Source of the DNA: Phallusia mammillata
Lineage: Eukaryota
Direction: 5' to 3'
NCBI GenBank assembly: GCA_965637545.1
Contig: OZ281494.1
Coordinates: 17,236,001-17,300,000, forward strand
Length of the DNA stretch: 64,000 nt
The translations under genes and the position numbers were made by a program. Numbering within the stretch: position 1 is the first letter of the stretch; every line of letters begins with the position of its first letter. Under the pieces are notes generated by a model. The model was not told where the DNA came from. It searched no databases and worked only from the letters and a program-made list of their open reading frames with translations. Positions 1 to 64,000 of this stretch are shown here, one piece after another.

Positions 1-1080
1 TCATAATTCCAAATTAGGAAAATAAACACAATTATTCTTTTGAGCTTTCTTTCGAAACAATACTTTTTATTCATACAAATGTGTTAAACAGAACCAAGGT
101 CTTTAGCATTTCCACCATGCTGTGTTCGAACGAGTGTTGTTTTAGCCATTGGGGTAAGATGTGTGTAAGCGTTTTTTTGCTTTTGTTTGTTTTCTGTATT
201 GTTTTTTGTTACAATGTAATGTAGGCCAAAGCGATTCCGTGATCACAACAAAACTAACGGGTTAACCGCAAATACCACCGTTTGCTCGATCCGTGTTCCC
301 AGCTCTATTCAGTCACGACAGCCCGATGATGATTTCATTAGAAATTGTGCAGCAATTCGCGCTAGTCGGCGGTGAGATCAAAGCAGGTGATATCACACGA
401 CAAAACTAATTGAAGTGAGATCGAGTTTCAGGGATCGATACCAATGATCAAATAGAAATCACCAACCTACCAAAAATTCCAGTTTTTTTATCTGCATGCG
501 CCCCTTTGTAGAAAATGGCGACATGTCTTAAGTACGAAAGTTTAAAGCTTGCCAGTGTGATATGTTGGGGTCGAAGACACGAATGCTTTGGATGGCTAAT
601 CATACGAATACAGAAAAGTTTTATATTGTGAAGGTGCATTATTGCACAATAGGCCATTCTGATGCTCCGACATGTAAAGTTAAATTAAGTTGTTGAAAGC
701 TACCATATGAGAGAAGCAACGAAAATGCCTGTAAATTTAGGATGTGTTATTTCCCTAGATAATTTCATTTACAATATTTTGGGACTCGTTAAAATTTTCG
801 GAAACTTTATGTATAGACTGTAGCTTATGGATAATTTTGTTTGAGCAATAAAACACTTATCTGTCGGCATCATTTATTTTTTATGTTTTACAGTGGAAAT
901 GTGCAAAATGGCTACGCCTATTTCCTTTAGCAAGCTGCATGAATGTTTACAATTTACTTACGGCCTTTGTGTTACAAAAATAAAACCAACACCATTGTTT
1001 CTGCTTTCAATGCCCGACTTTCTCCAGTGTAGTGTTGAAGCAGGGGGATTTTTTCTGGGATCATCTTTTAAGCAAACCTT

Positions 1081-1320
1081 GCAGAACAACCGGGGCCACT
1101 GAGTTGTCGCTAATCAGTTCGTCCCTGTCATCGATAGGATGTTAAAATGCGATTAACCCCCAGCCCTTAATAGCCCCCTATCCTGTGTCTCTCCGGTCTT
1201 TGGAAGACGCTCTAATCGTAGGCAACAAAACGTGTAGCAGAAACTCAATACCGGTCGTCCCTGGACCGCTTGCAGCGCACTGAGAACTCCACAAGACCTG
1301 CGGTGTGACAACATGCCGTA
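1081..1320. other. GC-richer, hairpin-forming island; possible SINE or retroelement relic
   Basis: GC content is higher than the flanks and there are short stems (e.g. GGTC-GTCCCTG-GACC). No ORF, TIR or TSD was identified. Confidence 0.2.
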
Positions 1321-4300
1321 AAATTTAAACACTTCAAACGATTAGACGTTTCCAGTTGTCACGAAATCAGGCTGCATCGAAATTAAAACGTCGGCAGAGC
1401 AAAGCATATAACGTTACCAATGGCCTTTCAAATGCGCAGCCCACGAACACGGATACGCTATAGGATACCTCTTCAGTAAGCACATACACAAAAGAGCTTT
1501 CTGTGTAATGCCCCGCCCCCGTACTTTAGTCTGAAGCTTTGAAGTCAAAAACTTGAAAGTGATTTGTCGGTAAGCTTGTTTTTTCTGTCGTGAAATTGCA
1601 ATATTTTATTTTTTCTCTTCAAAAAACGTCCGGTTATAATTTTCCCACTGAGCTGCTCTGAACTTCTCTCTTCGATGAATCGCAAACTTTTAATGTCTTG
1701 TGTATATGTGGCCCACCATTGAACCCACCACGATACAAACCAACATTATAAACCACTAACTGGGCATCAGTGCTCGCTAATGATACGAAAGTGCCGATAA
1801 ATAGCGGCAATTGTTACCTGTGTACATACTCAGGGATAAGCCCTATTATCACATCATATAGACCGTAATGTGCTCGGCACTTTCATGTCAATGCTGGTAA
1901 ACCGATCATTAAATCTTAGCGGCTTTTTTAGGCAGCCTGGTACTTTTCCTGCAGGTTGGAAATAGGCTTACATCAAAGCAAATGACGTAATGTACATTTT
2001 AGGTATGGTTAACAAAGTTGACATTTGTTTAAGGGTAGATCTTCAGTGGCAATGAAGCATTAAGCAGAGACGCCAAAGTCTCGGTCTTTCGCTTTGGTTT
2101 TAGCCGCTTTGCGTTGACGGATTTTGGTGGATCAAAACTTCGTTGAAGCGACGAATTGGTGGTAACAAGAGGTTTACTTTTTCGTTTGCAAATCAATCAT
2201 AGCTCTCAATACTTAGCGTGCGGGAATTAAGGTGTTTTGCTTTTTAGGGACGCCATGGTTTTCTTAGTGTGGGTCACAGATGTTAAGCCTCGAGTGATTT
2301 GTCAAAATGATTTTGCTGGTGAGAAGTAGAAACAAAGAACTGTGTCGAAAGAGGTTGAAAGAGGGATATGAATTGATGGTCTGTTGAAAACAAATCATAG
2401 TACGTCAGGCCCATTGAAGGCGCTGTATCGAATCAGCTGGTCTCCCAAGCATTTCCATATGACGTTAAAAACAACGTGCAAAAATATTAAATAAAAAAAA
2501 CTTGTTTTCCACTTCGCAACAAACTTTACTTCTTGCGTTTGAGAAAGTTTGTATTTTGTTCTCACCAAATCGCAATACCTTGTTCGATAAAAACAGCACG
2601 GGCATTTCATAACATGGAACAAAGTGTTAATAACATTTTACGTTACAGTGTAAGACATTTGTATTTTAACTCTATTCCTGACCTGTTTGTATGATTTGGA
2701 ACGCCATTGATTTCCATTTTAATTCCAGCCCATACACATGCAAAAGCTTGTTTAATTGCAAACGCACATTCTTTTTCTTTTTCTTTTTTTTCATATATTT
2801 GTTCATAGAAACCACTGTTTATGTTTCATACGCTCGTATTATGAAACGTGTCAAAAACTCGCACAAATATGAAGAAAAATTATGCAGTAATTTCAAGGTT
2901 GATCCGGTATCAATTTCCAGCCTTTTGCCAAACCCCAGTTTGTGTTTGTCAATCCGGCCACCTATCGACCACCTTGGGTGTCTCGTTTTAAGTCAGATCA
3001 AATCGCAGCTGGGTTTGCACACATCGATACAAAATCATCACTCATACTAAGATGGTTACATTTTCATCCAAAAAAGGTAGTTATAGATTCTTCTTTTTAC
3101 CTTACTTTTCAAACTGTGACTGATTGCAAGAAACTATTCCATGCAATATTGTTAAATTTTGGCACTTATAGGACAAAGTTAAATCATCGTTTGGATTTTT
3201 TTAAATTATCTTAGTTTTGAAATTGTTTACTCATCGAAATAATAACTTAAGTTACCCACTTTAGAAACATAGAACTGTAAAGCAGGCGATGTACTAATCA
3301 AAAATTACATTTACAAATTTGTAGAACAAGGTAATGAAATGGCCAACGATTATCGCACTTTAAAACCAAATGTCATACATTGTGAAAATGTCCACCTAAT
3401 TTGCACTATTTTAAGTACTGTTGATTTTACTTGTTGAGAGATAACATGTTTTTTGTAAGAAAATGGTTTAAAATGCAAGCGCCAAGTTGGAAAGAAAAAT
3501 GGCCGTCACTAGAAAATGCACATACCGGTTTCTTCAGCAGAAAATGTACACAAAGTCCAAAAATTGTTTTGCTTTAAACTGTTTGCTGGCCTTGTTAGCA
3601 CAGCGAAACATCACCGTTTTACGCATTATTGAGCTAATGTCAGACTTAGCAGACTTTCGGTCATGGGAAACACTATTATTTTCTGCTTTCGCCACTCAGC
3701 TTTCGGTTTTGAGATCACGCGCTTTGCCTTTGCCTGTTTCATGGCATAAAGAGTTTGGCGATGATCCGTAAACTTCGACTCTCGTATTAGCGACCGCATC
3801 ATAACATAATCGTACGGAACCTGCGACGGTGCATAGACACCGGTTTCCCGCCATAAAATTTTACTTACATACCGCTTACAGCAAACAATTGTATGTCGTG
3901 GTGGTTTTGCTTCATTTCCGTACCGTAGTTATTGTTCGACCTCCGTCGCCACCTGCTCCCCTAGGAGCATTTTACATCGCAGTTTTGCTCTACAGATCGC
4001 CACCGCGGAAGATCGGGTCCTCGGAGGAATAGTAGCCGAGCCCTTAGGGATTTACGTTATCTTACGAAGCCTGGCAAAACGAACCTGCTTAAACATATCT
4101 ATGCCAATACTAACTTCTTCCATGCTGAAGACTATATTGGGGAGACAATTTTACTTTAATTCAAGTTTTGACGTCTTTACAAATAAGTTGTACCAATATT
4201 TTAAAAAGAAAGTTTATTTTGCTTTATTTGACAAAATTTAGAAAACAAATATAGGATGACGTCAATATAGTTGGCCTATCATGGAACATACACATTTTTT

Positions 4301-5099
4301 ATGATATGACTGTCACAATTTTCAGGAGATTGACATCGTACAACCACAATCAACATTACTTGATGAAGGACTTCGATAACATTTAAACTTTTCACAATGA
4401 ACATTATGGAAAAATAAACTCGCATCGGTGAAACGAGGTGTTAGGGACGAAAAAATCATTGTGGACGTTTTATCAGATTTTTCCATCCATTAAGTCTCGA
4501 TCTCGCTCCGCGATTGGTGTAAAGTTACCGGTCGTTCTTCCGCAAGCCACAGAACACGATCCCTGATTATAGCTAATCTACGAATATTAGGAATTTCCAG
4601 ATAGCCTGTCCATACGACACTAGGTTCTTTTTTTAAATGAAAGTATGATACTATAAATTAACAAAGGAAATTGTTTGCGAATGAAAACTAAGATCGATAA
4701 ACAATGCACGTGGTTTGATTTAGTCCACCAGCCATACAAACTTATTTTCACCAAGAATGAGAAAAAATAAGATTCAATGTTTTTTTTTCGTGAAAAATGA
4801 AGCTGGAGCCAGAAGCCTGTATAACAACTTACACGTTAAAATCAAACCAAACACTTAACGGCAACTTAATGTAACTGTACCGTTGTTGACTTAATCCATT
4901 TTAATTTTTTATTACAGTTTGATTGATATAAAATTTTTACCGCAAGTGAATTTAGATGCAAGATGTGCACAAAGGATGTGTCAACTACAAGACTAAATCT
5001 TTCGCAATATGAGTTCTACCGCTCATTCTCCATACTCTCAAAGACATCGCTCAATGGTGAACTTTAACGCGGATTGTCAAGTTTGCCATAATTCTCCGG

Positions 5100-5460
5100 C
5101 ATTCTATCGTCCGTAGAGTGATTAACGGACCCTCACGCGTCGGCTAAGGTTATTTTCTAACCTCTTGCGCCCGAAAAATGACAGGTTAAAAGATGGCGTT
5201 GAGACGACGTTGGTCTTTTGGCATCCAGGCGTTAAAATCCAGCGGGCCGTGCCTAAAACCCTGTCCGGGGCGAAGGCTAAAAGCCACCCCGGTAATAGGA
5301 CACCGGCTCACGACTAGCTCTGACAACAAGGCGAGGCATTATCTCCTCACCCCGACGCTCATTGCTTTTGCTGACAGAGCTTGGATTAATCACCGGAACT
5401 ATGCGTTTCCACAACTGTTTAGCGCTTCATGCAGGTGGAGCCTTGGATTTAGAATGTGAC
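5100..5460 (+). mobile_element. Possible SINE or RTE-related 5'-region fragment
   Basis: GC-rich structured block with GGCATCCAGGCGTTAAAA, which from memory resembles the GGCATCCGGCCGTAAAA motif of RTE-associated SINEs. It has nested stems (GGGG..GGCTAAAAGCC..CCCC; TGTCC/GGACA). No TSD found. Confidence 0.3.
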
Positions 5461-8008
5461 TTGTGGCATTGGTCTCATAAACGCTTGTGGTTTTTTTAAA
5501 CAGTTTAAAAAAAAAAAAATTCACACATGGGATGTCAAAACATTACCCCCAAAAAGCTCTTCAATTTTCAGCAATGAACAAACTTTATTGGCTTTGTTTC
5601 ATAACAGCGTTAAATACTTGGTGTTTTTGATTTGCAAAAATTAGGTGCATGGGATGACGCTTTTGTTTCAGACGTTTTAGGTATTTTGTTTAGTTACGGT
5701 TGCGGCGAAAAAAAAACGACATGCTTGGGTTAAAATATTAGCAGCATGCCATAACAAGCGATCACGTCTAGGTTACAGATTTGTGTGCTTTTGTTTGCGC
5801 GCTGACCTTCTTGCAGCTAGTTGGTCACACGCAGTTATTTTCACGATGCCTGTTTTGTCCTCACATAATCCCAGAAAACTGTTTGAAGTGGCTTCGTTTC
5901 TTCCTGTTGTCCTCGCGCATAAGTGGAATTTGTTTCGGAATTATTGCCATAGCGCGACGCATTTGCGTGTAGGTCGCCCAGTTAATGTTCTTAGCCTTCA
6001 CAAGCGTGACAAAACAAGCTATCTAGGGTCTCCGGACTCGTTTCCTCACTTATAACTACGTCTGGAATTTGCAACTCGACTAAGGTCATTTTACCCCGAG
6101 CAAATTACCCATGTCGCCGAGGTCGTTGCCTTGATTTAAGTACTGTTGTATACGCAGACCAATGCAGTTTTGAACGATGCTTTATGAACCATGGAGATAA
6201 TTGGAAGAGTTTGCATCAATTTTTTTTCTTGGTTTTGCCAGTGACGCGAACACCTTTCTACTGTGCAATGCTGTTCGCTGAACTTTGCAACTATAATTGC
6301 TAAGAATTTCTTTGTCGTTGCTACATCAGACTGCTGTGTACGACCAGGCTCAACGTTCGCTGATGCTTGTGAAACAAAGGAATTACACAATTGTTATGCC
6401 AAAAAATATATAAACAACGGTCGAACTTTGGTTGTGAAGCGTAACCATGCCATAACTTCACACTGCTTAATGTGGTTGCGTACACAGTTGTTTTGCCTAT
6501 TTAGTCTCATCTTGTGTGTTTTACAGCATGCCACTTAACAAGACGAAGCAAAGCAAAATTGTTGCCTGACAAACAACCAAAGCAATGGTAATTCCGCGAC
6601 CACACAACGGCAACAACAAAGTCTTCCTTGTTATCCTTGCATTTTGCATAATGCAACACAGACTTGTTTACCCCCATAGTTTTACGAGAAGGTTCCTAAA
6701 TTTTGTTATATAATTTTTTTTAATTACTTTGCTGTGTATAATGCTTGTTTTTTGACTACTTTGTTGTGAACATTTTAAACACATTTTGAATACTGCTTTA
6801 TCTGGAAATTTCCATGACCTGTCTAAGGACGATTTCTGTTCTTTCAAATTGTATTTAATTTTCATCTAATAAAAACAATTAGAGTGTTTAAGGTCTGCGA
6901 AATGACGCATCGCAATGTGTTTACCCATCAGGCACTAACATGTTTATTTGCTCGTTTATTAATTTTACTTTTATTGTTTATTTTGCTCTACATGTTTATT
7001 TATTCCCGATGTTTTTAAAGACATTTTTGGACAATGCAAGTGGCACAGAGCGTTGAAAAAAGTCTGCATACAATGCATAGCTCTAAACAACGTGCAAAGG
7101 CAGCGAAATGCCAAACATTAAAACTGTCCGCATTTGATGACGTCATAATTACGTCCCCGCTGGTCATTTTTGTTCCGTCGCTAATCGTCGCGAACGGGCA
7201 TCGAATTTCCGAACAATTTTGTTTCGTATTGGGTTCCAGATCGGGAGCGTAACTCGCGCAAGAGTCCCTGGCCTTGTTTGGAGAGCGGCCGACATCAAAG
7301 CGACGTTTACAAGATATTACAACGAATTTGGCGATTTTTAAACTCGCTCGCAGTGACTTTTCGAAGTTGTGCTTGTCACTCACTGCCCCGCGACTGTGAT
7401 TTTAGACTTCACGTACGTGACACTGCGTAGATCATTTCCTAAAGTTCAAAGCATGCGCCGGGAGGAACAAAAAATGCACTACAATATGAGTCACTCGTCC
7501 AAGTGCTACCACACAACATTGCACATTTATTGTTTTACAATTATTACGCCCTAAATTTAACCGACTTTAACGCCATGACGAAATCATTTTGTAAGGACGT
7601 ATATCGTTACATGGACATCAAAGTGCCTATTGTCGCTTAAGGGTTTGTTGCTTTAGGAGCCACTAAATCGTCAACCATACGACAGTGTGTCTTCTCGACC
7701 TGGACCCATCTAAAATACTGTATCTACCTATAATGTACGGTGGTAGGCGCACCTGCGTTTGCAAGCCATTTTGTTTGCATGTGCTCATATGATGCACGCG
7801 CATACAACAATAACTACAGAATCCATCCGCCATATTGTTTGCATATTTTAAAATTTGCTATTTATCGTGAAAAAGTGCTTGATAAATTAGGATTCAACAA
7901 AAGGCTGCTAAACAATGCTTCACCACGAAACTTTTGCATACATTTGCTTCTGAATTATTTTAATTTTGTGAGCTTTTGGTGCTCCAGCAAAATTAGACAA
8001 AAGCTTAC

Positions 8009-8143
8009 CTTGCTTCGTGTGTTGGTCTTGTTGCTTTTCTCACGTACATTCTTTAAACCAGTCCAGCGACTTTTTACTTCTCGAATAGTTATTTCTAATA
8101 TTTGGCGGTCATTTGCCAAGAGCAACAGCGGTCTTATAATATC
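8009..8143 (-). other. Orphan candidate exon (45 codons)
   Basis: Acceptor tttgcag and donor gtaagc bound 135 nt that are open only in phase 0 (DIIRPLLLLANDRQILEITIREVKSRWTGLKNVREKSNKTNTRSK). No partner exon or homology recognised. Confidence 0.3.
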
Positions 8144-9049
8144 CTGCAAATATATTGTCTTTTGCTCACACAATTTAACTTTGTAATTGTAAGACTGTCG
8201 TGTAAGCTTGACACTGCGAATCGTACAACTCCAATATTAACACAGACTGGAAACCGAATATTTCCTTATTGCTGGCACCACTTTTCATGGGCCCGCTACC
8301 CCAAGCTCTTCGCCGACAGTATCATATAACCGAATAACGTTTATTACGCAGCAAATTATCTTGTCAAGTCGTGGTCGGATCTTGGCTATTCCCCTGCGCT
8401 CTCTGCAGGCTTACGCTAAAATTTCGTCCAGCAGTGGCAATATTAGCACTTAATTTCGTGTGTTATCAGCCCACCCTGTCTCCGGACACACGATGAGGTG
8501 GCGCTAGTTATCGGGAATGTAATGCCGGAATCCGAAACTCGTGGTTTTGATATAAAATCGTGGCGGGATGTGTGTGGTTCCATTGCACCTGCGTGGTTAA
8601 TATTTTGTGCCTTGTCTTGTATATTGATCTGTTACAGACACTGTTGTCTATTTACATTTTAAAACTTGCTGAATTTTCTAACATTGTCAAATACTAGTTA
8701 AAACGATTATTTGACTTGTACACGTATATTTTAAGGAGCCCTTGAAGTACATCGTGCCGTTTAAAAGTGGAAAAATGTTTTCATTTTGGTGTCAGGCCAT
8801 TATAAGCTTTCTACTTTACAGCAAATTTCCAAATGTGATTTGCTGCGCCGACTGCGCCACCTACCGACAAAGCAGATTTGAAAACAAATGTTTAAACTTT
8901 TACGCATGTTGTTGTTTATTTCCAGCAGTGCACTTAATTGAAATGGCTACCATCAGTTCCATGCGTTCAGGTTAAAACCAGTCAAGAGGTTACGTTTTGA
9001 AGAGTACTGTAGATAAGTTGCCAACGCCACACATGAGTTAAGTTTTAAG

Positions 9050-10700
9050 TGGCACCACCCACACTGGCATAAGCATAAGCACAAGTATTTTATGTCTGTC
9101 CTTCACCAATGCAAACTGTACACCATTTCCCTATAACTTGTTGTGAACATCCACCACTATGCACTTGCTCCATCAGATTGGTCCCGTTTGCTTCCTCACA
9201 GATGCAGGTTATTTGCTTTTCATTCTAAGAGACTGCTTGTTGCCATACCAACCTGTGAAGGGGTAGACGTCATCCTTGTCCTTTCTACGCACGAAAGCGA
9301 CCAGAGACCTCCAGGTGATACATTAGTCAGCGCAATGCAAACAATTCATTAAGCAACGGTTTCCTTAGGTTTCGCGAGCGCTCAGCTGCAAAATGGCCCC
9401 GCTCAGCCGCAACTGTGGGCATTCTTGAACTCACACGTTGCCAGCGGAAATTAATTATCCTCACCGCAATTTCACGATTCTGGCAGTTGAAGGACTTAAC
9501 ACCATTAACTGGGGATCCGTAATTGAGTGAATATTATCTTAGAGCAAACAGGAGGCTTTTGGGCTGCGTGCAAAATGTTGCCAGATGTGTTTGCATTCAC
9601 GTTTGCAAGCCGATAAATAGTGATTTGGATCGGGTTGTCTATTTTTCATTCTGGTGAGTCAGTCTGTTGATTCTCCTGACAGCTGCAACCTTTCGCCGGA
9701 TTTTGCCAAATGATTTGTAGTGGTCTTTTAAACATTTCTGGTCAATTTTTTGTGGCCTACCACGAGAATGATAAACCTTGTGGGAAACAAATAGGCCTGA
9801 CATTAAATGTCGCAAATTCACGCTTAGTCAGCAAATAGCAAAACAAATAAAGAAGTCAGTAAGCTATGATTTTAGACTGACCTTCACGCATGTTAAAATG
9901 TGAAGGAAATGAGAGGAACTTAAAATGAAGTTTGAGCATATCCTCCCACCCACAAAAAGCGACTAATCGGCCGCCGATAACAGATATCATAAACTTTGCT
10001 GCGCCTCATCTACAATCCTCGTTTGTCGCGGCATTTTGGTGTTTGCCCTTCACCACCCTGAGCCTCCAACAAGGCGCTTTTCCCATAGCCTTGCAGTGTT
10101 GTGTGGAAACAGGCGTTAAGTGCCCGGTTTCTAACGGGGTGTATCGCGTTACTGTATGCCGCCTCCGGGTCGCTACCGCTATGCCAGGTACGTTAAGCCC
10201 CATTTGCACCAAAGCTGAAAAGCTGAAAGTCCATGATCCTTCTATGGCCATCTACATAGTGATGTTTTGATGGGTTCCGCAGAAGTCCCCTTCAATCTGC
10301 TAAAACTAAGAAAATGGATTTTACGCATATAGCAGGCTATGTGATTTATCTGCCTTTTACCTGCCTAACAAAAGTGTTGTATTTGAGACCGTTTTTTCAG
10401 GGGTCTGGGCCCGAACAGAGGACGGCGTTGTCGCATAACATCCAGGGCCCCGCCGTCATGGCTTCATTGCGCACTGAAGTGATTTGTCAATTGCGACGTT
10501 TGTTGTGTCATCCAATCCAATTCGCTCACGACTAACCAACTGTGATCCACTGCTGGATTGTAGGACCAGGTCAAGCCTCGTAACAAACACGTTTGTCGCA
10601 AAATCTTCGCAGCTTTTTTAAGCGCACAGACCGTGCTTCCACATCACTTGAATGGATCCATCTTTTATTTTTAGAATCCGACATGGGACCGAAACTGCTT
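9050..10700. mobile_element. Possible decayed transposon coding relic, family unassigned
   Basis: About 1.6 kb that is GC-richer than its flanks, with short broken ORFs in several frames. No diagnostic motif recognised. Confidence 0.2.
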
Positions 10701-11987
10701 GCTTGCAATACACTAGGAAAATTTCGGAAAACTTATTCGGGTATTCAATAGCGTGCTTTTATCAAAAAAAAACATCGAAAACAAGCTAAATGCAGTTTCA
10801 TTCATAAATTATCATTAATGCCAAGTTATTTATAAGTTAACTTGTTAAGGTTGTAGCCCAACTACGGCCCGCCATAATGATAGTACATTTAATGTTAAAG
10901 TTGTTATATTTGGGTTTTATTCTTTTCAACGGGAAACTAATCGTCCATAGACGTTTGGGTTTTGAACCAGTAAATCATCATCAAAATCCTATAAAAGATC
11001 TCGATAAAACGGTAACATTATCAGCAACAACGTTCAAAATTCTTGAGAAGGACAAACGGCATGTTCAAAATACTTTGCGATACCAAATATGTGGCAAAAA
11101 GTGAAGTGCTGATTATCAATTTCACCTTTGCACTCAAGAATCGCGGTTTTGCGTTTCACACGAGAAATCGCTAGCCCCGTGACTTGAACTCACAGGACCC
11201 CAGCGCCAAAGACAATCGGCTTCTTCTCGAATTACTCGTCGTACCCCAAACGACAGAGTCGAACCAAAACAGCCTACAGCGTCGCGTGTGCTGTAAACAT
11301 CGCGCAACCGTACCCAGGTTTTTAGCTGCCTAATCGCCAACCTGCCATGCGCATAATGTGTGAAGTACAGCAGGTCGTTTTCCCATGACGCGCTCTCCCT
11401 GTCGACTTGTTGCCAGGGCAACATGGGCCAGTGGCCGCTCGAGATCTATGTGAACTCCTACGTCAAATTGGGAGGCGGTTACTGGGACGGTTTATAGGTT
11501 TTTCCAAGAATTGATTGTAATCGCTGGTTTTCCTTTTTCACAGCCAACCTAAGTTTGTGCAACATATTACATCTTGCATTGAGAAACGATACATCGACGG
11601 ACATCGACAAGAAATATTTGTTTTTTAAACTGTGTTGCTATTTACCTATTTTAAGCTGAATGCAACGTCGTAACTTGCAAGTAACAAATTCTTTACCACC
11701 TGAAAAAATGACAAATTAAACCATTGTTTACAAATTTACAGCACATTTTGGACCAAACACTCAGTTGCTCGGGAATTGTGTTTCCAACACAACCACTTAA
11801 CTTTCTAAATTTGCAAACAAAAACACTTGAGAAAAAATTCTGAAGGACGGGACCATTTAAAATAAAGACATTTAAAAATCTTTTATCATATGTACGCCTT
11901 ACCATAATATTTGACAAAATTGAGGTGTACTCATTGTATGTCAAATGATCTTTAAAGTTTAAAGGAGGGCCGACGAACACTTTAGAG

Positions 11988-12293
11988 CAGGGGTTCCCAA
12001 CCTTTTTACGATCTCGTACCACTTGGACGCTCTGTACTGCCACGCGTACCACTTCGAATCATATTTTATTCAGAAGAATAATATTGGCCCACTAAAATAA
12101 CACTAAAGCACCACAACTAAATTTAATGAGATTTTTGTTTACTGTCCACCAATTGGTCAACAAAAACAGATAAACAAAATATAAATTCGTGAATCCAGGT
12201 TTTTGTGAAAAAAAAACGGTAGCTACTCGCGTACCACCTGAAAAACCTTCGCGTACCACTAGTGGTACGCGTACCACAGGTTGGGAACCCCTG
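11988..12293. mobile_element. hAT (Charlie/Buster-type) MITE, 306 bp
   Basis: Perfect TIRs CAGGGGTTCCCAACCT / AGGTTGGGAACCCCTG. Perfect 8-bp TSD CTTTAGAG (11980-11987, 12294-12301). Subterminal CGTACCAC repeats. Confidence 0.95.
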
Positions 12294-13052
12294 CTTTAGA
12301 GGTCTAAAATCAACAACCCGCATGTTCGAAATAAAATTCATGAAGAATATATTTCATTCCGTATCACAGTTAACCAAAAATGGCACAGGGGAGTGGCAGC
12401 TTATAGCATTCATTGAACAAGCTCCCAAAGATAAGGTAATCTACTGCGATATAATAAAAAAACACATGTATTTAGAGAGTAACACGTATTTCTAGTCTTG
12501 CGCAGCAAAAACGGCAAACACAGTATTGTTAGTTTTAGTGCCAAATTCATACAGTTTAATAACGTTCAACACTTTTGACCACATAACTCGTTTAGTAGCA
12601 AACTTTTTTCTCTGCCTAAAATAGCCGCAAGATTTTGTAACATGGTTGAGGGATACTTATTCTCAGTAACAAGTAACAACCATAACAACCTACATCAAGC
12701 CATATAATAAAACACATATGAAGTCGAATGATTGCAAGCAGCAGGCAAGATATCAGTTCATTGGTTGTAGATAAAAAGTTGCTGACAACCAACAACCAGC
12801 ATGTAAAAGTGAAACTTTATTGAAGATTTGTTTACGAAATGGTGAGATTCGATTAATTATTAACATACTAAACGGTGTCCCATTTGGAAATGTATATCAC
12901 TACACTTTGTTGAGATTTGGACGTAGCACGGCAACAGATCGCTAGACTGCAATGATCTCTTGTTCGATAATAATTTGTATTAAAACGTGTTTACAATACC
13001 AGGGATACATTAGTTTTCTCTAGCGTCGCTGAATTGATTTAATCTAGGTGAG

Positions 13053-16000
13053 ATGAAACCGTTTACGTCCATAAAAAGTTTGTTAAAGGTTAAGAAAGGC
13101 AAGTGGAGTATTCCAATCCTAATTTGCAGCAGTATATTACTTTTGGTCCTTTATCATAAATTACCGAGATTTCACCATTCTACAAGAGTGAAACGAGGTA
13201 AGGAATTATGCACGCTCAAATATCTAACTTTAGATGACTTTGCTAACTTCAAATGAGGCTGACGAAATCCAAGTGATGTGATATATACTGTTTAATGCAG
13301 CAGCGGCATCGGAAGAGAAAAAGTACATGAAATTTGATGAATTTATGGACGGCAAGTTTTGGGCAAATAGCTATTATCCCTACTGGATATCAGGTAAAAC
13401 AAAAAGGGCTGCTCGTCATTAAACACCCGTATGGTCGTAGAATGTTTTTTAAAGTTTTTTATTAAAAAATTAAAAAAATTAAAAAATTAAAAACAAAAAT
13501 AACGCAGATATATTTTTGTTATATTTTTGCTTTTTAGGCAACGAATACGTTGACAAACTATCAGATCACTCTATTGTAAGAATAAACATTGAGAGTGAAA
13601 ATAAAACTGAGATTCTTCCCTCCAGTGTTTGGGTAGGTTTTCTACGTCAGGTACTTGCAAAGATTCTCGCATCGTTTGCAAAACCCCAATACGTCGTGGA
13701 ACGTCTTATTTGTGTACATTCCAGTGTTAACAGCCTCCTTCTGTAACTGTAACGCTGCGACTAAACTCAATACACTATGCTAGTGGTTCTCAAACTTTTC
13801 AACCATGCGGCACATTAACAAACTAAATTTTCATTCCACGGCTCACTTACAGCAGGCCAATTTATAAAAGTTGTTAAAAATAGTTAATATATGTAACTTT
13901 ATTGTGGTGGATAAGATTGCCTTTTATGAAAAGCAAGAAAAAAATGAGCTTTAATACGTTGCCATATATTCCCGCATTTAGAAAACAAGACACCTGGGAA
14001 TGTTTAAACTTAAAAATAGAGAAACTTTTGCGGCACGCTTGGAAATCTTTTGGGGTGCACTAAAGTGTGCCGCAGCACAGAGTTTGAAGATCACTGGTCT
14101 ATGCAATGTGTTAAACAATGTAGCAAATTAACTGCATTTTGTGGTCAAATTGAATCAACTAGCAATTGGTAACAATATACCCACAAGATTTGAAGTTAAA
14201 AAAACTCTTGAAGTGTGGTCATACTTATCGTTGACTTTTTTACAGACTGGCTTATCAGGGCCATTTTGGTATTTACTTTCTGCAGATGGTTTAATCATGT
14301 CAATTTTTCACAACCGAACCAAGGTAAGGTTATTTGATAATTGTAATTTGCCTTGTCGACTTTGCACCATGAAGTGACTTTACTTTTTCAGGGTTATACA
14401 CATTATGTCAGAACATTTTCGGTTTCCTTCTTTGAAGTACCCTCGGGGTAAGATTGGTCGATGAATAAAAGTTTTAATCATGTAAAATAGTGGGAAATAC
14501 GCCCACTTTGGTTTCAAACAACATCATGTATTGGATAAAACTTACTTATTTACAGAAACTCTAACATAACATTTAAACATTTGGTTTTGTTGTGCCGTGT
14601 TTTATATGTGCCACTCGGGATTATACTCAATGTTTTGAAGTCGTTTTATTCCCGAAGCTTTTAAATTTAGTTTTTGGGATTTGTATTGGAATTATACAAT
14701 ATTTAATCAGCTGTTATTGACATGGGATGCTCCATATTAATTTGAACACATATTCTGTAATTTTGTATCAATTCCGTGATCGTAAATCTCCTTGTTTGCT
14801 TTAACCATTTCTGTCTACTTTGTAGTTTTTTTGCAAATACTAGGCATTGAACAATTTAATACTAATTATCAATTTTTAGAACCCAAATTATGTTTCCACT
14901 CTTTCCTGTTGACGGAATACAGCAGTTCAAATGGTCCCCAGTAAACCACACTTTCGTCTTTGTAAGAGGCTTCAATGTCTACGTTGTAAAGGTAATGTTT
15001 AGCCCAAACAATTTGGTACAAAATATATTAATGGTTTTAGATTAGTAACGTTTCTCAAATACCGCACAAATATACGCTGAAGATTCTGGTTATTTTAATA
15101 GGACGAGTTTTCACCACCGAAACAGCTTACTAGTACGGGTGATGAACAATCGATATTTAACGGTCTTGCCGATTGGTTATTCTGGATTGAAATTGCAGAT
15201 GACGATGCGCTCCTTTGGTGGTCACCTGACGGAAAATTCCTTGCTTATGCCACGTATGATTATCACTTACAACTAAACTTGTCTTATACAAAAATATGTA
15301 CGGTGTAAAACAATTACTAAGTTAATTGATAATCATATTTATGTAAAATATATTCAAAAATCGCATTGATGGTTTGGCACTATCTTACGCATTTCGTACC
15401 AGAAAATGTAAACATTGTTTTACGAACCACACGAAATAACGTTCCAGGGTAAGTTTTATCAACTATAAACTACACCACTTGAAAAACAGTGGTATTGGCG
15501 TCAATTGTTTGACACAAATGTTCTCATCCTAGAGTTAATGACTCTGATGTGACTCCGTTTGAGTTTCCGATATACAGTACAAATTCGTCTTACCCACACA
15601 TGCAACGGTTGCCTTATCCCAAAGCTGGAACTAACATTCCATTCACAACTGTCACTATTATCAACGTAGAGTCGTGGGAGTCATCTAAAGTTCACCCACA
15701 TTCGGTAAGATTCCTTACTCTACATGTTTTATAGGAAATAAACAATCTTCAACCATAACAAGGCCAAAATAAAAAGGTTTGTTAGACTTGGTTATTAACA
15801 ATTAATGAAATCTAAACGATTGTTGTTCTTAAATTTGTTGTGTTTTTTTCACATGCCAACCACAATTTACCAGATTGTAACTGGGTTGTGGAAGGAATAT
15901 TATCTCAACTCAGCTGTTTGGATTGGAAACAAGGTGTTCTCCCCAACATGGAAGAATCGACTTGAAAACGAATCCATGTCAGAAAGCTGCGTCGCTCCTG

Positions 16001-19000
16001 ACTTTACATGCTCTCATGGTTAGTTCGCTACTTCGTTTGCGCGATTTTTTTAAAGTGTGGTTCAAATATTGACAATTTGTACTATTTAATCGCTGTCTTT
16101 AAATTTTGATGGGGGGATATAGCCTAAAATGTGAACATTTTTTTAGTGTGATCGATAAAAGTTTTCCTGCATAAAGTATAAATTATACAAAAAGTATATA
16201 TTTAGAGAATAGGCCCGCTTTGTGAAACAGAGGGGTTTTCTGCCTTTTATTGTGCCTTATAAGCAATTGTTCGCATGCAAAAAAAGGGTTTGCTAAAAAC
16301 GTGCCACAAATTAAATAAAACAGAAGAAATAAAATACGCATGACAGTGCAAAACCAAGTGAACAAAAAGGCATGATCGTTATCTTAAATATCTGGTCATA
16401 TAGGCTTTGATAAACAAATAATTTCTAAATACAAGACAAACTTACTTTTATTTTTGCATAAGCACTCCAAGTTAGCTCTGCGGTTCCTTACGCAATCCTG
16501 GTTTTACAAAACTGGTAAAGTTGAAACTTTTATGAGCCACATGTGATATTGCGTATTGGAAGATGGCACAAACTAACAGGAGAAAAAAATTAACGTTTGT
16601 AAACTCAATCTGCTGCTCAACCAGGACATTTGCAAGCTAAAAAACTTTTATTATTATGTCTCGTGTTTAGTGGATTCAATGATGGAGGAAAGTAAAACGG
16701 GATGGGTTGGTCATTACAAAGTTTCTCACATCTTTCCATCATTAAACAGTGAAGAATATTTCACCACAAAGTCCAATCATGGATTTTTTCATCTTGCAAG
16801 AATTAATGTGACGGAAAACAAAGTTGATTGGAGAACAAATGGGAGTTTTGAGGTGCTCATTTCCTCTGTAATAAATTGGATAAATTAATCAGTATTTATA
16901 TTAATACATACCAGTGTTGTCATAGAACTTGAACAGTGGGTAAAACTTACTGTTTTTTACATGTGGTTTTACGAGTTGTTGGTTGCAAAAATAATGTAGC
17001 CTGCTGATTTTGCTTTTTACAGGTGACTGATACTCGTTACGGATACACCTCTGTGTATACCTACGATAGCACGTGGGATTTCGTGTATTATTTAAGCACG
17101 GAGCGAGAGTCTCTTCCGGGGACCGATTTACCGCGAATCCGGCATTTGTGGAAAGTGAAAGGTATTTTCAAAAGTTTTTTTGTGGTTTCATTCAGTGAAA
17201 GCACTTTAGGATTGCATTGTAATTTTTGTCTAATTTCTAGATTTTCTACTGTTTGACACATTATTATAATTTTTGTGTATTTAAATGACACTTTAATCTT
17301 TATGAATTAAAAATTCAAAAATTCAAAAAATGAAATTACACTCGTTTTATACATCTTTAAAAATATTAACCGTTGACATTATTTTTAGCTCGTGGCTCAA
17401 ACTTTACCCGAACTTGCGTCTCTTGTCAACTCAACGTACAATTTCCCGATCGTTGTAACTGGGTAAATCCAATTTTCAGCAAAAACGGCAGCTTCCTTGT
17501 AATAAACTGCGGCGGAACGGGAAACGGTAAAACTACATGACTACTTTGCTTACAATTTGCATTACTGATTCCAGCCTAGAAACATAAAAAAAACTATTTT
17601 ACACTGATATGGTAGTCAACGTATGATGGTCCGCAACATATATTTTTGGTGAAACAGGTCCGCAACATATATTTTTGGTGAAAATCTTTGTAAATTTACT
17701 TTTTTTTATCAGGAATTCCTCTCACAACCGTACATAAAAGAGACGAACAAGGAAATTATCAGTTTGTACGAATCCTTAAAAATAACACACAACTAGAGAA
17801 AACACTGCAAGGTATAATAAACATCTTTAAGGTAAAACATACATTATGTGTCTCATAGACGATGTAGAGCTATTAATATCAAAATTCACGACAAACAAAA
17901 TTTGCTAAATATCGATAGATGGCGTAAAGAGCAACGTGATTTATATTAACGGTGAAACTGGGAAAGGGTTATGAACTAAGGGTTTATTGTTTTGTTTTGT
18001 TTTTTATCATAAAACCTCAACCGAAATAGCCCTAACTGTCAGCATTTTAACACTGTTTGCTTTAACTATTTGCAAATCTCTTTGTGCTGCCTATCGGCAC
18101 AAAGTAAACTATTTTGATGTGAGTTCTCACGCAAACTTGAATTTTTTTCCGCTAGATGGTAGTATAGATTAATGTTTTGTGTTACTGAGAAAAAATATGC
18201 TTGCATCAATAGAGTTTAGTTATTAAATTATTATTTTAGAGCATTACTTTCGTGAGGTGGTGTACGGGACTATTCAGTTGCCAGGGGTGATTGGAGATTG
18301 GTATTACAGTCTCTATATTCCACCCAACTTGGACAAAAACAAAAAGTACCCCATGCTGGTGGAGGTTTACTCAGGTAAGTTGCTGTTTTCTCTTCTACGT
18401 AAATATTAACTTTTTACCACGTTTTTCTGTCAATAAACAAGAAATTGTGAATATTTTAGTAAATGTACAAAATGTCAGTGATCTTGTTATATCTTTTAGG
18501 CCCAGCTTCCCAAGAGGTTCAGGATCGATTCTCGGTTAGGTGGAAAGACTTTGTGTCAAGTTCTCTTGATGTGGTGGTCATGAATTTTGACGGTCGTGGA
18601 AGCGGGTTTAGGGGAGAAGAAATAAGACACCTGGTTTGTATACTGGGTTGCATCTGTGCAAGGATCGTATGCAAGTGGTTAACGACTGAAAATCATAATT
18701 ATCTTTTCTGTAATTTTACAAAAAGTTTTGAGCAACAAAGCATTTATGCATTTAGGTCTACAAACATTTGGGTGAATTTGAATCGATGGACCAGATTTCA
18801 GCAGCTCAAATTGTTGCCCAAAAATATAGTTTTATTGACCCCACACGAATTGCAATATGGGGATGGTCATACGGAGGGTAAGCTAAAAAAATTTCATTTA
18901 CAAAACATTTGACCTAGCACCTTTAAAACTCCTAAGGTGTCTATAATAAGAGTATTTAGGGAAGAACTTTATATGTTTTACTAAAAAGTACAATTTTTAG

Positions 19001-19968
19001 TTACAACGATTCAGCAGAACGGTCATACATTAAAACTTAATCCATCGATTTGCTAACATCCACCGAGGATACACCTTCTGTTCTGATGTTGTTAATTTAT
19101 CTGGTGGCTTACACCATTCACTTGTTTTGTTCAGATATGCGACAACCAAAGTAATAGAAGCCGACTCCGACAATGTATACAAGTGCGGATATGCAGTTGC
19201 TCCTGTGACGGACTGGCAATTTTATCACGCAATATACACCGAACGTTACATGCATAAGCCGAAAGACAACGAGGTATAACGTATATTTTTTTGAATCGTT
19301 GACTTTTGCCAATTTTATGCTAAGGCATGACAGCCTGGTCGTATTGAAGTGGCATCCAGCTTTTGTAATAAGGTCTCTCATTATAAACTAAAGCCTAATA
19401 ACCCCTCAAAAAATTACCTGAAACCTGTTTAAGGGTCATGGTTTAGTTTACTAGTTGGATAAGGAGTTCGGGATTTAGGTCTCGTCTGACCTTTATAGAA
19501 AACAAAAAATACATTTTTCGGCTTTACCGCAAGGTGTCGGCACATACCTATATTTGTTTTCCCAAGACCCTGGATAACTCATTGTATTTGAGACCACTGT
19601 CCATAATATTTTTTTGAAAACTTTTAGGTTTAGGACGCCGTGTTAACTCACGAGATTTATTAACAGCTTGTAGTGTATAATACAACCTAATATTTTGGGT
19701 ACAGGAAAACTATCGAAAGAGCTCGGCATTGTACAACCTGAAAAATTTCAAGACTCATCAATATACATTGATCCATGGGACCAGAGATGACAACGTTCAT
19801 TTCCAGAACTCTGCACGTCTGACTAAACAACTCATCGCAAATGACGTCGATTTCGGAGCGGTTTTTGCCGCCGATAATGATCACACAATGGGGAAGGTCC
19901 AAAACGGATATAAGAGAATTTGCAAGATGATAATGCGACAAATGAAAAGTTGCTTTAATTTGCCGTAG
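13053..19968 (+). CDS. DPP4: Dipeptidyl peptidase 4/FAP-family (S9B) type II membrane serine peptidase, 799 aa
   Basis: Exons 13053-13197, 13301-13393, 13538-13632, 14246-14323, 14392-14447, 14880-14991, 15102-15253, 15533-15704, 15874-16018, 16671-16852, 17023-17161, 17389-17526, 17713-17811, 18240-18374, 18500-18633, 18756-18877, 19135-19273, 19705-19968; all GT-AG and phase-consistent (2400 nt). Features: N-terminal signal anchor, [34 protein letters not shown] (Ser), HGTRDDNVH (Asp), DNDH (His). DPP4 versus FAP orthology is not resolvable here. Confidence 0.93.
13781..14096. mobile_element. hAT MITE (older copy) in DPP4-like intron 3
   Basis: Imperfect TIRs TAGTGGTTCTCAAACT / AGTTTGAAGATCACTG. 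TSD CACTATGC / GTCTATGC (6/8 match). Confidence 0.8.
17628..17683 (+). repeat. 27-bp perfect tandem duplication in an intron
   Basis: GGTCCGCAACATATATTTTTGGTGAAA at 17628-17654 and 17657-17683. Confidence 0.95.
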
Positions 19969-21008
19969 GAACTTACTTGGGTTTATGGTCAGAAACAATC
20001 AAGACCAATTCGTTTTTCTCACGTTTTAATTCGTTTTTTGTTGAACTTTGTGTCATAAAAAATGTTAGCTCTTAATTAGCTCTTGTTGTAAAAAATCCAT
20101 TTTAATTAGGCATTTTAACTCACCAAAAAGAACTAAAATTACATAACGATTTGTTTAACATATATACCCATTAAACTAACTTTAAAGCAAAGATGGTGTC
20201 AGTAACATTTTAAACATAAAGATTCGTTATGTTATAGTAGCTATGAAGTTTTTTTATGATTGTAAAAACATTTAGTTTTTAACCCGGCTATCTTAAACTA
20301 ACAAAATTAAATTTTAAGAAGGAGATTTAGAGCATTCAATGTTGTAGCAAGCGTGAAATCAGGGGTGATTTAAAAAAAAAGATTGTTCAAAGCCAACGTT
20401 TGCATCTGCATCGCGTCTATGTATACACGCCGCAGTTTTATTAGCGCACCTGTCAACGAAAAACCGTAGGCAAATTTGCAACATACAATTCTCAACCTAG
20501 TCGGTTTTCAAGAAAACTGTAATGAGCACCCGTCCACCATAAAAGGTTTTTTGTTGATTTGACGTTTATTAACGCAACCTTCACTCTATACACTCTATTA
20601 AATATCCCATAACTGAAAAAAGCCCTAGCTGAATCATCATCAAGTTATCTAAAGCCATTCAATTATTTCTGTATACCTAGACGCCATTGCGTTTTCATAT
20701 TTTTTGCCCAAAAATATAAAAAGCTTGCACAAAATCAAGTTTACTTTTGTCGTAGTTTATTAGTGAACAAACTTCCTTACAATGGATTGTAAAAGCGATT
20801 CGCAACACAAGACGAAAAGGGGCAAGTATGTATCATAGGTTTCTCCCAACACTATATCCAATTCCCCAAAAGCACACAACACTTTTGATACCCCAGACGT
20901 TTCGGTCTGTGTTTGAATTTGTCACCGAAAAACTCTGGCGTGAAGTGCACGTCATTATACACAAATTTATGAACGGTCAGACATCCATGAACGAGCAGGT
21001 ATATATTG

Positions 21009-24000
21009 TTAGTTGCTCTTCATTCTACCCAACCTTTTCTTTAGCTTTTGAAATGCCGACGAGTGCTCTTTGTTGGGAAAGTCAATTTTATCAGAAATCA
21101 CGTGGTGGGGAATAGCAGGACGAGGAGTTTTCGTTGACTCGTAGCACTTCGGGATGGCATGAGCCACACGTGCCTTACTTAAAGCAATGTTTACTTCAGT
21201 GGTGGTGCTTGGGCGTCTTTGGTTCGGAAATATAGTGGCCACAGCATCAGCAGACGAAGTGGCAGGAGCGGTATCTTGCTTTCCATCATCGGATGAGAGA
21301 AACTCAAAATCCTCGGAACTACCAGAAAACATTGAACCCGAAGAGCTTGAACCGGGAGACGGTGGCGAACCTCTGCTTTTACGCCCGTGTTTGATTGAAT
21401 TCCATACTCTGCGATTTCGTTTCACTGAGCAGTCTTCGCTCTGGCTTCGGTTAAACAGAGGACTGCCCATTTTTTTATGAAGTGCCACCGACGCAGCAGT
21501 GGTTTCGTAGAAGGTATGTGCTGACACCTTGCGGTGCATGTTTGGGCTCATTTCCAGCGGCAAGTGTGCGAGCACGAAGAGACGTTCAAAGAGGACCTGA
21601 ACGCTGCCAAGGTCACGTGCGGACACGTCAACATGTGTGCGAAGGTGTTTGGCAATTTTTTGTTCTCCTTTGAGCCAGTCTGCTGCGGCGGAGACTGGGA
21701 CAGTTCTTTGTTCTTCCATGTCAGCTTTGTTGCCTGCGATAATAATAGGTGTATACGAGCGGGTGTGTTTTTTCTTTCGGTTTCCGTTGTGTAGAACGTC
21801 GTTGTGTAGCGAGTCTTTGGCGTCTTCGATCATACGCACCAGCTCTTTGGCGTACTCGAAACTCGACTCAGATGTTACAGAGTAAACAACAAGGAACATG
21901 TCGCCTGGAATAGAATATTCTGGGTTAAAGGCAAAAATATGTATCGATGTGTTGTTGGTTTAGCTATTTAATTTTCTTGCAATTTAAAGTTTAAAACGTT
22001 GCGTATTAACTTGCAGCGGCATGCACAAAATTATTTTTTTGAATAAGGCATCACCGAACAAACAGGATTGTATGTTGGGGCATAAATACAAAGTTTGGCG
22101 TTCAAGACCCATCCTCACTTTTACACCGCAGGCTTAATCAGATCACCACAAATCGTTGGTCTTATGATAATGCAGGAACTAAATGCTAACGTGACTAAAG
22201 GTTGCCAAAAACCCACTGACGTGGGAAATTGTCCAGATACGCGAACCGCTATTGGATTGGGTTGGGTTTTGGTTTAGGCAAAAACAAAACAAAACAACAG
22301 TGTTCCTTACACACATGCAGTGTTTTTAAGGTGTTTTGGGCGACCGAAACGGTCCCCCAAATTTCTCCAGCGGTTTCCCAAAATTTGCCAGTAGCCTAAT
22401 AAATAATTCGTTTAAGCAAATATGGCTATTTTTTGGTATTTAAATGAAACACTTGCGGTCTCTTAAAACTACTTAGCGGTCACCCAAACCAAACCTTTAA
22501 AAAAAACCTGCCCGTGACATGCGTTCGGTCACGGAGACAAAAATCCTATTTTAACCTGAAAATATTTTCGGAAAATCGAAGTGATTCATGTGGAAAGCTG
22601 GCAAAAAACATTTCTTTTGGAAATATGATCCAAACGCTATTTTCAAGGTACAATGTGACCTACAGGTGCACCAAAACAGCCTTGTTTTGCGCACAAGTGT
22701 TTTTTGACTAAAACATTAGTCTTACAAATCATTTACGTGAATCACATCTAAAGTCTGCAAATATCAAAGTACCCAATCTTTTGAAAAATTTAAGTAAACT
22801 TTATCCCACTTCGTTTGTGACGCAACAGTTCAACGAGGTGCGAACATTCACGGATGTTGTTTCGCGATGACGAAAGCTGCACGCCTGGCTGAACACGCGC
22901 GCACGTGAATAGAGTTGTTGACTCACAAAGAGGCGATTCTCTTGGCGGGGTCCGGGACCTTGGGCGTCAACAAACACAGTTTTCGATTCGTCAGAACGCA
23001 GGGGAAGGACCGAGAATGTGGTGTGCAAAGGGTGAGCGGCCTTTCAATAATAATTGAACGTGTCTGGTGACAATTGCGTTTCTCCAAAGGGATAAACATC
23101 CTTACCACTCATGAAGGATGTAGGGGATGATTGTTTACAACTTGTTAGGTCGATGAGCATCACTAATTAAGGAGGAATCGATTTGATGCCTTCTCAACAT
23201 TGAAATTCGTTTCCGATTTTTGTATGGATTTTTCCGAAGTACAACGATCAAGATTACTTTCTTACGATTAAATTAGGAAAACACTTTAAATCTATTTAAA
23301 ATCGATCATGTCAAACCACTTGAACCACACAAACCTTGTTTAAAACCAGAACCGATTTTGCCCGACTAACAGCCCTCTGGTAATTAGGTTTTTATAAAAT
23401 TCTTTCAAAAATACGTCCATGCTTAACATTAAAAAATTGCAGGTGATACCATTTTTTTTTGCAAACAGCGATCAAGTGTACTGCTAATATTTTCGAGTTT
23501 CTGATAGACTTTTCCGAGTAAAAAAACGTTCACACGGATTATTTGCCGGATCTAGAAAACCAAGCGTTGGAACTTGTTTCTGCCGAAGCGAATTTATAAG
23601 GGGGTGCAAACAGATAAATCGAGGGTAGTGAAAGAATCAATATTTGAGCTCAGCGAATTTGTTCATCGTTTCTCTGAAAGCAGTCACGCGGAATGAAGCG
23701 ACTGAGCCAAGGAGCTCCGCATAGCTCTTGTCTCCTTATTTATCAAAAGTCATTCTCCTCTCCTGGTAGCAGTTCGCTCTATGGCTGTGCGCAAACAGGT
23801 GTAAATTGTCTCACACCTATGGACTGGATATAACTAAATGTCGGATAAAGGGGTCGATAAACGTATTAATTGCCCCCCAGCTGTCCTTTTGCAGGATGTA
23901 ACAACGTGGTCGTAACATTTAAAAACATAACCTTTTTTCAAATTTGTTACGAGCAGATGGCGCGTCAACGCCCCTACAGTCGATTTTTGTCGCAATAAAA

Positions 24001-24990
24001 TCAGATATCTGGGAAATGGATTTGCCTTTGTTTGTTTAAACAATGAGGTGATTTGTAGCGGCAATCCCTCACGTTCATGCACCACGGCTTTGCAAATCAT
24101 CAAGGTAAATTATTCTCAGGGAAACTATGCGGACTGGTTTGAAACCACCAAGATTGCAAACTCGCAACAATCTGCTCACCTCAAAAAAGCGGCAAATAGA
24201 CAAGCAAAGAATGGTGACAAAGCTCTCTTGTACTCACCAGTCATGAGCGTGATCTTTTGTGTCAAAGGATTGATCGTCGCTCCTGCTGTGTCCAGGATAT
24301 CGAGTTGGTACGTGTGACCTCGGATCGTGTACATTTTGCGGTGAAAATTTTCCACAGTCGGAATGTACGCTTCACTGCACGAATAAACAATATGAAATGT
24401 ATTATACAATGGATCGAAATGCAATGTGCCGCGATAGCTAGTTTAGGCAACTAACCAATTAGTAAGCAATCCTAAATTTAACTTTGTTATCAAAAATGCA
24501 TTCAGCAAAGCCGTTTTTGAATGGATCCACTTTACAAGTTAATAGGTCGATAAGCTGGCCTTTCGTGACGTTTATAAGTGCACTCATCAGCAATTGACGG
24601 TTTACCGAACAAGACCACAATATGTTTAAAGCACGTTCTAAACTTCCATGTGAAACAATTTTCCAATCCGTAAAAATGCAACCCCTTGAATATTTAATCT
24701 TCATGAGGTTTTCCCGTTGAAAAAAGTAAAGGGTAACAGAAAAATAATGCATTCTAAACATGGTTAAGGGAATCTGATTTTAGACTACAGCAGCTGCCAA
24801 CTTCTGTGCATCCAACCATAAATTTTGCACGCTGCAGTGCACAGATGAGGAAAATGAGTGGTTAAGCTCACCTGAACGGGGTGCCCATGAACCGTGACAC
24901 AAGTTGCGTTTTTCCAACTCTTGATGCGCCCAGCACAATCATCCGTAGCTTCCTTTGTCCAGCCACCGGCACTGGTAGGGTACCTTGCAT
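21009..24990 (-). CDS. RASD: RASD1/RASD2 (Dexras1/Rhes)-like Ras-family GTPase, about 383 aa
   Basis: Exons 24990-24872, 24374-24238, 21904-21009, phase-consistent. G1 GASRVGKT, G2 YIPTVENFHRK, G3 DTAG, G4 NKAD, G5 VSAR, and RASD-specific LPLEMSPNMHRKVS and RRPS motifs. An acceptor 22 nt upstream of the ATG means a further 5' exon or trans-splice site is possible. Confidence 0.92.
24543..24590 (-). ncRNA. Degenerate type I hammerhead-like motif in RASD intron 1 (sense strand)
   Basis: CUGAUGA-GUG..CAC-GAAA-GGCC..GACC-UA. The core is intact, stem II closes with 3 bp, stem III has one mismatch, and stem I is poor. Confidence 0.4.
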
Positions 24991-27494
24991 TGCGTTGCGG
25001 CGAATATCAGACCTGCGAGAACACAAACGTAATTTTTTGTTCATTAATCCAAACCTTCATGGTGTTTCTCGAGCAGGTGGTATTGATTGGTGCACATAAC
25101 AACCGTCGAACATAATCATAACGAAAAATCAGATTGATGGTCTTCATCCAGTTTCCTTTTACACTACCTTAATTTCGACCAGCCTAAAAGGGCTAAATTA
25201 ATATATAGCCAGACATTCTCCTTTACAGTTTTCGATTTGGATATAAATAAACCTACATGTCTGACGGTTTGACTGGATAAACAACAAAATAAAAAGCGTT
25301 TGTGACAAGCTAAAGCTACACCATTTTCCTTAATTCATTTTACGCACAATCATGTGAAATTGAATTCTTCACATTAAAACATAATCAAAAATAACTTCTA
25401 CAACATGTGAAAATTGTAATTACGCCTTGTCAGATAGTGGATTTACAACACAAAAGGGCTTATCCGCCAAATCAGCCGGAGCTTATGCGGTCTTCCAATT
25501 CTGCCGACTTGGAATCTATACTGCCTATTGAAATATCACGCAAAGTTTGTTTTGCTTTCGCCGTTGTTCAAGTCTGAAACTGAAGTAGCCTTTCCCTGGA
25601 AATTGTCCCAAGAATCCTTTGCGTGGGCGTTATACATTTGGTGATTTTTTTATTGATGAATTTGGTACAAAACCGCGCAAGAAAGCATAATAGTAAACAA
25701 ATTGATACATACGGCCATTTTAACCACAGTGTTACATGTTACAAGAATTTGTGCAGCACAGACGCGTGTTACTGGAATCTTCGTAGTTACGTGTTAGCTT
25801 TCAAGCCAAGTTCGTGGAAAGTTAGCAATGCATCAATAATTAAAGTGTTACTTTGCCTAACAAGATTAACAAAGACGTTTTCCGTGGCAACCTGTCGATA
25901 CGGGTTCATTGCAAGATTGAAAATTGTTTCGGGATAAAAAGTTTGTTTGTGTCATGTTAAAATTAATATGACTTCGGGTAGGCAAAACAATACAGACGAG
26001 CTAAATCTGTTTCGGTTTATATTAAAATATTTTGGAAACTCCCACAGCATTAATGTGGAACGCATTGCAGCGTTTAATATTTTGCCAAATGGCATTGTTC
26101 TGTGCAAAAAAAACCCACCACATTGCACACGCATGAAAACCTAGCCCATCCCGAAATAGCGCTCGCTAGGCCACAATACCAAAGGACATAGGATGGAAAC
26201 GTCTGATATTTAACCGCATTGCAACAAAAAGCCAACAGCAAATCTTTTAATCTCTATTGTGTGGCATTCACGGTGCAGAAAACGTGTTCATTAAAATGCT
26301 ACAGCGCAACTGCAAGATGCTTTTTCATAGGGTGACGACGTTTTACACCTCTTTGATGATATATAAGATGCGTGCTTGTTAACTGAAGTTTTTGAAAATT
26401 TTTCCATCACGTACCAGTTTGTCGGTAAGTATTTGTAAGACAGTAAAAGTTATATTGTGTTATTGAAAAAAAAACTATAAAACCAACCAGTATCAAAGTA
26501 CTAAATATTAAGCACAAACAAATGAAATTAACCACGATGCTGATAGTCGAAACTTTTATCTTTATTTGCCCACATTTATCAGCGTAGAAAAAAAAAACCA
26601 AAAAGTTATTATTCCAAGTTTTTTATAGTAATGCGTCAATAGCTGAATCTTTAATGCAAGGTTTTGCAACTAGTTCAAGGGAGATTTTCCATTAAAAAAA
26701 TGACTAAATTATCTTCGTGCTTTAAAACGCATGTTCCTGTACCTTATAGTTATCTGTCTTCTATTTCATTCAGTAGTTGACAATAATCAATCAGAGAAAA
26801 CGAAAAAACATATCTTAGTAATTTGATAAGGTAAAACAAATGCCCGGAAAACTTCGCTTAAAAAAACAAATGTTTCCAATTACAGAGAATTTATTGCTCG
26901 TATTCAAGTTGCGTCCGTGTTTGGACCAAAACATTATAAACAACAATCACACAACACAAATTTCCACTTACATGTTTCTTGATAAATCGGCTTCACTTGT
27001 TGGAAACAATTTTGATGTTCTTCCGGATTAGACCAGTTAATTTTCAGCTTAATTATTATGCACTACAGAAATACAAGCTTTAGTTATATACTTTGCGTAA
27101 CAACAAATAACCCGAAATAACCGAACAACATTTCATTGAAACTAAAGCACAGTTTGTGCTACTATTTATATTCTTGCTTATTCTGTAAATTGACATTCAC
27201 AGTTTGCAGTCAACTTCGTTCCTCGGTTTATGAAGCCTATATTAATATACATAACAAACAACCATCTTACGTTAAACGCTACGCAACAGAAAATCACCGA
27301 TCTACCGCCAATCGAAAACCACCAAGCCTGAACTAATATTGTTTTTCTGTCGCGCCGTTTTATTGGAAGCCTGCGCTATTTCCCTTTTTCGCAACTCATT
27401 TTTTCCACGTGCGCTATTCTATGGTATTGTGATGGGTTGGGTCAAGGACCTGTTGGCTGTTTCGCAACAAGGCTTCAGACGTGTTGCACTAAAT

Positions 27495-27916
27495 CAGTGC
27501 TCTTCAACTTTTTTAAAAAGCGACCCCAATTTAAAAGAAAATGAAATCAGCATTTGCGAATAAAAAATATTTCAAGTAATTACGAATAAAATGATAGAAC
27601 CAAAACGGTTTATTAAATTTGGTCAATTAAATTCCCGTTAAAGCCCACCGGCTTGCAGATATCAGACAATTTTTGTGCTTTTCCCAATACCCACTGTATT
27701 ATTTTGGACACAAAATGTCGTCCATGGGGTTATTTCGCCTTAAAATGGGGTTGGACAACTATAGTGTTTTACATAGACTTCTGTCGTCACTTTTCTGTTG
27801 TTGTAAATTGCACCACAATGGTTAAATTGTGACCCGAGGTAGAAACCTGTACCGCAAAACATGAGCAAAAGTTATGTGATTTATAGCGACCCCAGAAAAA
27901 GTTTAAGCAACCCCTG
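27495..27916. mobile_element. hAT MITE (diverged)
   Basis: Left TIR CAGTGCTCTTCAACTTTT, diverged right end AAAAGTTTAAGCAACCCCTG, subterminal GCGACCCC at both ends. TSD only 4/8 (CACTAAAT / CACTTGGA). Confidence 0.6.
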
Positions 27917-28277
27917 CACTTGGAGGAGACATCTGCACTAAATCATAGAGAAAATAATTAGTTGTAAAAGTTAAAAGAATAACAAATCGATGCAAGTTTA
28001 TTGCCTTTGTCTGAATCTCTTCCTTTACAACTGCAAAATTTAAATTACCCAAAGCAAGTCTGTGTGGCGCTTGGAGGTGATGAATTGATAAAACTCCAGA
28101 CTGCAAAAGATTAGGTATGACTAGATTAGAATCGTGAATTCTTTCGACTATCTCGTTCATTAGGGAAGGTTTTCGAAGAATCTGAAAGAGGCTAAACTAA
28201 AAAAGTAAGGTTATAATGTTTGTTGAGATTGAATAAGCAATTTGTTTACGTTCGGTTTACGGTTTAGCGCCATAAAC

Positions 28278-28706
28278 CAGTGCTCCTTTTTTGGTTTGGT
28301 GAACCCTTAAAGTTTTCGTGACAAACTCATGCACCCTGATTACTTAAGAGGTAAAGTGAGGTAAAAAGCAATATGAAAAATCATTTTGCATATCATCATG
28401 TCTAACACTTTCAGTGCTTTTGATATAAATTAACGTCAATCCGCACTTTGCGCAAAACGTCTCTTGACGTAGATATACGTCAACCACACTGAAAGTGTTA
28501 GACATCAACATTTTTAAACAAAAATTAGAGGTTCATTTATACATCAGTTGAAACCTACATCTTTTTTTCTAATATCCTGAAAGTCAAATATTAATGGTTC
28601 ATTAAAAGTTTGTGATGCACCCTTGTATACCTTTTCGTACTGGTGCACCCCATGCATATTTTGGTGCACACTAGGGTGCACCGTGCACACCGGTTGAAGA
28701 GCACTG
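28278..28706. mobile_element. hAT MITE inserted only in copy A
   Basis: Ends CAGTGCTC.. / ..GAAGAGCACTG, flanked by CATAAAC / CATAGAC. Copy B has the empty site GCGGCATAGACAAC at about 31070-31083. Confidence 0.88.
28398..28505. repeat. 19-bp perfect inverted repeat nested in the MITE
   Basis: ATGTCTAACACTTTCAGTG (28398-28416) and CACTGAAAGTGTTAGACAT (28487-28505). Confidence 0.9.
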
Positions 28707-30088
28707 CATAGACAATAACGAAATATTAGTTCTCCAGAATTTGGCTTGTAATACCCCAAAAATTGGTTTCAAAAGTCTAATTAAAAAGTGTATCGTTTTA
28801 GAGACACCGATAAACTTCGACGGTTTTTATGACACTGCTATTGCTCTCAATTTAAGTCACTTTATCTTTTATCAACTTTCCCAGCAAAATGAGGAATGAC
28901 AAGCCCGATAATACAATACACAGTTAGGGACATTGAACCATCAAAGAAACATTCGTCTTGTAATCATTGGATGCCAGAACTGAAACATTTTCATATCTGT
29001 CGTTTCTCCCAATATAGAAAGGAGAATAATTTTTCTACCAGAACAGTCCAGTTGCCAACAAAGCTCCGAAATTCCAAGCCTAATTATAACATAATGTTGT
29101 GGGACGGATGATATGACCCCTGTCTTAAAATCCTGAATATTTTAGTCCAATACTTTTCTCTTTAGATGCAGTTTCTTGTTCTGACCGTCGCACACAAATG
29201 ACCAATGATGTCAATACATGTCTCTTCTGGTGTCTGCAGGTGCTGGATTTAAAAACGGTAGATTTGAAAAACCTGCGGCCGCAAAAAAAAACAAATTTAC
29301 ACGGCCTTACACATACACAATAAAATATGCATTGGGCCGCCAGGCACTGATCAAACCTATATCGTGTGATATTAATTCGGTCTGATTTTTGTTTGCTAAA
29401 GGGGTAATGATCAAAGTATAAGTTATATATACGTGACACACGGAACAAACTCTTTGCAATCTCATTGTGCAAAATAAATCTACAGCAACAAGCGTAACAA
29501 CGTATATGGTAAATATGCAAAAACTAGAAGATCGAAAAATCGTTCCCTTACAGAAAAAGTAATATATTAAACTAATTCTAAACCCACAAGCACCACTAAA
29601 TTAGATATTAATAGACAAATCATGTTTTTTCACAACGGTGAGATAGAAACAAAAATCGTAGAGGCTCTAGCGGCTGTGGTCAAATACAGACCTGTGATGT
29701 GCCCGTCAATTACGTAAAAAGTGTGCACCCACAGCATAGAGGTAGACAATGAATACGTCATCATTTACGTTGTTCGTGACGCACCAAAAACATTCATACA
29801 GGTATTTTGAATGAAGACCACAGCCAATTTGTAATGAAACGTGCAATGCAAAAGCTCTTTTAATCACTAACGAAGGTTATCAGCCACAGTTTTGCCCCAC
29901 ACTGTGCCCTACACTGTGGTTTTCGTTAACACGGAAAAAACAAAACACGCGTATTTAAATTGACTAAACGATTGACATAAACAGAAAATAAAGTCTTTAC
30001 ATTTTCTATGATATTCTAGATTTTTACATGTTTTTAATTTTTCATCTCTATGCTGACCTTGTAAAAGCATGTGAGCCAATAAATGATA

Positions 30089-30140
30089 AGCTGCAGACAG
30101 TGCACACTGTTTCGACCTATAAGGTCTCATCAGTGCAGCT
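30089..30140 (-). ncRNA. Complete type I hammerhead ribozyme motif (mirror copy)
   Basis: Exact reverse complement of 30137-30188. The two motifs share AGCT at 30137-30140. Confidence 0.9.
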
Positions 30141-30188
30141 GCACTGATGAGACCTTATAGGTCGAAACAGTGTGCACTGTCTGCAGCT
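30137..30188 (+). ncRNA. Complete type I hammerhead ribozyme motif
   Basis: AGCUGCA CUGAUGA GACC-UUAUA-GGUC GAAA CAGUG-UG-CACUG UC UGCAGCU. All core nucleotides and three stems are present; predicted GUC cleavage after 30181. Confidence 0.9.
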
Positions 30189-30645
30189 TATGCTGACCTT
30201 GTTAGTGATGTGACGTACATAAAATGCCATTGAAATAAAAAAAATTTAGAAATAAAGAGTCGATGGTTTAAATGCCAGGAAAGAATATTCAAATGATGCG
30301 AAAAACTTATGGTAAACGGACAAAAGTGTTTTTTTTAGGTTTGCTGACGGCTGCGCCACGAACTTGTGGGGCCATAAACATTGTCCCAAACTGTTAGTCA
30401 TAAACTTGTAGTTTTTGCGTATAGTACCTAAAATCAAAACCTCAAAACAACTAAAATCAAAACAAGTGTGGATAACTATAGGTGGCTTTCTTGTCCTATA
30501 CTTTGACGGATATTAAAGCAGGACTTCTTGACTGCACAAGACAAGTGGATAGTTTATTAAACCTTATCAAACAGCTAAACATTCCTCACAGTAGGCTATG
30601 TGTATAGTTTGGTCGACAAGTTACATGTTTTTTTTTATTAAAACT

Positions 30646-32846
30646 TTAGGCGACCCTAGCACTTGGGGAAGACATCTGCACTAAATCATAGAGAAAATGA
30701 TAAACTAACTTGTAAAGTTACACGGGTTGGGGACTACTGGACTAAATCATTGAGAAATTAATAGTTAGTTAAAAGAATAACAAATCGATGCAAGTTTTTT
30801 AGCACTTGAATGATTTTTTTCCTAAATTTACAACTGCAAAAATTAAATTGCCCAAAGCAAGTCTTTGTGGCGCTTGGAGGTGTTGAATTGATAAAACTCC
30901 AGAGTGTAATACATTGGGCATGACTAGATGAGAATCGTAAATTCTTTCGACTATCGCGTTCATCAGGGGCGGTTTTCAAAGTGTCTGAAAAAGGCTAAAT
31001 TAAAAAAAATAAGGTGAAAATATTGTTAGGATTCAATAAGTAATTTGTTTACGTTCGGTTTACGGTTTAGCGGCATAGACAACAACCAAATATTAATTCT
31101 CTAAAAGTTGGCCTGTAATACCCAAAAAATTGGTTTCAAAGTCCAATTAAAAAGTGTACGGTTTTAGAGACACCGATAAACTTCGACGGAATTAAGGAGA
31201 ATAATTTTTCTACCAGAACGATCGAGTTTCCAATAAAGTCCCGAAATTTCAAACCTAATTATAACATAATGTTGTGGGACGGATGATCAGCCTTACTGAC
31301 CCCTGCCTTCAAAAATGAAGATTTTATTGGAAATGCACCTTTCTCTTTAGATGCAGTTTCTTGTTCTGACCTTTGTACACAACTGCCCAATGATGTCAAT
31401 ACACATCTCTTCTGGTGTCTGCAGGCGTCGAATTTAAAAACGGTAGATTTGAAAAACCTGCGGCCGCAAAAAACAAATTTACACGGCCGTACACATACAC
31501 AACAAAATATGCATTTGGGCCGCCAGGCACTGATCAAACCTATATCGTGTGATATTAATTCGGTCTGGTTTTTGTTTGCTAAAGGGGTAATGATCAAAGT
31601 ATAAGTTATATTACAGGCATATACGTGACACACGGAACAAACTCTTTGCAATCTCATTGTGCAAAATAAAACTAGAAGATCGAAAAATCGTTCCCTTACA
31701 GAAAAAGTAATATATTAAACTAATTCTAAACCCACAAGCACCACTAAATTAGATATTAATAGACAAATCATGTTTTTTCACAACGGTGAGATAGAAACAA
31801 AAATCGTAGAGGCTCTAGCGGCTGTGGTCAAATACAGACCTGTGATGTGCCCGTCAATTACGTAAAAAGTGTGCACCCACAGCATAGAGGTAGACAATGA
31901 ATACGTCATCATTTACGTTGTTCGTGACGCACCAAAAACATTCATACAAGTATTTTGAATGAAGACCACAGCCAATTTGTAATGAAACGTTCAATGCAAA
32001 AGCTCTTTTAATCAATAACGAAGGTTATTAGCCACAGTTTTGCCCCACACTGTGCCCTACACTGTGGTTTTCGTTAACACGGAAAAAACAAAACACGCGT
32101 ATTTAAATTGACTAAACGATTGACATAAACAGAAAAAAAGTCTTTACATTTTCTATGATATTCTAGATTTTTACATGTTTTTAATTTTTCATCTCTATTC
32201 TGACCTTGTTAGTGATGTGACGTACATAAAATGCCATTGAAATAATTTTTTTTTAGAAATAAAGAGTCGATGGTTTGAATGCCAGGAAAGAATATTCAAA
32301 TGATGCGAAAAACTTATGGTAAACGGACAAAAGTGGTTTTTTAGGTTTGCTGACGGCTGCGCCACGAACTTGTGAGGCCATAAACATTTTCCCAAACTCG
32401 CTTTATAATAACTTGTGTTTGCATTGTATGTCATTACCCTGATGAAGGTGTTTCGTATGGGACATCGAAACGTTGGCATATTACAATAAAAAACTGCCGG
32501 AAGAGCTAAAAATTCTGTTAATTTTCCCAAACTGTTTGTCATAAACTTGTATTTTTTGCGTAGTAGCGTACCTAAAATCAAAACCTATGGTATACGTGAA
32601 AGTGAAAATAACAACTTGGACGTTTTGTGTTACACAAGAATTTATGGAATTTAACGAGACTTTCTCAAGTGTGGATAACTATAGGTGGCTTTTTCGTCCT
32701 ATACTTTGACGGATATTGAAGCAGGACTTCTTGACTGCACAAGACAAGTGGATAGTTTATTAAACCTTATCAAACAGCTATATTCCTCACAGTAGGCTAT
32801 GTGTACAGTTTGGTCGACAAGTTACATCTGTGTTTATTTATTAAAA
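30646..32846 (+). repeat. Tandem segmental duplication, copy B
   Basis: Starts TTTAGGCGACCCTAGCAC (copy A: TTTAAGCAACCCCTGCAC) and ends TTATTAAAAC, as copy A does. Confidence 0.93.
32399..32533 (+). mobile_element. 135-bp insertion carrying a Penelope-type hammerhead-like motif and AATAAA
   Basis: 13-bp direct repeat ATTTTCCCAAACT (32386-32398, 32521-32533); the site is empty in copy A at about 30380-30392. CTGATGA (32439), an 8-bp stem II with G-U pairs, GAAACGTT, then AATAAA (32485). Confidence 0.75.
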
Positions 32847-33886
32847 CGCTGACATTATAGACGTGTTATACCAAGTGAAGCGGTTCATGCGTATCACCAA
32901 CTACATGTCAACTAGGATCATCATAATCCCTCAAAAGATTGTTGTACGGACAAAATAATTTGTCAAGTAACAGGCCTGGCCGGGAATAGTTCGAAAAAAG
33001 TTCCAGGATTGGTGAGAAGAGTTTGATGATCTCTAGCAAACAATTGTGGGGTAGCGGTTACTAAACCATGCCCCTATAGCTCAATTTATCTTTCACAATT
33101 CGTCCCAAAAAAGTAAGGTGAAACAAGCGAAAGTAAATAATCCGAAACGCCGTTTCAGAAACAAAATTATTGCCGGAACGGCGTTCTGCTTAAAATCTCA
33201 ACGCAAAGCGTAACCAGTAATAGTATCGGCTATGTCAAAAATCCCTGTTCATTCTTCGTAATCTCTTGATTTGTCTCCTTGGTGTATTTTAAATTTCGTA
33301 GCATTTGCTTTTTGTTTCTGTAGCTTCGTCACAATTAGGCTTGAAATTTTGGTAGAAACCTTTTTTCTCTATTCCAGGTGAAACGACAGATCTGGAAATG
33401 TTTATTTTTACATTAGTCAAAGAGACTATCTGCATCTGCCTAACAATTCCAAATGTCCTAACATCTTCAGTTTGAGCAATCGATAATTAGACGAATGTTT
33501 GGGCCAATGTCCACAACTAGGTTTTGTGTTTAACAGGCCTGGCTTGCTATTCCTCATAGTGTTACTTGCGTTATTGATAACACCATACTACAGTGCACTA
33601 AGTCGCCTTTGGTAAACTGTTCACACAGAAAAAACATTGTGTTGCAACTGTATTTCAACTTAAGTAGGTGTGTGGAAATTCGTGGTTCAAGCACAACATG
33701 AAATTTCAACGTGGCGAAGATAACGCACAGCAGTGATAATTTAACAACTTATAAATTGCAAGATATCACAAAGCATTAAATATTCGCTAAGCTCGTTGAA
33801 TCCTCAAGGTGCGTTTTACAAATCTCATTTAGTCAACACATGCGAAAGGAATAAAATAAATGAAATTGGATTGTTTTCGCTTTAAG

Positions 33887-36800
33887 TTAAGACACCGATC
33901 GTCGAGATCTTTTGTGATCCACCTCGTCGTCATAAGATGACCCGAACGACTCGTAATCTTCACGGCGTCTCCTGTGCCTTCGCTTGTGGCGCTTATCGTG
34001 TTTGTGGCGTCCTTCGCGGCGCGACTCGCGTTTTGTTCGTTCCCGCTCCTGTTCGCTCTCATATTCACTTTCCGATTCGCTACGTTCACGCCGATGCCGT
34101 TTTCGTTCCCGCCGTTGACTGTGGTCGCGACTTGAATCGTGGTGACGTTTACCTGTGCTGCTGCGTTTTGATTCCTTGCGCTCCAACTTTCGACTGCTGC
34201 GCGATTTTTTAGGTTCATATTCTTCATTATCTGAGTAAAACTCATTCTTAATGACAAACTTTCGTTGCGGTTCAGGCGTCAGGTCGTCACTTTCTTTTGT
34301 CGGGCGACGGTCGCTCGCAGTATCGGCCGGTTCATCTGTTGTCCCGTGCCGACTCTTGTGCTTTTTCTTCTTTTTCTTTTTCTTTTTCGCCGCTTTCTGT
34401 TTCACCTGCTCGGATTCAGATGCCAAATCACTAAGGCCTGAAGGATGGGAAAGGTCTAATACGTCGTCGTTGACAAAGTCTTCGCTTTCACGTCGCGAAG
34501 AGCGCATCGCTGTTACCTTGATGGATTTGCCCTTCAAGGCAATCACAGATTTGTCTTTTGAGGACGGGTCTTCATGTACACTTGACTCTTTAATGCCATC
34601 ACCAGGGGGGCCCTCCAAGGAAACTCTTCTAGGTCGAGTGTCTTCCTCGCGTTTTGAATTTCTTCGCAATGTGATGACCATTCGTGCATCCACAACTTTA
34701 TCCGACTTTGAAGCGGCATCGTGGTTTTCCGTGGTTGGAACGTCATTTTGTGGTGGTTTCTTTGCCTCGGTGTCCGATTTTTCCTTCACCTTTCTTGCAG
34801 GAGACTTATCGTCAGAAGCAGTTTTTGTCTCGTCTGCGACATTTTCAACCGGAGGTTTTCTCTTAATCTTGATCCTTCTCCCTTTCGTTGCAGGTTTCAT
34901 CTGCTGTTTTTCCTCAGAGTTTTGTGTCTGGGGTTTTGTTTCGTCATCAGATTCTTCCCATCTGAAATAAACAACAAATTTAATCCGTGGCCTAAAAGTA
35001 CATATTGCTTTCTACTGTAATATTCGGACAAAGAGCTTAAAACCTAATAAACATTCAAATTACTCAGAAAAGTGAAAAGCTATTTTAGGTGTTGTTGTAT
35101 GGACTTATAGCGCAGTCAGCACAAATATTTATTGAAGACTGTATTTTTTGAAAGAAAGATTTTTCATGGTACAATAGCATTACAAATACACGTGACAAGG
35201 AGTGCCACAATTTAAAAACACTATTTTTGTTTGTCGTACGTGGATATTCACCAACACTCTAGCGAATCTATTAGATTAGACGTACACTATAACAGAGAAA
35301 AATCAATAGAGTAAATATCCCAGACAAAAATAAAGCAAGGGTCGTGTTACACAGCTTAATATATAAATCAACGATAGCTGGGAGTTGTTTTGATTTTTTG
35401 ACACAAACAACTCTATGCAATTCTGTGGAAATTTGCAGGCCGCAGTGTAGTGATTATACTTATTCCTAAAAATTAAGTATGCAAAACGAATCAACTGACG
35501 TCAATAAGTCAAGTGGGTAAACATGTTGTTTACAACAAAACCGGGAAAAACTAGATATGACAGTTGCATTACATCACGTAGTTGTCAATTCTATACGATC
35601 CACGTCAGCATTGAGGAAAAACCAAACCACAACAGACGACGCGGCCTGTCATTGTAAGGGTAAGAGGGTGTTGGACCGTGCGCAAAAGTAAGTCCCGACG
35701 TTAGTGTTGTTGTTTTATTGTCAAGGTTTGAGCATTTTTTTCCCTTGGAACTGTCATGACATACTTAAGACGAACAAAAATTGTAAATCTACTTAACCTC
35801 AAACATTGAAAAGTAGTAAAATGTCATCTGAAACAATTTTAGTCTTAAATCCGTTTCCTATTTTAGGGAGATATTTGTTAAATGAAGGAAACCAACCAAA
35901 ACCCGACATGTTATGTGAACCTTATCGAGATCAGTGTACTTTCTAAGCAACGAACGACCATTGAGTGCACGTCAGATAACACTGCATGCAACAACAAACA
36001 AAAGCAAAACGCATACGACAACCCGCCCGCGCATCAGATTACAGGTACGTGGCATAGGTTGGCGCTCGCTGCTCGTTACAAACAGCTTTTCCATTGGCGG
36101 GCTTGGGCGCAAACGCACAGGGGGGAAATGAAACGATCTTTGGCGGTCGCGTGTTCTATGAATTCCCGCCAACAATGACCTTTCTTTCTGCAAACACGCC
36201 CGCACAGCGGTTTTGCTTCGCTTGCGCAACAAGACTGAGAATGGGTTGGACGTACAAACCATGCAGATCAATTTACCATGTACAACGTGCATTTGGTTGC
36301 TTGCGCAGATTCTTAATATAAAAGCATTTAAAGGTCAAAATACGATAAAACATTCTCTTGAAAAAATGCCGACTTAGTCTGACCTTAACATCACGGTTAC
36401 GTGCGATTTTTAAAACACAAAAGAAAAAAATTAAGTTGAACTAGAATAGTGGTTTTCTTATATATTGCCAGTTTATATATACTACATCATATTTAACGAT
36501 GTATCACATATACCATTTACTATATTTATGATGAATATATATTTGGCACCTACATTTCATTGGGGCCCTATCTTTTTCCTGGCACTTTATAACATAATTG
36601 TTTCTGCAAGCATAATCAAATGGGTCCCCACACATATGCATATGCGATTTGGTAACAGTAAAAATAGGGCACAATCATTGTCAGACATTTACCAATTTAC
36701 TATACACATCATTTGATCTACATATATAATTGTTTTTGCAAGCAAAAACGAATGGGTCCCCACACGCGCGTTTGTGCGGATTTACGGTAAACAAACATCC

Positions 36801-39800
36801 TGGTTATTTTTAGATTCTTAAGGAAAAACTTAACCAACTTTAGCCTTAACCCAACTTAAGTTTTGTTTGTATTCTTTTTGCATCATTATTGTCATATAAT
36901 TACAAAAAAAAACAGTAAATAAGAACAGGAAAAATACTTTCAATTTAATCTCATGCTTTGACCTTGATATTGTCGTTCAAGGTCAGTTTTTAAACACAAT
37001 TTTCCAAAACTGAAAATGTGTTTGATAACTTAATAAAACGACATAGCATAGCTGCGCAAAAACAGCTGATTTCTAATCACCAACACGACTGTCTCGTAAA
37101 ACGTCCGTCCCGACGTCAAGCTAAGCACTCGCCCTGCATTCACACGCCTTAATCGTAAACATGTGAATTACTACCTTGAGAGTTGAGACTTCTATCTGAC
37201 TGACAGTGTTCACATATTGTGGGCTGTAAAAGTAACTATTTGGCCGATTAAGGCAAATTTTTCAATACTAAACGAATAACCTACTGCAAACAATTGTTTA
37301 ACATTTCAGCACATTAGGGCTTGTATTTCTGGCCTAAAACTTAATATATTGCCGTTTTAAAAATTTCACGTTTTGCGGGGCTGTGGGTGAACCGAGGGAT
37401 CAAACGGGGTCAAAATTCACATGGACCCTCTTTAGACCAATATCTATAATGTGTGTAAATTTGAAAAAGTTTGAACCATTCTTTCTTGACCAAAACGTGG
37501 GAACAAATCCGCGTTAGAAAGAAAAAAAGAAAAAAAAATATAGACAAAAACAATATTCAGGGAAGGGGACCCATATTACTTAACAATCAGGATTCGGATG
37601 TCTTATTAGGGATTTCACTTTAACGCAAGACCTGACCAAATTATCGATTCTACATTTGATGTAAAACCTCACCCATGTAGCTGATTTTAATTGCATAGAC
37701 GTCAACGTATACGGCAAATAACTCTGGCCCAATAGTGTTGTGTAAATGAAAAGGCACATTTTTTGTGGAATCGAATTTCCAAATTATGGCATTCACTGAT
37801 ATAATGCAAGATAAACAAATGTCATATGTTGCAGAATTATTGTGTCCCACTAAGTGTGCGCATGCACCCCCTGATAACCTTTGTCTGGTAGCAGCGATAT
37901 TGCCAAATGCTTAATAACGTAGTATTGAGGTTTACGTACGTCAGTGAAAAATAAAATGAAAAGCAATGACGAACATGAAATGTATTTTTTAGAATGAGGC
38001 CAAACAGCCTGTCTGATGGGACTTTATTTTTTTCGCACTCCATCATATACCTACAAAATTTATAAACAAATGATTCTCACCTTGACTTTGGAATCGTGAT
38101 TTTGATGAGTTCATCACCTGTAGGCGGAGGAGCGGAACCGTCGTATTCAATAACTGCTTTCTTTTCTTCTTCCAGCCTGACTCTTTCCGCATCTTTCTTC
38201 TCAGCCACATCCGCGCGTTTTTTTCGTTTTGATGATTCGGACTTTTTGTGTTTTTTCTCGTTTTTACGTTTCGAGCTTTTCTTACTTTTCGCAGGGGCCT
38301 CGTTGTTTACTGAAACTTCTTTTGGTATTTCGTTGTTATGCTGTTCGGTGACGACAGGTTCGGGTGACAGCTCTTTTTCGTATTTTGACTCAGGCAAGCT
38401 CTCTGGCACCACCTTGCGTAAGTCCGTATTATCCAACGGTGGTCGATCGTCGTCGCCTTTTTTAACCTCGTCGTTTTGGGTGGAAGGTGCTACTTCTTGC
38501 TTTTTAAAGGCTTCGACCAAATTCTGATCAGACACAACCTCCGTAACGGGTTTCCAACGAGAGTTTGAATTCACGTCGCCGCCCAAACCTTCGGCTGAAG
38601 CCTGTGCAGCTTCCGGTAACAGTTTGTTTTCGACTGTAGGTGTTTCAGTGGGATCGTCTGGGATATTTTTTTCCGAAGATTCTGTTTTCTCGGTGGGAGA
38701 TTCAATTTCTTGCACTTTGGGTTTTTCTTCTGAAACAGGTTGGGGCACCGGACTCTTTGCTTTTTCTTTCTGCTTTTTGAGGGCAACATCTTTAGGCGAC
38801 GAAAGCCTCTCTGTATTACTGACATCTCTTTTAGATCTTCTGGATTGCTCTCGCTCTGATTTCTTACCTCCTCTCGCAGACTGCTCCTTTCTTTCTTTAG
38901 GTTTGTCATTTTTCTCCGACGGGGAGTCACGATGCGATTTTCTGGACTGCGAATCAGTCCTTGTTTGGTGAGACTTTTTGGTCTCATTTTTCTCAGTGTG
39001 AGAGTCACGAGGTTTTTCCTTTTCATTAGCTTTCCGTTGATCCGATCTTCTGGAATCAGATTTTCGATCATTTTTTCTTGAATCTTGCTTCGAAGTTCGA
39101 GACTCAGTTTTTGCTTCTTTCACGTTTAAATCAGAATCTTTTTGCTGCCTGTTCTTGCTTTCCGAGCGACTGCTGCTTTTATCAGCTTGATTAGATACAG
39201 TTTGCTTATCAGACCTGCCTCTCCGCATAGTCGAAACTTTACCCATTTTTACATTGTCCCCTGCGCGACGAGGCGCAGCTTTCTCCTCTGCTTTCTTCGC
39301 CAATTCCTCTTCAACAGATGGTGGAGGTCTTTCATCTCGCACAGGAGTTGCATCTCCCTCCACCAGTTCGTTCTCTCTTCTATTTTTACTCTCCACACCG
39401 CGATGCTTGCTGTCTTTAACATCATCACGGTCCCGCCTTCCACCGCGACGATCATCCCGCGAACGTGAACCAGAATACCTATCCCTGCTGTCCCTTCGAC
39501 CATCTCTTTGCCTTCCAGATGGAGCACCCCGGTCCTCATCATATCTCCTCCTTGGTCCTCGTCTTCTCCGATCGTCTTGTGCATCAGGCGGTGGTTGTTC
39601 AACGTAACCTCCTCCAGCCATAGCACGCAACCTGGCCTGTACATCGTCATAGTATTGTTCTTCACGTAGGATGTGGCTCTGGAGCTCATATAATTCAGAA
39701 GCTGGAAGGCCGCTTGGTGTGATAAGCCGGTTCTGTGTATTCCAAGAGTCCGGAGCGACTGGTTCTGTACCTGGGGGTGGCAGGATTCGATTTCCAGTAC

Positions 39801-42800
39801 CAGGTGGCGACGGGGATCGGGAGAATCTTGGCTGTATGAAGCGATTGTATGGAGGTGGAGGCATGATACCTCGTTCGTACCAATCTCGCTCGTAAGCTTG
39901 CCTGTAGTGTGCGTAGAGCGCCTGGTCTCGCTCGTAATCCGCTTGTTCCTTTGAAGGCAAACCAGGTATCAGCTGCGCTTGATTGGTGCTGATCACAGGG
40001 ATTGCAGGAAAGCCTTGACCAGGGACATCCCGTCGACTTGGTCGCATGTTCGGTTGCTGAGGTGGAGTTCGAGACCGATCTCTAGCGCCACGACGCGGTG
40101 AACGTCGCCGATCCCGTCTAGTTGGAGGTGGAGTAAAACTGCTGCGGTTTCGTTTTCTGCAAAATTAAATACCGTATTAAACACAAAATTGTCAGAACTA
40201 AGGGTAAGTACCGTTGTTTAAAATCACCAACTTAAATGCGTTAACCATCAAACTGCGGCGTTACGTTGTTTGAAGGCATTTTAGTAATGTAGAAAACGTG
40301 TTAGATTACAAAAAAAATGTGGCGTGTCGTATGGCTATTTCGTACACAGCTTAACATGTTTGGGCACGTGTTACCTAAATAACCAAATTATCAACAAAAA
40401 ATTAATACATTCACATCACTAACTGTCCATACCTCTCTTTCGATGCAGATCGACGCCTGCGACGGGAGTCGTTTCTCTTCGGAGTTACGCTGCGACGTCT
40501 GCGAGGTTTCGACTTGTTTTTTACCGGGGACGACCATGACTTGGATCGACGTCTTCCGCGGTTCTTCTTAGCTTTGTTTTTGCGACGGTGACGTGGAGAA
40601 GGCGATCGCGAGACACTCTCCGAAAACGAACTGCTAGACCTGTACATAATTTCATTTGCTCTAGAAATATTTTTGACCTAACGAAAGCTTTGTAAGTATC
40701 CAATAAAAGCTCTAAATAAATATGAGTCTTACCAGGATGATCCAGTGTAGGAGGAGTAGGAGCTTGATGAGCGAGAGGAGGAATAACTAGATGAGGAGTA
40801 AGATGATCCAGAAGTTACACTCGCAGATCTTGAACGGGATCTACAATTGCATTAAACGGTGTTATTAATCAAACAGACGATATTCATTGTTGGTTTGAAA
40901 TAAAATACGACACAAGAATATGAATGCATTGATCCAAACAACAAGGTCCAGACGATAACAATAAAAGTGCTTTTTGGCCGAGGAAGGACAACCACTTATC
41001 CTAGAACTCACTATTTGAAATCTGTATTTCTATTCCTTCAGCAATAAACCCACAGCTTTAGAGCGAGTTGAGAGTAGAAGTAAGTTGCCAACAATATACA
41101 CGGGTAACCGAACGATAGAGTGAATTATAATGGCGCACAACAAAATGATTGCGTTACCTGCGACGACCACGTTTCCTGTCACTAGTTCGCTTTTTCGACA
41201 TTTTCTCCGCGAATTCATCTGACATAATGTCCAGTTTTGATTTTCTTGATCCACGATCTTGTCGCCTTCTTGGAGATCGTGTAGATGAGCGTTTTTTTAC
41301 CGGACTTCGAACGTGCCTAGCCGGTGGAAGTCGCGAATGGTGGTCAGTTTGTCTACTGCTACTGCTACAAAAAAAACAACCTTAACCACCAATACAACAC
41401 TTAAGCTCACTAGTATTTAAACCGCATAAAAACTGTAATGTATTGTGGTTTTGTAATTCATTTATTTGAGTTGGTGCTTTTTTTTCATTACCATAATGCA
41501 TGATGCAGATAACCGTTACAGGTTGGTATATACGAATGTCATACACACGAATGACTAATTACAGTTCTTACCGCTACAACAAGCTGAGCATTAAGATTTA
41601 AAATGGAGTGGAGTGTTACAAAGTATACAAACAACAAACTTGTACCTGATAGGTTGAAATCCAACTGATTTAGTTTCAGTTCCTGGTGGCAAGGGAAGGC
41701 CTGTGTGAAAAAGATCATTTCAATTACATGCATGCCTACCCTAAAAATGAAACAGAAGAATCACAAAGACATAAGTAATATGGTGCAATTAAACTTACCA
41801 GGGGGTGGAGCAGAACCAAGAGAAGGAATTGCTAATCCAGGAGGAAAACCAGGTGGAGGTTGAGATGTTGATGGTGGAGGAAGAAGGAGATTGAATGGAA
41901 ATGGAGGGGGTGGATGTTGAAAGATGTTCACCCCTGATGTGGGAATCTGCAGAGAATTGTTGCTTGAACAAATTAATCCAATACTTAAACACATAGTAGT
42001 GCGAAAGTGAACACAAACTTTTTAACCCCTTTTTATGAAAAAGAAATTTGCATATGCTTAAAAGGTAACTATGATTAAACCTACTTACATTTGGAGGTGG
42101 TATGTTGGCTAAACCTGGAGGTAGGACTGGTGGAATCAAGGGAGGTGGTGGCAAAGACATCGGAACTGGTGGTGGCTTTGTTAAATTTGGAGCTGGTGTT
42201 GGTAATGGTGTGGGTGCTTGTGGTTGTTGTAAGGGTGGTCGACTCACTGGGGGCTGAAGGGCTGGTGACACATTAGCAGATGGCCGCTTGCTGTCAGACA
42301 ATACAACAGTGGACAAAGCTGATGATGGTGCGGTTCCTAACAATCCTAAGCCCTCAGAGTTGGGAGGGTTTACTTGTACAGGTTTCACCTCAAGAGCTGG
42401 TGGCATCGAGGGCAAAGACGCGACAGCACTTTGGCTAGAGCCTTGTGAGTCTGCAAGGTTATCATTTGGTGTAAGGGCATTTTGAGCTGCCTGGTCTTGA
42501 CCCATGGATGTGATGTTACTGACAGAGCTGTTGACAGCTTCTGGACCTTCAGGTTCATTGTAAGTGCTATTCAATGAGGAGTTGTCTTCAGGTGTATAAG
42601 ATCCTGAATCAGCTGTTGTTAATAGTGCTGGGCTGGATGATTTAGGAGGATGAGACTCAGAAAGTGGGTGAATTCCAGTAAGAGATGATGCAGTGGTGGT
42701 TGCTGGTTCCATTTTACTAAACAGCAAGTTTTGTTAACTTGAGGTAATTAGTCACAGAGAATAAACTTTTAGTTTACAAAGTGTCTTAGAAAAGTATAGA

Positions 42801-45800
42801 CAAAACAGATGGCATGACAGAATGTTTGCATTAAGCCTAATGACATGTAATTACATACACAGAAAAGCTGCTTTGACAAATGCTTAAAAGATAGGTATGG
42901 CATTACTAAAAAGAAGTTTAAAACTTTCTTTAAAATTACAAACTTACAGGGACCACTTGGTATAGGGCTATAACAAAAGGTTGTACTGTAGTTGCAAAGC
43001 AGACAAAAACTTACATTGCGTTCTCAATCAGTGATCTGACAACTTTGGCAGTAGGTGGTGAAATTCCTGGTGGAAGTGGCTCCACAGGGACAGGCTTAGG
43101 TCTTAACAAAAAAATCAAATTTGGAATAAATAACAATCACAAAATCACAGTAAATTCATGCTTAGGTAAGCTCAACCAAACTTACTTTTCTTCACCAGTA
43201 TCAGGTGTTGAGTTGAAAGTATAGCTGTCACTTTGTGGAGTTGTACTTGGCAGTGTTTGAGCATCAATTGGCGTTGATTGGGCATTTGGCTCTTTTAGGC
43301 CTGGTGTGGTTTCAACCTTATCACTGCTGTTCTCATTTGGAGCCAGTTTAATTCTGATTGGCTGTGTTGGGTCATGTGGAGATGAGCCACCCTCCATCTG
43401 TCTCTTAGCAACAGTGTAAGGTCTGCTGACAATTTGCTCAGCCTTTGCCTTGACTACATAAGCACCCAGGTGTCCAGGCAGGCGACTTTCAGTTCTTGAC
43501 TGAGGAGGTCCATATGAAACTTTGGTAGGTGGTGCAGAGGTCGGTTTGGTTTTAGGTTTGTCAGAAGGTGCAGGCCGAGGCCACACAGGGGCATTTGATT
43601 TCTTCTTAGCAATTCCTGTGTCGTTTTTGAACTTGTTTACAGCCTTAAAACATGAAAAAGGCGTTTCGAGTATTTTCAAGGTACACAGTAACTCCAAATA
43701 TAGAGATTTATAAATTTTCCAACACAGTATTTATTCCATACTACTTTCGACTTAATATTATCTCTATTGTACACAGTGAATGTTTAGTGGATTTGGCTTG
43801 GAATGTTTATTAAATACATCAACAATTGTTACACCCATTCCACTTAAATTAAATTATTTTTGAGTTTGTAAAATTTTATTTGTGTTTACAATTGGTGAAT
43901 CTTTATCAGTGTTTGAATAAACTTAAAACAAAGATGAATCCAAGGCTCACCTGTCGGAGAAATTTGTTGGCGATCAGTGAATCTGGGGAAATATTTTCTT
44001 TATGACAGGTTGGACACTGATGTGTCTCTGAATCCAACAGCGCATTTCGGATGCCTAAATATTTACTACATTGAAAATTACTCCAGTAGGTTATATTAAA
44101 AAATATCATTTTATTTACGAAACAATAGCATCTTATTAAGTCAAGCAGGATGAGTTTAGCCGTGTAAGTTCCCGAATGTTTGGTACCAAGTATTTGTTGA
44201 TTTTCTAATTTTGCATTTAATTTACATGTTACTATGTCATAAACATGTAATGTAACTGTATCATAGATAACAAACTAGACATTTTGATGTTGTTGTTTTT
44301 TTTGATGTGATAAACTGTAACTGTTCATATATCATGTACGAGTGAATAGTTCGCAAACATAAATGAATATTTGGATGATTAACTTAAGTTTTTGTTTTCC
44401 TGACATAGCACTAATAATAAATTTATCTTGAACCGAAGTACTGAAGTTTGTAAGAGAATGCGATAGTTTGAGAAAAAGCTTGAAAACAAACAACAATAAA
44501 AAAAACAAGCATGTGCATACGAATTTTTTTGAATAAAACTCACAGTCATCACAGTAACTATTTCCACAACATGGTATGACAACAGCATCCACCAAGAGAT
44601 CCTTGCATAATAAACAGATCAGCTCATCAGGGATCGGTTCATCTTCTTCCTCTTCTTCAACTGGTTTCACTGTTTCCGGAATAAATGGAGGTTTCTCTTT
44701 CTTTCCTATGTCATATCCTTTTCTGAAAAGTAAAGAATTTGCTTGACACCTACATGTTTTAAATTGGTGTATATAGATTTGAGACACTGAATGATATAAA
44801 AACAGCTCCATTCAAAAAGGAGAATGGCAACCTTTGGCAAGCAGCTGGTCAAAGATAAGACAGTCTTATTATTTTTACTGATAATTCAGATCTCTTTATT
44901 GTTGTTAGAACCTTTCATTTAATTTTATGAAATACATGATATATATACACAAAAACGTAAAATATCGTATATTTACATTAGGGGTTTGCACATAACATGT
45001 CACTTACTTGTCCATTACAGGAACAACATACCGCCCATCTGATGTGAGCATAGCACCCTTGGCCTCCTTGTTCACTTCAACCATGTGACTACGAGGTATG
45101 CCAGTTGCAAGCCGCATAGTTTTGACTTTTTCAACTTCAGTCTGGTTTAAAAAACACAATATCAATCTTTATTAATTGCACTAACAGCCTACGTTTATCA
45201 TCTGTTCAATGATTTTACCAACACTTCTGTTGTATGAAAAGCCTTTTGTCTATTAGTTTGCAAAAATGTATTACCTTTGGCAGGGGACAGTGCATGGAAT
45301 AATGGCCATGCTGGTTGCACCGATAACATCGTACATAGCTTGGTGTTGCGGCAGTGGAAGCAGTACTTGTTGATGAGACATTGTACTTGTAAGACCCATA
45401 CTTGGGTGGACGATAAAAGCTATAAAAGAAATATTTTTAGAAATTATATAATTAGTACACTCGTTTGTTAAACAAATTTAAACAAAATACTGTCAACAAT
45501 ATATCCAGACAAAAAAAAGTACAAAAACACTTATTTCAAGGTTGCAAACTTACTTTGATGGGTCATACTCATTTGTCGATTGGTGAATTGCTGCTTTTAT
45601 TTTGTCCTCTTCAGAAGCATTTGCCTCAGCCAAATTGCTTGCCTTGGAATGATTAAAAGTTTTTGGTCAATTTTGTTGTCAATTAACAGAAGCGATAAAT
45701 TATTAAACACAATTGATGGGTTTTGCAAATAAAACAATGCTGCTTTCAAAAGTAATGTAGTATTACAACATTTCATGTAACTTTTGCTATACAACTATCA

Positions 45801-48800
45801 TGGAAAACTCAGTCAACACAGAAACAAATGTGGTAAATTTAAATTTACCTTGGTAAGTTCATCAAAAGACAATTTTGGTTGAGCTTCTGGTTCCTTAATT
45901 AAAAACAAAGATTGCGATGTACAAAAGAAACGTTTACATTGACACTTTTTACAACCCAAAACACCAACAACACATAAAAAACATGAAACGGGTTTTATAA
46001 ATGAAGATATAACTGTCTGCAACAAAGTATACTGCAAAGATGTTAACTTTAATGGACAATCCTTGCTTCGGCTTCGAACATCATTGGAACTTCCCCGGAA
46101 TGGATGACTTTGCTTTCTTTTTATAAATGATTGTTTATGATTTGTTTTGACCTGTTTGTGTTGTGATAAGTCATACCTATCTGATCTTTTTTGTGGATTC
46201 TAGTCAGGGTTGTGTATAGTTAGGCTCATGTGGTACTGAATTATATCTTATGGTATTGCACAATTACTAAAGAGTCAGTTTTGACCCATGTGCTTTTTAC
46301 TTCACCAAAACAGCAACATAATGTACCTGTTTGTGAAGTTTTTAAAAAAATATATAATGTGCACCATACAACTAAACATGTCATTATTTAAAGCAGGGGT
46401 GGGGAACCTGCGGCCCGCTTGCCTTTTTAATATGGCCCTTGCCACAATTTTGTAAAGTACAGTATGTAACATAGCAAAAAAATAAAATGTTCATGTACAA
46501 ATTTACTTCGACATTACTGGTAATCTCCCCATCCCACATTATGACGCCAAACTTATAAAAAATGCCACACTTTCAACCACTTGCTATATTTGTGACGTAA
46601 CAGTCACTCGATTGCCTCTACTTGCAGTAACAAATCATTTGCCATGTGGTGTTAGTTTTAAATTGGTTTTAGAGCTATTAGCGTGGATCCTTATATTGTT
46701 ATTTAAAATATATTCTTGGAAAAAATACAGATCGGTATAATGGAGCTAGGGTGTTTAAGAAGGAATTGACAAACTCTTATTTTTAGTCGAATATAAGTGA
46801 TAAGCCCGTATGTCTTGTTTGTTGCAAACATGTGACAGCAAAGAAAAAATCAAATCTGAAGCGATGAAATGTAAAACCACTTGTATCCAGGTTATTTTTA
46901 AACAAAATTTAAAAAAAATGGCCCGCCCGAAAATGTCGTGCAATTCACGCGGCCCGCAGTACTAATTAGGTTCCCCACCCCTGATTTAAAGCAACACCCA
47001 AATGAAGAAAAAAACTATTAAATCTACAGGTTAAAATAAAATTCTTTATGCAAATTGTCTATTGTGTTTAACTTTTGGAAAAAAATATAACCCGCATTGT
47101 GTGGCCACCTATAGGTCTAATTAGGAGTCAAAATTAGTTATTAAAAGAAGTAAAAAAGGCCTATTAATCTTGTGCCAAAAAGCGTGATTTTCTATTTAAA
47201 ATCACATGATAGGTTGATCATTGTAAACCTTACAACTTATTATAAATGTAAAACATTCAAAAACTCAGTCCAGTTGCAACAAAAGAAACCGTGAAGGTGG
47301 CAAGACAGACGGATGCTATCAAGAAAAAAAGTAGGGCTTTGAGTCCCATTCCAATTAACACCACAACTAACTAAAAAATAGTACAAAAAAGGATATTTAT
47401 TCCAATCTTATTAAACAAGCTTAATATACAAAGTTTAGCACCATCCTGTCTGCCAATGTAAAAACACTACATGACAAATTAAGTACGTACATATATATAT
47501 TAAATTAGCAATAAACAAATTAGATTTTTAAATTGACAGCGTAAATTTACGAACTATTTTTTTATAATGTACTATTTTTGAAGCAATGTAAGCCTGGGCA
47601 TTATGCAACTCACACTTTGTTGCCCACAAAAGTTTATTCCAAATGAAAATCCTCAGCACAATGAATATGTCCAAATGCACAAGAAACACAAAAATATATC
47701 CGATACAAAAGTTTATAACTGTCACAACTTACATGCCAAACACCTGCAACATTTTTGTGCAACTGCGTTCACAAGCATTGCATTGTCACACGGTATTATG
47801 GCAGTACAACCATGTTCTAACTCCACTACACATATGCATGTGCAGAAATCAAGATTGCCCAACCAGAGCTCCAAGAATCACCCAGACAGGGTTTCCTCAT
47901 TGTTGGGTAAAGACAGAGTATAGTACAATGCCCAAATCAACAAAAACAACCACCGACGCAGAAGAGAACAAGTAAAAGTCCATAACATTTATGATTTTGC
48001 CATGTGTAATTAGAAAAGCACATAGAAGAAGTAATTAATAAACATGGAAACAAATAACAATGTAAAAACTTTCACAAACAGTGGACAGGCTATTTTAAAA
48101 AACTGTTTACAAGAAAAACCATAAAAAATACAACTTTAATTTTAGTTTCCACTTGGAAGCAAAAACAAGAAACACATTTTACAATACATTAATAGCAAAG
48201 TAGCACTACAACATGCATTACTAATTCAAATTGTTAACTGCAATTTATTCTGATTTCACAATAACATGAACAAACAAAGTTAGCAGCATTCACTGAAAAA
48301 CATCACAATGAAAAAAAGGCTTTTGGCATAAAATGTAAAAAAATGTTTCTACATACTTGAACAACCTTGGTGCTGGTGTGAACTGCCTGTGAACTGCTGT
48401 CATGTCTTTTTCTATGGCAACAAATAAAACAGTTAAGTTGATTTCGCTTTATGAAAAAAAACAGTATTTCAAAAGTCACACAAATACACTAAAAAATGGG
48501 CTCCTCTAAAATATGCAAGCTACGCAATCTACTTATAAAACGTATGCAACTTTTAAAAATGTTGACGGTTAGGGCTTTTAGGGTCTGGGTGAGGGTTTAT
48601 AATAAAAATAACACTATAGTTTAGTTTTAGATGCCCAGTTTAGGCTTAATATTCACATGTGTGTTGAGAGTGGTACTAAATACCGTATGGTGCCGCATGT
48701 TAACACTTGTAAGAAAATTAAGCCCCAAAGGTATCTGAGATTAAATTATATAGTTATTTTAGTTATAAACCCTCACCCAGACCCTAATAGCCCTAACCGT

Positions 48801-49346
48801 CAACATCTTAGTTAGTTTTTTTTAGTAGATTGCGTATTTTAGAGTAGCCCCTAAAAAATTTCCAAGAAATAGCTGCACACTGTAAAAACATCTAAAAATA
48901 TATGTATTCTTACTTACACAATGTACACTTTAGAATCACGCACTGGTCCAAGTGGAATTCTTCTAACCAATACTGCTGTGTTTTTTGGAATTAATGTAGA
49001 TTCATCTTTGTACACTGTAAAATATTATAATACACTGTAAAAAATATACACACAGTAGAATACACAATACCATCAACAATAGTTCAATTAGGAATTTAAA
49101 AAACAAGAAATAATAAAACAGGACTTTCAAACATTGTAATGTTACAAAAAAAACAAGTCTATATTTCATTTTATTCATACCTTGCAATGTTTGAGCATTT
49201 GTTATGTGCAGATCCAATTCAGTGCTCTTCAGTTTCTGTTTTTCCATGACAGCACGTTTCAAATCAAGAAGCGAAATTGTAATGCCATCAAAAGTAATAT
49301 TTTTGTATTCATTGCTGCTTGAAAATTTGTAATGAATCGCCGACAT
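33887..49346 (-). CDS. RBBP6: E3 ubiquitin ligase / 3'-processing factor RBBP6, about 2020 aa
   Basis: Exons 49346-49181, 49014-48918, 48411-48357, 45893-45849, 45642-45554, 45419-45275, 45141-45008, 44722-44544, 44054-43951, 43643-43186, 43101-43015, 42716-42089, 41946-41799, 41700-41646, 41364-41158, 40840-40733, 40639-40433, 40156-38081, 34961-33887; phase-consistent (6063 nt). Domains: DWNN (IHYKFSS..LIPKNTAVLVRRIP), NLAEANASEEDKIKA, zinc knuckle CYRCNQHGHYSMHC, RING (IPDELICLLC..IPCCGNSYCDDC..CPTC), Pro-rich, RS, and a Lys/His-rich tail. Confidence 0.96.
36594..36765 (+). repeat. Imperfect 40-bp direct repeat in the last RBBP6 intron
   Basis: ATAATTGTTTCTGCAAGCATAATCAAATGGGTCCCCACAC (36594-36633) versus ATAATTGTTTTTGCAAGCAAAAACGAATGGGTCCCCACAC (36726-36765). 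Confidence 0.8.
46394..46983. mobile_element. hAT (Charlie/Buster-type) MITE, 590 bp, in RBBP6 intron 3
   Basis: Perfect TIRs CAGGGGTGGGGAACCT / AGGTTCCCCACCCCTG. Perfect TSD ATTTAAAG. Subterminal GGCCCGC motifs. Confidence 0.95.
48498..48850. mobile_element. Mutator/foldback-like MITE with long TIRs, in RBBP6 intron 2
   Basis: GGG..CCC termini and imperfect inverted arms of about 100 bp (e.g. TACGCAATCTACT / AGTAGATTGCGTA; ATGTTGACGGTTAGGGCT / AGCCCTAACCGTCAACAT). Perfect 9-bp TSD CTAAAAAAT (48489-48497, 48851-48859). Confidence 0.85.
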
Positions 49347-49543
49347 TTTTCTTCACCTCTGTTCCGTCACCTTCCAATCGAAGAAGATCGAAAGTTTTTT
49401 GTCAGTTCTGTAATTTCTTTTCGGTAGTCACAGAACAAATCAACTCTTTTAAATGGTTGGTGTCAAGGCAACACTCAGACAAAAAATGACAGCATTTTTA
49501 TTTAACAGCAAATTTCCACCGAGCGTGGCCGTGGACATTACTA

Positions 49544-49606
49544 GTCACGTGATGCTACCGCTAGTTTTAGTCTCGCAACAGCCGTAAGTTGTGAAAAGTT
49601 ACGTCA
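49544..49606. promoter_or_regulatory. Candidate RBBP6 proximal promoter motifs
   Basis: E-box GTCACGTGAT (49544-49553) and CRE-like TTACGTCA (49599-49606), 200-260 bp upstream of the ATG in CpG-containing sequence. Confidence 0.4.
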
Positions 49607-52310
49607 CAACAGCGATTCTTGTTCATTATAAGAAGGAAAATTGAAAAATTGAACTTTATTTTATCTCAAAGTACTGAATGCCTTTCTTAGATTAAACAAT
49701 GCTTAATTGCTCTAACAAAAAGGCAGTTACTTTTGTCAACTTGATTGTGATCTTGATGATTTCATCAGCGATATTTGCAGCAACAATCAGTTTGTACGGA
49801 AGATGCTGTTGTGACAACTTGTGCAAAATCAGTTTAGGCAGAAGTTTTGAAGTCTGTTTGATACTGACATATGTCAAGCCAGCCGTTTTTCATTACATTT
49901 TGTCTTCGGAAAGCTTTTTACAATTTGTTCTTGACCATCAGCAGCCTCGTTTGCCAATAGAATCGAAAAACATTGAAAAGTTAATAAGGAAGTTATGCAA
50001 TGCAAATTTTATCGTTCACATTGCTGCATGTGTTGTTTTTTGGACAAAACAAACATTTAGTCTTCTGTCAGCTCTAATGGTTTGCGGCATTTAGAGAAAC
50101 TGAAAACTTTTGGTCTGAAAAACTTCCAGTGGAAAGTGTCGGGAAAATGTTTATGTTGGAATTAAACTCTAAAGTGATCAACTGCTACAGGGATGTACAA
50201 CAAAGGGTCCATGGGTCAAATTTGGATCTCTATTGGTTAAAAATGGCCCACATAAACGGCGTATACTTAAACAAAAAATGTACAAACGTGGAGCCATATG
50301 TAGCGCTTTTAAGATGCATTTCAGTTCGTTTATTGTTTCTGTAAGCTGAAAACTTTGGAAATATACGTTCAGCTGAAGAGTGCAAAAGCTTTTTTTAACC
50401 ACTATGAAAACGTAATAACTTAAATCAGTTTATAAATTATAATTCAAATAGTTCTGTTGCCTAAAAAAGCCTTTATGCCCGAATTTTGAAAACCATGCAT
50501 TAGGTTAAATTGAGGATATACGTATACGTGGAATCCTATTTTAAATAACTGAAAATGTGTAATTTAGCCTATGATTTTTTAAGTTGTGCACCTATACTAC
50601 GTATCTCAAAAATGCGCCCAAAATAGAAAATTGCTAATGTGGAATGAAAAGTGAAAAAAACGATCCAGATTTAAACCAAGGTTGGAAAACAACTGGTGTC
50701 TAAAACAACCGATGTTCCATTAACGATATTGTGATTTTAACAAAATCGATAATTTTCGGTTGAAAAATAACTGTTGTAAAACGTGAAAAAATTTCTGTGT
50801 TGTATTTGAAGTAATATTCGTCGCGTTAAGAATATATGGATTACCATTGCTCCTATTTTTTATCACCAGTTACAAATAAAACGTCATGCTTCGTGCACAA
50901 TCCTACTGACTGGAAGTATTTCTGCTTGTTTGGGGGGAAAATGGAAAAGTAAACTTTCATTTGTGACCTAAGCTTTCCTTTTTTTCTGATGTACACATTC
51001 AGCTTTTAAACAAGTTACAACTTTTTTTTCGGGGGCTGCAAAATTTGTGTCAGAAACCTATAAAGTTTGAGGGCCATTTTCTGTTAGTGTGGCAACATGT
51101 GTAGTTTATAGCGCATTTTTGTCGTACTGCATGTCTACAAATCAACTTTGAACCAAGTCACATAAACATATCCTAAATTGAATCAACAAAAACGGAATCC
51201 ATCTGCATGACTCGTCCATATCAAATGACAACATCAATCATCGTGTTGTTTAAAAAAAATCGCAACGTTGTTGCTTTTAAGACAACATACATTTTTAATC
51301 AATAATTTTAACCCCGCTTGTGCTATTTGTGTGCTGGCCACTTTTGTTTGCACGCTTAAGCGGATACGAGAGCTTTGACAAACACAGAGGCCCAGAAAAT
51401 GCACAGAGTGGACACCGGCTGACGAAACGAAAAACACTCGGCGTTTTGAAATATGACGATTGTTGTTTTGGACCTGGACCGGACAGTTAAGTGAATGGCA
51501 AAAATTCACATTGTTTGAAGAGCGGCCGTCCAATGCGACATCTCTTCGACTTGGGATCGCGACTGAGTCTGTGCGTTTTTAACGCGCTGGAGAAACTACG
51601 AGGGCCCTCGAAAGCGTACTGCCGAGCATTAACAGTGGCCCCAGGGTTGCTACTCCCACAGAATGATCCTTTTATCCGCGCACTGGCACTCTACCTTTTT
51701 GTCTAATCGCGTTTTGCTACTTTTCGATCGCCAGTGCCAGGCAACGCGCTCGAACTGCGTTCGTTTAAATCACGCTTGGCTAAAGAGCTGTGACAGGAAA
51801 GTTGTAATGGATCAATGGTCATGCACAAACCGTCGCTCAAGGCTGAAAAGGTTATTTACTAAAAGTGCAGTGGCTGCGTTTAATAGCTATGTGAGTAATT
51901 CTTTGTTTTCATCAGTGTTTGCTTGCTACGTTTGCACGAGTTTTAGGAGGTTTAAACATATCACAGCTTTAAAAGAAAAGTTTCTAGCCTAGGCTGATAT
52001 AGTTGCATGTTAACATTAAAAAGTAGAAGATTGGTTATGTCCAAAATTTATACCCAGTAACGCAAAGTTAAGGGTAGATAGGCAAGCGTTGTTGAACGTT
52101 GTTTTTTTTTCACATTTTAAGCAGCCAAGTTTTGCAATGCCAGCAGTAGGCTACGAGACGTTATTCATATTTTATGAAACCCAAACCGTGCCATGGCATT
52201 TAATCGACAACGCATAGCTTTTCTTTTTCTCTAGGGCTACTAAATAATGCATTAACCTGTGAGCATACGTTAAGCCGTCATTGTTGTTGCTACCTTCAGA
52301 GACTTACAGT

Positions 52311-53792
52311 ATGTCGAAAAACGTTTTTGGCTCGTCGCAGTCGCCCGACTTGCTGTCACCCAATTTAAGAGTGAAAGCACAAAAGCGTCGTCGTACGAGG
52401 CTTGGAACAGGTGATACTGAACTAGAGAGATCGACACAAGAGCTGTTGACTGCGTTACGGGACCCGGTTATTAACCAAGGTTCTTCTTTGAAACCACTGC
52501 CTGCAATTTTAGCGAGTGAAAAGTCACATGCAAATAGACTTTTTGAAGGAGAGGCATTGGAAGATTTCACAGGCGACTCAATGAATAAAACGAACAACGA
52601 TAATGGTCAACAACAGCGTGTTTCCAGACGAAAAAGACTGGACCAATTGGAACGATGCCCAACTTTTACCAAAGAGTCAACAACAGAAAAGCAGATTATC
52701 AAAGACGACAGTCCTGTAAAGAATGGACTACAAGAAAAACTTAACATCAGCAGACAACGCAAAAATACCGACGACGCGTCCATTTTTTCTGATATGTCGG
52801 ACGAACTTGGGTTTGAAAAACGAACCAGAGGACGCAACAGCAGAAGAAGTCTAAATAATACCAAGAATTTCAGCTCAGACATCGATGGGATTCCAAAAGC
52901 GGTTGATTCCTTTTTAAATGCTCCAGAGCAGTCTACTGGGGGCTCAAAAACTTCCCGACGCCGTTTAACACGACGGGGTCGAAACAGTCCTGCAGTAGTT
53001 TCACCAATCGAAAAGCTAACCCTGCGCGATCGGTGTTCCCCTAATGTGACTGGAAGACAACGATCACTTGCATTCGATTCCACCTTAAGTTGTGGCGAGA
53101 ACAAAATCCATGGTAAACCGACTGTGGAAATTATACCGCAAAAAAACGCCCTGACATCGAAACCGTCAAAGTTGAGTCCGCTTGCAGACAACCAAGAATT
53201 AACAAAGTCCAATCTGCATACGCACGACACAGAGTATGACTTGACTCGACTGAGAAAGCCAAGACGGAGGCAGAACCGTTTACAAAATACCGAGTCAGTT
53301 CTAGATAAGTTGACTGATCGGGCCGCTTCTGACGTCATGAGTACAGTGTCAGGTGACGCATATGACCCAACTTTTACGGGAGCCACACGACCCGATGTAA
53401 ATTCCCGATTGCTGGGAGCATTGCGGAACTCCCATTTGGAAAAAGTCAGGGGAACACAACAGCAGAATGATGAAACGAGCGGAGATGACGTAAGCGTAGA
53501 TATTTTTACGTCACCCAAGCGCCACAAAAAGCGTTCGCGGCGACGTCACGAAGGGCAAGGGGAAAATTTTGACGCGGCCAAAGAAACGCAACAAGCAAGA
53601 AACTCCTCGTCTTTGTATTCTGGTACAGTCGGTGGTGACGAGAAGACCAAAAGTGAACATGTATTTGGCAATATTGGAAACGACTTAAACGGGAAATCAT
53701 CACAAAACGCTACCCATAACGTTTCTCCACGAAGGCGGGCGTATAACAAATATCTACCGCCATTATCGGAGTCCTTAAATAATTTTAAGTAA
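52311..53792 (+). CDS. Uncharacterised 493-aa S/R/K-rich disordered protein with a WH2-like motif
   Basis: A 1.5-kb open frame in AT-rich DNA. First true ATG is at 52311, just after acceptor-like AG sites; an upstream donor gtgagt at 51891 suggests a 5' exon. No family recognised. Confidence 0.75.
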   Translation: MSKNVFGSSQSPDLLSPNLRVKAQKRRRTRLGTGDTELERSTQELLTALRDPVINQGSSLKPLPAILASEKSHANRLFEGEALEDFTGDSMNKTNNDNGQQQRVSRRKRLDQLERCPTFTKESTTEKQIIKDDSPVKNGLQEKLNISRQRKNTDDASIFSDMSDELGFEKRTRGRNSRRSLNNTKNFSSDIDGIPKAVDSFLNAPEQSTGGSKTSRRRLTRRGRNSPAVVSPIEKLTLRDRCSPNVTGRQRSLAFDSTLSCGENKIHGKPTVEIIPQKNALTSKPSKLSPLADNQELTKSNLHTHDTEYDLTRLRKPRRRQNRLQNTESVLDKLTDRAASDVMSTVSGDAYDPTFTGATRPDVNSRLLGALRNSHLEKVRGTQQQNDETSGDDVSVDIFTSPKRHKKRSRRRHEGQGENFDAAKETQQARNSSSLYSGTVGGDEKTKSEHVFGNIGNDLNGKSSQNATHNVSPRRRAYNKYLPPLSESLNNFK

Positions 53793-55117
53793 TGGATTTA
53801 TCGTTAATGTTTGCTTTTCTACCTTGTAAAGGCATCTGAAAAAGTACTGACCGCTATACAGACACATATATAGCCTAATAAAGATTGTTTTCGAGAGTTT
53901 GAGTCTGTTTTTTAAGTCAGAGTCAGTTTTAGTCAGATTGTAAGTACAATCAGTTACCCAATATAAGTTTAAATCGTGAATTTGTTATGGATCTATGCAA
54001 CGACATTTGCTCCTTGAACATGAACAACTGCAAGAACCCACTGCAGGAGTGTAGTTGTACTTAATTCAACCATTTGGAAATACAAAAATCTATACGTTTA
54101 GCACGAGAAATAAAACGTCAGTGCATAGACTTCGTAGGTCTTTTCAGAAATCTGCCACGACTTGCGCAAATAAGATACAGCGAAATATTACGCACAAGCA
54201 CTTTCGAGACGGCAGTTCAATAGAAGAAAATGCACTCGGCCTTGAGCAAATGGCCCTTGACCTTGCCAATGCGCCGTTGCGGTTGAGCTGGCGTGCGCAC
54301 ACGAAGTGATATAGGTACACTTGGGCGATATGAGCAGTTTATCGATTTTCGGTGGTCATAATTTCGATGATACTTCCCGTTGCTTGGCAACTGGGCAACA
54401 GACGAAAAATAAACTGGTGCCAAGTGTTGTGCAGTAATTTTGCGTGATGTAAACAAAGTTTAGTTGCCACTGGTCACGGTGCGATCACATTGGGAGTTCA
54501 AAGCAGTTTTGGCCTTTTTTAATGTATTGGTACAGCTAATACACCTGATTGCATTATTATCTGGTTTGTAATTTGCAAAGAATCGCTATTTGCATAAACG
54601 GTCTTTTTATTTACAAAATTCGAATTAAACTTGTTGAAGACCGAGCTAACCTTTCTACATTTGCATCAATTATGTGTTTGTCGCAAATAACATGACCTAT
54701 AAAAAAGTAGGCTATTATTTATCCTGCCCGAATCGGTACATACTCTTACATAGTTACTCCATTGTTTAAGTTAACTTCTTCCTACAAACGTTTCGTTTTT
54801 GTTTGATGTATTTTGTGGAGAGGAATAAATCGTGAGAAAAGTGAGCATAAAGAAGCGCAAAAAATAAAAATGTCACATATGCTGATACATCGTGTACATG
54901 CAAAACACTTGAATTGTGTGTGATGGCACATATGCTGAAAATACATCTTGCAAATGCTCAACAAATAAGAGTAATAAAAACTGAAATGGTCATCGATATG
55001 TCAGTCACGTGATGTGAAACACCCGTCGTTGATAAACTGGTTTGTGATGAATCACTGGCCTTCCAAGAATTCGGGACCAATGGTTTATAACTTTGGTTCT
55101 TTGCCAGTAATTTTAAC

Positions 55118-55435
55118 TCAAGAAGAATTTCGCCTTCTGTGCGTTCTTACACGATGTCGATGTCTCCTTCGCCTGGTTTGTGATTGGTCCTGTCTTTCTT
55201 TGTCTTTTTGACTTGCGTGCCTCAACATGGCTGACAAATGTTCAACTGGAATATTCAGTGACAAAGGTCGTTCATGCGTTGTGGAATTTGTCATTTCCTG
55301 TTGCAATCTTACGCTTCTTAACTTTTTAAGTAAGTGTTTCATGCTGGACGCGTCACTTTGAGCGGGTTTGCTGTTTGCTTGAATAAGTATCGACAAAAGC
55401 AGAACGAGCACCAAGTAGTGCTTGCCTAATTCCAT
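55118..55435 (-). CDS. CRH/urocortin/diuretic-hormone-like prepropeptide (105 aa as read)
   Basis: Signal peptide (HYLVLVLLLSILIQANS), KK and RSVR processing sites, then RPLSLNIPVEHLSAMLRHASQKDKERQ. This aligns without gaps to urocortin 2 IVLSLDVPIGLLQILLEQARARAAREQ (recalled sequence). Confidence 0.78.
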   Translation of the reverse strand: MELGKHYLVLVLLLSILIQANSKPAQSDASSMKHLLKKLRSVRLQQEMTNSTTHERPLSLNIPVEHLSAMLRHASQKDKERQDQSQTRRRRHRHRVRTHRRRNSS

Positions 55436-55679
55436 AAATTCAGGCTGTGTGTCCGGAATGGCTTGTTACTCAGCACGACCTACTTGTTTTCCACCAATAT
55501 TCCATTAGTTAAGATTTCCTAAGAAACTTATAAAAATCCAAAATGGTTAGGACGATTCAAACCTTACAAACTTCAATGCCCATGCTTTCTCTACTAAGTG
55601 AATCTTTCTCATCTAGCTAATGCCAGAAATGGCCAATACTTACTAACTAACGACTACACAGTAGAGATTTTGCTTCGAG

Positions 55680-55960
55680 CAAATACAACAGCTGAACTAG
55701 TTTTGGCCACCGGTGACGATTATCAGCTCCCAGACTGCCGGCATTTTACCCTTTTAGGCAACGACGGAACCAAGCCCAAGCGGCCCAGCTCAAATACTTG
55801 TGGTCATGCCCTAGAGATACGCGGAATGCCTCTTCCCATCCATCAACGACAAGACACAGACCCGGTCTGCCCTAATTGCAGTAAAACCGCCTGTGCAGGA
55901 GAAACCTATCACGCACGGTCGACCGCGGAACACCTTACCCAGAAAAAAGTTAAATCCTGA
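55680..55960 (+). mobile_element. Possible non-LTR retrotransposon 3' relic
   Basis: TCGHALE..DTDPVCPNC..ETYH resembles the TGH..DPxCxxC..ETxxH C-terminal zinc-finger region of I/R1-type ORF2. No reverse transcriptase motif seen. Confidence 0.4.
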
Positions 55961-56219
55961 AAGCCCACCATCAGCAGGTCGCCGGGCAGCCTACAATTTA
56001 CTGCCATGTAAATATATGTGCGGCTCATCATCCCTCTGTGGTTTGCGTTTGGCAAACATTCGACGCTCCGGGCAAAACATCCGGCGGATTAGCCTCATGA
56101 ATACAGGCGCCCACAATTCAGGCAGGACTGGTTCGCACACAATGCTACGATTGTCCGATGGGTAATCGGAAGATGAAAGAGTGAACAGAAAGGCTTATCC
56201 ATGGAATATCCATCTACAC

Positions 56220-56487
56220 CAGTGGTTCCAACCCGTTTCAGGTCATGGATCACCAGTTCGAATAAATGAATATTGTGGCCCAGTCCATTGTTAAGTAAGG
56301 ACAAGGAAAGCATCCACAAGCATATTGGCTTAAAACATATTCCTTCAATAAAAAATTGACATCAAACATCAATTTTAGAAGTATGGGGAAGTGATATCAA
56401 ACAACTAACAGCTAACAAACAAATAGCCTATAACTCGGACAAGGTTTTTTTCTTATTGCATTATATGCATCCATTTGAGAACCACTG
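56220..56487. mobile_element. hAT MITE, 268 bp, between the CRH-like gene and CRHBP
   Basis: TIRs CAGTGGTTC-CAA / TTGAGAACCACTG. Perfect 8-bp TSD ATCTACAC (56212-56219, 56488-56495). Confidence 0.92.
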
Positions 56488-57249
56488 ATCTACACTACAT
56501 ACCTTCAAACATTAGAATTTCTGTTGGATACCACAGAGGCAAAAAACGAGTGATGTGTTACCGTTTTTTAAAATGTGTTTGTACGTTTTTGATGATGTGT
56601 TTACCCAGTCTGTTTTGATATTGAGTAACCACACCTCGTTTCTGCACGATAACGACAAGCCCAACTTTAAACAAATCACTATTAAATGCTGGCTGAATTA
56701 ATCTTATCGAAGTGACTTTATGATCGTTAATGAAGCGCAATTCAATTGAAATTTGTGTATAAATGGCATTTTTTTATGTGATAAATCATCCTGAAACCAA
56801 AATACAACAAAAAAGAATATTACGCAAAAGGCAGGTGCTAATGTTGGTAAAAAAAAGTTACACAAAAAACGTGATTATTTTTTATCGATACATGCTTTAA
56901 AGTTGTTTGTAGTCTCAACCACTTAAACAAAGTTGGGAATGTTTGCTTTACAAAAGCATGGAATCCGGTTTTGTTTACGCTTTTTGTGCATATCCTTGAA
57001 ACGGGATCAAGGTCACTTGCAAAAAGAACTATGAGCTGATTGGTGGAAGACGTGGGCGTGAATGGGATCATAGTGGGGCGGAAAATTGCACATATTTATT
57101 GAAACGTATTTTGCAACCACCCGTCAGCCGCAAATTTCACCTGCAAACTTTTAGAATGGAGTAGTGGCATTCGAGGAGTTTCATTGGAGAGTGTACATCG
57201 TTTTATCTTCTGTTCCCACCGGTTTTATACTTACAAGTTTCGTGACAAA

Positions 57250-59551
57250 ATGATTCAAATTACAGTTTTATTTATACTCGTTTGGAAAACGGCAGTTGGA
57301 GCCGACGTAAGTAAAATGTAACTTTTAAAATTGGTTTAGACTTTTACAAGCGGAAAGTGTTGGCTTATTCGCTACGTTAACGTTACAATTGTAACCTTTG
57401 GAATGCCGTAGTTGAAGATTTTGGTTTTCTTTTAGAATGTTTTGAGTGATTCAAACTATCTTACACTGCCCGGACCATCTCTTGTAACAGTTCCTGGATT
57501 CGTAGACGTTCGTGAGTTGGGTGAGTTGTTGTCTGTTTTGTCTTATAAAACTTTAAATTCGTCTGGTGGGTCTTCAAACAGTTGTCAGAAAACTAAAATC
57601 TTATAAATTACTTGCATATTTGTTTAAATGATAATTAGGTTGCGCGTGTTCAAATGGCGTTCAGCATTGTGTTCGGTACTAACTAACTGGATGACATTGA
57701 ACACTGTTATATGCGTCTTGTTATACGCAGTTCTTAACTTACATATGATTTGAGTGATTTTGAACTTAACAAACCACGAAAAAATAACTTCATTTTCTTA
57801 ATATAACCTGTTTTTTCTCTTCTGCTGCAACTGCTTTCCTGTATAAACATTAGTTAATAAATTCTTTCTCTATTTGTCTCTGACTTTTGTTTGTCAACGG
57901 TATATGCAGAATGCATCGACATGATAAAAGTCAATTCGGATTTGAATTTTGAGCAAGAGGAAGAAGCACGCGTTCTGTGTGGTGCTTACTTTATCGGCGA
58001 TGCTGACGAACTTCTCTCGTTGGAAGTTCACGGTGTCGACATTAACTGCGACCAGGGAGAATTTGTTGAAGTAGGAGTTTGTGAAAATCTATGGATTAAT
58101 ACCTATATAAAAAAATTTCCTCATTTAATGGATGTTTGAAGAGAAAATGAATACGTTATTAGGTGTGTTGAGTGATTTCATCATTTTTGCATTGGGCACT
58201 TTTTCACTAACAATGAATTGCACTTCTAATTGTACTAACATATCCTAAAACAAATAAGTTCAAACTACAATCTGCTTGTTATTAGAAGAAACGATTTATG
58301 CTTTTTATCTGTTTTTATGAAACAGTCCAATATTATCCTGATCAGAAGCAAGAATCTTTCTTTTTTTTATACATTTTATTGTCTGCGGGAGATTCGTTTA
58401 ATAACAAAACTGTTTCAGCTGCTTGTGTCCAATTCAGATATTCGATGGATGGATGGCGCGTGACCGTTTCCTTCCTAGCGAGGAGGATCATGAGCATTCC
58501 CTAAACACCAGACTAAAAGACTATTGCAGCCACCAGAGAGCACACCAAAACGCTCCCTGGCAGTTCACATCAATGCAGAATTTTGCTCTCGTTCAGTTTC
58601 GTCTATTAGCAGGAAGCCGACTGTCTATTCGGTTTCGTAGACTTAAGTCGACAAATGGTGGGTAAATGTATTTGAAAGTTCACCAGCGCCTTACAACTTC
58701 TACTTTGTTTGACCAACAGAGTGTAATGTAGCAAATGCAGTGAAATGTTGTTTTGTTATGCAACTTAGGTGCTGTTACGTGGCTACACTATCATACACGC
58801 CAAATGTATTGTCACCAGCTGCACTGATGAGACTGTTTAGGTCCAAACACTGTGCAGTGTCTGCAGCTAACGTATAAGAGATATTACAACAATTTTTATG
58901 ACCTGTTGCAGAACAGTGCAACATATTGACACCTGACGATGAGGGAGAATATAAAATGACATCCAACGTGGAAAAGAATTGCACATTTTCGATTTTACAG
59001 GCATCGGTTCTCATCATCAAAGAAATTAAATTGTCACAAGTTGGTATAGTTAACATTAAAACACAATCAACAAAGATTTAATTAGATTTTATAATTCAAC
59101 TTTCATGCAGATTTTTGTAATATTTTTAGGATAATTTACAATCGAATAAAGGTACAGTCGAAGTTTTGAAAGGAGACTCGCTTGATCCTTCTGCCATGAC
59201 GTTGGTGCAAAAATTTGAAGCTCCAATCCACGAAAACGGTTAGATTTTTTCCAAGCTGGTTTTATTAATGTTAATGAAGTAACCACTGTTTTAGTTATGG
59301 ACAACTAGTTTTACTTTTACAACAAATCAAGCGTTAAAATGGCATTTTTATGCCGATTGAAAGCGCAAAACCGTTTCGCACATTTAAATTTACAACTAGA
59401 ATTGTTCTTTGCAGCTGAAAGGAAATTGATACTTGACAAAGTTCACGCCGCAGTGCGTATGACGTCACCAGGTCACAGTGGCAACTTCATTCGCTTCGCC
59501 TATTCAAGGTTGGCTGACGAAGAAGCTCTGAAGGCCGAACTTTGCACGTGA
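57250..59551 (+). CDS. CRHBP: Corticotropin-releasing hormone-binding protein, 298 aa
   Basis: Exons 57250-57306, 57436-57520, 57910-58070, 58438-58657, 58912-59039, 59130-59238, 59415-59551; phase-consistent (897 nt). Signal peptide; ECIDM..LCGAYFI..INCDQGEFVEIFDGW..FLPSEEDH..DYC..QNFALVQFR..QCNI..NCTFSI..VEVLKGDSLDPSAM..VRMTSPG, colinear with vertebrate CRHBP. The exon 5 donor is the least certain junction. Confidence 0.93.
58817..58868 (+). ncRNA. Hammerhead motif of the same family as 30137-30188, with G12-to-C core change, in CRHBP intron 4
   Basis: AGCUGCA CUGAUGA GACU-GUUUA-GGUC CAAA CACUG-UG-CAGUG UC UGCAGCU. Confidence 0.85.
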
Positions 59552-60440
59552 CCCTTGTGTGACGGGTTGTACAGTGAATAAAATTATTTCAGTGTCATTT
59601 TGTTCTTTAAGGTGCGATAACACGCTTATAAGGCCGCAAATAAATGCCATCATAATTGTTTGTTTACTGATGACAGCTTGTAAGGATCGAACCTTGTAAA
59701 TAAACCTGTTCTAACTGATATTACCTTTGCTTTTGAACAAGGATCAATAAACAGAGATGCGTTGTTAATTACAATTTAGTTTTTTTTTCAAATGTCATTT
59801 AAAAAGGCTAAAATGTATCAAAGTCAAGAGTTAGGTGGATTCACATACCGAGTCAAGCTTTTGTTTACAGTTGTGTTTCATTTTACACATCTGCAAAAAG
59901 CAGTGTGTTAGAAAGGACTGCGGATTTCGCTAAAAACCGTCGAGAGTTTCTAGTAAACTTGTATTTCTTCAGCAGCAGTCAAAATTTACCCTCAAAACAA
60001 ACGAGCAAGGGACGTTTATTTGAACGAATAGAAAGCTACTGCATGACAAACGACAGCAACGGCCGGTTTTGTTGAGGTGATGGGAGATTTCTTGTTGCAC
60101 AAATAAGTTGCACCACATCGACACAATAAATTCCAACAATGGTTTACTTTGCTTCAAACATTTTTATAATTTACTACGTCCCGAAATTGTCGGTTTTCGG
60201 AAAACGCCTTGTTGGGTAATCTTTAGGGGCTCAAATATATTTTTTAATTTACTGACAAAGCTTTATTTCGGGTAAAACAGCACAAAAGTCGCTCCTGAGC
60301 AAAAGCACCTTGTGTGGAAAAAACAGCAATGGAAATATTTTTCAACTGAAAAGATTTAATCTCAGTTATTGTTAGTGTAAGCTGATTCTTTAGATGGAAT
60401 AGGGGCTGAAAACTTGACAGTGACGTTATGCTTTGTGACA

Positions 60441-64000
<3,560 letters not shown>

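What the first reader, a model, noticed from the sequence alone, without database searches (positions are those of the whole stretch)
30049..30202. Mobile palindrome built from two back-to-back hammerhead ribozymes
Seen: a perfect 106-bp palindrome in which each strand encodes a full type I hammerhead (7-bp stem I, CUGAUGA, 4-bp stem II, GAAA, stem III with a 2-nt loop, GUC site). It is preceded by AATAAA (30078), bounded by a 14-bp direct repeat, and absent from the paralogous site. Established: short type I hammerheads with tiny stem III loops occur in Penelope-like elements and retrozymes and often act as dimers; Penelope repeats often occur inverted; long TSDs suggest target-primed reverse transcription. 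Inference: a ~140-bp ribozyme-only mobile unit. A transcript from either strand could form a 53-bp hairpin that sequesters the ribozyme or could self-cleave, which makes it a potential fold switch, dsRNA source or DNA cruciform.
Basis: partly seen in the sequence, partly recalled or inferred. Interest (0 to 1): 0.85.

Follow-up and report, generated by a model that had tools for sequence, protein, structure and literature searches.

The report
Tiny inverted Penelope-type hammerhead insertion
The palindrome is real, but it is best read as the smallest form of a known scar that Penelope-like retrotransposons leave (two truncated, head-to-head copies of their hammerhead-bearing end, a short tail on one side, a target duplication), not as a new kind of mobile ribozyme.

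Summary
A perfect 106-bp palindrome lies at 30086-30191, each strand carries a complete type I hammerhead motif, a 14-bp direct repeat flanks it, and an empty paralogous site lies at 32196.

Public-run contigs show that the insert belongs to a very abundant hammerhead repeat family. Most copies continue upstream past the palindrome centre. Many continue downstream into a tail of about 29 nt, which here is present only at the left end.

Five features match the published signature of Penelope-like element (PLE) insertions:
- a head-to-head inverted pair of 5'-truncated copies
- a self-complementary hexamer (CAGCTG) at the junction
- a tail at one end only
- a validated target-site duplication
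- hammerheads next to the element's 3' end

The likely mechanism is priming of reverse transcription from both nicked target strands at two alternative start sites, with the two cDNA ends annealing at CAGCTG.

The palindrome is therefore a by-product, not the transposing unit. In any read-through transcript a hairpin of -100.7 kcal/mol should bury both ribozymes, against -33 kcal/mol for the best ribozyme-containing fold.

No PLE reverse transcriptase could be linked to the family, and independent read support for this exact allele is weak. First-stage notes of this scan report the same architecture elsewhere in this genome; these are unverified. This is a new member of a known kind, of modest interest.

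The parts
30049..30062 (.). Left copy of the 14-bp target-site duplication. Its last 3 nt (TGT) also match the end of the family's tail, so this is a microhomology.
   Evidence: family loose-end consensus ...TGTAAAAGCAT
30063..30088 (-). The 'tail': family-derived sequence that follows the hammerhead on the - strand (26 nt, or 29 nt if the shared TGT is counted).
   Evidence: Summed contig depth rises from about 16-30 on the flank to 8,500-46,000 over 30060-30091, and RNA and DNA contigs cover 30073 onward. The right arm has no counterpart.
30089..30140 (-). Complete type I hammerhead motif on the - strand (left arm). The predicted cut is between 30096 and 30095.
30136..30141 (.). Self-complementary hexamer CAGCTG at the head-to-head junction. 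All 6 nt are native to the family, so the breakpoint is ambiguous within them.
   Evidence: The solo copy at 58816 and the family consensus also read CAGCTGCA before CTGATGA.
30137..30188 (+). Complete type I hammerhead motif on the + strand (right arm). The predicted cut is after C30181. The arm ends at TGCAGCT with no tail.
30189..30202 (.). Right copy of the target-site duplication. Its first 3 nt (TAT) also match the first 3 nt of the family tail (microhomology) and so extend the palindrome to 106 bp.
32196..32209 (.). Empty site in the paralogous tandem repeat. It holds a single copy of the target, with one mismatch.
58816..58868 (+). Solo, 5'-truncated member of the same family, 89% identical. 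It ends at the same tail-less TGCAGCT, has core GAAA changed to CAAA, and has one stem III pair swapped G-C to C-G.

Best explanation
This is a recent, dead-end retroposition event of a very abundant hammerhead-bearing repeat family, made by Penelope-like-element (PLE) type integration machinery.

Inferred steps:
1. The target was nicked on both strands 14 nt apart.
2. Each 3' end primed reverse transcription of the hammerhead end of the family RNA.
3. The top-strand primer started at the distal start site, giving tail plus hammerhead (the left arm). The bottom-strand primer started at the proximal start site, giving a hammerhead without tail (the right arm).
4. Both cDNAs stopped at the 5' base of stem I. 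Their self-complementary CAGCTG ends annealed and were filled in, giving a perfect head-to-head palindrome flanked by the 14-bp duplication.

Self-priming (snap-back) of a single cDNA is a variant of the same idea.

The palindrome is a by-product, not the unit that moves. At this locus any read-through RNA should form a 51-53-bp hairpin that buries both ribozymes.

Shown here: the anatomy, the empty site, family membership, the tail at one end only, and the fold energies. Inferred: the enzyme and the order of events.
For: 1. It is an insertion. A 140-bp gap lies exactly at one copy of the 14-bp repeat in the paralogue. The arms and duplications show no differences, while the surrounding tandem repeats are 90-94% identical, so the insertion is younger than that duplication.

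2. It belongs to a repeat family. 1,325-3,123 Logan contigs per DNA run match the insert at 95% or more. Summed depth is thousands of times the flank depth. An RNA run also holds the family.

3. Normal copies are not palindromes. The loose-end consensus continues ...CTCTCGTCAC upstream of CAGCTG in all three DNA runs. The solo copy at 58816 shares GTCAC there.

4. The tail is family sequence and sits at one end only. The tail-less end TGCAGCT recurs in the solo copy at 58868.

5. The literature describes exactly this scar:
- an inverted 5'-truncated copy next to the element, and a 30-40-bp tail often at only one end (PMC8557442)
- a purified PLE protein that cleaves and extends both target strands and starts reverse transcription at two adjacent internal sites that delimit the tail, with hammerhead cleavage not needed for insertion (PMC11167929)
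- dual hammerheads on opposite strands, ascribed to truncated PLEs (PMC4209133)

6. A second, unrelated insert bearing a hammerhead core, with a perfect 13-bp duplication, sits in the other paralogue. This points to one active machinery that makes 13-14-bp duplications.

7. Folds: the hammerhead fold is essentially the minimum-energy fold of the monomer (-17.3 kcal/mol). The palindrome hairpin is -100.7 kcal/mol, against -33.1 for the best fold that keeps a hammerhead.
Against: - No reverse transcriptase or GIY-YIG endonuclease gene could be tied to this hammerhead family. ORFs of 130 aa or more in the window have no such Pfam hits, and the rest of the genome could not be searched.
- The tail is 26-29 nt, slightly under the published 30-40.
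- Helix III is 5-6 bp, longer than in the minimal PLE hammerheads and closer to canonical or retrozyme type I motifs.
- No Rfam hammerhead model reaches its gathering score.
- The published in vitro work found no homology between primer and start site. The 3-nt overlaps seen here may therefore be chance.
- Independent support for this allele is thin. In runs X3 and X5 the only contig on the flanks is the form without the insert. This is probably the paralogue, but a polymorphic or sample-specific insertion is not excluded.
- Why both cDNAs would end exactly at CAGCTG is unexplained.
Confidence: 0.77

Rival explanations
1. One reading: the palindrome itself is a ~126-140-bp ribozyme-only mobile element that is transcribed, folds or self-cleaves, and is re-inserted as a unit.
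For: It has a clean target duplication and an empty site. The family is very abundant and is present in RNA contigs. First-stage notes list other palindromic hammerhead inserts in this genome (unverified).
Against: - The dominant family form runs on past the palindrome centre.
- The insert is asymmetric, with a tail at one end only.
- A perfect hairpin RNA of -100.7 kcal/mol would be a poor template and would hide the ribozyme.
- Other noted inverted inserts have different lengths (217-603 letters by their notes), as expected from variable truncation rather than a fixed unit.
Confidence: 0.07
2. A SINE-like hammerhead element mobilised by a LINE reverse transcriptase, with the inversion made by L1-style twin priming.
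For: A 14-bp duplication and an inversion junction with microhomology are typical of L1-type events (my own knowledge of twin priming, not checked here).
Against: - There is no poly(A) or simple-repeat 3' end at either end.
- The two arms copy the same RNA segment rather than adjacent segments.
- Discrete tailed and tail-less ends fit the two PLE start sites.
Confidence: 0.08
3. An assembly or sequencing artefact (foldback chimera), so the palindrome does not exist in the genome.
For: Perfect palindromes are a known artefact of some long-read libraries. No listed public contig bridges the centre by 31 nt or more on both sides, and X3 and X5 show only the insert-free form on the flanks.
Against: - A chimera would not create a perfect 14-bp target duplication, a family-derived tail at one end, or arm ends that coincide with family ends.
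- De Bruijn contigs cannot traverse a perfect palindrome, so the lack of bridging contigs says little.
- In X1, contigs with the letters of the filled copy's right flank exist.
Confidence: 0.04
4. A miniature DNA transposon (MITE or foldback element) whose terminal inverted repeats happen to contain hammerhead motifs.
For: It has inverted termini and a direct repeat at both sides. MITE-like inverted repeats occur elsewhere in the window.
Against: - A 14-bp duplication is longer than those of most cut-and-paste families (my own knowledge).
- The inverted arms meet with no internal sequence.
- One end carries 26 extra nt outside the inverted repeat.
- Most family copies are single-armed.
Confidence: 0.03

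Closest known systems
Inverted pseudo-LTR (pLTR) insertions of endonuclease-containing Penelope-like elements (Adineta vaga Pen2a and others, PMC3846280; general description in PMC8557442)
   Same: Head-to-head inverted 5'-truncated copies, a palindrome at the junction, an optional tail of about 30 bp at the outer end of only one arm, a short target duplication, and a hammerhead motif in the repeated end.
   Different: Here nothing lies between the arms and each arm is only 53 nt (the hammerhead alone), so the whole insert is 126 bp. No ORF is present and no autonomous partner was identified.
Poseidon PLE of Anolis carolinensis (PAc) in vitro reaction (PMC11167929)
   Same: Both target strands are cut and extended. 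Two adjacent reverse-transcription start sites explain a tail. Uncleaved RNA serves as template.
   Different: In PAc the start sites lie about 85-90 nt downstream of the hammerhead cut site. Here they would lie 7 and about 33-36 nt downstream. The PAc target preference (ATT) is not evident here.
Metazoan non-LTR retrozymes (PMC7761336; bioRxiv 10.64898/2026.07.22.740005)
   Same: Non-coding, type I hammerhead, abundant, transcribed, and thought to be mobilised by PLEs. The stable helix III resembles some invertebrate retrozyme ribozymes.
   Different: Retrozymes are direct tandem repeats of about 150-300 bp that give circular RNAs. This locus is an inverted pair with no spacer and cannot release a unit-length RNA.
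Dual minimal hammerheads on opposite strands in Schistosoma mansoni (PMC4209133)
   Same: Two hammerheads close together on opposite strands, interpreted as truncated PLEs.
   Different: Those are 100-700 bp apart with minimal helix III. Here the two abut directly and helix III is 5-6 bp.
L1 5'-inverted insertions made by twin priming (my own knowledge, not checked here)
   Same: The second target strand also primes cDNA synthesis, and the junction is resolved by microhomology.
   Different: L1 events join adjacent RNA segments and end in poly(A). Here both arms copy the same segment and there is no poly(A).

Membership tests
Hammerhead ribozyme, type I | Conserved core: C3 U4 G5 A6 N7 G8 A9, G12 A13 A14, the A15.1-U16.1 pair, and H17 at the cut site | tested here: met
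   CTGATGA, GAAA and GTC are in the right order and spacing on both strands.
Hammerhead ribozyme, type I | Three helices around the core, with helix I open | tested here: met
   Helix I is 7 bp, helix II 4 bp with a G10.1-C11.1 pair, and helix III 5-6 bp. The hammerhead fold is essentially the minimum-energy fold of the 52-nt monomer (-17.3 kcal/mol, z -2.5). One helix III pair covaries in the 58.8-kb copy.
Hammerhead ribozyme, type I | Score above the curated Rfam threshold | tested here: not met
   No gathering-level hit. Best scores are Hammerhead_3 at 33.1 bits against 48.5, and RAGATH-1-hammerhead at 24.9 against 56.3.
Hammerhead ribozyme, type I | Self-cleavage | not testable with these tools
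   This needs in vitro transcription of the monomer, the dimer and the whole palindrome.
Penelope-like element insertion | 5'-truncated copy with an adjacent inverted copy (head-to-head) and a palindrome at the junction | tested here: met
   Definition taken from PMC3846280 and PMC8557442.
Penelope-like element insertion | Tail of about 30-40 bp at only one end | tested here: met
   A 26-29-nt family-derived tail lies at the left end only. It is slightly shorter than published.
Penelope-like element insertion | Target-site duplication confirmed by an empty site | tested here: met
   A 14-bp duplication, with the empty paralogous site at 32196.
Penelope-like element insertion | Family linked to an ORF with a telomerase-like RT and a GIY-YIG endonuclease | not testable with these tools
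   No such ORF is in the window and the genome is not searchable. A first-stage note mentions a Penelope GIY-YIG remnant with another hammerhead family (unverified).
Metazoan non-LTR retrozyme | Direct tandem hammerhead repeats of about 150-300 bp that yield circular RNA | tested here: not met
   At this locus the copies are inverted with no spacer. 'Goes back 54/67' joints in public contigs hint at direct mini-tandems elsewhere in the genome, but these could not be followed.
MITE / foldback DNA transposon | Symmetric terminal inverted repeats at both element ends, directly next to a short duplication | tested here: not met
   26 nt of non-inverted tail separate the left arm from the duplication. 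Most family copies have a single arm.

The most novel reading that the evidence does not exclude
The hammerhead plus its tail of about 29 nt (about 80 nt in all) may be a self-sufficient cis module for PLE-type retroposition. Under this reading the family includes truly 'ribozyme-only' retroposons copied from a short RNA whose 5' end lies at the base of stem I. That would explain three things together: both cDNAs here stop at CAGCTG, public contigs show direct 54- and 67-nt mini-tandems with the same boundary, and the family has reached thousands of copies. Such palindromic copies would then also be built-in hairpin-RNA sources against the family.
Probability: 0.12. Interest if true: 0.6.

Novelty: new member of a known kind. 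Interest (0 to 1): 0.3.

Why it matters
This is a very clean natural example of the still poorly understood PLE integration reaction. The insert is only 126 bp, with an empty site for comparison, so every junction can be read to the base. The tail at one end, the tail-less end at the other, the self-complementary hexamer at the inversion point and the 14-nt stagger together fit the in vitro finding that a PLE protein extends both target strands from two start sites.

It also warns annotators that hammerhead motifs in such head-to-head pairs are probably silenced by their own architecture. Perfect palindromes of this kind are also places where short-read assemblies break.

It does not reveal a new class of element.

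Tried and rejected
- Rfam at gathering thresholds over the whole window found nothing. The permissive scans mostly returned spurious microRNA-precursor hits caused by the hairpin.
- A metagenome scan for the stem I, core and stem II pattern gave 5 loci. [quoted passage not shown] None belongs to this family and none links it to a PLE ORF.
- Pfam scans of 11 window ORFs of 130 aa or more found only a Ras domain, with no RT or GIY-YIG.
- A search of earlier findings by sequence returned nothing.
- I looked for a target duplication around the solo copy at 58816-58868 and found none of 6 nt or more.
- I considered a type III reading of the palindrome, which the Rfam Hammerhead_3 hit spans across the centre. 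I rejected it because its 'stem I' would be a 5-bp hairpin without a loop.
- I did not try to identify the organism behind the coded run labels.

Full report
**Observation**

Arms 30086-30138 and 30139-30191 are 53 nt each, perfectly complementary, with no spacer. A script confirmed this and showed that the symmetry stops there. It is the only perfect long inverted repeat in the window.

On the + strand the right arm, plus 2 nt across the centre (30137-30188), spells a complete type I hammerhead:
- helix I AGCUGCA/UGCAGCU
- CUGAUGA
- helix II GACC/GGUC with loop UUAUA
- GAAA
- helix III CAGUG-UG-CACUG
- UC, with the predicted cut after C30181

The mirror motif lies on the - strand at 30140-30089.

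The 14-bp direct repeat lies at 30049-30062 and 30189-30202. A tandemly duplicated copy of the region carries the target once, at 32196-32209, with a clean 140-bp gap in the alignment.

Rfam recognises the core but never reaches a family threshold (Hammerhead_3, 33.1 bits against 48.5). Hammerhead identity therefore rests on the motif and the fold, not on a curated score.

**What the insert is made of**

The true insert is 30063-30188 (126 bp). It consists of 26 nt that are not part of the inverted repeat, followed by a 100-bp palindrome. The palindrome gains 3 nt on each side only because TAT is shared between the element and the target.

I laid Logan contigs of three DNA runs and one RNA run on 29900-30350. 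This showed the following.
- The insert, including the 26 nt, belongs to a very abundant repeat. Per DNA run, 1,325-3,123 contigs match at 95% or more. Summed depth is thousands of times that of the flanks. The tool warns that this is not a copy number.
- The usual family copy does not turn back at the centre. It runs on upstream of the hammerhead (loose-end consensus ...CTCTCGTCAC before CAGCTG, in all three DNA runs).
- Many copies continue downstream of the hammerhead through the same 26 nt and end about 3 nt later (...TGTAAAAGCAT on the + strand), after which the flanks differ.

So the left arm, read on the - strand, is a hammerhead followed by the family's natural 3' tail of about 29 nt. 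The right arm is a hammerhead that ends at TGCAGCT without a tail.

A solo member of the family at 58816-58868 (89% identical) also ends at TGCAGCT and shares GTCAC upstream. It has GAAA changed to CAAA, and one helix III pair swapped from G-C to C-G. That is a single compensatory change in favour of helix III.

**Age**

The two arms and the two duplications show no differences. The surrounding tandem repeats are 90-94% identical. The insertion is therefore clearly younger than that duplication.

The other paralogue carries its own private 122-bp insert with a perfect 13-bp duplication (32386-32398 and 32521-32533). That insert has a different hammerhead-like core: an 8-bp helix II, a bulged A and a minimal ACGU helix III. 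Two independent inserts bearing hammerhead cores, with 13- and 14-bp duplications within 2.3 kb, argue for one active integration machinery.

**Comparison with what is known**

The anatomy matches published descriptions of Penelope-like element (PLE) insertions point by point.
- Craig et al. [quoted passage not shown]
- Arkhipova et al. [quoted passage not shown]
- Frangieh et al. 2024 (PMC11167929): a purified PLE protein, predicted to be a dimer, cleaves and extends both target strands. It starts reverse transcription at two adjacent internal sites that delimit the tail, and it does not need hammerhead cleavage.
- Cervera and de la Pena 2014 (PMC4209133): dual hammerheads on opposite strands, ascribed to truncated PLEs.

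**Mechanism (inferred)**

1. Nicks 14 nt apart leave two 3' overhangs.
2. The top-strand end (...CCTTGT) primes at the distal start site and copies the tail and then the hammerhead.
3. The bottom-strand end (...GCATA) primes at the proximal start site and copies the hammerhead only.
4. Both cDNAs end in CAGCTG, which is self-complementary. The two ends can therefore pair and be filled in.

This reproduces the observed top strand exactly. Snap-back self-priming of one cDNA, as Arkhipova et al. proposed, is an alternative. It explains less well why the right arm stops at the family's recurrent tail-less end.

The 3-nt overlaps at both outer junctions (TGT, TAT) may be microhomology or chance.

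Why both cDNAs stop at the base of helix I is unexplained. Joints in public contigs that 'go back' 54 or 67 nt at the same boundary suggest that the boundary recurs in direct mini-tandems elsewhere. I could not follow that lead.

**Consequences at this locus**

- The 52-nt monomer folds into the hammerhead as its minimum-energy structure (-17.3 kcal/mol).
- Two monomers prefer a dimer with a 14-bp helix III (-50.0 kcal/mol).
- The palindrome RNA folds into a hairpin of -100.7 kcal/mol, against -33.1 for the best structure that keeps one hammerhead.
- As single-stranded DNA the hairpin is -65.4 kcal/mol.

In either direction of transcription the antisense arm is made first, so the ribozyme arm emerges next to its perfect complement. 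I therefore expect no cleavage and no switch, only a long hairpin. This is inference from folding principles.

The RNA run shows family sequences inside 200-400-nt contigs but no depth on the flanks of this locus. Transcription of this copy is therefore not shown.

**Limits**

- No reverse transcriptase or GIY-YIG gene was linked to the family. None is in the window, and the metagenome scan gave unrelated hammerheads.
- Support for this exact allele outside the assembly is weak. Contigs cannot cross a perfect palindrome.
- In all three DNA runs a contig joins 30048 to 30189. In X5, and on the right flank in X3 and X1, its letters are those of the paralogue, so it is probably the empty site at 32196. 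In X3 and X5 nothing else covers the flanks, so a polymorphic insertion cannot be excluded.
- An artefact is nonetheless unlikely. A chimera would not produce a target duplication, a family tail at one end, and arm ends that coincide with family ends.

**Earlier notes of this scan**

First-stage notes list more than 150 hammerhead observations in this genome. Among them are head-to-head 'Penelope-type' pairs, a palindromic element with a 12-bp duplication, and a 'recurrent architecture' of a hammerhead plus an inverted duplicate in three families. I could not read those loci. They agree with the view that the architecture is a general product of the insertion process, but they are not independent evidence.

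**Verdict**

The 'mobile palindrome' and 'fold switch' parts are not. This is a minimal new example of a known kind of retroelement scar.

Noticed in passing
window 32386-32533: The paralogue that lacks the palindrome has its own private 122-bp insert (32399-32520), flanked by a perfect 13-bp duplication ATTTTCCCAAACT and absent from the 30.4-kb copy. It contains CTGATGA, a bulged A, an 8-bp helix II, GAAA and a minimal ACGT helix III, like the minimal PLE hammerheads. Helix I is weak.
   Followed up: partly
window 58816-58868: A solo 5'-truncated member of the same hammerhead family in the CRHBP region. The core G12 is changed (CAAA), so it is probably inactive. One helix III pair is swapped G-C to C-G relative to the palindrome copy. 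No target duplication of 6 nt or more was found.
   Followed up: yes
window about 27900-33400: Tandem duplication with a period of about 2.0-2.8 kb and 84-100% identity by segment (300 bp are identical at 29520-29819 and 31668-31967). It provides the empty sites for both inserts. The paired 131-132-aa ORFs on the - strand have no Pfam match.
   Followed up: partly
public runs laid on window 30074-30141: Contigs in which the antisense hammerhead unit is followed directly by itself ('goes back' 54 or 67 nt) in three DNA runs. This suggests direct mini-tandems of hammerhead-only units elsewhere in the genome, with the same CAGCTG boundary.
   Followed up: no
public runs X3 and X5 on window 29900-30350: Only the insert-free form is seen on the flanks. 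In X3 its left flank has the letters of the filled copy (no deletion at 29989) and its right flank has those of the paralogue. This could be collapsed paralogues in the contigs, or a polymorphic insertion.
   Followed up: no
window 48556-48809 and 11980-12301: Two other inverted repeats that look like MITEs: 80-nt arms at 86% complementarity with a 94-nt spacer, and 24-nt arms with a 274-nt spacer. Neither has a hammerhead core.
   Followed up: no
L004:150-330 (metagenome contig OFHQ01079277.1, - strand): A type I hammerhead with the same helix I and II sequences but a minimal helix III (GAAACGCGTC). A second CTGATGA...GAAAC core lies about 50 nt upstream. This looks like a PLE-type element of another animal.
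   Followed up: no

What the first reader, a model, noticed from the sequence alone, without database searches (positions are those of the whole stretch)
55085..55200. Stop codon where the conserved Leu of the CRH amide tail should be
Seen: past the TGA (55120-55118) the frame continues V-K-I-T-G-K-E-P-K-L-stop, so N-S-S-*-V-K-I-T-G-K aligns with CRH N-R-K-L-M-E-I-I-G-K. One base change (TTA to TGA) would explain it. Before it lies a ~17-aa Arg/His insert (TRRRRHRHRVRTHRRR). Established: the amidated C-terminus is needed for CRH-receptor binding, whereas CRH-BP contacts more N-terminal and central residues. Inference: a null allele, a sequencing error, stop readthrough, or a truncated ligand that still binds the neighbouring BP or has a cationic, antimicrobial-like role.
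Basis: partly seen in the sequence, partly recalled or inferred. Interest (0 to 1): 0.7.

Follow-up and report, generated by a model that had tools for sequence, protein, structure and literature searches.

The report
Native stop of sea-squirt CRH-like gene
The stop codon is real, appears in what are probably transcripts and is shared with a distant sea-squirt relative, so it is the normal end of a small secreted CRH-like peptide gene that has no amidated tail, not a mutation of a conserved leucine.

Summary
The letters are as described: a 105-codon ORF on the minus strand (55435-55118) ends in TGA, and the frame then reads VKITGKEPKL-TAA. The interpretation mostly fails.

- **Not an error or splice.** Two probable RNA contigs from two samples, and a DNA run, run colinear through the TGA and the GTAAGA "donor".
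- **Shared stop.** The only relative found, L001 from another sea squirt (39% identical), has the same start (MEL.K), the same RRRRHR-led Arg/His tail and a TGA in the same alignment column.
- **No conserved tail.** Past its stop L001 reads HLLIATNFRDR, with no IxGK.
- **Not an insert.** The Arg/His run is a conserved feature.
- **Weak CRH likeness.** It covers only the N-terminal 25 residues. In that register CRH's last six residues fall on RRRRHR, not on the stop.
- **Neighbour.** The head-to-head CRH-binding-protein gene is real and the pairing is conserved.

Best reading: a divergent CRH-like precursor that natively lacks an amidation signal, probably cut at RRRR. What it binds is unknown. 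The scan noted this locus only on this window.

The parts
55118..55435 (-). CRH-like precursor ORF: 105 codons plus TGA, on a single exon
   Evidence: Searches give the ORF. It aligns end to end with the L001 ORF at 39% identity. Identity by codon position is 0.42/0.68/0.41.
54927..55527 (-). Stretch covered by a probable RNA contig with no gap and no difference: at least 92 nt of 5' UTR, the CDS, and at least 191 nt of 3' UTR
   Evidence: X1 record 2 covers 54927-55527, and X2 record 3 covers 54987-55252. The runs are only guessed to be RNA, but in X1 only exon-like patches of the 5.9 kb are covered.
55370..55435 (-). Predicted signal peptide MELGKHYLVLVLLLSILIQANS
   Evidence: Read by eye, with the cleavage site inferred. 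AF2 models a helix over residues 2-21. L001 has a matching hydrophobic N-terminus.
55316..55327 (-). Conserved basic site KKLR followed by S (L001: RKPR followed by S), a candidate proprotein-convertase cut
   Evidence: The alignment is. Cleavage itself is inferred.
55205..55279 (-). CRH-like core THERPLSLNIPVEHLSAMLRHASQK, aligned with human CRF residues 1-25
   Evidence: The hhalign score is 19.5, against 8.0 +/- 1.9 in 400 column shuffles, none of which reaches it. Pfam CRF does not hit.
55163..55174 (-). Invariant RRRR, a probable furin/convertase site that would end the peptide as a free acid after trimming
   Evidence: RRRRHR is invariant in both species. Cleavage is inferred.
55121..55174 (-). 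Arg/His-rich C-terminal tail RRRRHRHRVRTHRRRNSS (10 R and 3 H in 18 residues)
   Evidence: It is conserved in kind in L001: RRRRHRRLRHDRFRTPP, with 9 R and 2 H in 17. It is not a tandem repeat.
55118..55120 (-). TGA stop, the native end of the ORF
   Evidence: It is present in X1, X2 and X5. It aligns with the TGA of L001 at 2556-2558.
55085..55117 (-). Post-stop in-frame stretch VKITGKEPKL-TAA, read as 3' UTR
   Evidence: L001 reads HLLIATNFRDR-TAA here, and DNA identity falls to background after the stop. The motif's chance rate is 0.7%.
55145..55150 (-). GTAAGA, not used as a splice donor in the contigs laid
   Evidence: Contigs are colinear across it. L001 has CGTTTGAGA here, with no GT.
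55735..55831 (-). Conserved non-coding element 300-400 bp upstream of the CRH-like ATG, a candidate cis-regulatory element of the gene pair
   Evidence: It is 76.5% identical over 98 nt to L001 1741-1830. It is unique in the window and has no Rfam hit.
57250..57306 (+). CRH-binding-protein gene, exon 1 (signal peptide), head-to-head with the CRH-like gene
   Evidence: It is 63% identical to L001 713-657 on the opposite strand, with a GT donor at the same place.
57861..58662 (+). CRH-binding-protein exons carrying the N-terminal domain
   Evidence: Pfam CRF-BP_N scores E 1.2e-10 and 8e-10.

Best explanation
The TGA at 55120-55118 is the ordinary, evolutionarily conserved stop of a small single-exon gene for a secreted peptide precursor in a sea squirt.

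The precursor has four parts. The first is a signal peptide. The second is a short spacer with a conserved basic site. The third is a core of about 30 residues whose first 25 resemble the N-terminal and central part of CRH/urocortins (PLSLNIPVEHLSAML...A). The fourth is an invariant RRRRHR that opens an Arg/His-rich tail of 17-18 residues, which runs to the stop.

There is no Gly-basic amidation signal in either species. The product is therefore a CRH-like peptide without the amidated C-terminal receptor-binding segment.

Inferred processing:
- The signal peptide is removed.
- Convertases cut at RRRR. Upstream they cut at KKLR/RSVR in this species and at RKR in L001.
- Carboxypeptidase trims the remaining basic residues.
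- The result is a free-acid helical peptide of about 30-44 residues plus a polycationic tail peptide.

The downstream 'ITGK' is 3' UTR and resembles a CRH tail by chance.

The gene sits head-to-head with the CRH-binding-protein gene in both species. This suggests shared regulation and possibly that the binding protein is a partner. Both points are inferred, not shown.
For: - **Sequence.** Searches confirm the letters.
- **Transcripts.** Two probable RNA contigs run colinear through the stop and the putative donor, and a DNA run agrees. X1 also covers the neighbouring ORF but none of the spacer between the two genes.
- **Orthologue.** There was one hit in 1.84 billion representatives, P0001 (E 8e-4), from the contig L001.
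- **Shared end.** Under the standard code L001 encodes a 108-aa ORF that ends in TGA. It aligns end to end at 39% identity, with M1 E2 L3 K5, EHLS, ML, KD.ER and RRRRHR invariant and the stops in the same column.
- **Coding signature.** The second codon position is the most conserved (0.68, against 0.42 and 0.41).
- **CRH likeness.** Profile-profile alignment places residues 53-77 on CRF 1-25, with a score above all 400 shuffles. The human peptides used were verified against PDB chains.
- **Fold.** AF2 predicts one long helix over residues 64-103, with pLDDT 78-94.
- **Neighbour.** CRF-BP_N domains are confirmed next door, and CRHBP exon 1 is conserved head-to-head in L001.
- **Gene structure.** CRH-family genes, including Ciona's, carry the whole precursor on one exon (PMC7406891).
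Against: - CRH-family membership is weak. Pfam CRF gives nothing even at E 10.
- A small HMM built from four human peptides ranks the ORF only 27th of 1660 ORFs. Its N-half model ranks it 53rd, and L001 292nd.
- hhalign probability is only 11-23%.
- Only one orthologue could be found, so 'conserved' rests on two species.
- The runs are only guessed to be RNA, and contigs cannot exclude rare spliced or read-through forms.
- Cleavage sites and the mature peptides are inferred. In this species the residue after R56 is Pro, so the N-terminus of the peptide is unclear.
- The CRF residues I recall as important for binding-protein contact (ARAE, 22-25; from memory, not checked here) are ASQK/ANKK here.
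Confidence: 0.62

Rival explanations
1. The stop is native and conserved, but the gene is not CRH-derived. It is a lineage-specific small secreted, polybasic protein that happens to lie beside CRHBP, and the PLSLNIP motif is convergent or chance.
For: There is no Pfam CRF hit. The ranks in my HMM tests are not significant. The PDB phmmer search is blank. Atlas neighbours are generic small secreted precursors at scores of 0.84 or less. The C-terminal half shows no CRH-like features.
Against: The hhalign alignment is in register and beats 400 of 400 shuffles. The precursor layout, the single exon and the long C-terminal helix fit the family (PMC7406891). The conserved pairing with the CRH-binding-protein gene in two divergent species is hard to credit as coincidence.
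Confidence: 0.28
2. Programmed readthrough or recoding of the TGA in this species yields ...NSS-X-VKITGKEPKL, and the ITGK is processed to an amidated end.
For: The frame stays open for 10 codons and holds I-T-G-K. This motif is found after only 0.7% of stops in the window. L001 also has 11 open codons after its TGA.
Against: The post-stop peptide is not conserved. 55% of post-stop frames stay open for 10 codons anyway. There is no SECIS or other RNA family hit. The contexts TGA-G and TGA-C-A are not, as far as I recall, the known readthrough context. GK is followed by EPKL, so amidation would need an unusual monobasic cut.
Confidence: 0.04
3. A recent nonsense mutation, null allele or assembly error in a once canonical CRH gene.
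For: This rests only on the by-eye alignment NSS*VKITGK against NRKLMEIIGK.
Against: The TGA stands in three runs from two studies. The orthologue's TGA lies in the same column. The ORF keeps a coding signature to its end. The Arg/His 'insert' that this alignment needs is conserved.
Confidence: 0.02
4. An alternative transcript spliced at CGT/GTAAGA (55150) joins a downstream exon that supplies a canonical tail in some tissue.
For: GTAAG is a fair donor core, and contigs cannot show that a rare isoform is absent.
Against: No joint appears in any run. The donor is not conserved. Scanning 53800-55117 in three frames finds only chance-level hydrophobic-x-G-K/R motifs, none behind a convincing acceptor. 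The neighbouring convergent gene begins about 1.3 kb away.
Confidence: 0.04

Closest known systems
Vertebrate CRH / urocortin 1-3 precursors (Pfam CRF, PF00473)
   Same: It has a signal peptide and a single coding exon, and the peptide sits at the C-terminal end of a precursor of about 100 aa. The N-terminal motif xLSL(D/N)(V/I)P...L...L...A is in register with CRF 1-25 and close to the LSLDVP of urocortin 2/3. A long helix is predicted.
   Different: There is no Gly-Lys/Arg amidation signal. The last six or so positions are replaced by RRRRHR and a polybasic tail. Pfam's model does not score it. It lies beside CRHBP; from memory, not checked here, the human CRH and CRHBP genes lie on different chromosomes.
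Ciona CRH/diuretic-hormone-like peptide gene (Lovejoy and Barsyte-Lovejoy 2010; Mirabeau and Joly 2013, as cited in PMC7406891 and PMC7481443)
   Same: It is a tunicate gene, described as a single CRH-like gene with the whole precursor on one exon (PMC7406891).
   Different: I could not obtain the Ciona peptide sequence. Orthology therefore remains open, as does whether Ciona's peptide has an amide signal or lies next to CRHBP.
CRF(6-33), the synthetic CRF-BP ligand inhibitor
   Same: In the hhalign register the conserved core spans roughly CRF positions 6-35. That is the part which, as CRF(6-33), binds CRF-BP with CRF-like affinity but not the receptors (PMC11004997).
   Different: CRF(6-33) is a laboratory fragment. 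Here the resemblance is positional only, and the ARAE-equivalent residues are not conserved.
Insect diuretic hormone 44
   Same: From memory, its N-terminus (PSLSIVNPLDVLR) resembles PLSLNIPVEHLS. I did not check this with a tool.
   Different: DH44 is amidated and is recognised by Pfam CRF.

Membership tests
CRH/CRF peptide family (Pfam PF00473) | Scores against the curated family profile | tested here: not met
   hmmscan found no CRF hit for the whole ORF at E<=1. It found none for the peptide parts or for the L001 ORF at E<=10.
CRH/CRF peptide family (Pfam PF00473) | N-terminal and central helix motif (xSLDxxxxLLRxxLxxA) in register | tested here: inconclusive
   hhalign places residues 53-77 on CRF 1-25 with a score of 19.5. 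This exceeds all 400 column shuffles (mean 8.0, sd 1.9), but the probability is only 11-23%. HMM ranks are 27th and 53rd of 1660.
CRH/CRF peptide family (Pfam PF00473) | C-terminal Gly plus basic residue(s) that give an amidated end | tested here: not met
   The ORFs end ...RRRNSS* and ...RFRTPP*. Neither holds a G-K/R.
CRH/CRF peptide family (Pfam PF00473) | Signal peptide, with the peptide at the C-terminal end of a short precursor encoded on one exon | tested here: met
   The transcript contigs are colinear. The family rule is taken from PMC7406891.
CRH/CRF peptide family (Pfam PF00473) | Activates a CRH-type class B receptor, or is bound by CRHBP | not testable with these tools
   This needs peptide synthesis and binding or cAMP assays. 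Ciona has two CRF-receptor homologues (PMC1764030).
CRH-binding protein (the neighbouring gene) | CRF-BP N-terminal domain | tested here: met
   Pfam CRF-BP_N scores E 1.2e-10 and 8e-10, above the curated cut-off. CRF-BP_C is weak at E 0.009.
Selenoprotein or programmed-readthrough gene | A SECIS element or a conserved post-stop coding sequence | tested here: not met
   There is no Rfam hit at E<=5 in 53800-57300. The post-stop frames are unrelated in the two species.

The most novel reading that the evidence does not exclude
Sea squirts carry a natural, receptor-silent CRH derivative. It would be a free-acid peptide equivalent to CRF(6-35), made from a gene that shares a divergent promoter region with the CRH-binding protein. 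It would act on or through the binding protein (occupying, chaperoning or releasing it) rather than through the receptor's extracellular domain. The conserved poly-Arg/His tail would serve as a second, cationic product or as a retention signal.
Probability: 0.1. Interest if true: 0.8.

Novelty: new variant of a known kind. Interest (0 to 1): 0.4.

Why it matters
The flagged "stop in place of a conserved Leu" is not a lesion, so the finding as stated loses its point.

What remains is of moderate interest for neuropeptide evolution. It is a tunicate CRH-like gene that has done without the amidated C-terminus for a long time. That end is what vertebrate CRH needs to bind its receptor. The gene carries a conserved polybasic tail instead and is kept head-to-head with the CRH-binding-protein gene.

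If the peptide proves to bind the binding protein but not the receptors, it would be a natural counterpart of the pharmacological tool CRF(6-33). It would also make the ancestral role of the binding protein testable.

Tried and rejected
- **Pfam.** Nothing on the ORF or the peptide pieces.
- **PDB phmmer** with the C-terminal 60 residues: blank.
- **ESM Atlas.** Only generic small secreted precursors at 0.84 or less.
- **The search for homologous proteins.** Blank for the ORF. The two-species profile returned only P0001. The nearest CRHBP exon was blank. No third species was found, and all three searches are used.
- **Exact look-up of the ORF.** Not on record.
- **Ciona peptide.** Its sequence was not obtainable. 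The 2010 and 2013 papers are not held, and the supplements of PMC7406891 hold only neighbour-gene tables.
- **Metagenome scans** with the conserved non-coding core: blank twice.
- **Rejected readings.**
  - Selenocysteine or SECIS.
  - Tandem-repeat expansion as the origin of the Arg/His run.
  - A downstream tail exon.
  - A +2-frame SRILGRP at about 55070, which is at chance level and would need a frameshift that the contigs do not show.
  - A structured RNA in the conserved upstream element, which shows no covariation.

Full report
**Observation.** The minus strand holds an ATG at 55435 and a 105-codon ORF that ends in TGA at 55120-55118. It has a hydrophobic N-terminus, a stretch ERPLSLNIPVEHLSAMLRHASQKDKERQDQSQT, and then RRRRHRHRVRTHRRRNSS. 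The same frame goes on VKITGKEPKL and ends in TAA (55117-55085). GTAAGA lies at 55150-55145.

**Is the stop real, and is the transcript spliced?** I laid four public runs on 52000-57900, which is 5901 letters and within the operators' limit.
- Run X1 gives a 601-nt contig that lies on 54927-55527 with no difference and no gap.
- Run X2, another sample of the same study, gives a contig on 54987-55252.
- Both run straight through the TGA and through the GTAAGA.
- A DNA run (X5, possibly the assembly's own source) agrees. No joint was reported in any run.
- X4 comes from a different study and covers 55162-55358 only. It carries a synonymous change (L39) and H54Q.

The runs are only guessed to be RNA. 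In X1, however, just two patches of the 5.9 kb are covered: this ORF with its flanks and the neighbouring 503-codon ORF (52299-53804). This is the pattern of transcripts, not of genomic DNA. Contigs cannot exclude a rare isoform.

**Orthologue.** A word-based search found nothing for the ORF. An exhaustive phmmer search of 1.84 billion representatives gave one hit, P0001 (E 8e-4). It comes from a 2743-nt contig of a public run, here L001.

That database protein had been called with TGA read as Trp. Under the standard code the L001 ORF runs from ATG 2232 to TGA 2556-2558 and has 108 codons.

The two ORFs align from first to last residue at 39% identity. Invariant positions are M1 E2 L3 K5, EHLS, ML, A74, KD.ER and RRRRHR. 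The stops fall in the same column, which also holds in the DNA alignment. Identity by codon position is 0.42, 0.68 and 0.41, a coding signature.

After the stop, DNA identity drops to background. L001 there reads HLLIATNFRDR-TAA, with no IxGK. The GT of GTAAGA is absent in L001 (CGTTTGAGA).

That is what is seen, though in only one orthologue.

**Chance of ITGK.** Among all 6792 stops in the six frames of the window, 0.7% are followed within ten codons by hydrophobic-x-G-K/R and 3.5% by G-K/R. In 55% the frame stays open for ten codons. The motif is uncommon but was picked after the fact. It is not conserved, and it is followed by EPKL, not by the end of the precursor. No SECIS or any other Rfam family lies in 53800-57300.

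**Is it CRH-like at all?** The evidence is mixed.
- *Against:*
  - Pfam's CRF model does not score the ORF or its parts, in either species, even at E 10.
  - PDB phmmer is blank.
  - The Atlas offers only generic secreted precursors.
- *Own HMM test.* I verified human CRF, urocortin 1, urocortin 3 and residues 2-38 of urocortin 2 against PDB chains and built a small HMM from them. The ORF ranks 27th of 1660 window ORFs, which is not significant.
- *For.* Profile-profile alignment of the two-species alignment against the four human peptides puts residues 53-77 (THERPLSLNIPVEHLSAMLRHASQK) on CRF 1-25. The score is 19.5, against 8.0 +/- 1.9 for 400 column shuffles, none of which reaches it. The LSLNIP stretch is close to the LSLDVP of urocortin 2/3.
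- *Layout.* AlphaFold2 predicts one helix over residues 64-103 with pLDDT 78-94. The precursor layout and the single coding exon match the family rule, which PMC7406891 reports for Ciona too.

In this register CRF residues 36-41 (KLMEII) fall on RRRRHR (88-93). The place where the amide tail "should be" is therefore occupied by the conserved polybasic run. The stop lies 12 residues further on.

**Neighbour.** Pfam confirms CRF-BP N-terminal domain exons at 57861-58136 and 58405-58662 on the plus strand. Exon 1 of that gene (57250-57306, MIQITVLFILVWKTAVGAD, GT donor) is 63% identical to a stretch on the opposite strand of L001, with the donor at the same place.

The head-to-head pair is thus conserved. 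ATG-to-ATG distances are 1815 bp here and 1519 bp in L001. A 98-nt non-coding element 300-400 bp upstream of the CRH-like ATG is 76.5% identical between the species, more than the coding sequence.

**How it most likely works.**
- *Shown:* a gene that is conserved, probably transcribed and under coding constraint, with a native TGA; a signal-peptide-like N-terminus; an invariant RRRRHR; and no amidation signal.
- *Inferred:*
  - Convertases cut at RRRR, and upstream at KKLR/RSVR here or RKR in L001.
  - Trimming leaves a free-acid helical peptide of about 30-44 residues and a polycationic tail peptide.
- *From the literature.* CRF(6-33) binds CRF-BP with CRF-like affinity but not the receptors (PMC11004997). 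Ciona has two CRF-receptor homologues (PMC1764030).
- *Speculation.* Because the conserved core covers about CRF 6-35 and the gene is tied to CRHBP, the binding protein may be its partner. Against this, the positions matching CRF 22-25 (ARAE) are ASQK/ANKK.

**Known or new.** I did not test that independently, beyond finding the CRHBP pairing in a second contig of unnamed origin. Another note records the head-to-head pair on this same window (s1-380840), which I confirm.

A Ciona CRH/DH-like gene has been known since 2010, but I could not obtain its sequence. I therefore cannot say whether this tail-less form is already described.

**Limits.** There is one orthologue only. The RNA status of the runs is a guess. 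No peptide-level data exist.

**Verdict.** The stop is the gene's native end, and the Arg/His run is a conserved feature. What is left is a divergent, non-amidated CRH-like gene paired with CRHBP. This is moderately interesting, and it is best taken forward with more tunicate genomes and with peptide and binding experiments.

Noticed in passing
window 55735-55831 (L001 1741-1830): A non-coding element is 76.5% identical over 98 nt between the two species, with an identical 19-nt core, which is more conserved than the adjacent coding sequence. It is unique in the window, has no Rfam hit and shows no covariation. It lies between the CRH-like gene and CRHBP and may be a shared regulatory element.
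   Followed up: partly
window about 56264-56357: This short stretch has a summed contig word-depth of about 3000 (3027) in DNA run X5, against 119 around it. Many partial contigs end here, so it is a high-copy repeat inside the spacer between the two genes.
   Followed up: no
window 52281-53792 (+): A 503-codon ORF with no Pfam family lies on a probable RNA contig (X1, 52299-53804). It is the convergent neighbour of the CRH-like gene.
   Followed up: no
L001 2133-2594 (protein P0001): The protein collection's gene call starts upstream at GTG and reads the TGA as Trp, which adds 12 residues of 3' UTR. Such calls can hide a shared stop when the protein is used as it stands.
   Followed up: yes
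window 55274 and 55321: A contig of run X4 (another study, depth 4.7) differs at two places. One gives H54Q, just before the CRH-like core, and one is synonymous (L39). They may be polymorphisms or errors.
   Followed up: partly
window 49002-49346 (-) and 21009-21899 (-): There is a DWNN-domain exon (RBBP6-like, E 8.8e-17) and a Ras-family last exon (E 4.2e-9). These are ordinary neighbours.
   Followed up: no

What the first reader, a model, noticed from the sequence alone, without database searches (positions are those of the whole stretch)
55118..59551. CRH-family ligand gene head-to-head with its binding protein (CRHBP)
Seen: a secreted precursor with the CRH/urocortin signature (PLSLNIPxxxLxxMLxxA..Q after RSVR) on the minus strand and a complete 7-exon CRHBP on the plus strand, with divergent ATGs 1815 bp apart. 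Established: CRH-BP sequesters CRH-family peptides; human CRH and CRHBP are on different chromosomes; a CRF/diuretic-hormone-like peptide is known from Ciona. I know of no report of this linkage but could not search. Inference: a co-regulated hormone-plus-buffer module on a shared bidirectional promoter, either ancestral in chordates or lineage-specific.
Basis: partly seen in the sequence, partly recalled or inferred. Interest (0 to 1): 0.9.

Follow-up and report, generated by a model that had tools for sequence, protein, structure and literature searches.

The report
CRH-like peptide gene beside CRHBP
In this tunicate genome a genuine gene for the stress-hormone binding protein CRHBP sits head-to-head with a small, transcribed gene for a secreted peptide that probably, but not provably, descends from the CRH/urocortin family and has lost that family's receptor-binding tail; the pairing is absent from every other CRHBP locus I could fetch.

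Summary
The anatomy is real. The plus strand holds a 7-exon, 299-aa CRHBP (Pfam CRF-BP_N on exons 3 and 4; 47% identical to Clavelina CRHBP-like). On the minus strand, with its ATG 1815 bp away, is an intronless 105-aa ORF with a signal peptide and basic cleavage sites. RNA contigs cover this ORF colinearly (54927-55527). Its CRH-family identity is sub-threshold. Pfam CRF gives no hit, a PROSITE-like pattern matches at chance level, and own HMMER and Smith-Waterman tests give P about 0.01. hhalign against a CRF-family alignment gives P 4.4e-4 (probability 34%), a score reached by 0 of 2000 shuffles and 0 of 1681 natural ORF decoys. The amidated C-terminal tail that defines the family is missing: a 15-residue Arg/His block and a TGA stop replace it. 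A tail-like "VKIT-GK" lies in frame just after the stop. No CRH-like ORF flanks CRHBP in Clavelina, Styela, two other tunicate-like contigs or three insect-like contigs. The RNA runs that hold the peptide transcript show no CRHBP exons, and the 1.7-kb spacer carries repeats. Verdict: CRHBP is certain; a divergent, truncated CRH-like neighbour has about 0.55 probability; a shared promoter and an ancestral module are not supported.

The parts
54927..55527 (-). Transcribed unit of the small peptide gene. Strand is inferred from the ORF, because contigs carry no direction.
   Evidence: The 601-nt contig of RNA run X1 is colinear with 0 mismatches. X2 contigs lie on 54987-55252 and 55341-55512. Neighbouring unique DNA has zero depth in the same runs.
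55118..55435 (-). Intronless ORF of 105 aa plus a TGA stop: the precursor of a secreted peptide.
   Evidence: It is the longest ORF in any frame of the transcript.
55370..55435 (-). Predicted signal peptide, residues 1-22 (MELGKHYLVLVLLLSILIQANS).
   Evidence: Read directly from the sequence: n-, h- and c-region pattern. No predictor was run.
55175..55306 (-). Predicted 44-residue peptide, residues 44-87, lying between RSVR and RRRR.
   Evidence: Sequence. The cleavage sites are inferred from furin/prohormone-convertase rules.
55205..55273 (-). CRH/urocortin-like core, residues 55-77 (ERPLSLNIPVEHLSAMLRHASQK).
   Evidence: hhalign places it on columns 3-25 of CRF-family alignment A2: score 22.5, P 4.4e-4, probability 34%. 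0 of 2000 shuffles and 0 of 1681 natural decoys reach that score.
55130..55174 (-). Arg/His-rich block, residues 88-102 (RRRRHRHRVRTHRRR), where the family has its hydrophobic receptor-binding tail.
   Evidence: Sequence. Removing it in silico makes the profile match run end to end (a post hoc step).
55118..55120 (-). TGA stop codon, present in both DNA and RNA contigs.
   Evidence: no differing letters in X1, X2 or X3.
55085..55117 (-). In-frame post-stop codons VKITGKEPKL followed by TAA. With the preceding NSS they give N-x7-GK, the spacing of the CRH-family amide tail.
   Evidence: Scored against a CRH/UCN tail matrix, 20 of 1080 decoy ORF ends do as well (P about 0.02).
55528..57249 (.). 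Spacer between the peptide transcript and the CRHBP ATG. It holds a GC-rich single-copy block (about 55600-56160) and a multi-copy repeat (56110-56471).
   Evidence: (X3 depth 1500-2100 against a baseline of 119). No Rfam hit.
57250..57306 (+). CRHBP exon 1: ATG and signal peptide.
   Evidence: GT donor.
57436..57520 (+). CRHBP exon 2.
   Evidence: aligns with Clavelina CRHBP-like.
57910..58070 (+). CRHBP exon 3.
   Evidence: Pfam CRF-BP_N, 38 bits.
58438..58657 (+). CRHBP exon 4.
   Evidence: Pfam CRF-BP_N, 36.6 bits. 53% identical to Clavelina XP_076817707.
58912..59039 (+). CRHBP exon 5. An alternative donor at 59043 paired with an acceptor at 59152 would give 293 aa.
   Evidence: CRF-BP_C, weak. 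The length comparison with Clavelina favours the 299-aa model.
59130..59238 (+). CRHBP exon 6.
59415..59551 (+). CRHBP exon 7 with stop. It ends ...ELCT, as in Clavelina.
60465..63998 (-). Exons of the downstream PH/MyTH4/FERM gene. It is the same downstream neighbour as in Clavelina, which anchors orthology of the CRHBP locus.
   Evidence: tblastx with L001 13674-16925; the Clavelina gene call carries PH, MyTH4 and FERM domains.

Best explanation
The plus-strand gene is the orthologue of tunicate and vertebrate CRHBP. Its head-to-head neighbour is a real, transcribed, single-exon gene for a 105-residue secreted precursor. I read this precursor as a strongly diverged member or derivative of the CRH/urocortin/diuretic-hormone family. 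Its residues 55-77 keep the family's N-terminal 'P-L-S-L-(D/N)-(L/I)-(P/T)' motif and the start of the central helix. The C-terminal third, which in the family binds the receptor ectodomain and ends in an amide, has been replaced by a 15-residue Arg/His block and cut off by a TGA stop. A remnant of the old tail (N-x7-GK) may still lie in frame across and beyond the stop. Expected processing, which is inferred: signal peptidase, then convertase cleavage at RSVR and RRRR, giving a non-amidated peptide of about 44 residues. The pairing with CRHBP is specific to this lineage rather than an ancient chordate module. Nothing shows that the two genes share a promoter or are co-expressed. Shown: both genes, transcription of the peptide gene, the calibrated profile similarity, and the absence of the pairing elsewhere. 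Inferred: homology, processing, and any binding to CRHBP.
For: CRHBP: Pfam CRF-BP_N on exons 3 and 4. The best library matches are the CRHBP-like proteins of Clavelina, Ciona and Styela, at 47, 36 and 31% identity over the full length. The downstream neighbour is conserved with Clavelina. Peptide gene: colinear RNA contigs with silent flanks, and it is the longest ORF of the transcript. CRH likeness: MAFFT places CRH, UCN1, UCN2 and DH44 on residues 53-95. hhalign gives score 22.5, P 4.4e-4, probability 34%, reached by 0 of 2000 shuffles and 0 of 1681 natural ORF decoys, the next best scoring 16.2. Smith-Waterman against single peptides gives sauvagine P 0.002, UCN2 0.004, UCN3 0.006, family-wise 0.016, all in one register. 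With the Arg/His block removed and X at the stop, the match runs end to end including GK: 28.3, P 2e-5, probability 77%. Architecture fits the family: signal peptide, peptide near the C-terminus, and the whole precursor on one exon, as reported for vertebrate and Ciona CRH-like genes (PMC7406891). Context: being the immediate neighbour of CRHBP raises the prior. Lineage-specific pairing.
Against: Pfam CRF gives no hit at E<=10. The PROSITE-like pattern matches at chance level. HMMER models give only 0.9-4 bits, and with shorter decoys included five random ORF segments out-score the ORF. The protein-language-model search puts CRF clusters only at rank 22, score 0.67. No homologue of the ORF exists in 5.8 billion proteins, the PDB or JGI metagenomes, so there is no conservation evidence at all. 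There is no amidation signal in frame. The 'insertion plus stop' reading is post hoc, and the tail alone has P of only about 0.02. Shuffles do not model the amphipathic-helix periodicity that unrelated helical peptide hormones share, so the true null is wider than the one I tested. I could not obtain the Ciona CDLP sequence for a direct comparison.
Confidence: 0.55

Rival explanations
1. The neighbour is an unrelated, lineage-restricted orphan gene for a small cationic secreted peptide. Its likeness to CRH is a chance match of a short Leu/Ser-rich helical segment, and its position beside CRHBP is coincidence.
For: No Pfam CRF hit. Chance-level pattern match. HMMER scores sit in the noise range. 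No homologues anywhere. No amide signal in frame. An Arg/His-rich tail is foreign to the family. The pairing is not seen at seven other CRHBP loci. Semmens et al. (PMC4772807) document that earlier 'CRH-type' calls in echinoderms were wrong and warn against family assignment from sequence alone.
Against: The hhalign score is unmatched by 2000 shuffles and 1681 natural decoys. All pairwise alignments fall in one register, starting at the family's most conserved motif. The N-x7-GK spacing lies just past the stop. It is a considerable coincidence that such an ORF is the immediate neighbour of CRHBP.
Confidence: 0.33
2. One reading: a functional CRH-family hormone and its buffer, co-regulated from one bidirectional promoter as a hormone-plus-binding-protein module.
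For: Head-to-head orientation with ATGs 1815 bp apart. The peptide gene is expressed. Sub-threshold CRH likeness.
Against: CRHBP exons have no RNA contig in the two runs that hold the peptide transcript (contigs show presence, not absence, so this point is weak). The spacer is about 1.7 kb and holds a multi-copy repeat, which is longer than typical bidirectional promoters (under 1 kb; from general knowledge). The receptor-binding amide tail is missing. The arrangement is not conserved in Clavelina, Styela or the other loci.
Confidence: 0.08
3. The ORF is not translated. The 601-nt RNA would be a non-coding or promoter-associated transcript upstream of CRHBP, and the ORF is incidental.
For: There is no canonical AATAAA on the minus strand near the 3' end. 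Contigs carry no strand. A short upstream ORF precedes the ATG. There is no conservation evidence.
Against: A 105-codon ATG-initiated ORF fills half of a 601-nt RNA. It has a textbook signal peptide and basic cleavage sites. It is the longest ORF in all six frames.
Confidence: 0.04

Closest known systems
Vertebrate CRH / urocortin 1-3 / sauvagine / urotensin I and insect DH44 (Pfam CRF, PF00473)
   Same: A secreted precursor with the peptide near its C-terminus and the whole precursor on one exon. The N-terminal motif P-L-S-L-N-I-P-V..L matches P-(P/S)-(I/L)-S-(L/I)-D-(L/V)-(T/P). The Leu and Ala of the central helix are kept: S59, L67, L71 and A74 are invariant in alignment A1.
   Different: No Pfam hit. 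The C-terminal 'N-R-x-(L/I)-(L/M)-x-x-(I/V)-amide' tail is absent in frame and replaced by RRRRHRHRVRTHRRR and a stop. There is no Gly-Lys/Arg amidation signal before the stop. Thirteen residues carrying an N-glycosylation sequon lie between the RSVR site and the motif.
Ciona CRF/diuretic-hormone-like peptide (CDLP; Lovejoy & Barsyte-Lovejoy 2010; D'Aquila et al. 2016, as cited in PMC6861216 and PMC7406891)
   Same: A tunicate, single-copy, single-exon CRH-like precursor. This is the expected orthologue class.
   Different: Its sequence and genomic neighbours could not be retrieved with these tools, so orthology is untested. Cardoso et al. 2020 report no synteny conserved with vertebrates around it and do not mention CRHBP.
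CRHBP (Pfam CRF-BP_N / CRF-BP_C), annotated as 'CRF-binding protein-like' in Clavelina, Ciona and Styela
   Same: Domain content, length of about 300 aa, seven coding exons (as in the human gene, from general knowledge), signal peptide, and the conserved downstream neighbour shared with Clavelina.
   Different: Tunicate proteins have 7-8 Cys, against 10-11 in the beetle and another invertebrate homologue, so the C-terminal-domain disulfides appear to be lost. The Styela gene is intronless.
CRF(6-33), the synthetic CRHBP-selective ligand (from general knowledge: Behan et al. 1995)
   Same: If the 44-mer is CRH-derived, it keeps the region that corresponds to the binding-protein-binding core and lacks the receptor-ectodomain-binding C-terminus.
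   Different: This is purely an analogy. The ARAE-type residues that bind human CRHBP are not conserved here (only A74 aligns), and no binding was tested.

Membership tests
CRF/urocortin/DH family (Pfam PF00473, PROSITE PS00511) | Significant match to the curated family profile | tested here: not met
   hmmscan against Pfam-A finds no CRF hit at E<=10 for the whole ORF, for residues 44-87, 44-105 or 55-91.
CRF/urocortin/DH family (Pfam PF00473, PROSITE PS00511) | N-terminal signature [PQA]-x-[LIVM]-S-[LIVM]-x2-[PST]-[LIVMF]-x-[LIVM]-L-R-x2-[LIVM] (pattern recalled from memory) | tested here: not met
   RPLSLNIPVEHLSAML has 3 of 10 defined positions wrong. 27 six-frame sites in the window match as well or better.
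CRF/urocortin/DH family (Pfam PF00473, PROSITE PS00511) | Remote profile-profile similarity in the correct register | tested here: inconclusive
   hhalign: P 4.4e-4, probability 34%, 23 columns. No shuffle (0 of 2000) or natural decoy (0 of 1681) reaches the score. HMMER and Smith-Waterman give P of about 0.01-0.06.
CRF/urocortin/DH family (Pfam PF00473, PROSITE PS00511) | C-terminal amidation signal (Gly followed by basic residues) ending a peptide of about 38-46 residues | tested here: not met
   There is no Gly before the RRRR site or before the stop. A GK lies 5 codons after the TGA, in frame. The stop is present in both DNA and RNA contigs.
CRF/urocortin/DH family (Pfam PF00473, PROSITE PS00511) | Precursor architecture: signal peptide, peptide at the C-terminal end, precursor on a single exon | tested here: met
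   ORF layout. The colinear RNA contig shows no splicing across the ORF. The single-exon rule is stated in PMC7406891.
CRF/urocortin/DH family (Pfam PF00473, PROSITE PS00511) | Activates a CRH/DH44-type class B1 receptor, or binds CRHBP | not testable with these tools
   This needs synthetic peptide and receptor or binding-protein assays.
CRHBP (Pfam PF05428 CRF-BP_N + PF23541 CRF-BP_C) | Profile match above the curated cut-off | tested here: met
   CRF-BP_N scores 38.0 and 36.6 bits on exons 3 and 4 (cut-off 25). CRF-BP_C is weak on exon 5, E 0.054.
CRHBP (Pfam PF05428 CRF-BP_N + PF23541 CRF-BP_C) | Orthology to named CRHBP genes (best matches and synteny) | tested here: met
   The best representatives are the Clavelina, Ciona and Styela CRF-binding protein-like proteins. 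Full-length alignment gives 47, 36 and 31% identity. The downstream PH/MyTH4/FERM gene is shared with Clavelina.
CRHBP (Pfam PF05428 CRF-BP_N + PF23541 CRF-BP_C) | Expression and correct splicing of the seven exons | tested here: inconclusive
   No RNA contig of runs X1, X2 or X5 lies on any CRHBP exon. The splice sites are predicted from GT-AG and from homology only.
Bidirectional-promoter gene pair | Divergent transcription start sites less than about 1 kb apart, with correlated expression | tested here: not met
   At least about 1.7 kb separates the peptide transcript's end (55527) from the CRHBP ATG (57250), and a repeat lies inside the gap. The peptide RNA is present and CRHBP RNA is absent in the same runs. 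The absence evidence is weak, because contigs show presence only.

The most novel reading that the evidence does not exclude
A tunicate lineage has turned a CRH-like gene into a naturally truncated peptide. The peptide keeps the N-terminal and central segment, which in vertebrate CRF contacts CRHBP, but has lost the amidated receptor-binding tail. Its gene now sits next to CRHBP. The product would then act on the binding protein, as a competitor or partner, rather than on the receptor: an endogenous counterpart of the synthetic CRF(6-33).
Probability: 0.1. Interest if true: 0.75.

Novelty: new variant of a known kind. Interest (0 to 1): 0.42.

Why it matters
CRH-family peptides and CRHBP form an old bilaterian hormone and buffer pair whose genes are unlinked in vertebrates. 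A tunicate in which a CRH-like gene lies directly beside CRHBP would give a compact, testable locus for asking how a hormone and its binding protein are coordinated, and it would add a second tunicate CRH-like sequence type. If the peptide really is a tail-less derivative, it would be a natural experiment separating binding-protein binding from receptor binding. As things stand the value is modest. The family assignment is sub-threshold, the pairing is not conserved even among tunicates, and co-regulation has no support.

Tried and rejected
1. Splicing of the ORF at the internal GTAAGA (55150 region) to reach a downstream exon. Rejected: the RNA contig is colinear through it.
2. Homologues of the ORF. 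None were found in the 5.8-billion-protein index, PDB or JGI metagenome contigs. tblastn on the Clavelina, Styela and L003 loci gave only noise. The best hit (L001 14888-14977) is an exon of the downstream FERM gene.
3. My last protein search, with a CRF-plus-ORF alignment, was meant to pull out tunicate CRH-like precursors. It returned only the top 120 hits, all vertebrate CRH/UCN1. They were useful as tool-given family sequences but gave no tunicate sequence.
4. The Ciona CRHBP locus. Three exact-protein look-ups were not on record.
5. The Ciona CDLP sequence. Lovejoy 2010 and Mirabeau & Joly 2013 are not held. The supplements and reviews I read contain no sequence.
6. The protein-language-model atlas gave only generic small-hormone look-alikes. 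CRF appeared at rank 22, score 0.67.
7. Rfam and tRNA scans of the window and of the spacer found nothing. There are no internal repeats in 54000-60500.
8. The upstream 503-aa ORF (52281-53792) has no Pfam, PDB or atlas identity.
9. TGA read as selenocysteine or read through. This was considered and not pursued: there is no supporting feature, and both DNA and RNA carry the stop.


Full report
OBSERVATION. The region was read and ORFs were listed. On the minus strand, 55118-55435 encodes a 105-residue ORF. It has a hydrophobic N-terminus (MELGKHYLVLVLLLSILIQANS), a furin-type RSVR at residues 40-43, and the string ERPLSLNIPVEHLSAMLRHASQKDKERQDQSQT. An Arg/His block (RRRRHRHRVRTHRRR) follows, then NSS and a TGA stop.

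On the plus strand I assembled seven GT-AG exons: 57250-57306, 57436-57520, 57910-58070, 58438-58657, 58912-59039, 59130-59238 and 59415-59551. They encode 299 aa. An alternative exon 5/6 junction (59043/59152) gives 293 aa, but alignment with the Clavelina protein favours 299.

CRHBP IS REAL.
- Pfam CRF-BP_N hits exon 3 (38.0 bits) and exon 4 (36.6 bits), both above the 25-bit cut-off. CRF-BP_C is weak on exon 5.
- An exhaustive phmmer search with exon 4 found as best representatives proteins that their sources name corticotropin-releasing factor-binding protein-like. These come from Clavelina lepadiformis (53% identity on the exon), Ciona intestinalis (45%) and Styela clava (39%).
- Full-length identity is 47, 36 and 31% respectively.
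- The Clavelina locus (L001) shares the downstream PH/MyTH4/FERM gene on the opposite strand (L001 13674-16925 against window 60465-63998). The locus is therefore orthologous.
- The window's organism is a tunicate that is none of these three species. Its name is coded in the run table.

THE NEIGHBOUR IS A REAL, EXPRESSED GENE. Two runs labelled RNA (the label is a guess, marked 'RNA?' in the run table) come from a study (P1, 2020) different from that of the DNA runs (P2, 2024).
- Run X1 has a 601-nt contig on 54927-55527 with no mismatch and no gap.
- Run X2 has contigs on 54987-55252 and 55341-55512.
- In the same runs the unique flanking DNA (54300-54842, 55567-56109, 56472-58281, 59006-59700) has zero depth. 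The signal is therefore transcription and not DNA carry-over.
- The contig is colinear, so the precursor sits on one exon, and the internal GTAAGA is not used as a donor.
- The 105-aa ORF is the longest in all six frames of this RNA.
- The strand is inferred from the ORF. No canonical AATAAA lies near the 3' end.

IS IT A CRH-FAMILY PEPTIDE? Curated tests fail.
- Pfam CRF gives nothing at E<=10 for the ORF or for peptide-sized pieces.
- A PROSITE-style pattern, recalled from memory, has 3 of 10 defined positions wrong. 27 six-frame sites in the window do as well.
- The ORF has no detectable relative in the 5.8-billion-protein index, in PDB or in JGI metagenome contigs.
- The protein-language-model atlas returns only generic small-hormone precursors, with CRF clusters at rank 22, score 0.67.

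I then built my own tests. The family sequences were:
- human CRH, UCN1, UCN2 and UCN3, typed and then verified residue by residue against PDB chains;
- CRH/UCN1 peptides cut from proteins returned;
- a few invertebrate and amphibian peptides from memory, flagged as such.

HMMER models give 0.9-4.0 bits. 154 of 20000 shuffles and 0 of 527 long natural ORFs reach the best model's score. With shorter decoys included, five random segments out-score the ORF.

Smith-Waterman against single peptides gives sauvagine P 0.002, UCN2 0.004 and UCN3 0.006, with a family-wise P of 0.016. All alignments fall in one register, starting at PLSL.

Profile-profile comparison is clearer. hhalign of alignment A2 against the ORF aligns residues 55-77 to profile columns 3-25, with score 22.5, P 4.4e-4 and probability 34%. 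I calibrated this score:
- 0 of 2000 composition-matched shuffles reach it; the best scores 20.5.
- Among 1681 natural stop-to-stop ORF segments from the window and five other loci, this ORF ranks first. The next best scores 16.2.

The resemblance is therefore beyond chance for a single planned comparison, yet far below what a database search would accept. Shuffles also do not model the helical periodicity that unrelated peptide hormones share.

THE MISSING TAIL. The family's C-terminal third, ending N-R-x-(L/I)-(L/M)-x-x-(I/V)-Gly-Lys, has no in-frame counterpart. The frame continues VKITGKEPKL and then TAA. NSS-stop-VKIT-GK therefore has exactly the N-x7-GK spacing of the family.

With the 15-residue Arg/His block removed and X at the stop, hhalign aligns the ORF to the whole profile, including GK: score 28.3, P 2e-5, probability 77%. 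This edit is post hoc. Scored alone against a CRH/UCN tail matrix, 20 of 1080 decoy ORF ends do as well (P about 0.02).

The stop is present in DNA contigs and in the independent RNA contigs. As expressed, the product therefore lacks the tail.

WEIGHING. Before looking at similarity, the chance that a given neighbour of CRHBP is a CRH-like gene is very small, about 1e-4 to 1e-3. Several things raise it: the secreted-precursor architecture, the single exon, the calibrated profile match and the tail remnant. By my rough likelihood-ratio estimate they bring it to about even odds or somewhat better.

I put descent from the CRH/urocortin/DH family at about 0.55, and an unrelated orphan secreted peptide at about 0.33.

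LINKAGE AND CO-REGULATION.
- In Clavelina the head-to-head neighbour of CRHBP is a guanylate-binding-protein gene about 2 kb away.
- In Styela the upstream gene is a DEAD-box helicase on the same strand.
- In two tunicate-like ENA contigs the upstream gene is an aldolase.
- Three further contigs are insect-like, judged by their closest CRHBP.
- None of these flanks holds an ORF resembling the window's peptide or the CRF profile.
- The Ciona locus could not be fetched.

The pairing is therefore not an ancestral chordate or tunicate feature, as far as 5-10 kb flanks and single-exon ORFs can show.

For co-regulation there is no positive evidence. The RNA runs that hold the peptide transcript hold no CRHBP exon. 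Only short repeat-derived pieces lie in the spacer and in introns 3 and 4. The gap from 55527 to 57250 is about 1.7 kb. It includes a repeat whose DNA depth is 13-18 times baseline.

LITERATURE.
- A single CRH-like gene is described in Ciona (CDLP; Lovejoy & Barsyte-Lovejoy 2010, Mirabeau & Joly 2013, D'Aquila 2016), as cited in PMC7406891, PMC7481443 and PMC6861216.
- Cardoso et al. 2020 state that its precursor is on one exon. They found no vertebrate-like synteny around it and do not mention CRHBP.
- My searches found no paper reporting CRH-CRHBP linkage.
- Semmens et al. 2016 warn that earlier 'CRH-type' assignments in echinoderms were mistaken. They note that sequence alone can mislead.

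VERDICT. CRHBP is certain. The neighbour is a transcribed secreted-peptide gene that is more likely than not a diverged, tail-less CRH-like derivative. The shared promoter and the ancient module are not supported.

Noticed in passing
L002 10001-11002 (Styela clava OZ123515.1): The Styela CRHBP-like gene is called as a single 333-codon exon. The window's gene has seven exons, and the Clavelina gene spans 2.9 kb with exon-spaced matches. This suggests intron loss or a retrocopy in Styela.
   Followed up: no
window CRHBP model; alignment: Tunicate CRHBPs have 7-8 cysteines, against 10-11 in a beetle and an unidentified invertebrate homologue. The cysteines of the C-terminal domain are missing, which suggests lost disulfides in the tunicate lineage.
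   Followed up: partly
window 55600-56160: A GC-rich (about 52%), single-copy block sits in an otherwise 37% GC spacer. It carries plus-strand ORFs of 120 and 90 aa. It has no Pfam or Rfam match and no RNA coverage.
   Followed up: partly
window 56110-56471, 58277-58421, 58797-58833: There are multi-copy repeats in the spacer and in CRHBP introns 3 and 4. DNA word depth reaches up to about 14000 against a baseline of about 119. RNA contigs from other copies touch them with loose ends.
   Followed up: no
window 55455-55490 (minus strand): A short upstream ORF (ATG GAA TAT TGG ... TGA, 11 codons) lies in the 5' leader of the peptide transcript.
   Followed up: no
L003 and L004 (ENA ERZ21736675, ERZ22157276): Two long contigs from metagenome assemblies carry a fructose-bisphosphate aldolase gene upstream of a CRHBP whose closest relative is the Clavelina protein. 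They look like unlabelled tunicate DNA with a shared aldolase-CRHBP synteny that differs from both the window and Clavelina.
   Followed up: partly
window 52281-53792 (+): A 503-codon open frame lies upstream of the peptide gene. It has no Pfam, PDB or atlas identity, and its features resemble disordered nuclear proteins.
   Followed up: partly
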